DNA of 45,611 nt from a virus (taxonomy: Duplodnaviria; Caudoviricetes), in the IMG/VR virus record IMGVR_UViG_3300037991_002113, positions 1 to 45,611 of that record. One strand, written 5' to 3'. Every line of letters starts with the position of its first letter. Positions within the stretch are counted from its first letter, which is position 1. Below the pieces are notes generated by a model that did not search any database, was not told the DNA's origin, and worked only from the letters and a program-made list of their open reading frames with translations. The translations under genes and the position numbers were made by a program. Positions 1 to 45,611 of this stretch are shown here, one piece after another.

Positions 1-99
1 AGGAGTCATTCCGCACAGCCTTCGGCACTAAGAGAGTTGAACTCAAGCGATGTAAGTACAGGCTCACCAAGGATGGTAGTCTCTATGGGAATGTACGCA
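1..99. repeat. 99-bp terminal overlap (copy 1), assembly circularisation
   Basis: Bases 1-99 are identical to 45513-45611 and fall mid-ORF; 99 is a common assembler k-mer size. Confidence 0.95.
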
Positions 100-284
100 A
101 GGACTTCGAAGAGTATGATGACATCGAGATCGACGGGGAAGAGTACGTAGTGTATGAACAGAAAGAGTTCAACCCCGGCTCCCCTAAGGAACGTATTGAT
201 GCCCTATGGGATGCAGGTTGGAAACCTACTGATAAGACTAAAGGACATATTAATAAGCTGAAAGAGAGGAAACGGAATGGTTAA
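1..284 (+). CDS. DNA polymerase (family A) N-terminal fragment, 3' end, continued from 44921 across the origin
   Basis: Frame from base 3 reads ESFRTAF...EFNPGSPKERIDALWDAGWKPTDKTKGH...NG-stop(282-284), similar to T7 gp5 FNPSSRDHI...AGWVPT. Confidence 0.9.
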   Translation, partial: ESFRTAFGTKRVELKRCKYRLTKDGSLYGNVRKDFEEYDDIEIDGEEYVVYEQKEFNPGSPKERIDALWDAGWKPTDKTKGHINKLKERKRNG

Positions 285-462
285 TGGTATGTATCTTGAC
301 AATGTGGGCTACTATGGGTACTTCAGAGATGGTCTTGACCGAGGTATGGTATACGAAGAAGGCGGTTGGTGGAGATCAGAGACTCAAGTATCGGCCTTTA
401 ACGCAGAACCCCCTTGCTGTGGGTATGATAGACTTATACTACCTGAGGAGTACTTACTGTGA
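277..462 (+). CDS. small PxEY-tail family protein (ends LILPEEYLL)
   Basis: 61 aa, SD-like GAGG upstream, shared C-terminal motif, GTGA overlap with next ORF. Confidence 0.85.
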   Translation: MVNGMYLDNVGYYGYFRDGLDRGMVYEEGGWWRSETQVSAFNAEPPCCGYDRLILPEEYLL

Positions 463-641
463 GCAAGAAAGGACTGTTCCAAACGAACACCAGCAACAAG
501 AACGTTCACTACCTGTGGGACGGATACACACTTAGGTTTATGGTCACCTCCAGAGGTAAGCATGACTCAAAGTTTGCCTCCACTGAGTACTTTAAAAGAA
601 GAACAAACAAACTTGTGGCACCATTGGAGTACATGACATGA
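459..641 (+). CDS. small PxEY-tail family protein (ends LVAPLEYMT)
   Basis: 60 aa, GTG start overlapping previous stop, GAGGAG SD. Confidence 0.8.
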   Translation: MSKKGLFQTNTSNKNVHYLWDGYTLRFMVTSRGKHDSKFASTEYFKRRTNKLVAPLEYMT

Positions 642-657
642 ACGAAAGGGAATCGCT

Positions 658-852
658 ATGAAAGATGGACTATACAAGAGAGAGATGGTTAGGTACTCCT
701 CGATGTCCTTTGGAGGTGGAAAGCGTTGGAGGCTCTTCGCATTTAGCTGTGGCAGGAAGACGGACCGAGTAACTAACCAGACCCTAAAAGATATTTCACC
801 TATAGTATCAGGTGAAAAGGAACTGAAACTACCATTGGAGTATATGTTATGA
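658..852 (+). CDS. small PxEY-tail family protein (ends LKLPLEYML)
   Basis: 64 aa, N-terminal DGLY motif, shared C-terminal motif. Confidence 0.8.
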   Translation: MKDGLYKREMVRYSSMSFGGGKRWRLFAFSCGRKTDRVTNQTLKDISPIVSGEKELKLPLEYML

Positions 853-871
853 ACGGGAGTGAATGTAAGTA

Positions 872-1066
872 ATGACAGATGTAGTAGTGAAAGAATTTAA
901 GAACAGCAAAGTCACTTATAAGAAAGATGATAGCTATCGACCTGTAGAGATTTGGGTAAATGACGAGTGGGACGGAGAACAAGCCACTGTATGTCTAGGG
1001 CTAAAGGAACTAGTACGTCTGAAGTATTTCTTAGAGGAATGTATCAAGGACTACTGCGATGGGTAA
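872..1066 (+). CDS. hypothetical protein
   Basis: 64 aa ORF, GGAG upstream, overlaps start of polymerase C-fragment; lacks the PxEY tail. Confidence 0.7.
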   Translation: MTDVVVKEFKNSKVTYKKDDSYRPVEIWVNDEWDGEQATVCLGLKELVRLKYFLEECIKDYCDG

Positions 1067-2078
1067 AGACTTAGATCACTTCAAGAGGTACGGATGGAAG
1101 GTGAATGAAACAAACCTTCAGACACTCCCTGAGACAGCCCCTAAGGCAGCACAAGACCTAGCCCAGTGGCTCACCCTAGAAGGTAGGCGTAGCACCCTTG
1201 AGGAGTGGATAGGCTGCTGCTCTGAGGATGATAGTCGTATCCATGGGAAGTTCTGGCACATCGGGGCTTGGACACACCGTATGGCACACACCAACCCTAA
1301 CCAAGCTAACCCACCTTCAGTGTTCCATGAGGAACCTAAGACAGCAGTGGAGCATGTTAAGGCTAAGTATGATGGGAGGTTCCGTAGTCTACTCCATGTA
1401 CCTGAAGGTAGCTACCTAGTAGGGTGTGATGCTGAGGGTATCCAGCTACGTATTCTAGCCCACTACATGAAGTCAGACGAATACGTTAAGGCTATTGTTG
1501 AGGGCTGTAAGAAAGATGAGACTGATATCCATAACGTTAACAAGAGGGCGCTAGGCTCAGTGTGCAAGGACAGAGACACAGCTAAGACTTTCATCTACGC
1601 TTGGCTCCTAGGTGCAGCATCCCCTAAGATTGCTGAGATACTTGAGAGCACCATACCTCAGGCCAAGACTGCTGAGAATAACTTCCTTACTGCACTGCCT
1701 GAGCTACGTAGAGTTAAGAAGGTACTAGTCCCTCGTGATGCTGGACGTGGGTACTTCACTGGTCTCGACGGACGTAAGGTACCATGTAACAGTGAACACC
1801 TGATGTTGTCTGGGTACCTCCAGAATGGTGAGAGTGTAGTGATGAAGAAGGCTACAGTACAGTGGAAGAAGGACTTGAAGGGGGACATGATCAACTATAA
1901 ACTCTGTGATCTGGTGCACGATGAGTGGCAGACACAGGTAGATGGTACCTACGAAGAGGCTGAGCATGTAGGAAAGGTACAGGCTGAGTCACTACGTAAG
2001 GTTGGAGAAGAACTTGGGGTATACTGCCCCTTAGCAGGGAGTTATGACATTGGCAAAAGCTGGCTTGACACCCATTAA
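1059..2078 (+). CDS. DNA polymerase (family A, T7 gp5-like) C-terminal polymerase fragment
   Basis: RIHG...THRMAH.NPN, motif A GCDAEGIQLR, motif B RDTAKTFIYAWLLG, motif C VHDE. Confidence 0.95.
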   Translation: MGKDLDHFKRYGWKVNETNLQTLPETAPKAAQDLAQWLTLEGRRSTLEEWIGCCSEDDSRIHGKFWHIGAWTHRMAHTNPNQANPPSVFHEEPKTAVEHVKAKYDGRFRSLLHVPEGSYLVGCDAEGIQLRILAHYMKSDEYVKAIVEGCKKDETDIHNVNKRALGSVCKDRDTAKTFIYAWLLGAASPKIAEILESTIPQAKTAENNFLTALPELRRVKKVLVPRDAGRGYFTGLDGRKVPCNSEHLMLSGYLQNGESVVMKKATVQWKKDLKGDMINYKLCDLVHDEWQTQVDGTYEEAEHVGKVQAESLRKVGEELGVYCPLAGSYDIGKSWLDTH

Positions 2079-2238
2079 CGGACTGCACTTAGACTGGTCA
2101 GGGGATTACTTCCAAGTCTTATCTGAGGGATGGAGATGGTCCTATTTATTCGATGAGCAGATGGTCCACACAGAGCCTGAATCAATACTTCCTCCAAAAA
2201 GCGGTGGGGTTGTATTACCAGAGGAGTACATGATGTGA
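2044..2238 (+). CDS. small PxEY-tail family protein (ends VVLPEEYMM)
   Basis: NGLHLDWSGD N-terminal motif plus C-terminal motif; start may be TTG 2065. Confidence 0.8.
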   Translation: MTLAKAGLTPINGLHLDWSGDYFQVLSEGWRWSYLFDEQMVHTEPESILPPKSGGVVLPEEYMM

Positions 2239-2450
2239 AGTGTAAGGGACTTGTGAGATACGTAGACCACGAAGGGGATTTGATGTTAACATATGTCTCT
2301 GATGCAGGATGTGGCGACTGGGCTTACCTAGATAGCTCCCCGGATAGTTGGATTGATTGGATGGGGGACACACCTGACTACTTCATCTCAGACGACGGAG
2401 GGGACATCCACAAAAGTACTTTCCTCCTCCCTGAGGAATATTTGCTGTAA
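2235..2450 (+). CDS. small PxEY-tail family protein (ends FLLPEEYLL)
   Basis: 71 aa, GTGA coupling, YVDHEGDL motif. Confidence 0.85.
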   Translation: MKCKGLVRYVDHEGDLMLTYVSDAGCGDWAYLDSSPDSWIDWMGDTPDYFISDDGGDIHKSTFLLPEEYLL

Positions 2451-2457
2451 ATAATAC

Positions 2458-2486
2458 TTGACAAGAGGAGATTAATAAGTTATCTT
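2458..2486 (+). promoter_or_regulatory. sigma70-type promoter
   Basis: TTGACA(2458-2463)-17 nt-TATCTT(2481-2486) in an AT-rich gap before the SSB gene. Confidence 0.7.
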
Positions 2487-2573
2487 AAGGTATAGGGGTT
2501 AAGGTATGATGATTAGAATTACTCCTATACTATGAATTAAACCTAAGTGAAACACTATGGAGATTGTCTAAGT

Positions 2574-3074
2574 ATGGCAACAACTGAACACGTAATCAAA
2601 GGTACATTCTCTTGGGCCAAGGTCTTTGAGTCTAACAAAGATGGTAAGAAATACGATGAGGCTTCTAGTTCTTTCGTAGATGACCCTGATGGTGGTGTCT
2701 ATAAGATTGATGTACACCTTGAACTGGATGAGTTTAAGAAGCTCAAGAAGACTGGCTCTAAGGCTCCTCAATACTCTAAGGAAGATGAATCAGGTCTTGA
2801 TGTCGTAACCTTCAAGCGTCCTCACATCAAGCGTGACCGTAATGGTAACATCCTTGACTGGGCTGGTGGTGCACCTAAGGTAGTCGATGAGTTCGGAGAA
2901 CCTTGGGACCTAGAGAAGAATGGTTGGATCAACAACGGTGCTGAAGGTGAGGTAACTATCTCTGTCTACGGTAAGGCACCTATGGTTGGTACTCGTCTCC
3001 TTGAGGTTAAGGTCTTGCGTAACCCTGAGCGTGAGGATGAGTCAACAACTAAACATGATGAGGTGGCGTTCTAA
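2574..3074 (+). CDS. single-stranded DNA-binding protein (T7 gp2.5-like)
   Basis: Position after pol, acidic C-terminus ending in Phe (EREDESTTKHDEVAF); ATG 2574 with GGAG preferred over GTG 2547. Confidence 0.7.
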   Translation: MATTEHVIKGTFSWAKVFESNKDGKKYDEASSSFVDDPDGGVYKIDVHLELDEFKKLKKTGSKAPQYSKEDESGLDVVTFKRPHIKRDRNGNILDWAGGAPKVVDEFGEPWDLEKNGWINNGAEGEVTISVYGKAPMVGTRLLEVKVLRNPEREDESTTKHDEVAF

Positions 3075-3341
3075 ATGAAATCAATCGACACCCTAGTGGA
3101 AACGTTGAAAGATCATCTATTCATGGAGCGTGTTGAGGTCCTACTCTCTTGGTACCATACAGGACATGAATCGAATGTGGACGGTGTACGTACTTGGGAT
3201 ACACATTGTATGTCTGATGCAGAGATGTTGGTCCTTGAACTGGGCCTAACAGAAGGCCGGGTACATGACGCGGAAGAGGTGCTATCTCTAATTGATTCGG
3301 CGGCTAAACGATATGTAGAAGAGGTGTGTAAACTTGACTAA
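3075..3341 (+). CDS. hypothetical protein
   Basis: 88 aa ORF tightly packed in the operon. Confidence 0.7.
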   Translation: MKSIDTLVETLKDHLFMERVEVLLSWYHTGHESNVDGVRTWDTHCMSDAEMLVLELGLTEGRVHDAEEVLSLIDSAAKRYVEEVCKLD

Positions 3342-4197
3342 AAATCTTTCAACGCTCGTCCCCGATATCTTGGCCGTAGTAGACGGTGAAGGTGGGTGGG
3401 ACGAGGCAATCAACAACTACTGGAAGGAGGCTACAGGGGAAACCTTGTGGTCTCGCCTAGGGGATGAGGCTAAGGAACACAAGAAGGGGACACTACGTAT
3501 GTCCTCCATTGGTCAGCCCTGTGAGCGTAAGCTGTGGTACTCAGTGAACCAATACGAAGACCAAGAGCCTATTCGACCTGAGGCTAAGCTCAAGTTCCTC
3601 TACGGTGACCTACTTGAAGACCTCCTCTTGTCTCTAGCTAAGGCAGCAGGCCACAAGGTCGAGGGACACCAAGACACTATGACCCTAGCTGGTATCAAAG
3701 GACACCGAGATGCAGTCATTGATGGGGTTACAGTGGATGTTAAGTCAGCCTCAAGCTTCTCCTTCAAGAAGTTTAAGGACCACAACCTAGAGCATGACGA
3801 TCCCTTCGGATACCTAACCCAACTGTCTTCATACGTCAAGGCTGCTGAGGATGACCCCTTGGTTGAAGATAAGAAGGGTGGTGCATTCCTAGTCATTGAC
3901 AAACAACATGGTACCCTGTGCCTAGACTACTATGACTTCGAAGAGACTGGGCACCTAGACAACCTAGAGGGTGAGATCGAGTACCGTAAGGGAATGGTTA
4001 AGGAGTCTGACCCACCACCTAAAGGGTTCCCTTCAGTGGCTGATGGTAAGTCTGGTAACCGTAAGCTATGTACTAACTGTAGCTACTGTGACTATAAGAA
4101 GGTCTGTTGGCCTGAGGCTCGTACCTTCATCTACAGTACTGGACCTCGGTACCTGACTGAGGTTAAGAGGGTACCCAATGTACCGGAGGTGACATGA
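3334..4197 (+). CDS. Cas4-like/PD-(D/E)XK exonuclease
   Basis: LRMSSIGQPCERKLWY, GHRD...VDVKS, QLSSY, C-terminal CSYCDYKKVC cysteine cluster. Confidence 0.85.
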   Translation: MTKNLSTLVPDILAVVDGEGGWDEAINNYWKEATGETLWSRLGDEAKEHKKGTLRMSSIGQPCERKLWYSVNQYEDQEPIRPEAKLKFLYGDLLEDLLLSLAKAAGHKVEGHQDTMTLAGIKGHRDAVIDGVTVDVKSASSFSFKKFKDHNLEHDDPFGYLTQLSSYVKAAEDDPLVEDKKGGAFLVIDKQHGTLCLDYYDFEETGHLDNLEGEIEYRKGMVKESDPPPKGFPSVADGKSGNRKLCTNCSYCDYKKVCWPEARTFIYSTGPRYLTEVKRVPNVPEVT

Positions 4198-4688
4198 TCA
4201 AGAAAGAAATCTACGAGACAGAGGAGTTCAAAAGTCTATCAGCTTTCCTCTTGCACCACCAGATCAAGCATGAACGTGTAGGGTCTAGTCTTATCCAAGG
4301 TGTAACACCGGGAGACTACGATATCCTAGTTATGGAGAATGACCATGGTGCAGTGTACGAGTACTTGACTAAGAAGGGTTGGGCAGAGGGTGGTTCAAAG
4401 GTTCCTGACAGTGCGTTCAGGAGTTTCAAGAATGTTTCTCAGTATGAAGCTTTGGTGAAGAAGGTGCCCCATGCCAACGTAATCCTGACAGACAAGGAAG
4501 ACTTCTACGATAAGTTCTCTCAGTCTAATGCTATCTGTGTAGAGGCCCAGCTTAAGAACAAGTACGATCGTATCAAGGTGTATGATTACATGTTTAATCG
4601 TAAGGGGAAGCCTACTGATGATGAGTTCTCTGGGCTGGTACGAGGTGAGAGCTTAGGTTACAGCGAGACTTGGGGTACTCCTTTCTAA
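4194..4688 (+). CDS. putative nucleotidyltransferase (Pol-beta superfamily)
   Basis: VGS-x9-DYDILV signature. Confidence 0.6.
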   Translation: MIKKEIYETEEFKSLSAFLLHHQIKHERVGSSLIQGVTPGDYDILVMENDHGAVYEYLTKKGWAEGGSKVPDSAFRSFKNVSQYEALVKKVPHANVILTDKEDFYDKFSQSNAICVEAQLKNKYDRIKVYDYMFNRKGKPTDDEFSGLVRGESLGYSETWGTPF

Positions 4689-4689
4689 G

Positions 4690-5121
4690 ATGACTAAACA
4701 CAAGACTGGTAAGCAACTGAAGGCTAGGCAGGCAGCACTCAAGTACGGATACAGGTCTGGCCTAGAGAAAGATAACGCCCAACTCCTACGTAAGAAGAAG
4801 GTTAAGTTTACTTACGAGGAGATGAAGATCAAATGGGAGGACTATAAGCTACGGACTTACACACCTGACTTCGTCTTAGAGAATGGTATCATCATTGAGA
4901 CTAAGGGTAGGTTCACAGTAGCTGATAGACGTAAACACCTAGAGATCAAGAAGCAACACCCTGAACTAGATATCAGGTTTGTCTTCACTAACCCTAGGGC
5001 TAAGCTAAGTAAAGCCTCGAAGACAATGTACTTCCAATGGTGTGAGAGACATGGGTTCAAATGGGCAGCTAAGACTATCCCTGATGAATGGATTAACGAG
5101 GAGATTAAAGATGACGATTAA
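4690..5121 (+). CDS. endonuclease I / Holliday junction resolvase (T7 gp3-like)
   Basis: YRSGLE, YTPDF, IETKGRF, HPELDIRFVF. Confidence 0.95.
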   Translation: MTKHKTGKQLKARQAALKYGYRSGLEKDNAQLLRKKKVKFTYEEMKIKWEDYKLRTYTPDFVLENGIIIETKGRFTVADRRKHLEIKKQHPELDIRFVFTNPRAKLSKASKTMYFQWCERHGFKWAAKTIPDEWINEEIKDDD

Positions 5122-5272
5122 ACCTTTTACTGATGAAGAGCGTAAGGCATCCTTGGAGCGAGCCTTGAAGAATGCTGAAGAGAATACTCCCTTCGATGAA
5201 TACGGCAACTACGGGGAGAATAACCCACCTCTCCCTATGTCTAAGGTAGGAGATAAAGAGTATGACAGCTAA
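5111..5272 (+). CDS. hypothetical protein (53 aa)
   Basis: ATG 5111 preceded by GAGGAG; fills the gap between flanking genes. Confidence 0.65.
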   Translation: MTIKPFTDEERKASLERALKNAEENTPFDEYGNYGENNPPLPMSKVGDKEYDS

Positions 5273-6029
5273 GGATATCCTAGTATTTTCATGTGCACAT
5301 GCCGACCCACTGTGTACTAACGAACGGTTCAACTGGCTAGGCTCATACATTCATGACACTAAGCCTGACATGGTGATCGACCTAGGGGATGGTGCAGATA
5401 TGCGTAGCCTTAACTCCTACGATACACGGTACCCTCAGGCTGTAGTCACTCAGTCCTATGAGAAAGACATCGAGTGGTACAATGACAGCCAAGAGCGCCT
5501 CCGACATAAGATCAAGAAGTCTAAGAAGAAGCGTCCAATGTGGGTAGGTCTGGAGGGGAACCATGAGAATCGAATCAAAAAGGCTATCGCAGAAGACCCG
5601 CGTAGGGAGGGACAAACATACGGGATATCCTTCGGACATCTTCAAACAGACAAGTGGTTCGATGAGTACCATGAGTATGAACATTCCGCCCCCGCCATCG
5701 CTTCGTACTGTGGTGTTGACTTTGCTCACTTCTTTAGTAGCGGTAACTACGGCTCACCTACTGCTGGTATTCATCATGCTTATACAGTCATCAACAATCG
5801 CCATAACTCTTCTGTCTGTGGCCACACTCATAAGCGTGATCTGTACTTTAAAGACGGTGCAGGTAGTATGGGCATGGTGGTGGGCTGTTACAAAGGCAAA
5901 CCGGAATCATGGGCAGGGCAAGCGAATCGAGATTGGTGGCAAGGAGTGGTACGAATGAAGGACACTGAGAATGGTATGTTTGAGCCTGAGTTCATTTCTA
6001 TGGAGGCTCTGAAACGTGAGTACTCGTAA
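5262..6029 (+). CDS. calcineurin-like metallophosphoesterase
   Basis: DLGD, GNHE, GHTH motifs. Confidence 0.9.
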   Translation: MTAKDILVFSCAHADPLCTNERFNWLGSYIHDTKPDMVIDLGDGADMRSLNSYDTRYPQAVVTQSYEKDIEWYNDSQERLRHKIKKSKKKRPMWVGLEGNHENRIKKAIAEDPRREGQTYGISFGHLQTDKWFDEYHEYEHSAPAIASYCGVDFAHFFSSGNYGSPTAGIHHAYTVINNRHNSSVCGHTHKRDLYFKDGAGSMGMVVGCYKGKPESWAGQANRDWWQGVVRMKDTENGMFEPEFISMEALKREYS

Positions 6030-6342
6030 GATTGACTGGTACAGACTGCTCCCTTACTACTGGATACAGAACAAACCAACAGACTGGGAGTGGGATGAGT
6101 TTTTAAATACTCTGATGGACAACCATAAAGTAGATGTCCTCTGTGGGTATAGGGCTAAAATAGGGGGTTACACAGTTTGGATTGAAAATTGGCCCTACTC
6201 CTACGGAGACTTTTATGGAAAAGAGGGTAAGTGTGGTAACGGCCTTCCTTCTGTGAAAACTCGTAAGAGACTGAGAAAGATGGTTAAAGAAGCGAAGAAA
6301 TCCCAATTTACCCAGACTTGGAAAGAGAAGGACAATGGATGA
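6016..6342 (+). CDS. hypothetical protein
   Basis: 108 aa, GTG start with GGAGG SD. Confidence 0.7.
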   Translation: MSTRKIDWYRLLPYYWIQNKPTDWEWDEFLNTLMDNHKVDVLCGYRAKIGGYTVWIENWPYSYGDFYGKEGKCGNGLPSVKTRKRLRKMVKEAKKSQFTQTWKEKDNG

Positions 6343-6481
6343 AGAACGTATCGAGCTACTACTAATGTCATACGGACTAACTGAACTACTAGAAATGAAT
6401 GACATAGAAGAAACATTTGTCCTTGAACTTTTAGTGGAACAAGGGTATATTAACTTAAAGGAGTATTTCAGCGATGACTAA
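6335..6481 (+). CDS. small acidic hypothetical protein (48 aa, not in ORF track)
   Basis: MDEERIELLLMSYG...LKEYFSDD; overlaps both neighbours. Confidence 0.65.
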   Translation: MDEERIELLLMSYGLTELLEMNDIEETFVLELLVEQGYINLKEYFSDD

Positions 6482-6941
6482 CTGGGAAGAAGTATTGACA
6501 TATCGAGAGGCTGTAACTGACATGGAGGTTGAGGCAAGTAAGATGGCAAGTGAAACACTAGACCCACCAGTACAACTTGAGTTTGATTTCATGGAAGTAG
6601 ACTACGAGCAACTGACACGAGACACTAAGATGCTCAATGAGTACCAACAGGACATCGAACAGTTCATCATGTGTGAAGGTGACGCACGTCTCCTAGAGAA
6701 TACCCTAGGTATCACAGGTGAGGCTGGTGAAGTATCTGAGAAGATCAAGAAGCATGTACGTGATGGCACCCCACTGGACAAGGATGGAGTTATCAAGGAG
6801 TTAGGTGACGTACTGTTCTACGTAGCAGCCCTAGCCACACACTTAGATGAAGACCTGAGTGAGGTAGCAGCAATCAACATTGAGAAACTACGTGACCGTA
6901 AAGCTCGTGGTGTTATTCAGGGACAAGGAGACAACCGATGA
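6474..6941 (+). CDS. mazG: MazG-like nucleotide pyrophosphohydrolase
   Basis: LGITGEAGEVSEKIKK...ELGDVLFY...NIEKLRDR. Confidence 0.9.
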   Translation: MTNWEEVLTYREAVTDMEVEASKMASETLDPPVQLEFDFMEVDYEQLTRDTKMLNEYQQDIEQFIMCEGDARLLENTLGITGEAGEVSEKIKKHVRDGTPLDKDGVIKELGDVLFYVAALATHLDEDLSEVAAINIEKLRDRKARGVIQGQGDNR

Positions 6942-7102
6942 AGTACCGAATTGTTAAGGGGGCTACTACCGGCGATCTTGAGGCAAACATGAGGGACTTC
7001 TTGGCTGAGGGATGGAAGCCCCATGGGAGTTTGCAGTTAAACGTGAGGGATAACGGGTATGTCCACATGTACCTACAACCAGTGGTAAAGGAAGACAATT
7101 GA
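6938..7102 (+). CDS. small protein, DUF1737-like (54 aa, not in ORF track)
   Basis: MKYRIV...FLAEGWKPHGSL...YLQPVVKE; AAGGAG SD and ATGA overlap. Confidence 0.65.
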   Translation: MKYRIVKGATTGDLEANMRDFLAEGWKPHGSLQLNVRDNGYVHMYLQPVVKEDN

Positions 7103-8856
7103 TGGGTCCAACACTAGGTGTAAGTGAAGAGATTCACGCAATGAAATACCGTGGAGAAGGAGAGACCTTCAAGGAAGCTATGGCACGGGTAGCTGATGGT
7201 CTCAAAGACAACGATGAACACTTTAACTTACTTCGGGACATCCTCAGTGATATGCGGTTCCTTCCTGCTGGCAGGGTACAGTCCGCTATTGGTGCTCCTC
7301 GTGTGGTTACTCCATACAATTGTTTCGTGTCAGGTACAATAGGAGATGACTTCGATGACATTATGGACAAAGCTAAAGAAGCTGGTATCACAATGCGATT
7401 GGGAGGAGGTATTGGCTATGACTTCAGCACTCTACGTCCTCGGGGTTCTAACATCAGCAGCCTTGATTCTCGTAGCAGTGGTCCTGTTTCCTTCATGGGG
7501 ATTTACGACGCTCTGTGTAAAACTATTAGCTCTGCTGGCCACCGCCGTGGTGCACAGATGGGTGTACTGCGGGTAGATCATCCAGACATCGAAGAGTTCA
7601 TAGGGGCTAAGACTAACCATGACAACCTGACTCAGTTCAATATCTCAGTTGGTATCACAGATGCTTTCATGACAGCCGTTAAGAATGACGAGATGTTTGA
7701 TCTAGTGTTCGAGGGTCGTACCTATAAGACTGTCAAGGCTACAGCCCTATGGGATAAAATCCTGCGTAACACTTGGGACTGGGCAGAACCGGGGGTGCTC
7801 TTCCTTGACACCATGAACAAGAAGAATAACCTAGGCTACTGTGAAACTATTGCAGCTACCAATCCCTGTGGTGAACAGCCCCTGCCTCCCCATGGTGCAT
7901 GTCTCCTAGGTTCCTTTAACCTTACTAAGTATGTCAAGGAGAATACTCCTGATATCGTAGAGGTGACAGGACTTAAGTACTTCTTCGACTACGAACAGTT
8001 CAAGCATGACATCCCTCATGTAGTACGTGCCATGGACAACGTAGTAGATCGTGCTGTGTACCCTCTGCCCCAACAAGAAGAAGAGGCTAAGAACAAGCGA
8101 CGTATGGGCTTAGGTCTAACTGGTGTAGCTAATGCGATTGAAGCCTTAGGGTTCCCCTATGGATCAGATGGATTCCTCAATGAACTAGAGAACATCATGA
8201 CGATCCTACGAGATAGCTGTTATCGTAGCTCAATCTCCTTGGCTATAGAGAAAGGGCCATTCCCTGCCTTTGATGTAGCTCACTGGGGCGGTACGTTTGC
8301 CGAGACCCTGCCAGAGGATATCTTGGAACTCATTGGTCAGTACGGTATTCGTAACTCTCACCTCTTGTCTATCGCTCCTACAGGTACTATCAGTCTCAGT
8401 GCAGACAATGTAAGCTCAGGTATTGAGCCAGTGTTCTCTCACTACTACGACCGTACTATCCAGACCTATGATGGCCCTAAGGTAGAACGGGTAGAGGACT
8501 ACGGTTACCGTGTGTTTGGTGTCAAAGGTGTCACAGCCAATGAACTTTCTGTCTTCGATCACGTTAAAGTCTTGACAGTAGCATCTAAGTATGTAGACTC
8601 AGCATGTTCTAAGACCTGTAACACTGGTGATGAAGTGACATGGGAGGAGTTCAAGGAGGTTTACATGCAAGCCTATGAAGGTGGGTGCTCAGGGTGTACT
8701 ACATTCCGTGCTTCAGGCAAACGATATGGTATCCTTAATGCTGCTAGTGCTGAGGATGTAGCTGAAGAACCTAAAGTAGAGGAGAACAAAGACTATGTGG
8801 ATGAAGGCGCAGCTTGTTACTACGATCCGGTTACCGGACAAAAGGAGTGCGGATGA
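7102..8856 (+). CDS. nrdJ: class II (adenosylcobalamin-dependent) ribonucleotide reductase
   Basis: FLPAGR, YNCF, TNPCGEQ, IAPTGTIS, C-terminal Cys pair; no NrdB subunit gene in the genome. Confidence 0.9.
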   Translation: MGPTLGVSEEIHAMKYRGEGETFKEAMARVADGLKDNDEHFNLLRDILSDMRFLPAGRVQSAIGAPRVVTPYNCFVSGTIGDDFDDIMDKAKEAGITMRLGGGIGYDFSTLRPRGSNISSLDSRSSGPVSFMGIYDALCKTISSAGHRRGAQMGVLRVDHPDIEEFIGAKTNHDNLTQFNISVGITDAFMTAVKNDEMFDLVFEGRTYKTVKATALWDKILRNTWDWAEPGVLFLDTMNKKNNLGYCETIAATNPCGEQPLPPHGACLLGSFNLTKYVKENTPDIVEVTGLKYFFDYEQFKHDIPHVVRAMDNVVDRAVYPLPQQEEEAKNKRRMGLGLTGVANAIEALGFPYGSDGFLNELENIMTILRDSCYRSSISLAIEKGPFPAFDVAHWGGTFAETLPEDILELIGQYGIRNSHLLSIAPTGTISLSADNVSSGIEPVFSHYYDRTIQTYDGPKVERVEDYGYRVFGVKGVTANELSVFDHVKVLTVASKYVDSACSKTCNTGDEVTWEEFKEVYMQAYEGGCSGCTTFRASGKRYGILNAASAEDVAEEPKVEENKDYVDEGAACYYDPVTGQKECG

Positions 8857-9215
8857 CTGAGTTGGGCACCCTGAGTGACCGTTGGTGGTGCAAAACATGC
8901 AGCCGGTATGCGGAGGTGGGCCGTAACTGCAATACGTGTGGGTCAACCAAGGGCTACCTCTCTGAGCGGCCAGCGCCTGAGCAGCCCACCGGCTATCCCG
9001 ATGACAACGTAGACCACCCTATGCATTATGGTCAAGGCGAGATTGAGTGCATTGACTACATCGAGGACTTCCTAAGTAAAGAGGAGTTCATCGGGTATCT
9101 CCGAGGTAACATCGCTAAATACATGCACCGATGGCGATATAAGAATGGAGTAGAAGACCTTAAGAAAGCTAATTGGTACCTAGCTAAACTAATTGAAGTA
9201 AACGAAAGGAAGTAA
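8853..9215 (+). CDS. DUF3310 / T7 gp1.7-like nucleotide kinase with N-terminal Zn ribbon
   Basis: CxxC...CxxC then DNVDHPMHY...IECID...GNIAKY..R...KNG.EDLKKA.WYL; ATG 8853 couples to the nrdJ stop. Confidence 0.8.
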   Translation: MTELGTLSDRWWCKTCSRYAEVGRNCNTCGSTKGYLSERPAPEQPTGYPDDNVDHPMHYGQGEIECIDYIEDFLSKEEFIGYLRGNIAKYMHRWRYKNGVEDLKKANWYLAKLIEVNERK

Positions 9216-9218
9216 CAA

Positions 9219-9383
9219 ATGACATATGATGACGTAAGCCTAAAGATCACAGTCCTATCTATGTACTCAGACCAAGAAGACAGCCTAGAGAAAGCTAAAG
9301 CAGCCTTTGAGTGGGTCATGGAAGAACTTGAGGTTATTAAGCCTGAAGGAGCTACGGTAACTAAACTGGAGCCAGTACAATGA
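9219..9383 (+). CDS. hypothetical protein (54 aa, not in ORF track)
   Basis: MTYDDVSLKITV...LEPVQ, AAGGA SD, ATGA overlap with next ORF. Confidence 0.65.
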   Translation: MTYDDVSLKITVLSMYSDQEDSLEKAKAAFEWVMEELEVIKPEGATVTKLEPVQ

Positions 9384-9607
9384 TTAACACAATAGTCTTT
9401 GGATTCTATATTCTCTGTGGTCAAGACGGTATCTGTACCAGTGCCGGTGCTCTCTTCGAAGATATGAAGACATGTGAGTCAGCCAATGTACAGGTTCTTG
9501 ATGCTGTTCTCCAAGTCAACAAGCAGCGTCCAACAGACAACCAATGGGAGTTAGTAGAGTGGCAGTGCATCGAGTACGACAAGCCTGCCAAGAAACCTAA
9601 CCTCTGA
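9380..9607 (+). CDS. hypothetical Cys-containing protein, hydrophobic N-terminus
   Basis: 75 aa, last ORF before the terminator. Confidence 0.65.
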   Translation: MINTIVFGFYILCGQDGICTSAGALFEDMKTCESANVQVLDAVLQVNKQRPTDNQWELVEWQCIEYDKPAKKPNL

Positions 9608-9613
9608 CCAAAC

Positions 9614-9655
9614 AAAAGTAAAGCCCCTTAGGAATTAACCTAGGGGGCTTCTTTG
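9614..9655. terminator. bidirectional intrinsic terminator between the two arms
   Basis: 12-bp stem AAGCCCCTTAGG / CCTAGGGGGCTT (9621-9650), A-rich left flank, T-rich right flank, between convergent genes. Confidence 0.9.
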
Positions 9656-9677
9656 TGTCTTAAGCTATGTGTAGGTA

Positions 9678-11324
9678 TTACATCTCAGTGAAGTAGGTAC
9701 CACTTACCCTGATTTCAGTAGTGTTGTCGAAGTCAGCGTCAGTGATACGTTGGTTCAGGTTGTCTGAGGCGTTCTTATGGTATAGTTCCAACTCACCTGA
9801 TGGATTAATGATACCCCCTTCAGCAGCCTGTGTCGAGGCTCCAGTCGAGTAAGAGATATTGAAGGCAAAGTCAGCGCCTGAGACAGGGGCAGGGAGACCT
9901 AGGGTAATGTTAGCGTTCCCTGTGCTGGTCCCTTTAGAGGACAACTGGATATCAGCCCAGAAGGTAACCTTAAGACCATCTTGGACGTAGCCCCCATCAC
10001 GACGAGAGTAGGTAACACCAGTGCTGCCTCCACCGAACTCAAGAGATGGCTCTAAAGATTCATAGATATCTGAACCTTCGATAGTCCCAGCCCCTGCTCC
10101 CTTGACGTAGCGTACATCAGGAGAGCCTGAATAGGAAGAGAACTTATTCCCTGTCACCATATTACCAGTACCAGTGGAGGAGTTGGCAATAGCAATACCA
10201 TTAGCACCGAACTCTGAGCCTGTTACCAGAACATGGCTAGTGGTCCCGTCTAGGTGCACATGTCGGGTACAGTCAGTGTTGTTAGTATAGTGTCCACCCT
10301 CAGGTACACGGACAGATACAGTAGCGCTATGGCAATCGTAGAGGCGACAGAAGGCTGCACCAGCGTAGTCAAAGTTCCCTGACCCAATAGTAGTGTAGAG
10401 CAAGGGGTCTTGGATGGAGAACTGCCTACGGTTCTCAATGTTGATGGCGTACCGATGACCATTATAGTGACCACCTACGATAGCTCCACCGGGTTCTTTA
10501 AGGGCTGCTGCCTGTTCACCTGCCGAACTATGGCGGATAGTCAAGGCATCTTTACCGCCCTCTCCATAGCACTGGGTGACAGCAAAGTCTTCGTAACCAA
10601 ACCCCGGTTCAGCACCATCTTCATCAATACGGATGTTGTTCTGGAACCTACCACGAGAACGACACTGGACCATGTCAAGCTGGAAACAGTTCCAGAATGC
10701 GATACCATCTCCAGTCTCATAGTTAGTGTCAGCATCTGTACCAGTGTGACGAGTATCAGCAAAGAGCTTAGAGACACGAGGGAACCAAAAGCCATTTACT
10801 TTGATAGCATCATCCCAACGCCCTTGGCTAGCAGGAATAGCAGCAGCTACAAAGACATTGTTCATGGTCAGTTCAGGGACATCTGTGGTACCCCACCCAG
10901 CATCCCCCGGTTGTAGGGCACTGTAAAGTTCCAGTCCTGTACCTCCTGTCACAGACCCAGAGGCGGTATGCTCAGACAGGATATGGAGATTCTCTACTGT
11001 CATACGTAGGAAGTTATCCTGCTTCTCTATACGGATACCTCCGTCAGTGTTAGACTCAGGTACTAAGAGCCTAGCCCCTGCCCCATCTAAGTGGAAGGTC
11101 TTCACTGGGCTTCCTACAGTGGCTAAGGTAGCATCCACCTTAGAACTCAGGTAGTAGTTACCGTGGGGAATAACAACCTTACGGCACCCATCAGCCACCG
11201 CAGCTTCTATAGCATCCTCAAGAAAGGCAGAGATGTCCTGCCCCTCCTGAACATTGCCAAAGTTGAGTACGTTGTATTCCTCTTTACTGATGTTACGAAC
11301 ACCAAAGGTTGTTTTAGTTGTCAT
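9678..11324 (-). CDS. tail spike / beta-helix (pectin-lyase-like) receptor-binding protein
   Basis: YNVLNFG...DISAFLEDAI...VIPHGNYYL entry motif typical of phage beta-helix spikes. Confidence 0.75.
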   Translation of the reverse strand: MTTKTTFGVRNISKEEYNVLNFGNVQEGQDISAFLEDAIEAAVADGCRKVVIPHGNYYLSSKVDATLATVGSPVKTFHLDGAGARLLVPESNTDGGIRIEKQDNFLRMTVENLHILSEHTASGSVTGGTGLELYSALQPGDAGWGTTDVPELTMNNVFVAAAIPASQGRWDDAIKVNGFWFPRVSKLFADTRHTGTDADTNYETGDGIAFWNCFQLDMVQCRSRGRFQNNIRIDEDGAEPGFGYEDFAVTQCYGEGGKDALTIRHSSAGEQAAALKEPGGAIVGGHYNGHRYAINIENRRQFSIQDPLLYTTIGSGNFDYAGAAFCRLYDCHSATVSVRVPEGGHYTNNTDCTRHVHLDGTTSHVLVTGSEFGANGIAIANSSTGTGNMVTGNKFSSYSGSPDVRYVKGAGAGTIEGSDIYESLEPSLEFGGGSTGVTYSRRDGGYVQDGLKVTFWADIQLSSKGTSTGNANITLGLPAPVSGADFAFNISYSTGASTQAAEGGIINPSGELELYHKNASDNLNQRITDADFDNTTEIRVSGTYFTEM

Positions 11325-11333
11325 ATCCTAGCC

Positions 11334-13472
11334 TCACTTCTCTAGGGAAACTGTGAAAGTATTGATAGCGACACTATCGGCTGCATTACCTAGCTGGATG
11401 TACAGACCAAGTACGACATCTGAGTTAAAGTCCTGCCCTTCGTTACGGTGGAGAGCAGCAGCAGAGGTGTTAACGATAGCCATACCGGACATACGTTGGG
11501 AGGTTAGACTATTCATCTCAACAGTTGCCTCAATTCGGAACTCTCCAGCATCCCCTGCGACAAAGGTAGGGAAGTTACGTTGGGTAGCTCCTCCAAGCTT
11601 AAGACCAAACCTCTTAGTCCCTGCTGTCCCAGTAATAGACCCTGCGATCTCAATACGGAGTTTATCTGTCTTACGGATAACACCCCCTTTGATTGTTGCA
11701 GAGTCTACTAGGTCGTTGGTTGTAGAGCCTGTCTGAGTAGTCGTTCCGTTGTTCTCGTATAGATGGCTATCCCTGTCCAAGGAACTGGCCCCGTTCAATA
11801 CGACATCATCCCCAGACATGTTACGTCCACGGTTGTCCCAGTACTCGTTGAAGTCAGCCTCCCCAGAGTCCTCTATGACTACGCTGGATACACCATCTGC
11901 TGTGTTGTTAAAGACCTTAGTGTACTGAGCGTCGTTAGTGCCATCACTGTCCAAACGTACAGCAGGGGAGGAGGCTGTCACACCTGTGTTTAAGTCTACA
12001 ATCCGGTTGGAACTGGCCTCACTTTTTTGAGTCCCCTCCATTCTTACACAGGAGTTGTTGTTGCTGAAGACAGTCGTAGGAACTACACCACCTTCCAACA
12101 GATGTCCATGCTGATAGGATTGGTTACCCACACACTTGATGGCATTACCTCCAGTCGCTCGGGCTACAATCCAAGCACCAGCCTTACTGATGTTGTGTGC
12201 TAGAAGTACGTTGTCTCCTGTGGTAGTTACGTCAACAGAGCTTACTACATTAGCTGTGTTAATACCAATGTTGTGAGCCAGTACGACATTAGAGGCAAGT
12301 CTCTTGGTGGTGGCCCCAAACATACAGCCTACAAAAGTATTATAGGTGGCTACCATAGAACTGTTTGGGATAGCACCTGATGTCAAGCCGGAAAGGTAGA
12401 TACCTTGGTCCCTTGCCCCAGTGAATTTACAGTAGGATACATCGACAGTAACAGAACCACCTACAAAGATACAGCTATCTCCACCAGCACTCTCCCAATG
12501 ACCAGTACTGGAGGCTACACCTACGATGTCTCGTAGAGTTACTTTGTTAAACCCAGCGGTAGGTGTTCCACCGATACTAACCTCACCTCGGATAGAGAGA
12601 GCCTCTGCGGTAGAAGTCGTACCGGGGTTAGCACCGGGGTAGTTAGCTGAGAAAGGGATGACTGTGCTGTTCTTCTGGTTTGTCTGGTCGAAGAACCCAC
12701 CTCTTACGAAGATGTTGACAAGAGTTCCTCCGCCCACAGTGGTACTGTCAGCGTTAATCCTGATCATGTCGTTGTCTAGGTCGGTGACAGAGATAAACTT
12801 ACACCCCGGCATCAACTCTGCGTGCATATCTTTAGTGAGGGTTGCTACTACCCCACCCACGAGATAGTTACCAGTAGGTCCAAACATTTGGCCACCAGCT
12901 TCAATCCAAGCTTTGATAGCCACACTGTCATCAGTCACACCATCACCTACTGCACCAAAGTCTTGGGGCGTTGAAGGCAGGTAAGTCAGATCAGGGATTA
13001 CCTCAAATTCATTGAAGAGGATGACCTCGATGAGCGCCCCATCATGAGGAGCTTCAGTGAAGATAAGGCTGTTACCTGAGAGTGTCCACTCACTAATGAA
13101 CTGGTCTACCCCATCGATACGAGGAACTACAGAACCTTGTCCAGCAGGAGTACGGGTCAAAGTAAATGTGGTTGTAGTTCCATCCCCAGTGAAGGAGTTC
13201 CTGATCATAGCTACTGTACCAGCGTCAATGCCAGTAAGGTTCTCTAGGATGTTGACACCCTTGACAACTAGGTCCCCACTAAACGTACCATCCTTGGCGT
13301 TAAGGATGTCGTTAGAGTCCATGTCGAGATCAGCTTCCATGTTGTTTGGAGTGCTGCCATCCCGTGACAAGGTGTTCTCAAACTTATCGTTGAGGGCAAT
13401 GAAGTTGTTGTTTAAAGTGCCGTTAGACTGGTACCCCGGAGATACGTCAGTCAGTGTCGCTTTCTTGGCCAT
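11334..13472 (-). CDS. tail fibre/spike with N-terminal anchor and beta-helix domain
   Basis: N-terminal LSRDGSTPNNMEADLDM anchor, FTGDGTTTTFTL, PQDFGAVGDGVTDDS. Confidence 0.85.
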   Translation of the reverse strand: MAKKATLTDVSPGYQSNGTLNNNFIALNDKFENTLSRDGSTPNNMEADLDMDSNDILNAKDGTFSGDLVVKGVNILENLTGIDAGTVAMIRNSFTGDGTTTTFTLTRTPAGQGSVVPRIDGVDQFISEWTLSGNSLIFTEAPHDGALIEVILFNEFEVIPDLTYLPSTPQDFGAVGDGVTDDSVAIKAWIEAGGQMFGPTGNYLVGGVVATLTKDMHAELMPGCKFISVTDLDNDMIRINADSTTVGGGTLVNIFVRGGFFDQTNQKNSTVIPFSANYPGANPGTTSTAEALSIRGEVSIGGTPTAGFNKVTLRDIVGVASSTGHWESAGGDSCIFVGGSVTVDVSYCKFTGARDQGIYLSGLTSGAIPNSSMVATYNTFVGCMFGATTKRLASNVVLAHNIGINTANVVSSVDVTTTGDNVLLAHNISKAGAWIVARATGGNAIKCVGNQSYQHGHLLEGGVVPTTVFSNNNSCVRMEGTQKSEASSNRIVDLNTGVTASSPAVRLDSDGTNDAQYTKVFNNTADGVSSVVIEDSGEADFNEYWDNRGRNMSGDDVVLNGASSLDRDSHLYENNGTTTQTGSTTNDLVDSATIKGGVIRKTDKLRIEIAGSITGTAGTKRFGLKLGGATQRNFPTFVAGDAGEFRIEATVEMNSLTSQRMSGMAIVNTSAAALHRNEGQDFNSDVVLGLYIQLGNAADSVAINTFTVSLEK

Positions 13473-13840
13473 AGTGATCTGATTCCTCTTGCTATCTCAC
13501 TAGGTGATGGAGCCAACCAACCAACGATTAGGAGGATTAGCATCAGTGGAGAGACATAAGTGTTATTGGTTGTCTCGTTGCTTTGGTCCACAGTTTCTAC
13601 CTTAGCATTAGGTCTGACTGTAACTGTTGGGGACACTGTGGTTTGACTACCTAGGGTTTGGTTATTAGTCTTCCCCGCTTGTACATTGGCTGCTACGTTA
13701 GGTCCTCCCCCTGTCAGGAGACTCAGTGGACCTTTGCTGCACCCACTTATCAAGAACAGGCTGCTTAAAACCAAAAGAAAACAAAGCGAACGCAGTGAAA
13801 GGAGGGGTGAGGATACGTAGTTCTTCAGTCTTTCCCTCAT
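13451..13840 (-). CDS. unimolecular spanin (T1 gp11-like)
   Basis: Lipobox LISGC, beta-rich middle, C-terminal TM LMLILLIVGWL then basic tail; exact start uncertain. Confidence 0.75.
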   Translation of the reverse strand: MRERLKNYVSSPLLSLRSLCFLLVLSSLFLISGCSKGPLSLLTGGGPNVAANVQAGKTNNQTLGSQTTVSPTVTVRPNAKVETVDQSNETTNNTYVSPLMLILLIVGWLAPSPSEIARGIRSLWPRKRH

Positions 13841-13910
13841 ATGATAAATACCCTAACCAAACGAAGAGACATAGCGCTAACTCCCTACTGTAAGTTTTTG
13901 AGCGTTGCAT
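13698..13910 (-). CDS. putative holin
   Basis: 70 aa, two hydrophobic segments, charged C-terminus, in the lysis cassette. Confidence 0.5.
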   Translation of the reverse strand: MQRSKTYSRELALCLFVWLGYLSYEGKTEELRILTPPFTAFALFSFGFKQPVLDKWVQQRSTESPDRGRT

Positions 13911-14235
13911 TAATACTCTCCAGTGTGTTGCTAATATACCTCAGGTTCTCTTCGATCCTACCAATCTTTACATCTGTGTCGTGTACCCTAACCTCAAGGA
14001 TTGATAAGTCTCTTACGACATCCTTGAGAGCATCTCTGGTTGCTGCGACATCTGATACAGCAGACCTCTCTACGGCCCTGATAAGTTCTCTGTTGCTCTC
14101 AATGTCTGAGGACATAGATGAGATAGTCCAGATACCTACGCCAGCCTGTATGAGAAGACCTACTATCAAAGAGATAGGGATACTCTTAGAGAGGTGCCAA
14201 GATTCTTTATGTAGTTCGTCTCCATTAGGCATCAT
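13885..14235 (-). CDS. membrane-anchored coiled-coil protein of the lysis cassette
   Basis: One TM (IPISLIVGLLIQAGVGIW) plus heptad tail; start likely MMPNG at 14235/14232. Confidence 0.65.
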   Translation of the reverse strand: MMPNGDELHKESWHLSKSIPISLIVGLLIQAGVGIWTISSMSSDIESNRELIRAVERSAVSDVAATRDALKDVVRDLSILEVRVHDTDVKIGRIEENLRYISNTLESINATLKNLQ

Positions 14236-14614
14236 ACTCTTTCCAAGGGAGTTGGAAGTGAGGGCCATCTTTGAAAGATTTCCAGTCTCCTCCCCATTCA
14301 ATAGGTACGTCTAGTTCCTTAGCTGCTTCCTTCATGGCGTCTGCCATCGGGTAGTAGTAATCCCAGTCCCATGACACTGCCCCTTCCACATATGGAGCTA
14401 TGTCCACAGCATGTCCTGTAAGATGACGAGAGTTCATTGTCTTAGAGGCACCAGACCTGTAGAGTTGCTTCTGACGTTCCTTGCTACGAAGACCCTCTAG
14501 GACAGTAAAGTCTTGCTCAGTAATCTCAATGGCTCTTTCAACAACAGCCACTAGGTCAGGGTGAACACCTTTGAGACGTTCTTTACTTCGGTTACTTAAT
14601 CGGTAATTACTCAT
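14225..14614 (-). CDS. endolysin, M15 family (L-Ala-D-Glu) peptidase
   Basis: EGLRSKERQ, SRHLTGHAVD, WGGDW..FKDGPHFQL. Confidence 0.92.
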   Translation of the reverse strand: MSNYRLSNRSKERLKGVHPDLVAVVERAIEITEQDFTVLEGLRSKERQKQLYRSGASKTMNSRHLTGHAVDIAPYVEGAVSWDWDYYYPMADAMKEAAKELDVPIEWGGDWKSFKDGPHFQLPWKEYDA

Positions 14615-17141
14615 CTGCTAAATCTCCTAGGTCTAGTTCACCATTCTGGATCATGCGGATAACCTCTTCCTCAGTTCCACCAAGCACACGCATCAGCATT
14701 AACTTAGTCTGTGTCTGAAGAGCATCCCACTGTGCCTGTGCAGCCTGTTGAGCAGCCTCAGGGGATGCCTGAGGAGTCTCTTGGGGGGTAGCCCCACCAT
14801 CCTCACGGATACCATTCTCAATGATCTCTAGCTGCTGTGAAGTTGCTGTGTCAGAGACTTGGATAGCCTCAGGTTCAGGTAGGCTTACATCTACATCAGG
14901 GCGTAGCTGAGGACGAGGAGAGAACTCGGAGATAGCTGGACGAGGGGCGGTAGCTTCACCACGAATGATAGCAGCTTCACGGTTACGACGACCACGGTTG
15001 ATGCCCTCATTGTCGTCCCCTAGCCCTTCAACAGCCTGAGCAATAGCCTCAGTATCTCCACTACGAATAGAGTCCATGAGACGATCAGGGATACTCCCAT
15101 AGTTATAGGCGATAGAGGTCAGAGCAGCAGTGACGTTACCGGGAAGATTGTCCCAAGTTTCTTGACCCACTTTACGACGAGCAGCATTCATGAACTCTTG
15201 GGTACGTCGAGCTAGGTCACGTCGAGCATCCTCACGTGTAACCTTAGTATCCTCAGTTACTGTCTCAATAGTCCCATCTGCACGGGTCACAGTGTCAGAA
15301 CCAAAGCCTGTGCGGAAGGCATTAACATCCCAGTATGCTCCTTCACGGAACCCTTCGAAGCTGGCAATAAGATCAGTAGGGGCGATAGAAGTATCAATTA
15401 GTTGGTCCTGTCCAGCGCCGCCTTGGGTCTCAGCTACCCCAGCACCACCAGTAGTGATACCGTCTAGGAACTGATTGATCTCATCTACACTGGAGCGGCC
15501 ACCAGTTGGGATAGCAAAGGACTCAGGGCGTTCATCAGGTAGTCCTAGAATCTTACGGCTAGCACGGTTGATAGTGTTGATGTTCTCAATGGCTTTGAGT
15601 GCAGCCTTAGCTTTAACCTCACCGGGCATAGCTGTAGTCTTACGCACACCATTAGATGTGAGGTACAGGACACCACCTACAGTCTCAGTATCAAGACCAT
15701 TAGAGGCTGCTAGGTTATTAGACAGAACCTCAATGTTCATACGTACCTGACCCGCTGAGAAGTCTAGGTATCTGGCACGTACCTGCTCTGAGAACTCATC
15801 TCCTACAGCTACAGCCTGAGATACGTTGTTAATTGCTGTAGGGTTGAAGATGTTAGCCAAGGCACTAGGAGCCAACAGGGCATTAGTTGCATCAAGCATA
15901 CGGTATTGCTGCTGAAGAAGCTTGGCGCTAGAACTATGGTCAGACATCTCAGCATTGGAGATAGCCTTGCCCGCAGTAGACACGATATCTTCTACAGTCA
16001 TCTGGCCGTCAGCTACACCTAGGCGGATACGGTCCTCAGTGTTCTGGTCAGCAACAGGGGATTGATCTTCGAATAGACGTAGACCACCCACAGCTTCCTG
16101 TCCCTTAAGACCTTTAAGGAATGTAGCAGTCTCCTCACTGAACACACCTGCCGCGATGGAGAACACCTGACGCTGGAACTCAGGTAAGACACCTACAGAG
16201 CCATACACCTCTACTGCCTGTTCAAGAGCGTTAGCTTCCTGAGCATTCCTGTAGGAGGTGAGGAGAGTCCCTACGTCCTTAGCCTGCCCCTCAACCTGAG
16301 CAATCAAGTTATCGATAGGCTTCAAGGCAGACGTAATGTTAGTCTCACCAGAGCCTGAGTATACAGACTGATGCAGACCAGCAGCTTGGGCCTCCCCTAC
16401 GTAGGTGTTGTACAGAGTAGTACGCTGGCGACGAAGGAAGGTCAGTTGCTCCTCCACTGTGTCTACACTAGGGTCACCTGAGACAGCCATAGAGACAAGG
16501 GCGTTCACCTGTTTAGTAGTCTTCTTGGTCCAGTTAGGGAGGAAGACAGAACCAATCTTGGTATCACTCTGAGCTTTCCAAGTCTTCAGATCATTCTCAA
16601 CCAACTGCATATCACGGTTGCTCTGTTCGATCTGAGCCTTATTGGCCAAGTCCTCTTGGTACGCTACAGTAAGGTTCTGTAGAGTAAGCTCCATGTCAAC
16701 CTGACCCGAGGCATCTACAACCTGAGACTCAATGACAGCCAGTTGTCCTTCAGTTGTATTCTGTGTCCATGTGGATACGTTATCAACGAGAGTGTCTTGA
16801 GGACTAAAGATATCACTAGGGGCTGTAACCCCGTAGTTCTCACCGATACCAGTAATCTCAGACTCGTACTGTGGGTAGTTGACGATAGCATTACGTGTCA
16901 ACTTACGCGCAGCCTGAAGGAACTGTTGGTCTGTTAGGTTAGAGTCTCGTAGCTCATCCAATCGCTCGGCGAAAGGACGTAGGGCTACAGCCTGACGGTC
17001 TGACTCAGAGGGTTGACGAGGCTTAGGCTGTGCAGCTAAGAACCCTGAAGCCAGTTGTGCTACCCCACCGACAACAGACGGAGTAGACACAGGCTGTTCA
17101 AACCCAATGTTGGAGTTGATAGTAGGATTAAGGGTTGCCAT
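14607..17141 (-). CDS. internal virion/ejection protein with lysozyme-like domain
   Basis: IASFEGFREGAYWD...GFG...ALTSIAYNYG...RRNREA resembles GH24 muramidases. Confidence 0.8.
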   Translation of the reverse strand: MATLNPTINSNIGFEQPVSTPSVVGGVAQLASGFLAAQPKPRQPSESDRQAVALRPFAERLDELRDSNLTDQQFLQAARKLTRNAIVNYPQYESEITGIGENYGVTAPSDIFSPQDTLVDNVSTWTQNTTEGQLAVIESQVVDASGQVDMELTLQNLTVAYQEDLANKAQIEQSNRDMQLVENDLKTWKAQSDTKIGSVFLPNWTKKTTKQVNALVSMAVSGDPSVDTVEEQLTFLRRQRTTLYNTYVGEAQAAGLHQSVYSGSGETNITSALKPIDNLIAQVEGQAKDVGTLLTSYRNAQEANALEQAVEVYGSVGVLPEFQRQVFSIAAGVFSEETATFLKGLKGQEAVGGLRLFEDQSPVADQNTEDRIRLGVADGQMTVEDIVSTAGKAISNAEMSDHSSSAKLLQQQYRMLDATNALLAPSALANIFNPTAINNVSQAVAVGDEFSEQVRARYLDFSAGQVRMNIEVLSNNLAASNGLDTETVGGVLYLTSNGVRKTTAMPGEVKAKAALKAIENINTINRASRKILGLPDERPESFAIPTGGRSSVDEINQFLDGITTGGAGVAETQGGAGQDQLIDTSIAPTDLIASFEGFREGAYWDVNAFRTGFGSDTVTRADGTIETVTEDTKVTREDARRDLARRTQEFMNAARRKVGQETWDNLPGNVTAALTSIAYNYGSIPDRLMDSIRSGDTEAIAQAVEGLGDDNEGINRGRRNREAAIIRGEATAPRPAISEFSPRPQLRPDVDVSLPEPEAIQVSDTATSQQLEIIENGIREDGGATPQETPQASPEAAQQAAQAQWDALQTQTKLMLMRVLGGTEEEVIRMIQNGELDLGDLADE

Positions 17142-20100
17142 TAGAAATCATTCCTTCCAGCTTACTTGCAATCTCTGGGTGGCCTTTCTTCATCAGGTTT
17201 TGGATGATAGACTTAGGCAACTTGCTGTTGAATCGAAGAGCATCCAAGGCTTTCTTCTTCTCATGTGGTTGGAGCACTTCGAGCATTGCCCCAATATCCT
17301 CAAGGAGGTTGCCTATGTGCTGGTAGTCAATGTCGTCACCACTAAGTTCACGGGCCACGATATTGTCTAAGCGGGTAATCTCTTTGATATGTTTGTCTAG
17401 GTGCTTCTTGTCAGACTGAAGGTTCCCCACTGTAGTCCACAGGAGGTCCTGCTCAGCGAGAGGAATACCCATGGTAGCCAAGGTCACTTCAACAGTATTC
17501 ATATCTGTCATAGTAGCAGACTCAGTCTTACGAGACACCATCTCACCGTACCGACGACCTACCCAGTTGATGTAGGCTTTGTTATACGAGGAGATGTTAC
17601 GGGCAAACCTGTTCCAATCGTAGACAGACTGATCAAACTGACCACCAGCTACGTTCTTCATGAACTTAACCATAGCATCAACTGAGTCGATAGTGATAGC
17701 ACCACCGGGACCAGCAGCAATAGTTGGCAGAGGTTCTTCAGACAACTTAACGAAGAGATCGAAGAGACCTTCACCTACAGCCAGACGTGAGCTAAGGGCC
17801 GTCTCCTCTCCACTCAGAGCAGTTAGGAAACCATCTAGGGCACCATATCGAGCCAGATCGTAAAGACCAGACTCAGGGTCTACAGTACCTTCATACCCAA
17901 GTTTATCCTGTAGGTAGCCAGCAGCAGGGATAGCGGCAGCACCGTAGAAGATGACATGAGACAGAAGGAGACTCACACGTTCCTTAGGTGTAAGGATTTC
18001 ACTGGTGAACAACTGCTCAGCCATACGCACATGGTAGGTAGTGAACTGCAAAGGCACAGCCATAAGACTACGTTGCCAAGGGGCTGCTGAGGCAGATGTC
18101 ATAGAGGCAGTGAGGACATCCTGACGGTGTACCATGTTACGAGTTACATGAGGGTCAAAGATATCTTCATTAAAACCTTTAGCCTTACGCTCAAGGAAGT
18201 TGGTTGTAGCTGCTGCGATACGTGCAGAGAGTTCACCCTCCTTGAAGAAGAACTGTCCCCAGTCCAAAAGTTTGTTCCCGAGGAATGCTGCTGAGTTGTT
18301 CTCCTCAACCACTGTACGGTCAATGATGTTACGACCAGAGGCTACAATCCAGTCACGTAGTTTGATAAACTCTTCAGCTTCAATGCCTGTGAATGGAGCC
18401 TGTGTCTTAGCGATACGCTTCAGGGCACCCTCAGGGATTTCTGGGACCAAGGCTAGACGCATAGGGAAGACACCTAGGGCACCACGCATAGCACCTACAG
18501 GGCCGATAGTAGCAGAAGTAACACCGATGATGTTGACAATCTGGTTGGCCTGTACGTAGATTTGGTCAATGTTGAACATACCCAGCTTAGTGTGGAAAGC
18601 CATGGCACGTAGGAAACCAGCAGGGTCTTTAGTGCTAGCCCAGTCCAAAGCCTTAGCCAAACGAGGGGACTTACCATACGTCCAGTTAGCGATGGAACGC
18701 ATGAGGTTACGCTCAGCAGCTACCAAGGCTGTAGTGTTGGAGAGACGCTGTTTGATTGTCTGTCGCTCAGTCTCCAAGGCTTTACCTACAGACTTCTTAG
18801 ACAGAACAGCAGCCTCAAGCTTAGCCTTAGGTTTCATCCCAGCCAGTTGGTCAGCATTGAGGATAGCCCCTTCAGCTTCAGCAGCTTTAACCCAACCGTT
18901 GATAGCGTTGAAGAGGTAGTTCATCTCACCACGACGAGCTACAGTCTGGGAGAACCCACGCTCAATAGACTTAGTAGGGTCGATAACGTCTAGGTCGTCC
19001 CCTCCATAACCTACCAGAGGGCGTACACCACGCTTCTTAGAGGCATTGAGACCACCACGGAAGGAGTCACCAATGGTCCCCTTACCAGAGAAACCGCCTG
19101 AGATAGCCTCACCATCTGGGGCGTAATCAATCTTCTTAGTGATGTCTAGGCCATAGTCCTTGGCGAAGTCCTGTAGGTCAGCGACATCCTCAAGGGACAG
19201 GTTCCAGTCATTGTTACGAAGGATTACCTTGTTGATCTCAGCTACGGGGAGACCAGAAGAGATAGCATCTACAATGTTGTTGAACTGTTCTACAGCTTTA
19301 ACTGCCTCATCCTCGAAGCGTACCCCCATGAATGTCTTAGGGCGTCCATCAACCTCAGCACCACCTGCCAGCTTAACCTTGTTCTCCTGCTTAAGGAAGA
19401 AAAGGGCTGGGGTGTTGTACTTACGGTGGCCACCTACGTTATAAGGCAAGACATCAGAGTGGTACAGCCTACGTGTCTTAGGGCTTTGAGACACAGCGTA
19501 ACGGACAAACCCTACACTGTCGATCTCGTAGAAGCCATCAATCTCGTAGACCTTAGCATCCTCAATCAAGTCACTACGGTTAACTACAGCACCAGTGTCT
19601 AGGTTATATACCTTAGCATCAGGGTCTACCTCAGAAGCTACACGAGCACGGTTATAGACACCATCAATCTGGAGCATCTCCTCACCGTTGTTGACAGCAT
19701 CCTTAAGGATACGATCAGCGTTGATGTAATAGTCTATGTCGTTAAGTTCTACTAGGGTGTTATAGTATTCCACTACTTCTTGACGAGGCTCAGAACCAAA
19801 CTTCTGCTCATAGCGAGTAGAGAACTCATCTGGGGTCAGAGGCTCAGTGCGGTAGTTGAACACTGGGTCATCTCGTAGTTCCAGCATGACAGCATCTACG
19901 TTACTGCGCTCAGAGAACTTAACAGGCTTACGTACTTTACGGTACTGCTTACTTAGATCACGGAGAGCCAAGGATGTCTTAGCCTCACCCTGTTTAAGGA
20001 TGGCATCAAGCTGAGGAGTAGTCTTAGCAGTAGTGGACATGATGCTGGAGAAGAACCCTGAGGCTAGGTCTTTAACCTCAGTGGCATCTACCAGACCCTC

Positions 20101-21471
20101 AGTAGGTACAGCCCACTCACGTACTACAGCATAGTGAGGAGTCCCTTCGTGAAGCTGTTCAACAACCTCACCACCTACAGAATCAGCAAACTTCTGAGCA
20201 CCTTCTTGAGTCTTGAAAGGTTTACTCCCTGAGCGGCCAAGGTATGCCTGCCCAAAGATATTACCGAAGTTGTCAGTACGGATAGAGTAGTCTAACTCAC
20301 GACGCTTATACTGTTTGTTGAGTTCACGTGTCTTAGCCAGCCAACCATCTTTGTTAGCTTCCTTGATTGCAGGGTCAACGTAAGGGCCGAAGTCAATCTG
20401 TTGGAATGCCTTAAGCATCTGGTTGTTAGCTTCTAGGTCACGGCGAGCCTGTAGCTCAGGAGACGAATGGTAGTCAGGCATCTCACGAGCAGGACGGATA
20501 AGACTAGAGTCAGTACCCTCAGTTAGAGTACTGTCATCCACACCTAGATCACCATGGCGTACTACGACACCCTGAGCTTCCTCAGCACTATGGTACTTGG
20601 AGATAACCTTAGGGCGGCTACCGTTTCGTGCAGCACCCTTTAGGGATTGGTTCAGGGCAGACGAGGTACCAAGGGATACGACATCAGCCACTTGAAATAG
20701 AATCTCTAGATCAGAGTTCCAGCCTACCCCACCCTCGTCCACCATAGACAAGAAGGTCTCCAGATAGAATGGGTTCTCCTCTGAGAAGACGCCAGCATCT
20801 TGGACACGATCTAGGATACCTTCCAAGCGAGTCTCGAACTCCTCGGCAGATAGGTCCTGAGAGTACAGGAGAGAGGTCTCACGGGCCAGTTCCGCTAGCT
20901 GTGCACCAGACTCCGTGAATTGTTGGTCCATGCCTAGGAGGGACGTTACAGAGCCTCCTACGTTGTGTAGGACTGAGGACACCGCAGTATCTAGGAAGTA
21001 CCCTACGCTAGACGTGAAGCCTTCGCTACGTTCACCACGCTTACGGGCAACGATACGCTCAGCAGCTAGACGACGATCAAGGATTTTCTTCTCAGTCTCA
21101 TTGAATGTATCCCGTTGGTTCAGCAGAATAGCGAAGTCAGGAGATACATAGTCTTGATACTGGAGAGCCTGTGCCTGAGCCTCGATAAGCTCTACACCAT
21201 TCTCAGGTTGCTCAGAGACTACACGACTAATGTTCTCAGTGGCTCTGTTCTCGTTAGCACGGTTAGCTTTATCGTTAGCCTGAGACTTCAGTAGACCAGC
21301 TTGGCCAGACTCTAGGTCAGCATTAATGGACACCACATTGTCTTCCAATGCAATGGCGTAGAAGTCTGTGAGGTTTTCCTTGTCAACCTGAGTAAGTTCC
21401 TTAGGGCCTAGTCCAAGCTCTAGGAACTCACCTTGATCAGACTGACCAACTTCTAAGAAGTCTTGAGGCAT
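17128..21471 (-). CDS. large internal virion/ejection protein
   Basis: 1447 aa, helical composition, podoviral core-protein position. Confidence 0.7.
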   Translation of the reverse strand: MPQDFLEVGQSDQGEFLELGLGPKELTQVDKENLTDFYAIALEDNVVSINADLESGQAGLLKSQANDKANRANENRATENISRVVSEQPENGVELIEAQAQALQYQDYVSPDFAILLNQRDTFNETEKKILDRRLAAERIVARKRGERSEGFTSSVGYFLDTAVSSVLHNVGGSVTSLLGMDQQFTESGAQLAELARETSLLYSQDLSAEEFETRLEGILDRVQDAGVFSEENPFYLETFLSMVDEGGVGWNSDLEILFQVADVVSLGTSSALNQSLKGAARNGSRPKVISKYHSAEEAQGVVVRHGDLGVDDSTLTEGTDSSLIRPAREMPDYHSSPELQARRDLEANNQMLKAFQQIDFGPYVDPAIKEANKDGWLAKTRELNKQYKRRELDYSIRTDNFGNIFGQAYLGRSGSKPFKTQEGAQKFADSVGGEVVEQLHEGTPHYAVVREWAVPTEGLVDATEVKDLASGFFSSIMSTTAKTTPQLDAILKQGEAKTSLALRDLSKQYRKVRKPVKFSERSNVDAVMLELRDDPVFNYRTEPLTPDEFSTRYEQKFGSEPRQEVVEYYNTLVELNDIDYYINADRILKDAVNNGEEMLQIDGVYNRARVASEVDPDAKVYNLDTGAVVNRSDLIEDAKVYEIDGFYEIDSVGFVRYAVSQSPKTRRLYHSDVLPYNVGGHRKYNTPALFFLKQENKVKLAGGAEVDGRPKTFMGVRFEDEAVKAVEQFNNIVDAISSGLPVAEINKVILRNNDWNLSLEDVADLQDFAKDYGLDITKKIDYAPDGEAISGGFSGKGTIGDSFRGGLNASKKRGVRPLVGYGGDDLDVIDPTKSIERGFSQTVARRGEMNYLFNAINGWVKAAEAEGAILNADQLAGMKPKAKLEAAVLSKKSVGKALETERQTIKQRLSNTTALVAAERNLMRSIANWTYGKSPRLAKALDWASTKDPAGFLRAMAFHTKLGMFNIDQIYVQANQIVNIIGVTSATIGPVGAMRGALGVFPMRLALVPEIPEGALKRIAKTQAPFTGIEAEEFIKLRDWIVASGRNIIDRTVVEENNSAAFLGNKLLDWGQFFFKEGELSARIAAATTNFLERKAKGFNEDIFDPHVTRNMVHRQDVLTASMTSASAAPWQRSLMAVPLQFTTYHVRMAEQLFTSEILTPKERVSLLLSHVIFYGAAAIPAAGYLQDKLGYEGTVDPESGLYDLARYGALDGFLTALSGEETALSSRLAVGEGLFDLFVKLSEEPLPTIAAGPGGAITIDSVDAMVKFMKNVAGGQFDQSVYDWNRFARNISSYNKAYINWVGRRYGEMVSRKTESATMTDMNTVEVTLATMGIPLAEQDLLWTTVGNLQSDKKHLDKHIKEITRLDNIVARELSGDDIDYQHIGNLLEDIGAMLEVLQPHEKKKALDALRFNSKLPKSIIQNLMKKGHPEIASKLEGMISNGNP

Positions 21472-21929
21472 TAGTTACTTCCCGGTGTGAAAGCTGAGAT
21501 GTTATTACCTTGAGGGCGGTTAGGTTTCAGAGAGGGGAACTGAGCACCTTGGGACAAACCGAAGTTAACCCCTACCCCACCTAGTTGAGCAATGTCCCCG
21601 AAGAGTTGAGCACGGGATTGAGCTTGGCCAATCTCTTGGGACAGACCAGACATCTGACTAGAGAAACCTAGGGCCTCACCTAACTGGGACCCGATAGCTC
21701 CAATACCACCTTGTCCGCCTGAGCCACCTAGAGAACCTGCTGCCTGTGCTGTAGCAACTGACTGAGCACGTTGAAGCTGAGCCTGACGGATAGACTGCCT
21801 ACGGCTCCTTCGTGTAGCTACCTGCTGCTGTCGCTGAGATAGTTTAGCTGCCTTACGCTGTTGAGAGACAGAAGCTACGGTCCCCGCCACAGAGGCTACA
21901 GCGCCAATTACTAGTGCAACCTGAGGCAT
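21471..21929 (-). CDS. small internal virion protein (T7 gp14-like)
   Basis: Ala/Gly/Gln-rich with hydrophobic N-terminus; synteny. Confidence 0.65.
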   Translation of the reverse strand: MPQVALVIGAVASVAGTVASVSQQRKAAKLSQRQQQVATRRSRRQSIRQAQLQRAQSVATAQAAGSLGGSGGQGGIGAIGSQLGEALGFSSQMSGLSQEIGQAQSRAQLFGDIAQLGGVGVNFGLSQGAQFPSLKPNRPQGNNISAFTPGSN

Positions 21930-22255
21930 TACTCCTCTCCTTCCAGTACGTAGATATCGTATCTACCTGTGTCTTGGTCTAGCCCTACGTACTTAAAACC
22001 AAACCTCTTGGCTAGTTTAGCAGTGGACTTGTTGTGTGGTTCTACAGCTACCCAGAGGTGCCAGTACCCCATGTCTTCTAGGAACTTCTTCATGCTGTCT
22101 AGTGTAGCTGACATATCCAGTAGGACACCCTTGTTGAACTTAGAGACATAAGGGAAATGAATGATAGCAAACTCATCGCTGTACTCTAGGTCTATCCCGT
22201 AGTCTTCTTTCTCAACTAAGGTGAACCTACGGCTAGTAAGAGGGGTTTCTGGCAT
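21929..22255 (-). CDS. GNAT-like acetyltransferase of the virion module
   Basis: V...NK...KLAKRFGFKYVG GNAT C-terminal motif; T7 gp13 position. Confidence 0.6.
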   Translation of the reverse strand: MPETPLTSRRFTLVEKEDYGIDLEYSDEFAIIHFPYVSKFNKGVLLDMSATLDSMKKFLEDMGYWHLWVAVEPHNKSTAKLAKRFGFKYVGLDQDTGRYDIYVLEGEE

Positions 22256-24407
22256 CTAGTGTTTCCCAGCCTAAAAGGTTAAAGTCTTTCCCTGTGGCAC
22301 CCTCAAACCTCAGACGCATTACTCTGCCACGTCCACGGGTACGAAGCCTAGTGGTGATGACAGTGGTGGGGTAATCAAAGTTACTGAGATCATCTGCGTC
22401 TACGACAAGAGGGTACTTATACCGATAAGCTTCTTGCTGAGCAGAGGAGGCTATCTTCTTGAAGTCCCAGAATGTGGAGACCTTAAGAGATGACTCTCGG
22501 GTAGGACTATAGGAGCCATCCCCATTCTCAGTCCATCCAGTCTCAGTAGCTCGTAGAAGAACAGTGACATAAGGGGAGTTCTTCCTGCGGCCTAGGTCTC
22601 CCATGAAGTTATAGGATGCTTCAGCGTATGCACTGTAGTCCTCCGTACCCCAATCAAGAAACTCCTCAGCGGTGAACTCAGAGAAGGTAAGAGAACCTGA
22701 GGGGTCACGGGTAAGGAACTGAATAGCAGAGGAACCTATCCCGCCTAGCTGCTGAGAGGAGACCACTTGGTTACCTGAGCTATCTACTACAACATTGTTT
22801 AGGCTATCCACAACAGTAAAGTCTACCTCACCTACTCTACGTCCTTTGAAGAAAGTTGGGGCCACGACATAAGGAGTATCTGTAGATTTATCCGAGATGG
22901 TCCAAGGGTAAAAGGCCCCTAGTTGCACATCGAGAAGAAGGATACGATTCAGCTTATAGCTTACAGACTCATCGTTGTTCGGGTGGCTCCAGAGAACTAC
23001 ATCGTTGAGGCCATCGTAGGTCCCTACTACAGAAGCCCTAGCGCCCCCATCGATACTGTTCCAAAATGTTTGTATGGTATCACGAGAGATGTTCTCTTCC
23101 ACAAGACCATTGTCCTCGGTTACTCGGATAGTGTGGATACCTGTGTAGCTCCACCAGAAGGGAAGACCATTCTGTCCTGAGACTAGGCTCTTACGTGCAG
23201 ACAGACCATCATCAGTGATACGGTAGACAGAGTACTCAGAGGCACGGAATACATTATCTACACCAGAGATACGCCATACACCGTTGTCAGCGAAGACCAG
23301 TAGAGATGCCCCGAATGGGTGGAGGCTCTTGATACCACGAGCATCTGGGATAGAGATAAACCCACCGTCAGTATCTAGGAGGTCAGAGGCTTCTTCAGAT
23401 GTTGGGTCGTTAACCTGATAGCAGTTCCCGATGTCACTAAAGTCCTCAAGGATACGAGAGAAGTAAACCTTAGAGCCTACCCCACCGTAGAAGACACGTC
23501 CTGCAAAGGAGGCTACCGCACTAAACCTGTCAGTCAAAGCCGCTGAAGGGACGCCAGTAATACCTGAGGCTGTCTCTCTGTCCCCTTCGAAGAGGTCTAA
23601 GACAAAGTGTCCGTTGACGATCAAGGTGTTCCCAGAGTAAATCTTCTCCCACTCAGCCACAGAGAAGTTACCAGAGCTATCTTTACCAGAGTACCAAGGG
23701 TGGGTAAGAGGGGGATACTCGGAGTTAGCTCCTGTGTAGGCAGTCAGAGCAGCGTCCCCTTTGTCCCCTACCCAGCCACAGTTACGTGTGTCATAGTCTC
23801 GGAGAACATCTACCGGAGTAGCTTCACCTTCTACTAGGTCAAGACGAGGAGTCAAGTATTCGAAGTCACGTACCTTGAAGTCAATCTGGGTAACAGAGAA
23901 GGAACCATTCGAAGGATCACGCTCAATGTAGAAGGACTCAATCTGAGGAGAGGCGACAACTAGACGACCATTGATAGACGCTGTATCTACATGAGAGGTC
24001 CCAGCACCTAGACCGTCAGTCTTATTGTAGGGCGTCATGTCTAGGATGTACGGAGTACTGTCAGCATCTGACGTAGGTACCTCGCTACCAGACAGTGCAC
24101 CATCCTCACGAAGGTAGAACCTAAGTGTATGTCCAGCTTGCACCACCACATACTCTAGGTCTGAGTCCTCCCCTACATTAGTCCAAGTGGATGTACCAAA
24201 GAGCAGGCCCTCTGTATATGTCTCAGAGGATAGCTGACTGCCAAACTCATACTCCATACCTAGGCGTTTAGAACGGTTCCCCGCCTTAAACAAGGAGCAG
24301 TTCAGTTCATCAATAGATGCTTCATTAGGGAAACTAAGCTCAGAGAACTCAGTTAGAAGCCCCTTGTTGAACGTGTTTCGAATCGTTTGGTTTAGCTGCT
24401 GAGGCAT
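22233..24407 (-). CDS. tail tubular protein B / nozzle
   Basis: 724 aa beta-rich, FAGRVFYGG, ends RGRGRVMRLRFE...LLGW; synteny. Confidence 0.75.
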   Translation of the reverse strand: MPQQLNQTIRNTFNKGLLTEFSELSFPNEASIDELNCSLFKAGNRSKRLGMEYEFGSQLSSETYTEGLLFGTSTWTNVGEDSDLEYVVVQAGHTLRFYLREDGALSGSEVPTSDADSTPYILDMTPYNKTDGLGAGTSHVDTASINGRLVVASPQIESFYIERDPSNGSFSVTQIDFKVRDFEYLTPRLDLVEGEATPVDVLRDYDTRNCGWVGDKGDAALTAYTGANSEYPPLTHPWYSGKDSSGNFSVAEWEKIYSGNTLIVNGHFVLDLFEGDRETASGITGVPSAALTDRFSAVASFAGRVFYGGVGSKVYFSRILEDFSDIGNCYQVNDPTSEEASDLLDTDGGFISIPDARGIKSLHPFGASLLVFADNGVWRISGVDNVFRASEYSVYRITDDGLSARKSLVSGQNGLPFWWSYTGIHTIRVTEDNGLVEENISRDTIQTFWNSIDGGARASVVGTYDGLNDVVLWSHPNNDESVSYKLNRILLLDVQLGAFYPWTISDKSTDTPYVVAPTFFKGRRVGEVDFTVVDSLNNVVVDSSGNQVVSSQQLGGIGSSAIQFLTRDPSGSLTFSEFTAEEFLDWGTEDYSAYAEASYNFMGDLGRRKNSPYVTVLLRATETGWTENGDGSYSPTRESSLKVSTFWDFKKIASSAQQEAYRYKYPLVVDADDLSNFDYPTTVITTRLRTRGRGRVMRLRFEGATGKDFNLLGWETLDARNPSY

Positions 24408-24687
24408 TAGATTTCTTACGCTCTTCTCTGATCCTAGTGTTCTCGTCTCGTCTTACTGCTACTGAAGGCTTCTTAGTTCGAAGATACTCTTTGATCTTAG
24501 CTATAGCCTTATCCGGTGTAGTGAAAGACCCTGAGAGTTCTTTGGCTACTGAGCCTTTGTCCTGTTCGATGTTGAAGAGAGCAAAACCATTGTTGGCTTT
24601 CTTGACGTAGTACTTAGTCTTTAGTTTGTCTGAGGTGATTACAAAGACTGGGTTGTCATTCTCAGACTGTGTTCGTTTAACGTCCAT
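24349..24687 (-). CDS. hypothetical protein
   Basis: 112 aa ORF between tail genes. Confidence 0.65.
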   Translation of the reverse strand: MDVKRTQSENDNPVFVITSDKLKTKYYVKKANNGFALFNIEQDKGSVAKELSGSFTTPDKAIAKIKEYLRTKKPSVAVRRDENTRIREERKKSNASAAKPNDSKHVQQGASN

Positions 24688-25399
24688 AGTTGCTCCAGTG
24701 GTTTGGTCGCTTGGTACGGTACATATCGTTCTGCATGAAAGCCTTCTGTCTACGTGCAGCTTGCTCTACCTTAGGGTCTGATCCACCTTTGAGGAGAGAC
24801 ATCGCAGTTGACTTGGCTTCAGCTAGGAAGTAGGGGTACAGTGTTGCATCTAGGTCTGGCGTAAAGCCATCACTGATCTGGAAAGTAGGGTACTTGGTAC
24901 CGTAGGCTCGTACCTTGCTCTCTTGAAGTGTAGCCTCTGTGGTACTGTCGTAGGAGTTTAAGACAACCCAGTAATCATCAAAGGAGGTGTAGAACCTAGG
25001 GTCTTGGTCATTGAGAATACGTAGCTTGGTTCCACCATTCTTATCTAAGACAGTATCGTAGTCCTCTTGAATGGTGTCAGTACGGGAGAGAAAGTCCATA
25101 GGTTCACACCAGACAATCTCCTTGTAGTCCCCATTCTTGTCCTCATACCAGAGAGCAGTAATCTCTTTAACATTCTCTGGGTAGTAGAAATGAGTAGGGA
25201 ACTCAGAGTCAGACGCTGCTGTCATCTTCAGGAGTTCTTGATGTTCAGGTATCTTACGTGTGGCGATGATGTTGAAGTAAGTGTCACGGACAATGGAGGC
25301 AACCTGCTGAGCCTCTACGCTATCTGAGATGCTATTAACATCCTCAGAGTCCATATCGCTTAAGATACTTTGAACTAGTTGGAGGAGTGTATATTTCAT
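24677..25399 (-). CDS. tail tubular protein A / head-tail adaptor
   Basis: TLLQLVQSILSDMDSEDVNSISDSVEAQQVA resembles the T7 gp11 N-terminus; synteny. Confidence 0.75.
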   Translation of the reverse strand: MKYTLLQLVQSILSDMDSEDVNSISDSVEAQQVASIVRDTYFNIIATRKIPEHQELLKMTAASDSEFPTHFYYPENVKEITALWYEDKNGDYKEIVWCEPMDFLSRTDTIQEDYDTVLDKNGGTKLRILNDQDPRFYTSFDDYWVVLNSYDSTTEATLQESKVRAYGTKYPTFQISDGFTPDLDATLYPYFLAEAKSTAMSLLKGGSDPKVEQAARRQKAFMQNDMYRTKRPNHWSNYGR

Positions 25400-25408
25400 C
25401 AGACTTCC

Positions 25409-25675
25409 TCACCACTTGACCTTGTCAGCCCAATATGCAGCAGACATCTTGCCTTTAGCAATATTCTTAGCGTGACGGGCCTTAAATGATTTTTGACGGG
25501 CAGTAGGTTTCTTATCTCCGCTTACACCTTGTTGCCCAAAGCGGATAGTTTTAATCTTGTCCCCTTCTTTAGCCACAACAACGTGAGACTTAGTTGGGTG
25601 TTTAGGAGTTCGCTTAGGTTTGTTAAACCCAGATACACCTGCTCTTTCTAAGCGCGGGTCTTTCTTTTTAGACAT
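25409..25675 (-). CDS. small highly basic protein
   Basis: 88 aa Lys/Arg-rich, KTIRFGQQG...SFKARH...SAAYWA. Confidence 0.75.
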   Translation of the reverse strand: MSKKKDPRLERAGVSGFNKPKRTPKHPTKSHVVVAKEGDKIKTIRFGQQGVSGDKKPTARQKSFKARHAKNIAKGKMSAAYWADKVKW

Positions 25676-25677
25676 AC

Positions 25678-25788
25678 TTACACCTTCTTTTTCTTTTTTG
25701 CTTTAGGTGCAGATTTAGCCATAGCCTTTTTAGCGGCTACCTTACCTTTCTTAGTGTAGGCAAATTTTTTCCCTTTGACTGTAGGCAT
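25678..25788 (-). CDS. 36-aa Lys/Ala-rich peptide (not in ORF track)
   Basis: MPTVKGKKFAYTKKGKVAAKKAMAKSAPKAKKKKKV with AAGGAG SD. Confidence 0.7.
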   Translation of the reverse strand: MPTVKGKKFAYTKKGKVAAKKAMAKSAPKAKKKKKV

Positions 25789-25799
25789 CTTTGTTCTCC

Positions 25800-27095
25800 T
25801 TATGGTGCGTCGGTTACGATATCGGCTGCCGTCATGTTATACATTACAAAGGTAGCAGTTCCCACATTGTCCTGAATGTTTGGGTAAGTGTCGCCGTCCC
25901 CCATACGCCACCAGTGATCCGGTGGTGTTCCGAGTGTGCTTAGATCAAACGGCGTTCCGCTGTTGTAGATGCTGGCAACGTTGGCTGACTGATCAGACCC
26001 CCACACGGCAAACTCATCAACGCGGCAATTGTCGCGCATGTAGGTCCCCGAAGAATACCGACCAATGCGCAGATTGTCGGCGTCAATGCCACTTGACCAT
26101 CCATAGTTTGAATTGCTCCAAGTGCCGCCGCTGGTCACGTCTACCCCGTCAACGTAAACGGTGAAGCGCCCGTAATAGTCATTAATTGCCCCACTAGAGC
26201 TTCCCGTTGTGCCGCCATCGTAACAGACCATAACGTGCTTCCAAACGCCTGCGGAAAGTAAGTTGTTGGCCCCATTCCATTGGAGATAGTTGTTGCTTGA
26301 GCCATAGCGGAAACGCAGGCTGTCGTTCGAACCAAGGTAACGCAAGAACAGGTGCCCGCCGTTAGTAGTGTCGTTGTCTCCAAAATAGAAAATAGTCTGC
26401 GAATTATTATTGTTCGTACCACCTTTGAACCATAGGTGGATGGTCCACTCATCCCCACTCCCAGAGCCGTTGCCGGATCGACCCAACTCCGCTTCAAGCA
26501 GTGCTGCATTTGCGCCGAGATAGTCTTGGTTGGAAAAGTTAATGCTCTTTGTGTTAGAGAACGGCGGTGCAGAAACGACAAGGGCAATGGTTTCACTGTC
26601 CTGTCCAAAGTAATTGATCGCCGTCGCCGTGATGTTGTAAGTCGCAGGAGACAAGCCAGATCCGCCGATCAGCTTACGGATATTTCCGTCAACAGTAGTG
26701 ACACCTGACGGTAAGCTGTCCCACTCATAGCCTACTCCATTAGAAGCAGTTAGCTCGTAATTCAGTGTGTCGCCTTCAGTCAAGTTAATCGTAGTGGGTG
26801 AGGTAATAGCAGGGGCAACTCCTTGAGAACCGCCAGCCACATTAAAGACAGAGGTGTTCAATGCGTCGACAACTGAGGTGACGTCAGCACCATACAAAGA
26901 ACCGTTTTCATCAACTACTTCTGTGTAGTCAAGGTCTACAAAAAGAGCATTTTCTCTAGCATTGTCTTGGATAGAAAATGTTGTGTCTGTCGGATTTTCC
27001 ATCACAGCTTGCAAAGTGTCTAGGAACTGCGCCCCGTTGTTATCTTCAACAAATACGTTTCGGGCATCGGAGTTTTTGTAGATTTTAATTGTCAT
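25800..27095 (-). CDS. virion protein with Ig-like and LamG/ConA-like domains
   Basis: APAITSP...ITATAIN Ig-like segment; WTIHLWFK...WKHVMVCYDG...VYVDG...VDEFAVW LamG pattern. Confidence 0.75.
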   Translation of the reverse strand: MTIKIYKNSDARNVFVEDNNGAQFLDTLQAVMENPTDTTFSIQDNARENALFVDLDYTEVVDENGSLYGADVTSVVDALNTSVFNVAGGSQGVAPAITSPTTINLTEGDTLNYELTASNGVGYEWDSLPSGVTTVDGNIRKLIGGSGLSPATYNITATAINYFGQDSETIALVVSAPPFSNTKSINFSNQDYLGANAALLEAELGRSGNGSGSGDEWTIHLWFKGGTNNNNSQTIFYFGDNDTTNGGHLFLRYLGSNDSLRFRYGSSNNYLQWNGANNLLSAGVWKHVMVCYDGGTTGSSSGAINDYYGRFTVYVDGVDVTSGGTWSNSNYGWSSGIDADNLRIGRYSSGTYMRDNCRVDEFAVWGSDQSANVASIYNSGTPFDLSTLGTPPDHWWRMGDGDTYPNIQDNVGTATFVMYNMTAADIVTDAP

Positions 27096-27703
27096 CGTTT
27101 AAAAACCTCAATGTACATCCCTGCATTGACTACCGAACCTGTGGAACTTAGCTTGACTTGTAGAAAAATAGGGTTGTCAATTGTGTTGCTGTCCCCTGCA
27201 TAAATGCCTAGCAAAACACCACTGCGTCGATAAGCAACACCAGCGCCTTGGTCTAGCCGCCCAAGAGAGGAAGGAAGCGAGTATTGAGATGCCCCCGCTC
27301 CTAAAAGAAAACGAAACTCAAGGTCTGCGTTGTTGCTGTCAGGTGTTACAGTAAAGTCGGGTCGGACAGACAGTGTTGAGTACTGTGTAAGTTCCGTGAT
27401 GTCGATAGCCCCTGTCGAACTGTCTAGCAAAGTGGTTACACCAGAAGGGAGGTTTTCTATAGTAAAAGACCCAAGCCCATCATTAGGAAGAGTAGTCCAA
27501 GTGTCTGCTGCTAAAGAGACCGGTGTGGATGAGGTAGACGTATCATTGTAGTCTGCAATACCGTGGTGGAGTTCTGCGACTGACATCCAAGTCCCTGATC
27601 CTGCTCCATCCGCCACATATACTTGGTTAGCGCTTGCTGTATCCACACCCTTAGGTTCATGGATTTCAGAGCCAGACAAAACACTGTGTTGAATAGTTGG
27701 CAA
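27092..27703 (-). CDS. virion structural protein
   Basis: 203 aa, HEPKG...QVYVADGAGSGTW N-terminus; located after the capsid genes. Confidence 0.6.
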   Translation of the reverse strand: MPTIQHSVLSGSEIHEPKGVDTASANQVYVADGAGSGTWMSVAELHHGIADYNDTSTSSTPVSLAADTWTTLPNDGLGSFTIENLPSGVTTLLDSSTGAIDITELTQYSTLSVRPDFTVTPDSNNADLEFRFLLGAGASQYSLPSSLGRLDQGAGVAYRRSGVLLGIYAGDSNTIDNPIFLQVKLSSTGSVVNAGMYIEVFKR

Positions 27704-27726
27704 TTTTCTATCTCCTAAGGGTTTGG

Positions 27727-27752
27727 GTAAGAGGAGACCCGAAGGTCTCCCC
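27727..27752 (-). terminator. hairpin / probable terminator after the capsid genes
   Basis: On - strand GGAGACC-TTCG-GGTCTCC (C-UUCG-G tetraloop) followed by a weak U tract. Confidence 0.7.
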
Positions 27753-27766
27753 TAGTTAGTTTATGG

Positions 27767-28246
27767 TTAGGCACCAACGCCTACATACTCAATCACGAGG
27801 TCAGCTTTACCTGCGGTCAGAGTAGCAGCGGAAGGTGTGACGTATACGACACCACGGTTAGAACCGATGGTAGATGTACCGCCAACCAGAGCACCGTCAC
27901 AGTTTACTACAGCACCGGAGCCAAGAGCACCGAAGGCGATAGTTGCATCAATGCCATCGGCATCAATAACAGTCTGGTCAGGTTGAGCAAGACCGATGGA
28001 TACAGTCTCGGTACCAGCACCGGCAATAGCTTCAGTTACCACGAGAGTAGCTTTAGTAATTGCAGAACCAGCAGGGATATAAGCATCCCATTCAGAGACA
28101 TCCGTCAGGGCGTGGTTACCATTGACAAGATCAATAGACACTGTCATGTGGTTAGTTGCCTGTACAGCGTTACGACCCTTAGGGTTTTCCTCTGCACGGT
28201 CAAGACCAAACTTAACCTTCAGGCCATCAAAGTTATCCCAAGACAT
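27767..28246 (-). CDS. putative capsid decoration/minor capsid protein
   Basis: 159 aa directly downstream of the MCP and before the terminator. Confidence 0.55.
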   Translation of the reverse strand: MSWDNFDGLKVKFGLDRAEENPKGRNAVQATNHMTVSIDLVNGNHALTDVSEWDAYIPAGSAITKATLVVTEAIAGAGTETVSIGLAQPDQTVIDADGIDATIAFGALGSGAVVNCDGALVGGTSTIGSNRGVVYVTPSAATLTAGKADLVIEYVGVGA

Positions 28247-28258
28247 ATTAAGTCCTCC

Positions 28259-29224
28259 TTATACGGTTGGGTCTGCTACGACGGTGATCAGGTTTTCTGG
28301 GCGGAAGACCTTAGTACCATAGCGAGCAGTTGTTACAGTTTCCCAACGCTGGAAGTCTTTGTTGTATTCGGTATCTACCTCAGGCATCTGACGCCATGCA
28401 GCCTTCCAAGGAAGGATATCAGACGTTGCAGAGAAGAAGTAGTTAGCCTTACCAGCAGTGGAAGAGAAGTCGTTAGTGGTCGTACCATCACGCTCAGGCA
28501 GAGCACTGTCGGTTACTTCTGGCAGGTAGTCAGAGGTATAGACGTCAAAGCCATATACGTTCTTAACAAACTGGACAGAGGAGCCATCAATAGCATCAGC
28601 CACGATACCTTCCCAACGAGGGTTGTTGGATACGTCAACCAGATTGGACAGAGTGTTCAACTCATATTCCAAAGATGGGTCGACAATAGCCACCAAGTTC
28701 TGTGCAGGGACATTAGCTTTCTTCAGTGCATAGCGAGCATACGCGAAGTCAGCAATCTCCAGTTTACCAGCGTTACCACCAGACATACGGTGGTATGCAC
28801 CGTTGATTGCACCCTGTGCGTTGGCAGAGTACAGGTCCTCAGGGCGAGCCAGAACGTCAGTCTCAAAGCGTTCCATGATAGCACGGGATTGCTTAGGGAC
28901 AAACTCAGACATTACGCGGTCCATGTAGAACGAGTCTTGCAGGTTCTTCTTGGTCACGTAGGTACCCGACTGGAGGTACTCAGTGATGGAGAATTGCCAT
29001 TCACCAGTATCCAGAGGACGGTACTCAACAGCGGTATCTTCTGTGTAGTCGTTTACCGATGCATCACCAACGGATGGGATAGTGAAGGTGTCACCATCTG
29101 GGAAGCCATCCAGCATATCGACCCAGCGCATTGCCATCAGGTCGTCTTTCAAAGTCTCCTTGAGTTCACTCGACCACAGTTCAGAGCGGATGAGATACTC
29201 GGAGGTTGCAGTAGTCATAGTCAT
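28259..29224 (-). CDS. major capsid protein
   Basis: 321 aa, LIRSELWS, GDTFTIPSVG, ARYGTKVFRPE; follows the scaffold gene. Confidence 0.9.
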   Translation of the reverse strand: MTMTTATSEYLIRSELWSSELKETLKDDLMAMRWVDMLDGFPDGDTFTIPSVGDASVNDYTEDTAVEYRPLDTGEWQFSITEYLQSGTYVTKKNLQDSFYMDRVMSEFVPKQSRAIMERFETDVLARPEDLYSANAQGAINGAYHRMSGGNAGKLEIADFAYARYALKKANVPAQNLVAIVDPSLEYELNTLSNLVDVSNNPRWEGIVADAIDGSSVQFVKNVYGFDVYTSDYLPEVTDSALPERDGTTTNDFSSTAGKANYFFSATSDILPWKAAWRQMPEVDTEYNKDFQRWETVTTARYGTKVFRPENLITVVADPTV

Positions 29225-29243
29225 TTGACTAATCTCCTAGTTT

Positions 29244-30011
29244 TTAAGTGTTACCAAATTTACTTCCGAGTCGCATCTTGTCTGCCATCATTTGCTTTTG
29301 TATACGTGGCGAGAAGTACTCGGAACGGTTAGTGCGGCGAAGGTTCTGGTAGTAAGCCCAGTCACGATCACCAGTTGTAGTAAACGTATCAGCCGAAGTA
29401 TTGATGGTACCTTTACCCGGAAGAGGGTTAGATTCCTTGTTAGCTTCACCACCTACGAGACGCATGAAAGCAGCAGGGGATTCAGCGGCCAAGTCTTGGA
29501 GACGTTCTTTAGACATTCCAAGCTCAGTACTTCGTTGAGACATTACTTCGTCTACCTTGTTGCCGTAGAGTTCTGTAAGCTTAGCATCAACAGTTTGAAG
29601 GTTGTTGGTGCGTACAGTCTCTTTGTCTCGGCCTTCGATGGTGGACATAATAAGGTTCTTTAACTCATCCTCACTAAACTGGGGAGTGGTGTTCTCCTGC
29701 TCAGTGCCACCAGTATTAACTACAGGGTTCTCCCCGGTGGAGGGCGTTCCTTTGTTCTGTAGTTTCTCCATGAGTTCCTTGGCGTAATCCTGTTTGTCCA
29801 GTTCCCCACGTAGCTCCTTGAGTTGTCCCTCTAGGTTAGCGATGTGAGTATCAGCCTCTAGTTTCCCTTTGGCTAGGACTTGTGGATCAGCCCAAGTATC
29901 TCCTTTGGACTTGACTACCTCAGCTACAAAATCAGTTGGGTTCTGAGGTTGTTCTTGAGTAGTCTGTTCTTGTTGGTTGGTCTGGTTACCATCCTGAGTG
30001 AAATAGGACAC
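29244..30011 (-). CDS. capsid scaffolding protein
   Basis: Acidic coiled-coil protein between portal and MCP. Confidence 0.7.
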   Translation of the reverse strand: MSYFTQDGNQTNQQEQTTQEQPQNPTDFVAEVVKSKGDTWADPQVLAKGKLEADTHIANLEGQLKELRGELDKQDYAKELMEKLQNKGTPSTGENPVVNTGGTEQENTTPQFSEDELKNLIMSTIEGRDKETVRTNNLQTVDAKLTELYGNKVDEVMSQRSTELGMSKERLQDLAAESPAAFMRLVGGEANKESNPLPGKGTINTSADTFTTTGDRDWAYYQNLRRTNRSEYFSPRIQKQMMADKMRLGSKFGNT

Positions 30012-30015
30012 TTGG

Positions 30016-30249
30016 TTAGTCTTCCTGTTTGATATTGATTAACTTAAGGACATCTTCAATAGCTTGGTTGTAGCCATTGTTGTGTGCCTGATGAAATGCC
30101 CATGATGGGCTATCGTAGTCTGGGGAGGATTTATCCTTCTTCTCCAAGACCTCTGCGAGAGCTTCAAAGGCATTTAGATACGACTTGATCTCCTCCTTTC
30201 GCTTCTCCTTGGCCTCACCTTTGAGACCAGACAGCCAGATAGTTTGCAT
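30016..30249 (-). CDS. hypothetical protein
   Basis: 77 aa ORF between portal and scaffold. Confidence 0.7.
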   Translation of the reverse strand: MQTIWLSGLKGEAKEKRKEEIKSYLNAFEALAEVLEKKDKSSPDYDSPSWAFHQAHNNGYNQAIEDVLKLINIKQED

Positions 30250-30250
30250 A

Positions 30251-31966
30251 TTACAATCCTGACTCGGCTGCTACCTGAAGCTCTTCTTGGTTCTGAGCCT
30301 CAGCATCTTGTGATGCACGTTGAGTTTCTAGTTGTTCCTCAACTGCAATGTTCTCTCCGTAGAGTTCGTCTTCTCCCAGTTCATAGGCGACAATCTCAGC
30401 AATCTTCTTACCTGAGAGGTGTACACCTACTGTAGGGTCAGCTTTAAGTTGGAGCATCTGTGTAATGTTCTGGACACGCTGGGCACGTTCAGCAAAGTGT
30501 CGGGCACCTACAGGGATGATCTTACCTTTAGCCGTGATGTCTTCTTTGGTGATAGACTTAAAGATGGTGGCGTTAAACTCATCGTCCAAGACTCGGATAG
30601 TATCAGCCTCATCCAAGTTACGACGACCGGACTCAAGCATAGAATTCAAGATAGGTTCAATAAACTCTTTCTCTAGCTTGGCAGCTTTGTTCTGGAAGAT
30701 ACGACCAGCAGCATTCTGGAGAGTCTGGACTTCGAAGGCTGTCTTCTCACCGGGGGTACGGATGCCCATAGCTTGACGTGGAGCACCAGCCAGTTCTTCC
30801 ATCTTATTCTCTAGGTTCTGAATCTGGAAGTCAGCGTTAAGTGCTGTGGCATCAGGCACCAGAGGAGCTACGTCACCTTCTTCACCCATGATGATACGCT
30901 CACCGGGGGCATACTCAAAGTCTTCCACCTCTCCACGAATCTTCAAGACTGGTAGAGCAATCTGGTCAAAGACATCAGCCTTAAGGTTCTCAAGGTGGTC
31001 AATACGATACTGCATACCAACCAAGTTGTCCAAGGGACCCATAGCGTAGAGGTTGTCAGGACGACTACGCCAACCAGAGTGGAAGATAGGTGCGGAGCCT
31101 AGCCAAGAAGGAATCTCTTCGTCGGAGACAATGTAAGCCCTATCAGCTACAGTGATCATACGATTCTCTTTGAACTCCCCTGAGTCTACATCGTAGATGT
31201 CACCGTAGAAGGTCAGGAGTTCCACATAGTTTGAACCGTAGTAGTGCTGGATGTTGGAGAACCCATCAGCTACGAAACCATCAGCCTTGTGGACTTCATC
31301 TGCCGAACCTACCTGAGTACGGAGGTTAAGCATCTTATTGAAGTCTTCCTCTGGGATAACCTTCTTAGCATCTCCCAGTGTCATCAGGGTACGGATGATC
31401 TTAGGGGAAGACTTGAAGTCAGAGGAGATAGGGTTGAAGACAATATCGTAAGGGGAGATACGGACTAGGTTAGGGCCTACGTAGTCAACGACTTGTTCAC
31501 CGTTAACCTCGGTGTAGTCTGTCAGGTGCTCCACTGTGGCGAAGCAGTTACCGAAGAGGATGTAATCATCGATGAGACGATCCATGGTAACTTCGAACTG
31601 AGACTGACGTACCTTGTTCTCCATATAGGCTTGGATAACATTACGCTTCTCATCCCTAGCCGCTGCCTTGTCCTCAGCTTCCCAGCGCATCCAGTTGGAG
31701 TTAGGGAAGATAGCCGCCGTGTAGTTGGCCTTGAGGTTGTCATAGATTTGACAGAGCTTAGGGGTGGTAGTTGAGTTAGACCATGGGAGCTTAGCGTTGG
31801 AAGTCGTACTAGTATCTGTAGCGTAGATATAGTTACGGAGTTCCTTCTTCTCCTGAATCCATCCTTGGCGATAGTTGTTCCACTCATGCCATTGGTTAGA
31901 AATCTCAGCAGCTAACTGGTGAGGCTCCATAATGGATTCAAAGTCTAGTGTTGTTCCTCGTGCCAT
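30251..31966 (-). CDS. portal protein
   Basis: 571 aa after TerL; RISPYDIVFNP, YAMGP, EKTAFEV. Confidence 0.85.
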   Translation of the reverse strand: MARGTTLDFESIMEPHQLAAEISNQWHEWNNYRQGWIQEKKELRNYIYATDTSTTSNAKLPWSNSTTTPKLCQIYDNLKANYTAAIFPNSNWMRWEAEDKAAARDEKRNVIQAYMENKVRQSQFEVTMDRLIDDYILFGNCFATVEHLTDYTEVNGEQVVDYVGPNLVRISPYDIVFNPISSDFKSSPKIIRTLMTLGDAKKVIPEEDFNKMLNLRTQVGSADEVHKADGFVADGFSNIQHYYGSNYVELLTFYGDIYDVDSGEFKENRMITVADRAYIVSDEEIPSWLGSAPIFHSGWRSRPDNLYAMGPLDNLVGMQYRIDHLENLKADVFDQIALPVLKIRGEVEDFEYAPGERIIMGEEGDVAPLVPDATALNADFQIQNLENKMEELAGAPRQAMGIRTPGEKTAFEVQTLQNAAGRIFQNKAAKLEKEFIEPILNSMLESGRRNLDEADTIRVLDDEFNATIFKSITKEDITAKGKIIPVGARHFAERAQRVQNITQMLQLKADPTVGVHLSGKKIAEIVAYELGEDELYGENIAVEEQLETQRASQDAEAQNQEELQVAAESGL

Positions 31967-33516
31967 TAAAAGCTCCTGCCGCCGAACCTAGGGTGGAATA
32001 CGACGTTACCTTGTGACTTACTCTTCTTCATTGATTTAGCTGGGCGTACAGCACCTTCAATAGCTGTAGCTAGGGCATCCTTAACGTCGTCATGGGGTGG
32101 GTTGTTAGACACTAGTTCATCCTCTAGGACTTGAGTGTTACCACCTCGGTAATGCCAGACCTGCATGTTATCATACCGTGGTACTAGCAGAGCCTCCATA
32201 CGTTCCTCCTTGGAGCCTTCATGCCGAGTAGGTTTGACTTCCTCTACACGTAGCATGACACCATGAGGGGCTAGGTAGTCCTGCTTAAGAGACTTAACGA
32301 TAGCTTGTTGGGCTGCTGTAGTCTCTGCCCTAAGTTTCTTAAAGCCCCACTTATTGTGGAGAGCTAAGAGGTTCTTGAAGTACTCAGATATCTTATCAGT
32401 CTGAAACCTGTCGATGTCTAAGACATATATGGTATTATCCTCGTCTACCCCAATCACTACGATAGCTGTATAGTCAGCCTCCTTACGTGTGGAGTATGCG
32501 AAGTCCATAGCTGCTACTAGGTTCAACCTACGGCCTTTGTAATACCAGTAGCCTCGCTCTAGCTCCAAGTGTTTCTTATCGAAGTACTGGAACTTATCAT
32601 AATCGATAGGTCGGCTATCAGGGTCAGTAGGGTCGTTGTAGTACTGAGCACGGAACTGTGTACGGTCTACATACTTAGCCTTCTTACGGGCAAGTTCCCT
32701 GATGTCGAACCCAAACCACTTACCATCTTTACGTTGTTGGCGAGGCCATAGGAACTGTCCGGTACCATCCCCTCGATCTTCCACTTCACGTTCGAGAATC
32801 TCATAGATGTTCTCTTCGCCAGTTACTTGACCGTCCTCGTCAAAGGTAGGTTCCACCATAGCAAGCATAGTTGCGTATAGGTCCTTGGGGTGGTACCGTG
32901 TGCCTACTACCCACTCCTGTGCACCTGTACCTTCGATAGAGGCTAGGAGGGAGTACTGGGTTTCTACTTTGTTACGACCTTCTTGAGTGTAGGCATTCTC
33001 ATATACTACGACATCATCCAATACTGCAATGTCGAAGTGGAGACCTGTAATCCCTGTAGTCAAGCCAGCAGTCATGATACTAGGGTCACGAATCTGCTCA
33101 TGTGCTCGGAGGGGGTGGTCTAGTTCAATCTCAGTCTGGGTCCACTTAGACCTCTTACCTTCCTCAGGGTGGATGTGATCAGGCCAGTAGTGTCTATGGA
33201 CATCAGACTCAAAGATTTGTTTGATGAAGCCAAGTTGTTTCTGGGCTAGGTTAGATGTAGCTGAGATATACAGGACACGCAGTGTAGGGTCCTTAGTGAG
33301 TTCCCAAGCTACCCTGTAAGCTACCATAGCTGACTTACCATGGTCCCGAGGGAAGAGGACTAGCTGGTGATCCTTAGCATCTGGGCGACACCACCAATCA
33401 ATTAGTTCCTTGTGGCATCCGCCTAGGGCACGCTGGCCTTTAGAGACTAGGTTGATAAAGACCTCTAGGCTAGCCTCAGCAGCTTCCCTAACTTGGTCTT
33501 TGCTGCTGCTAGTCAT
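31966..33516 (-). CDS. terL: terminase large subunit
   Basis: Walker A PRDHGKS, Walker B AVLDD, VVGTRY, nuclease MDFA...DYTA...HDDVKDA. Confidence 0.95.
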   Translation of the reverse strand: MTSSSKDQVREAAEASLEVFINLVSKGQRALGGCHKELIDWWCRPDAKDHQLVLFPRDHGKSAMVAYRVAWELTKDPTLRVLYISATSNLAQKQLGFIKQIFESDVHRHYWPDHIHPEEGKRSKWTQTEIELDHPLRAHEQIRDPSIMTAGLTTGITGLHFDIAVLDDVVVYENAYTQEGRNKVETQYSLLASIEGTGAQEWVVGTRYHPKDLYATMLAMVEPTFDEDGQVTGEENIYEILEREVEDRGDGTGQFLWPRQQRKDGKWFGFDIRELARKKAKYVDRTQFRAQYYNDPTDPDSRPIDYDKFQYFDKKHLELERGYWYYKGRRLNLVAAMDFAYSTRKEADYTAIVVIGVDEDNTIYVLDIDRFQTDKISEYFKNLLALHNKWGFKKLRAETTAAQQAIVKSLKQDYLAPHGVMLRVEEVKPTRHEGSKEERMEALLVPRYDNMQVWHYRGGNTQVLEDELVSNNPPHDDVKDALATAIEGAVRPAKSMKKSKSQGNVVFHPRFGGRSF

Positions 33517-34043
33517 TAGTTAATTAAACCCTCTTCACGTAGACGATCTAAGTCATCCTTAACTTGAGTAGAAGCTTCTTGGGTTGAAGACTTAGACTTC
33601 TTAGCTGCTACCTTAGTACGCTTATCTTTCCATGGTTCATCAATCAAGAACTTAGAGGCTGTGAAGGCTGAGCGACCACCTGAGTCTACTTCATTGATTA
33701 CAGCTTTGAATGCTTTAGACTTACGCTTGACATCAGCGTGGTGGACCATCTGGTCATATGCCTTCTTGAAGAACTTAAGCTTCTTGATACGTTCCCAAGC
33801 CTCTAGCTCCCCGAAGACTGCCATAGCGAAATCATACTCACTTGGGTCATCTACACAGTACTGGACGTAGAGGTCAGGGAGATAGATAAACCTATCCTCA
33901 TGGAATCTGGAGACAGTGAAGATAGCTTTGTCTAGGCGCTGAGTGCAGAGATCAATGATGAGACCAGACGTATAGGGGATGTTGTTGTCTGAGTACAGGT
34001 AAGAACGGTCTAAGGGCAGGGTTTTCTTAGAAGAGGACGACAT
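33516..34043 (-). CDS. putative terminase small subunit
   Basis: 175 aa directly upstream of and overlapping terL. Confidence 0.55.
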   Translation of the reverse strand: MSSSSKKTLPLDRSYLYSDNNIPYTSGLIIDLCTQRLDKAIFTVSRFHEDRFIYLPDLYVQYCVDDPSEYDFAMAVFGELEAWERIKKLKFFKKAYDQMVHHADVKRKSKAFKAVINEVDSGGRSAFTASKFLIDEPWKDKRTKVAAKKSKSSTQEASTQVKDDLDRLREEGLIN

Positions 34044-34270
34044 AATAAGATATATAGCTCCTATACGCTTAGGCCCTCCTAAGGTACTACCTTACATCTT
34101 GTAAGGACTTCCTTAGTGGGCCTAGGGATTACTTAAGTATACTTAGGTTTAACTTAAGTTTAATTAATAGTATTATATAATATCTAGTATCATACTTAGT
34201 ACTTATATAAGTCTTAATATCATACTAGACATCACTAAGCACTATACCTTAGTAAGTAGCTTATAGTATA

Positions 34271-34299
34271 ATTATAACGTATTCCTTTGTAGAAGTCAA
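34271..34299 (-). promoter_or_regulatory. sigma70-type promoter for the morphogenesis arm
   Basis: On - strand TTGACT-17 nt-TATAAT. Confidence 0.85.
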
Positions 34300-34636
34300 G
34301 AAGAATCTTCACCTTTGGTACAACTTTTTTACACCTCCATGATTTTGTTGAGAAAATATTTTGGTGTCATTCAGAATATATAAGGCCCCCGGTGCCCCCC
34401 TTGGCCCCCCTTTGGTATATCCGAGGGAAACACTAATGTTAATCCTTGTTACTTGCGAACCATTCTCATGTTGACCACGGTCATTTTTGGTGTATCACAC
34501 CCAACCCATAAACCTTTGGCCTATGTCACTGATTTACAACACTGTATCCCTTTGGCCACACCTTGAACAACGTTCACAAATACACATTGACTTCCTATGT
34601 CTTCTATGCTTACGCGCACGTGCGTTCTCTATACGC

Positions 34637-34666
34637 TTGCACTTGTGCTTCACCTCACCCTATCCT
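34637..34666 (+). promoter_or_regulatory. candidate early promoter
   Basis: TTGCAC-18 nt-TATCCT. Confidence 0.45.
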
Positions 34667-34691
34667 TAAGTATAGGTATGGAATTTCTTAC

Positions 34692-34720
34692 TTGCGTTCC
34701 CTGTTGGCTAGGTCTAGGTT
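34692..34720 (+). promoter_or_regulatory. candidate early promoter
   Basis: TTGCGT-17 nt-TAGGTT. Confidence 0.45.
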
Positions 34721-34812
34721 GGTGTCATCGATACGCAGACCTCTAACCAAGCGCTAGAGCACGATAGTGCGACGCATTAAAATGCTAACGGCAACAGAGT
34801 TAGAAAGAGCTA

Positions 34813-34841
34813 TTGACAAGTACGGTGCAAGGCCCTACGTT
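34813..34841 (+). promoter_or_regulatory. sigma70-type early promoter
   Basis: TTGACA-17 nt-TACGTT. Confidence 0.75.
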
Positions 34842-34847
34842 AATCTC

Positions 34848-35263
34848 TAAGCCAAGGCACAAGGCTCTAAATGTGTTCACGCTTGGCACGACGTTAGTAT
34901 CGGCCACCGCTAGATGACTTAAGGCACTTGGGCGCATAGTTGACCCGTATGTGGATTGAGTAACATGGTACGCTCTTTGATATTTCCCTAGTGATAGGGT
35001 TTGCACCTTTCGTCAGGTTGGTTAGGTGCACAGCGATTAGATCAACCTCTTTAGTGGTTCGCTAAGTGCGTACTACTTCTGCCCAGTCCCGATGCACTGT
35101 TGTAAGACTTTCCTTAACGAGAACCACTTAGGAAGGATCACAGGCAAGCGGGTAGGTGGCCCACGGCGAATGCAAAGTGGGGAAATAGAATTATCTATGA
35201 ATAGTCAGAAGGCTTTCACGGTAGTCAACTAGGACGCCTATGAGAGCCTTTATGAGTATTCAT
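34848..35263 (+). ncRNA. candidate structured leader / non-coding RNA
   Basis: No convincing + ORF; several complementary stems between the promoter and the first RBS (see findings). Confidence 0.4.
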
Positions 35264-35276
35264 TAAGGAGAAGGAT

Positions 35277-35420
35277 ATGCTACCTCACCAAGAGTTGCAA
35301 AAGCTCATTGATCGTTACCCAGCTAATGACAGTGACCCTTTTGTCGTAAGCCTCTACAAATTGATTATGTTCAAGAGGGGCCTGAAGAAACTGAAACGTA
35401 AACATAACATCAAGGAGTAA
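35277..35420 (+). CDS. first early protein (47 aa, not in ORF track)
   Basis: TAAGGAG SD; MLPHQELQKLIDRYP...HNIKE. Confidence 0.7.
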   Translation: MLPHQELQKLIDRYPANDSDPFVVSLYKLIMFKRGLKKLKRKHNIKE

Positions 35421-35426
35421 CACAAA

Positions 35427-35564
35427 ATGAAAATCAACCTGACAGCCAAGCAAGATACTTTCACAGTAGACGGTATCAGGCACACTGCCATCGACTTCAA
35501 GCGGGACGCCAAGACCTTGGCAACCATGATTAAGTCCCGTTTGTTCGCGGCAACCAACAAGTAA
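35427..35564 (+). CDS. early protein (45 aa, not in ORF track)
   Basis: AAGGAG SD; MKINLTAKQDTFTVDG...AATNK. Confidence 0.7.
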   Translation: MKINLTAKQDTFTVDGIRHTAIDFKRDAKTLATMIKSRLFAATNK

Positions 35565-35608
35565 CACTGAAACAACAGCAACATATCAAAGCAAAAAGGA
35601 TGAATGAT

Positions 35609-36115
35609 ATGACTACTGATACAATTCAAAAGTGGGTAGGCAACGCCCGCAACGCTGAGTATGGGTTCTTCAATGCCTGCCTCTATGCCTTGGAACAATT
35701 CCAAGAGAAGAACAACAAGCCACTGTATGCCTTGATTGCCTTCACCAACGGCAAGAAGTTTGGTAGCTATCAGATCGAGCAGGGGTATAAGCTGACCCAA
35801 TTCAATGCACCCTTGAAGCGTGTCCTGAACCACGCCTTGAGTGACGTCAAGTTTACCTTCACCAAGGACGGTAAAGCTAAGGTTAAGGTCGGTGAGAATG
35901 GTGGGGCTAACGCTGATGTCATTCGTGCCATGCGTGAACTGTCCGACCTGCACAAGGGGAAGATTGGTGTGAAGTCTGAACACTTCAAGGAGATGTTCCC
36001 TGCACCTACACCTCAAGCTAAGGAGTTTGATGTTAAGGCATGGGCTGAACGAGCAGCTAAGGCACACCCTGAACAGGTGGAAGCTATGATTGCTGCCCTT
36101 CAGGCACAGCGTTAA
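35609..36115 (+). CDS. early hypothetical protein
   Basis: ~168 aa, core-gene-like codon use; start 35600 or 35609. Confidence 0.8.
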   Translation: MTTDTIQKWVGNARNAEYGFFNACLYALEQFQEKNNKPLYALIAFTNGKKFGSYQIEQGYKLTQFNAPLKRVLNHALSDVKFTFTKDGKAKVKVGENGGANADVIRAMRELSDLHKGKIGVKSEHFKEMFPAPTPQAKEFDVKAWAERAAKAHPEQVEAMIAALQAQR

Positions 36116-36119
36116 GCCA

Positions 36120-36569
36120 ATGAAATATACAATCTTTTCTATTGACAACCCTAACGACTGGCACACGATGGCTAAATTCATGCGTCATGTGGATAGTCTT
36201 AGGGCCTTGTCTAAGCTGAAAGGTGAGGTCATCCAGTGCGTAGGCATGTGGGAAGGGAAGCTTGAGCCTTCCTTCTTGTGTCGTACTGATGACTTCGAAG
36301 ACCATGTCAGGTCTAAGGGGTGGTGTGACAACCAAGACGCAGTGCTCCAAGTAAGTGAGTGCAACAAACAATACGCTCAGTTTCTCTGGCTAGAGACTGG
36401 GCACACTGAGTTTGCAGGTAGCTTGAAGAGTGTCTCTAAGGACACAGCTTTCAAAGAAAACGGGTTCACCTATCGCCCTGACCTTGATACCTATTGGGTC
36501 TTGGTAAGGGGGAACCCTGATACAGTGCCTGAACAAAGAAGCCCATACAGGGCCAGTAACCTAGGTTAG
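36120..36569 (+). CDS. putative S-adenosylmethionine lyase (T3 SAMase-like)
   Basis: G-x-W-EG-x-x-E-x-SF, QDAVL (T3: QDCVL), GSLKSV, GFTY...YW; early position. Confidence 0.65.
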   Translation: MKYTIFSIDNPNDWHTMAKFMRHVDSLRALSKLKGEVIQCVGMWEGKLEPSFLCRTDDFEDHVRSKGWCDNQDAVLQVSECNKQYAQFLWLETGHTEFAGSLKSVSKDTAFKENGFTYRPDLDTYWVLVRGNPDTVPEQRSPYRASNLG

Positions 36570-36651
36570 GCTAGGGTACCACCAGAGACACAGCTAGAGG
36601 CGCTCTACGGTGCCTTACAGGAGGTCTCAAACACAAGGAAAGGGTTAAGGT

Positions 36652-36852
36652 ATGAAGATTAAAACTTGGGATGACATGCCCGCTGGGTCAGTGCTTTACA
36701 AAGACTGGAAAAGGTGGGTTAAATTAACTCATTCCTGTCACATCGTCCCCTCGATGAGCATGTCAGATGTTGGTGGAATGTCAGGCTCTAACCCTTTCGA
36801 TGCCAAGGGTTGGGGTGCATTGAAATATTTTCCCATGCAGTACTTGACATGA
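36652..36852 (+). CDS. small PxEY-tail family protein, variant (ends YFPMQYLT)
   Basis: 66 aa, P at -6 and Y at -3. Confidence 0.75.
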   Translation: MKIKTWDDMPAGSVLYKDWKRWVKLTHSCHIVPSMSMSDVGGMSGSNPFDAKGWGALKYFPMQYLT

Positions 36853-37061
36853 GTGAAGAGACAGGAAAGAGACTAGGGCACTTGGTTCGGGCTGGGCGTT
36901 GTGGGACGTGGTTTAGTTTCCATAAAGGCTGGGACCAAGAGGCTACAGGGGAAACCCAATGTGATTTTTATATCAGGAAGGACATGGTGCTCGGCAGAGG
37001 TGACGGAGGGTATCTCACTAAAGCAAGAGAAATAATTATTCCTCTCCCCTACTTGACATGA
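36849..37061 (+). CDS. small PxEY-tail family protein, variant (ends IIPLPYLT)
   Basis: 70 aa from ATGA-coupled start 36849; P at -6, Y at -3. Confidence 0.7.
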   Translation: MSEETGKRLGHLVRAGRCGTWFSFHKGWDQEATGETQCDFYIRKDMVLGRGDGGYLTKAREIIIPLPYLT

Positions 37062-37082
37062 AGACAAACAGTACTATATATT
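37053..37082 (+). promoter_or_regulatory. sigma70-type promoter
   Basis: TTGACA(37053-37058)-18 nt-TATATT followed by an AT-rich tract. Confidence 0.6.
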
Positions 37083-37174
37083 ATACTTAAGGTATAAGAC
37101 ATATAGTATATATAATACTAAGTATAATACTAGGTGTTATACTAGTAGTGTATACCTAAGGAGGGCCTGATGAA

Positions 37175-37393
37175 ATGCCTAGGAAGAATGACCTACTGGT
37201 ATGGGTCAACGATTGGAGCGGTAACAAATCTCTGTGTAGGCTCAAGGCTGAGATTGACGAGGAAACTTACGATGCTCCTGATTTGACCAGAGGAAACCTA
37301 TCACTATGGCGGAGCCCTGAAATGTGGGCAGAGTCAAGCGGTGGAGCTAAGAAAGACTTCACCTTCGTCTTGCCTAAGGAGTATTCAACATGA
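37175..37393 (+). CDS. small PxEY-tail family protein (ends FVLPKEYST)
   Basis: 72 aa, TAAGGAGG SD, KNDLLVW N-terminus. Confidence 0.85.
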   Translation: MPRKNDLLVWVNDWSGNKSLCRLKAEIDEETYDAPDLTRGNLSLWRSPEMWAESSGGAKKDFTFVLPKEYST

Positions 37394-37548
37394 TTCTGTT
37401 CAGACACAATCTTGGGAGTGAAGTCTTAGCCATAGGTCAGGGAGAGGTGTGTTTCACAAACAAATCCATGGAATGGTCGAGAGGTAAGCTGAAGAACAGT
37501 GCGTATAAGCCTGTCTTCTTGGTGTTACCTAAGGAGTACATGGCATGA
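37390..37548 (+). CDS. small PxEY-tail family protein (ends LVLPKEYMA; 52 aa, not in ORF track)
   Basis: MILFRHNLGSEVLAIGQ...; ATGA overlaps at both ends. Confidence 0.85.
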   Translation: MILFRHNLGSEVLAIGQGEVCFTNKSMEWSRGKLKNSAYKPVFLVLPKEYMA

Positions 37549-37739
37549 AACCACCTACAAACAAGGACAGGTACGATGGGCTGTATGCCCACTATCCTGA
37601 CAGTCTTTCCGCACTGCTTGAGGGAGAGACCTCTGCACTTCTTGGTTACGGTGGTAGTCCTTGGACTTACAGTGAACAAAGGGGTACAGGAAACCTAGGC
37701 AAGCGCAGCCTATGGCTACCCATAGAGTACATGAAATAA
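37545..37739 (+). CDS. small PxEY-tail family protein (ends LWLPIEYMK)
   Basis: 64 aa, DGLY motif. Confidence 0.85.
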   Translation: MKPPTNKDRYDGLYAHYPDSLSALLEGETSALLGYGGSPWTYSEQRGTGNLGKRSLWLPIEYMK

Positions 37740-37769
37740 GAGGAGCAACTTGAGAAAGGAACCTAACCA

Positions 37770-38024
37770 ATGGGACTAATGATTACAGTAGCAATGCCAA
37801 TCGCTACCCTAATCCTAGGGTTTACCTTAGGATACTTCATGTCTGTTAAAGGTGTGAAGGATAGCGTAGAGGCTGGGATGCACATCGGTATGGAGCTAGG
37901 GGCTAATGCTGTAGCTTCACAGTATCTCACACCAGACCACCAACAACAATCAACCTCAAATGAAACTGAATCTAAGGCCATGTCCTATGGCTTTGACTTG
38001 ACAACACCGACAAAAGGAAAGTAA
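37770..38024 (+). CDS. small membrane protein
   Basis: N-terminal TM LMITVAMPIATLILGFTLGYF. Confidence 0.7.
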   Translation: MGLMITVAMPIATLILGFTLGYFMSVKGVKDSVEAGMHIGMELGANAVASQYLTPDHQQQSTSNETESKAMSYGFDLTTPTKGK

Positions 38025-38027
38025 ACT

Positions 38028-39644
38028 ATGACTAAAGAAATCCGTGACGACCTGCTCATCATCCTCGCTCCATTCTGTGGCTGGGACCCTGACCACAAGC
38101 TGAACAAGTACGATGAGGATGAACCTGAGTCTCTCAACCCACCTGTTGACATCCCTCAGGAGGAGATGAAGGAGGCTATCACTCAGTACTTCGAGGGTAC
38201 CTCACTAGGCAAAAAGATGACCAAGGCGTCTGAGTACAAGCACCTCAAGGAAGTCATCGACCACATGCCCAACATCAACGTCATGCTCTGGGCGGATGGT
38301 AAGATCAGCGATGGTGACTTGGTTAGCCTCGTTAAGCAGGGCTTGACACCCATTGATCGCTACCGCTACCCCTTCGAGACTGGCAAAGAGTTCATTGAAG
38401 CATGTGGTGAGACTACTCGTAAGCTCTACCAGATGCGGGAAGAAGGTGTAGGTATGGTTGACCTGACTGGTGTGGTACTCAAGGTACCATCTAAAGGTAA
38501 GCGTGCAGCCATCGACAAACTCTTGGAGTCTGTTGAACTGCCTGACATTGCCTCCATGATTACTCTGTCTAAGTCCAACATCAATGAACTTCAGGCAGCA
38601 CAGAAAGCTGAGGGTCAAGCCAAGGCTGAGGTTGAACGATTGGAGCAGGACCTTAAGCACACCCAAGATGTACTGCGTGACGCCCAGTTTAATGCTGGCG
38701 CCAAGATGGACCTGACCTATGAGGCTGATGGTGAAATCCCTGAGGGTAAGATGGTCTCACGTAAGGCATCTGACATCTGGCCTGACATCGATGGCTTGGA
38801 CTTCGAAGTACCATTCTTTGAGTGGGATGGTGACCACCCTCAAGTGCCAGCTATCGACACAGGGTACATCTTCCGTCCTGACATGCTCAAGTCTGTGCTC
38901 TATGCCTTCGTGTCTAACAAACGTGGGTACTTGCAAGGTCACACAGGCTCAGGTAAGACTACACTCTTGGAGCAGGTAGCTGCACACCTGAACTTCCCAT
39001 TCATCCGTATCAACTTCGACAGTGAGATCACTCGTATGGATTTGATTGGTCGTGATACCTTGGTTGATGGTAAGTCTGAGTTCATTGACGGTATGCTCCC
39101 TCGTGCCATGTCTCAGCCCTGCATCTGTGCCTTCGATGAGATTGACTTCGTCCGTCCCGATGTAGCCTATGTTATGCAAGCTGCACTGGAAGGCAATGGG
39201 CTGCGTATCACTGAGGATGGTGACCGCTTGGTTAAACCTCACCCAATGTTCCGTATGTTTGCCACTGGTAACACGGTAGGTCAAGGGGATGAGGATGGTA
39301 TGTATCAAGGTGCACGTCCACAGTCCATGGCATTCCTTGACCGCTTCACAGTGTGGGTCAACGTGCCTTACATGGATGAGATGGAACGTGGTCAGTTGCT
39401 CCGTGCCAAGTGTCCAAGCCTTACGGGTACTCAGATGGAGGCTATCCTTCAGTTCGTCACTGAGCACATGGCAGCATTCAAAGAGGGTGAGGTAGGCAAA
39501 CCTATGACACCGCGTGGTATGCTCTCCATCGGCGAGGCTACTGCCTTCCTCGGTGATGTACGTAAGGCAATCAAACAGACTGTAACTGATGGCTGTATCG
39601 GCAGTGACAAGGCTATCCTCGAAGGGTTGGCTGATCGTGTATAA
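38028..39644 (+). CDS. MoxR-class AAA+ ATPase, CobS-like, with long N-terminal extension
   Basis: Walker A GHTGSGKT, Walker B CAFDEID, FATGNTVGQGD...AFLDRF. Confidence 0.9.
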   Translation: MTKEIRDDLLIILAPFCGWDPDHKLNKYDEDEPESLNPPVDIPQEEMKEAITQYFEGTSLGKKMTKASEYKHLKEVIDHMPNINVMLWADGKISDGDLVSLVKQGLTPIDRYRYPFETGKEFIEACGETTRKLYQMREEGVGMVDLTGVVLKVPSKGKRAAIDKLLESVELPDIASMITLSKSNINELQAAQKAEGQAKAEVERLEQDLKHTQDVLRDAQFNAGAKMDLTYEADGEIPEGKMVSRKASDIWPDIDGLDFEVPFFEWDGDHPQVPAIDTGYIFRPDMLKSVLYAFVSNKRGYLQGHTGSGKTTLLEQVAAHLNFPFIRINFDSEITRMDLIGRDTLVDGKSEFIDGMLPRAMSQPCICAFDEIDFVRPDVAYVMQAALEGNGLRITEDGDRLVKPHPMFRMFATGNTVGQGDEDGMYQGARPQSMAFLDRFTVWVNVPYMDEMERGQLLRAKCPSLTGTQMEAILQFVTEHMAAFKEGEVGKPMTPRGMLSIGEATAFLGDVRKAIKQTVTDGCIGSDKAILEGLADRV

Positions 39645-39819
39645 AATACTAAAGGATCGCAAAGAAGAGCCTTGGGTCATGGACGTCCATACAAGCCTTG
39701 TAGACAGTATGGAAGGGGGTGGATGGTCCGAGATTTTGACAGGCCATATTACTAGCACTGTCAAATCCCAAGAGGGCTGGAGGCTTCACCTAGCCCTGCC
39801 TAAGGAGTATGCAACGTGA
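39637..39819 (+). CDS. small PxEY-tail family protein (ends LALPKEYAT)
   Basis: 60 aa from GTG 39637 overlapping the end of the AAA+ gene. Confidence 0.8.
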   Translation: MYKILKDRKEEPWVMDVHTSLVDSMEGGGWSEILTGHITSTVKSQEGWRLHLALPKEYAT

Positions 39820-40028
39820 CCATGGAGAGCAGAGCCTTATGGAGGGACAAGGATGGAGACCTTTGGGTACACAACAGGACTGGTCCTAGTTGCGCCTGCT
39901 TCTCCCCCAGAGGGTGGGACTGGGACACAAACTTTGGTGAGGATAGTGGTGGAGGGTGGAGTAGTCTTAGTCACACAGCTAGGCATTTCCAACTAGAGGT
40001 CCTCATCCCAAAGGAATACATGGAGTAA
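39816..40028 (+). CDS. small PxEY-tail family protein (ends VLIPKEYME)
   Basis: 70 aa, WRDKDGDLW motif, GTGA coupling. Confidence 0.85.
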   Translation: MTMESRALWRDKDGDLWVHNRTGPSCACFSPRGWDWDTNFGEDSGGGWSSLSHTARHFQLEVLIPKEYME

Positions 40029-40033
40029 ATGAA

Positions 40034-41911
40034 ATGAAAGTATCTGACTTTGTAAATGAAATGCGTGGCACCAGTGTAGTCTTCGGACGTGAGACTGGTG
40101 TGTACGTAACCTTCGAAGGTGATCAAGCCTATACTGACGGTAAGCGTATCAACCTACCGTCTATGGGTTTGGACAAGACCCTAACATCTAAGCAAGTGAA
40201 GACCATGCGTGGGTATGTAGACCATGAGGCTGGGCACATCCGGCACAGTGACATGCCTCTCATCATGGACTTCTATTCTCGGTGTGGTAACAACGGGAAG
40301 ATGGAACTCAAGGCCCTGCACAACTGCATCGAAGATGTGTGGATGGAACACAAGGTTGTCTCCTGTTACTCAGGCTCCCTTAAGAACTTGGCTCAGACCA
40401 ACGAGTCAGTAGCTGAGGCTGAGGTCGAGTCCTTCAAAGACCCTGAAGCTTTCCTCAAGAAGAAGGGGTGGTCTCAGGACAAGATCACGGAAGCCTTGGC
40501 AATGACACCTAAGCGTGACCTGACTGAGTTCACCGTAGGTAACCTGAGTGCAGCCATCAAGAAGAACAATCCTATGTACTCATCCCGTAAGTTCAATGAG
40601 TTCAAGGAGATGCTTGGCGAGAAGAACAACGAGTGGGCACAGCACTTTATCCCTATGATCTTGGAGTGTAAGAACTCTCAGGATACTATCGACTTGGCTA
40701 TGGATATCTGGAAGATGTTTGAAGACAACAGCCAAGAAGAGTTGGAAGACATGCAGCCTGAGGACTTTGAGCAAGGCAGTGGTGAGCCATTGGAGTCTGT
40801 CGGTGAGCCGGGAGATGAAGAGGTTCAGGAAGGGTACGGTAAAGGCAAGCCCTCTGACTCTAGCGATGGCGAAGGTGAGGGTCAAGGTGTACGTGAGGTC
40901 ATGCCTGAGGACTACCTCCCTAGTGCCGAGGAGATGGTAGGTGAAGCCTTGCGTGGCGAGAACACTGACGGACAGGGCAGTATCGGCAACTGTGGTGATG
41001 GCCCTCTCACTGGTGGGTACAAGGTTGCTACCACTGAGTACGACACAACGTACAAGAAAGGTGGTGACCGTAGCAAAGGTGAGTCCTACGTCTGGGACAT
41101 CATCGAGTCCAGTGACATGTCAAAGCACAATGAGGTTATGTCTCAGATTGCTGGGCCTATCAACGTCATGTCAGGTAAGCTACGCCGTGCACTCCTAGCT
41201 AAGAAGCGTGTTGACCGTGACAGTGGGCGTCAGATCGGCAGGCTGGATAGCAAACGTCTGGTAGCTGCATCCCAAGGGGCTGACAATGTCTTCTACCAAC
41301 GGGTTGATCGCAAGGAAGAGGACACAGCAGTGACTATCCTAGGTGACTTGAGTGGCTCCATGGGTGGGCGCAAGGCTGTAGTCACACGGGACTGTATCGT
41401 AGCCTTGTCTGAGTGTCTCGAAGGTGGGACCATGCCCTTCAAGATTGTAGGGTTCTGTAACAAAGGGTATCCTAAAGACAGTTACTCAGGAAGCTACCAC
41501 CGCTATGAACCTCTTGACACCGTCGTGTTTAAGGACTATACTAAACCTCTTAGGTCTTGCCGTGCAGCAGTGGCTCAGTTTGATGAGGCTGTAGGGGGTA
41601 ACAACTCTGACTATGACTTCATCACACAGGAGATTACTGAACTCAAGAAACGTCCTGAACAACGTAAGGTGCTGTTCGTGCTGAGTGATGGACACCCGGC
41701 ATGTCAATCAGATGCTAGCACCAGTGAACATGTACGTCTGTGCAAGGAAGCTATTGACCAAGCACGTAAGGAAGGGATCGAGTGTGTAGGTATTGGCATC
41801 TGCGATGAGGCAGTCAAGGAAATCTACAAGGACCACGTAGTAGTACATGACGTGAAGGACCTGTCAGCTACGGTGTTCAACAAGCTAACCAATATGCTGG
41901 TAGGAGACTGA
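40034..41911 (+). CDS. CobT-like protein: N-terminal HExxH domain, acidic linker, C-terminal VWA (MIDAS)
   Basis: DHEAGH, NCIED, DLSGSM, VLSDGHP. Confidence 0.9.
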   Translation: MKVSDFVNEMRGTSVVFGRETGVYVTFEGDQAYTDGKRINLPSMGLDKTLTSKQVKTMRGYVDHEAGHIRHSDMPLIMDFYSRCGNNGKMELKALHNCIEDVWMEHKVVSCYSGSLKNLAQTNESVAEAEVESFKDPEAFLKKKGWSQDKITEALAMTPKRDLTEFTVGNLSAAIKKNNPMYSSRKFNEFKEMLGEKNNEWAQHFIPMILECKNSQDTIDLAMDIWKMFEDNSQEELEDMQPEDFEQGSGEPLESVGEPGDEEVQEGYGKGKPSDSSDGEGEGQGVREVMPEDYLPSAEEMVGEALRGENTDGQGSIGNCGDGPLTGGYKVATTEYDTTYKKGGDRSKGESYVWDIIESSDMSKHNEVMSQIAGPINVMSGKLRRALLAKKRVDRDSGRQIGRLDSKRLVAASQGADNVFYQRVDRKEEDTAVTILGDLSGSMGGRKAVVTRDCIVALSECLEGGTMPFKIVGFCNKGYPKDSYSGSYHRYEPLDTVVFKDYTKPLRSCRAAVAQFDEAVGGNNSDYDFITQEITELKKRPEQRKVLFVLSDGHPACQSDASTSEHVRLCKEAIDQARKEGIECVGIGICDEAVKEIYKDHVVVHDVKDLSATVFNKLTNMLVGD

Positions 41912-41915
41912 AGGT

Positions 41916-42062
41916 ATGCTGTATCTTACGAGGTTTGGGGCTGTCGCAACAAAGGATGGGTGGCTATCCTGTGACAATGGCGACGGCTGGCACTATGATC
42001 TTGATGGCAAAGGTATCTTTGTGGTAGAGTCTGTCATCATACCTGAGGAGTACGCACTATGA
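41916..42062 (+). CDS. small PxEY-tail family protein (ends VIIPEEYAL; 48 aa, not in ORF track)
   Basis: MLYLTRFGAVATKDGW...; AGGAG upstream. Confidence 0.85.
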   Translation: MLYLTRFGAVATKDGWLSCDNGDGWHYDLDGKGIFVVESVIIPEEYAL

Positions 42063-42214
42063 TGTACCTTGATGGTGACGGTGACATATATTGGGAGGGT
42101 GGGAGACTCAACTACGCAAGGGTTCCTTCTTATTGGAAACCACCGGTATATTGGAACTCCTTTGAACATAGTAACTACACCAGTATCTTATTACCAGAGG
42201 AGTACATGAAGTGA
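42059..42214 (+). CDS. small PxEY-tail family protein (ends ILLPEEYMK; 51 aa, not in ORF track)
   Basis: MMYLDGDGDIYW...; ATGA/GTGA overlaps. Confidence 0.85.
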   Translation: MMYLDGDGDIYWEGGRLNYARVPSYWKPPVYWNSFEHSNYTSILLPEEYMK

Positions 42215-42417
42215 GATGTAAATGCTGTGACTCAATTAACACACGGTATATCCTAGGTGACTGGTACTGCCCTGAGTGTAGCTCAAGTATCCACCAGACA
42301 ATTAAAGAGGATAAGGACAAGCACTTAGAGGACTGGTTCTATCGTGACCTGAGGAATATTAAAGTGCTTGACGCTGAGGAGGGAGATAGTGAAGATGCCA
42401 GTGAAACGTCCAAGTAA
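42211..42417 (+). CDS. small Zn-ribbon protein
   Basis: CKCC...CPEC. Confidence 0.7.
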   Translation: MRCKCCDSINTRYILGDWYCPECSSSIHQTIKEDKDKHLEDWFYRDLRNIKVLDAEEGDSEDASETSK

Positions 42418-42613
42418 GAATGATCTTCTAGTCTGGTCCTTTGATGATGGTGGACTCTACTCAGGTCTCTACACAGAGGATCACTTGGAGACAGGGCACT
42501 ACTTTCAATCCCTCTGGTGTACCTTTACTCCAGCCCACATGGCCTACACTACAGAGTGGATGTCTAAGAAGAATGATGTCCTTACCATGGTACCCAAGGA
42601 GTACATGACATGA
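42395..42613 (+). CDS. small PxEY-tail family protein (ends TMVPKEYMT)
   Basis: 72 aa from ATG 42395 (GGAG SD), KNDLLVW motif. Confidence 0.85.
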   Translation: MPVKRPSKNDLLVWSFDDGGLYSGLYTEDHLETGHYFQSLWCTFTPAHMAYTTEWMSKKNDVLTMVPKEYMT

Positions 42614-42816
42614 ATATAGGTGCACTATATAAGACTGGGTATGGGTACGGACGTGCCGAAGGAGAGTCGGAGGATGACCCCTTTGAGGTTTTAGACAGAG
42701 GGCTAATCGATTCTGAAGGTTCATGGTGGCGTTCAGACCATTGGGATAGCGTAGCCCCGTCATACTCTAAGAAGAGCTACGAGAAATTTGTACTGCCTGA
42801 GGAGTATCTACTATGA
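42610..42816 (+). CDS. small PxEY-tail family protein (ends FVLPEEYLL)
   Basis: 68 aa, ATGA coupling on both sides. Confidence 0.85.
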   Translation: MNIGALYKTGYGYGRAEGESEDDPFEVLDRGLIDSEGSWWRSDHWDSVAPSYSKKSYEKFVLPEEYLL

Positions 42817-44333
42817 GTGGGGACCGTCCTGTCAAGGTACACCAACCCTGCCCTAACCCTGACTGTGGGTCCAGCGATGCCTACTCAGAGTGGGCCAATG
42901 GTGCAGGGTACTGCCACTCATGTGAGACTAAGTTCCCTCCCCCTAGAGATGAGACATACACTAAGAGAGAACCTATGGAGAAATTGAAGACTGAGCTACG
43001 GACCTACCGTGGCATCCAACCCAAGGTGGTTGAGAAGTATGGTGTGAAGACTGCACTGAGTGAGGCAGGAGAGGAGACACAACGTGTTTATGAATACCCT
43101 TCGGGTACTAAGTATCGTTATCTGGATAAGAAGTCCTTTAGCTGGGCGTCAGGTGGAAAACCTACAACTTTATTCGGAATGGATAAATTCAATGCTGGTT
43201 CCAGCAAGTCTATCACTATTGTAGAGGGGGAAGACGATGCTCTCGCTGCTTACTACATGCTCGGTGGACAGCACCCTGTTGTCTCCCTCCCCTCAGGTAC
43301 AATCTCAGAGGAACTTCTTAAAGGTTGCTTTGATTACTTGGATGCATTCAAAGAGATTGTAGTCGCCACTGACAACGATAAGGTAGGGGACAAGGCGGCT
43401 ACCCGCATCTCCTTGACCTTCCCTAACAAGACATACCGTGTGTCTCTGACTAAACACAAGGATGCATGTGACTACCTAGCTGCTGGTGATAAGGCTGACT
43501 TCAAGTTTGCTTGGATCAACCGTAAGAAGTACGTACCTGATAACATCCTCAACACACCGGATCAGTTCATCGATCTCTTCGATAACACACCTGAGCATCA
43601 GTACACACCAACAGGTATCGTAGACCTTGACAGTAAAATCCTAGGCATTATGAAGGGGATGCTGACCGTAGTTAAAGCACCTACTGGTATCGGCAAGACT
43701 GAGTTCATGCGGTACCTAGAGTATAAGTTCCTCAAAGATGGGGTACGCTTGGCTGCTTGGCACCTTGAAGAGACTAAGCTCCGGTCACTCTTAGGTCTGG
43801 TATCCTACGAAGGTGACGACAACCTGACACGTAAGGACCTGATCGAAGACAAAGGGAAGCAGGAGGAAGTCAAGGCTGCTATCACTACACTGACAGGGGA
43901 TGAGAACTTCTACCAGTTCTTCCTTCGCGATGGGGATGGCACTGAGGAACTCATTGATCAGATCAGGTACTTTGCCACTGTGTGTGAGGTGGACTACATC
44001 TTCTTCGAGCCTATCCAAGATGTCTTGGGCAACAGTGAGGAACTCCTAGCACAGTTGGCTATCCGTTTGTCTAAGCTGGCCGCTGAGTTGAATGTGGGTA
44101 TCGTGACCATCGCCCATACAAATGAAGACAATGAGATTAAGTACTGTCGTATGATTGGGCAACGTGCTGCTGTTATCATGTCATTGGACCGTGACCCTGA
44201 TGCACCAACTGAAGAAGAACGTAACGTAACTAAGATCAGAGTCGAGAAGAATAGACCTTGTTCTCACGTAGGTTGGGGAGGTATGATGAAGTTCGACCCT
44301 GAGACTTTTACCATGGAGGAATATTCAGGATGA
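42813..44333 (+). CDS. DNA primase-helicase (T7 gp4-like)
   Basis: Zn finger CPNPDC...CHSC, TOPRIM EGEDD and DND, Walker A APTGIGKT, KNR. Confidence 0.95.
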   Translation: MSGDRPVKVHQPCPNPDCGSSDAYSEWANGAGYCHSCETKFPPPRDETYTKREPMEKLKTELRTYRGIQPKVVEKYGVKTALSEAGEETQRVYEYPSGTKYRYLDKKSFSWASGGKPTTLFGMDKFNAGSSKSITIVEGEDDALAAYYMLGGQHPVVSLPSGTISEELLKGCFDYLDAFKEIVVATDNDKVGDKAATRISLTFPNKTYRVSLTKHKDACDYLAAGDKADFKFAWINRKKYVPDNILNTPDQFIDLFDNTPEHQYTPTGIVDLDSKILGIMKGMLTVVKAPTGIGKTEFMRYLEYKFLKDGVRLAAWHLEETKLRSLLGLVSYEGDDNLTRKDLIEDKGKQEEVKAAITTLTGDENFYQFFLRDGDGTEELIDQIRYFATVCEVDYIFFEPIQDVLGNSEELLAQLAIRLSKLAAELNVGIVTIAHTNEDNEIKYCRMIGQRAAVIMSLDRDPDAPTEEERNVTKIRVEKNRPCSHVGWGGMMKFDPETFTMEEYSG

Positions 44334-44536
44334 CTGAGTTCGAGTTCGAAGGATGGTATTGGTGTAACGATGGGGAGGCGATATACTTCAAAGGTTCTTC
44401 AGACAAGTACTACTACACCTATGGAGTAAGAGAGGAATCTGTAGGCTACGGAGGTGTAACTAAGGACGATATTAAAAAACACATAGGGGACGAATGTTGT
44501 GCGTTTGGATATCTACCTAAGGAGTATTTAACATGA
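44330..44536 (+). CDS. small PxEY-tail family protein (ends GYLPKEYLT)
   Basis: 68 aa, ATGA coupling. Confidence 0.85.
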   Translation: MTEFEFEGWYWCNDGEAIYFKGSSDKYYYTYGVREESVGYGGVTKDDIKKHIGDECCAFGYLPKEYLT

Positions 44537-44736
44537 CTAGCAAATACAAAGAGTATAGCCTAGGTGTCTGTAGCAACGAAGGAGTCAACATCTTCTCTAG
44601 GGCTGAAGACCACTATGTCTACCTGTCTAAAGATTCTCTAGGGGAGTGGCATTCTGGGCTTCATACTCATGGACTGGATATGTCTGAGTATTACGGAGAG
44701 GGTAAGATGGTTCTCCCAGCGGAGTATGCCTCATGA
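44533..44736 (+). CDS. small PxEY-tail family protein (ends MVLPAEYAS)
   Basis: 67 aa, ATGA coupling. Confidence 0.85.
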   Translation: MTSKYKEYSLGVCSNEGVNIFSRAEDHYVYLSKDSLGEWHSGLHTHGLDMSEYYGEGKMVLPAEYAS

Positions 44737-44924
44737 AAGGAGACATGAGGAATGGCCTGTACCTAGATGAACTGGGATACATTCTACACATCAAAAAACC
44801 TTTGCTTTACTTAGCGGGCTATAAAGACCAGTGGTGGGGTTACATCACTGCTGACCGTGGAGATGATATGATGGGAAGAGAGAGGGCTGAAACTCTTATA
44901 CTACCTGAGGAGTACATCCTATGA
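44733..44924 (+). CDS. small PxEY-tail family protein (ends LILPEEYIL)
   Basis: 63 aa, NGLYLDELGY motif. Confidence 0.85.
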   Translation: MKGDMRNGLYLDELGYILHIKKPLLYLAGYKDQWWGYITADRGDDMMGRERAETLILPEEYIL

Positions 44925-45611
44925 CACGGTACATCCTAGCTGACGTAGAGGCTAATGGCCTAGACCCTGACAAGATACACTGCATCTCAGCTAAGGAGTA
45001 TCCTAACGGTAAGGTTATCAGGTGGACACGAGATGAACTAGAATACTTCATTGCTTGGGTTGAGGCTAAGCCAGTCACTAAGTGGTTCTTCCACAATGGT
45101 CTGAACTATGACGTAGATGTAATCAACAAGCTGGTTAAACCTGACCTCATCAAGCATGAAGACGTAGTAGATACTCAGGTAGTCTCACGCTTGGTAGACT
45201 ATAAGAGGTACAACACCCACTCCCTGAAAGAGATAGGCATCTCCCTAGGTGTGCACAAAGGTGACTACACTGGTGGTTGGGAGGAATACACTGAGGAGAT
45301 GGGGGACTACTGTGACCAAGACGTTGAGGTTCTTCACGCTATCGTAGACGACCAATGGAAGTACATCACTGACCCTCAGTGGTCTGAGTCTATGCGCTTG
45401 GAGCACGAGATGGCTGTGATCTGCAAGGAGATGCAGACCAATGGCTTCCTCTTTAACAAACCTGAGGCTGAGCTTATGTTGTCTGAGGTCAAGGAAGAGA
45501 TGGAGAAACTAGAGGAGTCATTCCGCACAGCCTTCGGCACTAAGAGAGTTGAACTCAAGCGATGTAAGTACAGGCTCACCAAGGATGGTAGTCTCTATGG
45601 GAATGTACGCA
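44921..45611 (+). CDS. DNA polymerase N-terminal fragment (3'-5' exonuclease plus part of thumb); continues across the origin to 284 (291 aa total)
   Basis: MTRYILADVEANGL (ExoI), HNGLNYD (ExoII), YCDQD (ExoIII); open to the window end. Confidence 0.92.
   Translation, partial: MTRYILADVEANGLDPDKIHCISAKEYPNGKVIRWTRDELEYFIAWVEAKPVTKWFFHNGLNYDVDVINKLVKPDLIKHEDVVDTQVVSRLVDYKRYNTHSLKEIGISLGVHKGDYTGGWEEYTEEMGDYCDQDVEVLHAIVDDQWKYITDPQWSESMRLEHEMAVICKEMQTNGFLFNKPEAELMLSEVKEEMEKLEESFRTAFGTKRVELKRCKYRLTKDGSLYGNVR
45513..45611. repeat. 99-bp terminal overlap (copy 2)
   Basis: Identical to bases 1-99. Confidence 0.95.

Follow-up and report, generated by a model that had tools for sequence, protein, structure and literature searches.

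Short C-terminal docking peptides are known from replisome proteins, including the SSB tip and the acidic, Phe-ended tails of T7 gp2.5 and gp4; in these the aromatic residue is the very last and the free carboxylate matters. In prochlorosin-type precursors, one conserved leader serves many hypervariable cores and one processing enzyme. The internal proteins of T4 have hypervariable bodies and share an N-terminal capsid-targeting sequence that is cleaved and serves packaging; this sequence and the cargo peptides of encapsulins are precedents for a tag on cargo. T4-type phages reportedly also contain hyperplastic regions in which small ORFs undergo PeSL-mediated modular shuffling, as Arbiol et al. 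are said to have described in 2010. Excerpts of two reports (10.64898/2026.07.21.739949; 10.64898/2026.10.09.757910) describe a solved cobaltochelatase in which CobT is the adaptor and turns its MIDAS side toward the client CobN, and name CbbQ-CbbO and NorQ-NorD as other MoxR-type AAA+/VWA adaptor pairs.

Here we analyse a marine phage genome, about 8% of which consists of 19 tiny, fast-changing genes with a common terminal peptide. The window, 45,611 nucleotides comprising the whole of IMG/VR record IMGVR_UViG_3300037991_002113, is a complete and circularly permuted genome with a terminal overlap of 99 bp, and the collection lists direct terminal repeats for it. The five ORFs from 277 to 2235 thus do continue the family across the origin, as a sequence-only reading of the window had proposed. 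All 19 ORFs are present at the starts given in that reading (Table 1) and lie on the + strand in the early/replication arm, opposite in strand to the structural genes. The start is ambiguous in three of them: 39637, 42395 (TTG 42368) and 36849 (TTG 36810). Three members (277, 459 and 658, the 277 ORF first) sit between the halves of a split DNA polymerase. The common ending begins with three hydrophobic residues, followed by P-x-E and an aromatic or hydrophobic residue. In this genome all 19 ORFs have Pro at -6, Tyr at -3 and a hydrophobic residue (L, I, V, A or F) at -7; 17/19 have Glu at -4, where the 36652 ORF has Gln and the 36849 ORF Pro.

Table 1. Tail-tagged ORFs and the CobS/CobT-like genes among them (all on the + strand)
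Position	Strand	Feature	Length (aa)	Tail	Remarks
277..462	+	family member	61	ILPEEYLL	
459..641	+	family member	60	VAPLEYMT	
658..852	+	family member	64	KLPLEYML	
2044..2238	+	family member	64	VLPEEYMM	
2235..2450	+	family member	71	LLPEEYLL	TAA stop; last of its cluster
36652..36852	+	family member	66	YFPMQYLT	Gln replaces Glu
36849..37061	+	family member	70	IIPLPYLT	
37175..37393	+	family member	72	VLPKEYST	
37390..37548	+	family member	52	VLPKEYMA	
37545..37739	+	family member	64	WLPIEYMK	TAA stop; no start overlap
38028..39644	+	CobS-like MoxR-type AAA+ ATPase, candidate part of the tag reader	538		AAA_5, phrog_249; co-occurrence
39637..39819	+	family member	60	ALPKEYAT	GTG start; alternative ATG 39589
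39816..40028	+	family member	70	LIPKEYME	TAA stop
40034..41911	+	CobT-like adaptor, candidate tag reader	625		CobT N-domain, VWA domain
41916..42062	+	family member	48	IIPEEYAL	
42059..42214	+	family member	51	LLPEEYMK	
42395..42613	+	family member	72	MVPKEYMT	
42610..42816	+	family member	68	VLPEEYLL	
44330..44536	+	family member	68	YLPKEYLT	
44533..44736	+	family member	67	VLPAEYAS	
44733..44924	+	family member	63	ILPEEYIL	

When all ORFs of at least 30 aa in six frames were searched (n = 391), the ending P..Y..$ was found in 19 and its strict form in 18; the same test gave 0/429 ORFs in Roseobacter phage CRP-6 and 0/377 in Lentibacter phage ICBM2. Nor is the motif a general feature of coupled genes, as it occurs in 0/14 large tiled ORFs of the + arm, even though large genes in these operons are also coupled to the genes that follow them. 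The DNA of the tail is at the same time the ribosome-binding site and overlapping start of the next gene: 16/19 stops overlap the following start, and the remaining three ORFs (2235, 37545 and 39816) have a TAA stop and no overlapping start. The + strand contains the DNA word CCNNNGGAGTAY 14 times, each time in a tail, and the - strand not once. Specifically, RAGGAG with an 8-nt spacer to ATGA accounts for x-E and part of the Tyr codon. The earlier proposal noted that the tail doubles as a Shine-Dalgarno sequence, but it only half saw the two further roles, as ribosome-binding site plus start of the next gene and as breakpoint between units. The TTGACA of a promoter-like site also lies inside tail DNA, that of the 36849 ORF. 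The primase/helicase ends in TMEEYSG, with EEY equally far from the stop, and its relatives end in TFTLxE followed by further residues; part of the x-E-aromatic pattern is thus an encoding of ribosome-binding site plus spacer.

One could go further and regard the whole tail as a DNA or RNA by-product, that is, a ribosome-binding site, spacer, start and recombination site, with the ORFs as near-neutral filler kept open against polarity. The spacing just described, the breakpoints at tails (see below), the unalignable bodies and a codon bias below that of the long genes all fit such an origin. We disfavour it as quite improbable, because the conservation follows the reading frame. The CC of the Pro codon and the TA of the Tyr codon are kept in 19/19, and the third positions vary synonymously, as had been noted (Pro T10/A6/C3, Tyr C12/T7). 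At -9, -8 and -7 the second codon position is T in 16, 14 and 18 of 19, and the first and third positions are near random. This 3-periodic pattern upstream of the ribosome-binding site, together with the free third positions of Pro and Tyr, places the constraint at the peptide level. The motif also outlasts the ribosome-binding site: P-x-E-Y is kept in the three TAA members though their GGAG core has decayed (GAGGAA, ATAGAG or AAGGAA), and relatives frequently use GAA or GAT for the acidic residue (for example GAA 6, GAG 4 in lineage L136) and can have non-purine x codons. RNAalifold returned 0 pairs for a consensus RNA structure at the tail. Selection maintains the tail as a peptide and not only as a DNA site, in agreement with the sequence-only reading.

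The bodies are likewise coding. A codon model ranks the family frame best in 18/19 ORFs, although their codon bias is weaker than that of long genes, and Trp and Tyr are enriched 2.9-fold and 1.9-fold, which is not what filler would give. Compared with strain L097, whose primase is 98% identical to that of this phage, dN/dS is 0.49 for the 41916 ORF, 0.29 for the 42059 ORF and 0.50 for the 42610 ORF, rather than the value of about 1 predicted for near-neutral sequence; core genes give 0.05 (VWA) and 0.03 (primase), and a small Zn-ribbon ORF outside the family gives 0.08. Indels in the orthologous pairs are in frame. These ORFs are real genes whose bodies evolve about 15 times faster than neighbouring core genes. 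As reported before, their middles hardly align: with the tail removed, blastp detects only three pairs, and the body of the 37175 ORF resembles that of the 42395 ORF. HMM iteration against 5305 decoys found no family-wide body homology, and cross-lineage similarity is limited to 11 weak pairs; thus, a single fold is not established. Searches of Pfam, PHROG and PDB found no relatives of the family.

Between close strains, entire units come and go or are exchanged, and the breakpoints fall at the tails. Against L097, this genome has two extra units and two replaced bodies, and homology resumes exactly at the tail Pro codon; unrelated sequence takes the place of the 42395 body, and the 44330 ORF is a mosaic that retains the first ~20 aa and the tail around a replaced middle. 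In strain contigs that are ~90-93% identical, whole units are skipped or replaced. The 36849 unit is missing from related strains (joint 36840>37050, 209 nt skipped, 12 shared letters), one strain is without the entire 37390 unit (joint 37393>37553, 159 skipped), and in one strain the 42610 unit is swapped for 233 other letters. Because the tail holds both a ribosome-binding site and the next start, a unit can be inserted without silencing the downstream gene. These observations are best read as exchangeable cassettes, each encoding a small protein whose body varies and whose C-terminal tag stays constant.

Contrary to what had first been supposed, the family extends beyond this genome. Between 1 and 16 such ORFs stand at the same positions in each of about 12 related podophage lineages (L038/L134, L045, L136, L147, L061, L033, L143/L150, L142, L180, L188 and GenBank PQ867845.1, in which 14 annotated hypothetical proteins are of the tail-tagged kind). 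Tail spellings are lineage-specific (P-x-E-F-F-E, P-x-E-L-I, P-x-E-M-L or P-K-E-Y-L) and uniform in each genome, with Tyr in 19/19 here, Phe in 13/13 in L038 and Met in 6/6 in L061. In L180, 2-6 further residues follow the motif, so that neither the C-terminus nor the stop fixes its position.

These features bear on whether host machinery reads the tail as a signal of timing or quality: either a degron through which a host protease would shorten the life of early proteins, or a nascent-peptide element that would act within the ribosome at termination and aid re-initiation on the overlapping start. Known arrest peptides often contain Pro and aromatic residues, the tail lies at or near the C-terminus with most stops overlapping the next start, and lineage spelling could follow different hosts. 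Such a signal is nonetheless improbable: ClpX-type tags depend on the last residues, and here the last one or two are variable and in L180 the motif is trailed by others; in addition, the large ORFs of the same operons couple without it and three members have it without an overlapping start.

A more serious alternative is that the tail is structural only, being the last beta-strand and capping turn of one small divergent fold, with no common partner and with each member acting through its own variable surface. The tail would be conserved since the termini build the core, with the next gene's ribosome-binding site and start as an added constraint. Two AlphaFold2 models, both all-beta and of low confidence (pLDDT 51 and 65), assign the hydrophobic run to a strand and P-x-E-aromatic to a short turn. 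The residues of this run, just ahead of the Pro, had been taken for part of a free tail but are probably the last strand of the modelled fold. An N-terminal G-hydrophobic-[YWF] motif is enriched (20/95 members versus 127/5305 decoy ORFs), and alternation among Y, F, L and M is typical of a buried position. That each genome keeps to one spelling could, on this view, stem from expansion within the lineage or from gene conversion where the tails recombine; the breakpoints there favour homogenisation, and dual coding with ribosome-binding site and start would slow divergence. However, a buried site in 10-19 unalignable paralogs should mix Y, F, L and M, whereas a single residue is found in each genome, and the synonymous differences among tails speak against recent conversion. 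Fold searches with the models gave no match at E <= 0.001 (best 0.92 against solved structures and 0.06 against viral models), and a structural role leaves the joint presence and absence with CobS/CobT, described next, without an explanation. On balance we consider it possible but rather unlikely.

All carriers of the family have CobS/CobT-like (MoxR AAA+/VWA) genes. At 15 CobT-positive primase loci the motif occurs in 111/596 small + ORFs versus 3/714 on the - strand; at 101 CobT-negative loci it occurs in 8/2344 and 10/3046 small ORFs, with at most one match per locus. Lineage L162, sister to the carrier L061, is without CobS/CobT and without the family. Independent events behind this link are few: there are three contrasts, all concordant (sign test, p = 0.25). 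The primase of this phage is a mosaic allele, but its genes for polymerase, endonuclease VII, an SSB-like protein and phosphoesterase cluster with those of carriers, so the true transitions are nearer to one gain and two losses. Among 26 CobT-related viral loci without this primase and polymerase, 25 have no match and one has a single match; CobS/CobT in other phage types thus comes without the family, which is likewise absent from CRP-810. A constant, lineage-specific tag on variable cargo could also be a packaging address that loads small proteins into the capsid for co-injection. This is very improbable, as every member belongs to the early/replication arm and is encoded on the other strand from the structural genes, no link to a prohead protease was seen, and the family tracks CobS/CobT and shows no tie to capsid genes.

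The CobT-like protein has a CobT N-domain with an invariant HEAGHxRHxD and a VWA domain with the MIDAS motif D438-x-S-x-S, which is invariant in 6/6 aligned CobT-like proteins; its match to solved CobT has E 3e-52, and both VWA and MIDAS are intact. The usual ligand of a MIDAS is an exposed acidic residue of the client.

We tentatively favour the view that these ORFs form a real, translationally chained, fast-evolving and undescribed early family of 50-80-aa proteins of CobS/CobT-carrying marine podophages, with an ending that is likely a docking tag and one predicted reader per phage. Retention of the motif over long distances in ~12 lineages, each with a uniform spelling of its own, fits one partner per phage, in partial agreement with the earlier idea of a variable domain with a docking tail for one common partner. 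The variable middle would be the working surface on a small beta scaffold, which an N-terminal strand (G-hydrophobic-Y/W) and the hydrophobic C-terminal one may close, and the exposed P-x-E-aromatic end would dock on the partner. The best candidate for this reader is the phage's own CobS/CobT-like pair, in which case the conserved tail Glu would serve as the acidic MIDAS ligand. If true, a docking tag hands the puzzling phage CobS/CobT genes a testable role. From position, size and turnover, our guess is host takeover or counter-defence.

Comparison with described systems places the locus among several partial likenesses. One is CobS-CobT-CobN, of which true homologues are present, CobT-like (VWA/MIDAS) and CobS-like (AAA_5). 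In contrast to that system, CobN is not encoded in this genome, the proposed clients are 3-19 tiny variable proteins with a common C-terminal peptide, and the HEAGHxRHxD invariant in the phage CobT-like proteins is absent from solved CobT. As in the replisome tails, a short acidic/aromatic C-terminal peptide on several proteins would meet one partner; here, however, the aromatic residue is 2-3 residues from the end (up to 7 in L180) and follows an invariant Pro and a hydrophobic strand. The SSB-like protein of this phage ends in DEVAF and the primase/helicase in MEEYSG. With the T4 internal proteins the family shares a constant short peptide on unrelated, rapidly exchanged small phage proteins, but its tag is C-terminal, on early genes and in 19 copies. 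Like the small ORFs of T4-type hyperplastic regions, the units lie between core genes and are swapped at short conserved junctions with expression signals; unlike PeSL, the junction is within coding sequence, translated and under peptide-level selection, and the units form one family. Finally, as in the prochlorosins, many paralogs per genome join a constant recognition part to a hypervariable one, which points to a single reader. In this family the constant stretch comprises 6-9 C-terminal residues, a modifying enzyme was not identified, and the proteins, as modelled, look like small folded beta domains.

Each of the 19 ORFs of the family lies at the start that the sequence-only reading had given, and they share an ending found at no other ORF of at least 30 aa in the window. 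All 19 carry Pro at -6 and Tyr at -3 counted back from the stop, Glu stands at -4 in 17, and position -7 is L, I, V, A or F throughout, as had been claimed; the last two residues vary. Among the 391 ORFs of at least 30 aa in six frames, the pattern P..Y..$ picks out exactly these 19, and it ends 0 of the 14 large ORFs of the + arm. In two other phage genomes put to the same test it is absent (CRP-6, 0/429 ORFs; ICBM2, 0/377 ORFs). The combined length of the members, 1211 codons, comes to about 8% of the genome. Under a codon model derived from the long genes, the claimed frame scores best in 18/19 members, more weakly than in the long genes themselves, and Trp and Tyr are enriched 2.9-fold and 1.9-fold; on these sequence grounds the 19 ORFs are genes.

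Could the tail be a by-product of a DNA-level signal? In 16/19 members the stop overlaps the next start as ATGA or GTGA, with RAGGAG 8 nt upstream; the ribosome-binding site thus lies inside the upstream ORF, as at a translationally coupled operon junction, and the RAG-GAG codons at -5/-4 do double as the site of the next gene, a caveat already raised from the sequence alone. This junction accounts for x-E, and perhaps for how the Tyr codon begins; it does not account for Pro or the hydrophobic run. When the 19 tails are profiled by nucleotide, T fills the second codon position at -9, -8 and -7 in 16, 14 and 18 members, with the first and third positions near background, and this period-three conservation upstream of the ribosome-binding site argues that any hydrophobic residue is selected, not a DNA word. 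The synonymous variation claimed earlier is borne out: Pro is always CC, with T (10), A (6) or C (3) in the third position, and Tyr is always TA, with C (12) or T (7). Likewise, three members that stop with TAA and have no overlapping start keep P-x-E-Y as GGAG decays. Related phages often spell the acidic residue GAA or GAT and often use an x codon that is not purine-rich, which again points to constraint at the level of the peptide. Codon by codon, then, the tail is doubly coded, with Pro, the hydrophobic run and the aromatic residue kept as peptide, and a DNA-level by-product is less likely. An RNA hairpin at the junction was rejected, since RNAalifold predicted 0 conserved base pairs across the 19 tails (51 nt each).

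Some junctions have further features. Two homologous 7-codon mini-ORFs follow the tails that end at 641 and 852; each opens within the ATGA overlap and closes on a stop that overlaps the start of the next real gene, which leaves the translational chain unbroken, and the DNA similarity of the two junctions extends beyond the stop. The AT-rich spacer before the 37175 ORF contains several TATAATACT-like repeats and a promoter-like TTGACA-18-TATATT (11 of 12), whose TTGACA lies within the tail codons Y-L-T of the 36849 ORF. What had looked like a 'vestigial tail' in this spacer (37062-37174) is the canonical TAAGGAGG site preceding 37175, and that candidate was rejected.

A close strain, represented by the metagenome contig L097, has a primase 98% identical in protein and flanking DNA 91% identical, but its small ORFs differ sharply. 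Two extra units are inserted, one behind the 41916 ortholog and the other behind the primase; unrelated sequence stands in for the body of the 42395 unit, and the 44330 unit is a mosaic that retains its start and tail around an exchanged middle. In every one of these cases, homology restarts at the Pro codon of the tail. The three alignable member pairs give dN/dS of 0.49, 0.29 and 0.50 (dN about 0.19-0.21, with in-frame indels), as against 0.05 for the VWA domain, 0.03 for the primase and 0.08 for the non-family Zn-ribbon ORF; two of the three pairs share all of their last nine residues, and the third has one change there (Ala to Val at -2). Contigs of other strains, roughly 90-93% identical, skip or replace whole units and contain additional units ending ...EY[IV]E-stop. 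An exhaustive profile search with A2 recovered the strain variants P0008, P0009, P0011 and P0013 of a single subfamily, whose bodies differ and which all end LPEEYLL; two further matches were spurious repeat proteins. The units do not look like targets of a diversity-generating retroelement, which calls for a reverse transcriptase and a template repeat almost identical to the variable region: no reverse transcriptase was found among the annotated large ORFs, and no long direct repeat matching any member body.

We propose that the units act as self-expressing cassettes for small variable proteins, each with a constant scaffold and a constant C-terminal tag. The junction, about 25 nt, would have three jobs: it would tag the protein end, start translation of the next gene and supply homology for unit exchange, so that the stretch used for exchange also encodes the constant part of the protein. 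Because the signals that start translation of the next gene, ribosome-binding site and start codon, lie within the unit, units could be inserted, lost or exchanged without polar effects, and the locus would be a compact means of holding a large, quickly renewed arsenal of small proteins.

The 19 members matched nothing in PHROGs below E 0.1, and their best Pfam match was 0.022, each Pfam family being matched by a single member. Forty members from 10 lineages gave one PHROG match at 0.0043 and Pfam matches by single members only, and a PDB profile search with 40 members found no relative. A W-x-P-L-P ending made DUF551 (PF04448) a candidate; this identity was rejected after 0 matches at E <= 10 in a six-frame search of the whole genome. 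When bodies stripped of their tails were taken through HMM iteration with 5305 decoys, only the trio 277/42610/44733 became linked, and cross-lineage blastp of bodies returned only 11 weak pairs (best 5e-4); positional orthology across lineages is not established. In the ESM Atlas search the Atlas's own model had a pLDDT of 0.37, and no lead exceeded 0.8. Foldseek against PDB and BFVD gave no match at E <= 0.001, and a literature search, supplements aside, found no description of the family. AlphaFold2 reached a pLDDT of 51.0 for the 42610 ORF (19 paralogs) and 64.9 for L045:4269, from a related phage (32 members); both models are all-beta. At this low confidence, both place the hydrophobic run in the last strand and follow it with a short turn at P-x-E-aromatic. 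This gives no more than a hint of a structural role for the hydrophobic residues and of exposure for the final five or six. The main rival to a tag read by a partner is a purely structural tail with no common reader; the predicted last strand would suit it, and we consider it somewhat unlikely.

The window is a whole, circularly permuted genome with a 99-bp terminal overlap, listed in its collection with direct terminal repeats and 100% completeness. Its + arm also encodes an SSB-like protein, a Cas4-type exonuclease, endonuclease VII, a phosphoesterase, MazG and ribonucleotide reductase. The S-AdoMet-lyase-family ORF, which has homologues in several relatives, is a likely candidate for an anti-restriction gene. 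Members 277, 459 and 658 and a non-family ORF stand between the polymerase halves; the ICBM2 polymerase is split without inserts, and that of CRP-6 is a single ORF. ORFs similar to the Zn-ribbon-like ORF occur in L033, L188 and PQ867845.1, all from related phages. Judged by its primase, the genome is nearest, among named phages, to Roseobacter phage CRP-6 (52%), PQ867845.1 (47%; metagenomic Cobavirinae), CRP-5 and Lentibacter phage ICBM2. We withdraw the reading of the name 'cobavirus' as a reference to cobT, as the paper's text contains neither cobT nor cobS.

Features of the genome and strain differences, by position
Feature	Positions	Strand	Details
Arm of early and replication genes	~35600 across origin to ~9200	+	
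Arm of podovirus structural genes	9678-34043	-	
S-AdoMet-lyase-family ORF	36090-36569		159 aa; early; PF23780, 30.5 bits, cut-off 28
AT-rich spacer	37053-37174		
CobS-like AAA+ ATPase	38028-39644	+	
CobT-like VWA protein	40034-41911	+	
Zn-ribbon-like ORF	42211-42417		68 aa; CCDS...CPEC; among family members, without tail
Primase/helicase	42813-44333	+	
DNA polymerase, exonuclease part	44921-45611/1-284	+	
DNA polymerase, polymerase part	1059-2078	+	
Mini-ORF MNERESL	638-660		
Mini-ORF MNGSECK	849-874		
Non-family ORF	872-1066		64 aa
SSB-like protein	2547-3074		
Strain skip	36840>37050		209 letters skipped, 12 shared letters
Strain skip	37393>37553		159 letters skipped
Strain replacement	42609>42831		replaced by 233 other letters

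Searches with the window's own pattern made the family look unique to this phage. In 82 related loci the strict P..Y..$ ends 24/8555 ORFs, mostly antisense and nothing family-like; an exact-pattern scan of viral contigs turned up 11 singletons, none of them clustered; and a protein homologue search with alignment A1 returned only 5 proteins, all the window's own. That view was wrong: relatives carry F, L or M in place of Y. Those that share CobS and CobT have, among the small + strand ORFs listed, the same architecture at the same positions, namely after cobS, around cobT, around the primase, and between and after the polymerase halves. The tail is hydrophobic-P-x-E-F-[FLM]-E in L038/L134 and L045, and hydrophobic-P-x-E-F-[FLM]-[STER] in 14 proteins of PQ867845.1, the one GenBank record examined with the family, where members are annotated only as hypothetical proteins. 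It is P-x-E-F-L-I in L033, P-x-E-L-[ILM] (shorter by one residue) in L136 and L147, P-x-E-M-L in L061 and P-K-E-Y-L in L143/L150; L180 has P-x-E-F followed by 2-6 more residues, so that its members are detectable only with a looser end anchor, and L188 has weaker versions. A genome keeps to one residue after Glu (Tyr 19/19 in the window, Phe 13/13 in L038, Met 6/6 in L061). A degron read by the host, or a peptide acting on the ribosome, is a less likely reading of the tail. At the other end of the protein, G-hydrophobic-[YWF] occurs within the first 17 residues of 20/95 members versus 127/5305 decoy ORFs, and four proteins of PQ867845.1 start MKL[YH][DE]G[LI]Y. A two-tail pattern scan found only L094 and L095, whose alignment to A1 is confined to the tail. 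In L094 (5786-6225), as in L095, two Trp-rich paralogs stand in tandem directly ahead of the polymerase; they are 76 and 70 aa long and end PAEYDL and PVEYDL. The phage is of a different type and encodes DUF2800, an Enc34-like ssDNA-binding protein and a family A polymerase.

CobS ranks with the commonest 'auxiliary metabolic' genes that marine phages carry, and CobT often does too. Counted over distinct primase loci, the relaxed motif ends 111/596 small + strand ORFs versus 3/714 on the opposite strand in 15 CobT-positive loci; in 101 CobT-less loci it ends 8/2344 and 10/3046, with at most one match per locus. L162, a sister of the carrier L061, has neither CobS/CobT nor the family, and CobS/CobT also occur in other phage types where the family is absent. 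In this data set, then, the family implies CobS/CobT and the reverse is false. A tree-based count leaves only 3 independent contrasts, all concordant (p 0.25). The window's primase/helicase is a mosaic allele whose nearest relatives are CobT-less, CRP-6-like phages, and its polymerase halves, endonuclease VII, SSB-like protein and phosphoesterase are nearest to those of CobS/CobT carriers, which implies few independent events. Concrete, countable candidate clients track the presence and absence of CobS/CobT in one phage group, and this makes the role of CobS/CobT in infection testable.

The CobT-like protein aligns to the solved CobT chain at E 3e-52 with an invariant MIDAS motif, and by this alignment it is a true CobT homologue. 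Its residues 64-73 form HEAGHxRHxD, which resembles the HExxH of zincins and is invariant in 6/6 aligned carriers and CRP-810; L143 and L150 have HESAHVLYTD at this site, and the solved chain, which lacks HEAGHxRHxD, aligns DSMALRQARHN. A metallopeptidase-like site on a phage 'CobT' is unexpected.

Other C-terminal signals were considered. In a docking tail of the SSB-tip or T7 gp2.5 type an acidic run leads to an aromatic residue, which comes last; this identity was rejected, as the aromatic is at -3 in 19/19 members and at -2, -3 or further in among relatives. Elsewhere in the replication genes, helicases of 77 relatives end in ...TFTLxE... and then a hydrophobic or aromatic residue near the stop (TFTMEEYSG in the window), and the SSB-like protein ends DEVAF; these C-termini may dock at the replisome in the manner of T7 tails. 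A packaging signal, which would address the small proteins to the capsid, is less likely; its T4-type form, the capsid-targeting sequence, is N-terminal, cleaved and late or packaged, and was ruled out because the tag sits at the C-terminus and no member lies outside the early arm.

That the tag is read by one partner in each phage we put slightly below an even chance. CobS/CobT is the best candidate for that partner, an identification that we regard overall as rather unlikely. The acidic residue of the tail, a candidate MIDAS ligand, is conserved in 17/19 window members and the large majority of relatives, and the low-confidence models suggest that it is exposed; a Glu that is conserved and exposed would be a fitting ligand for a MIDAS site. 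If so, phage 'cobS/cobT' would be a MoxR/VWA machine reading a C-terminal address on swappable hypervariable microproteins rather than a pair of vitamin-B12 helpers, a proposal that we hold to be the more doubtful one; in it, tag and reader would co-evolve, and new clients would be added as self-expressing cassettes. The comparison is with the solved cobaltochelatase, in which, according to two reports, CobT links the CobS ring to the client CobN as an adaptor and turns its MIDAS side to the client (10.64898/2026.07.21.739949; 10.64898/2026.10.09.757910).
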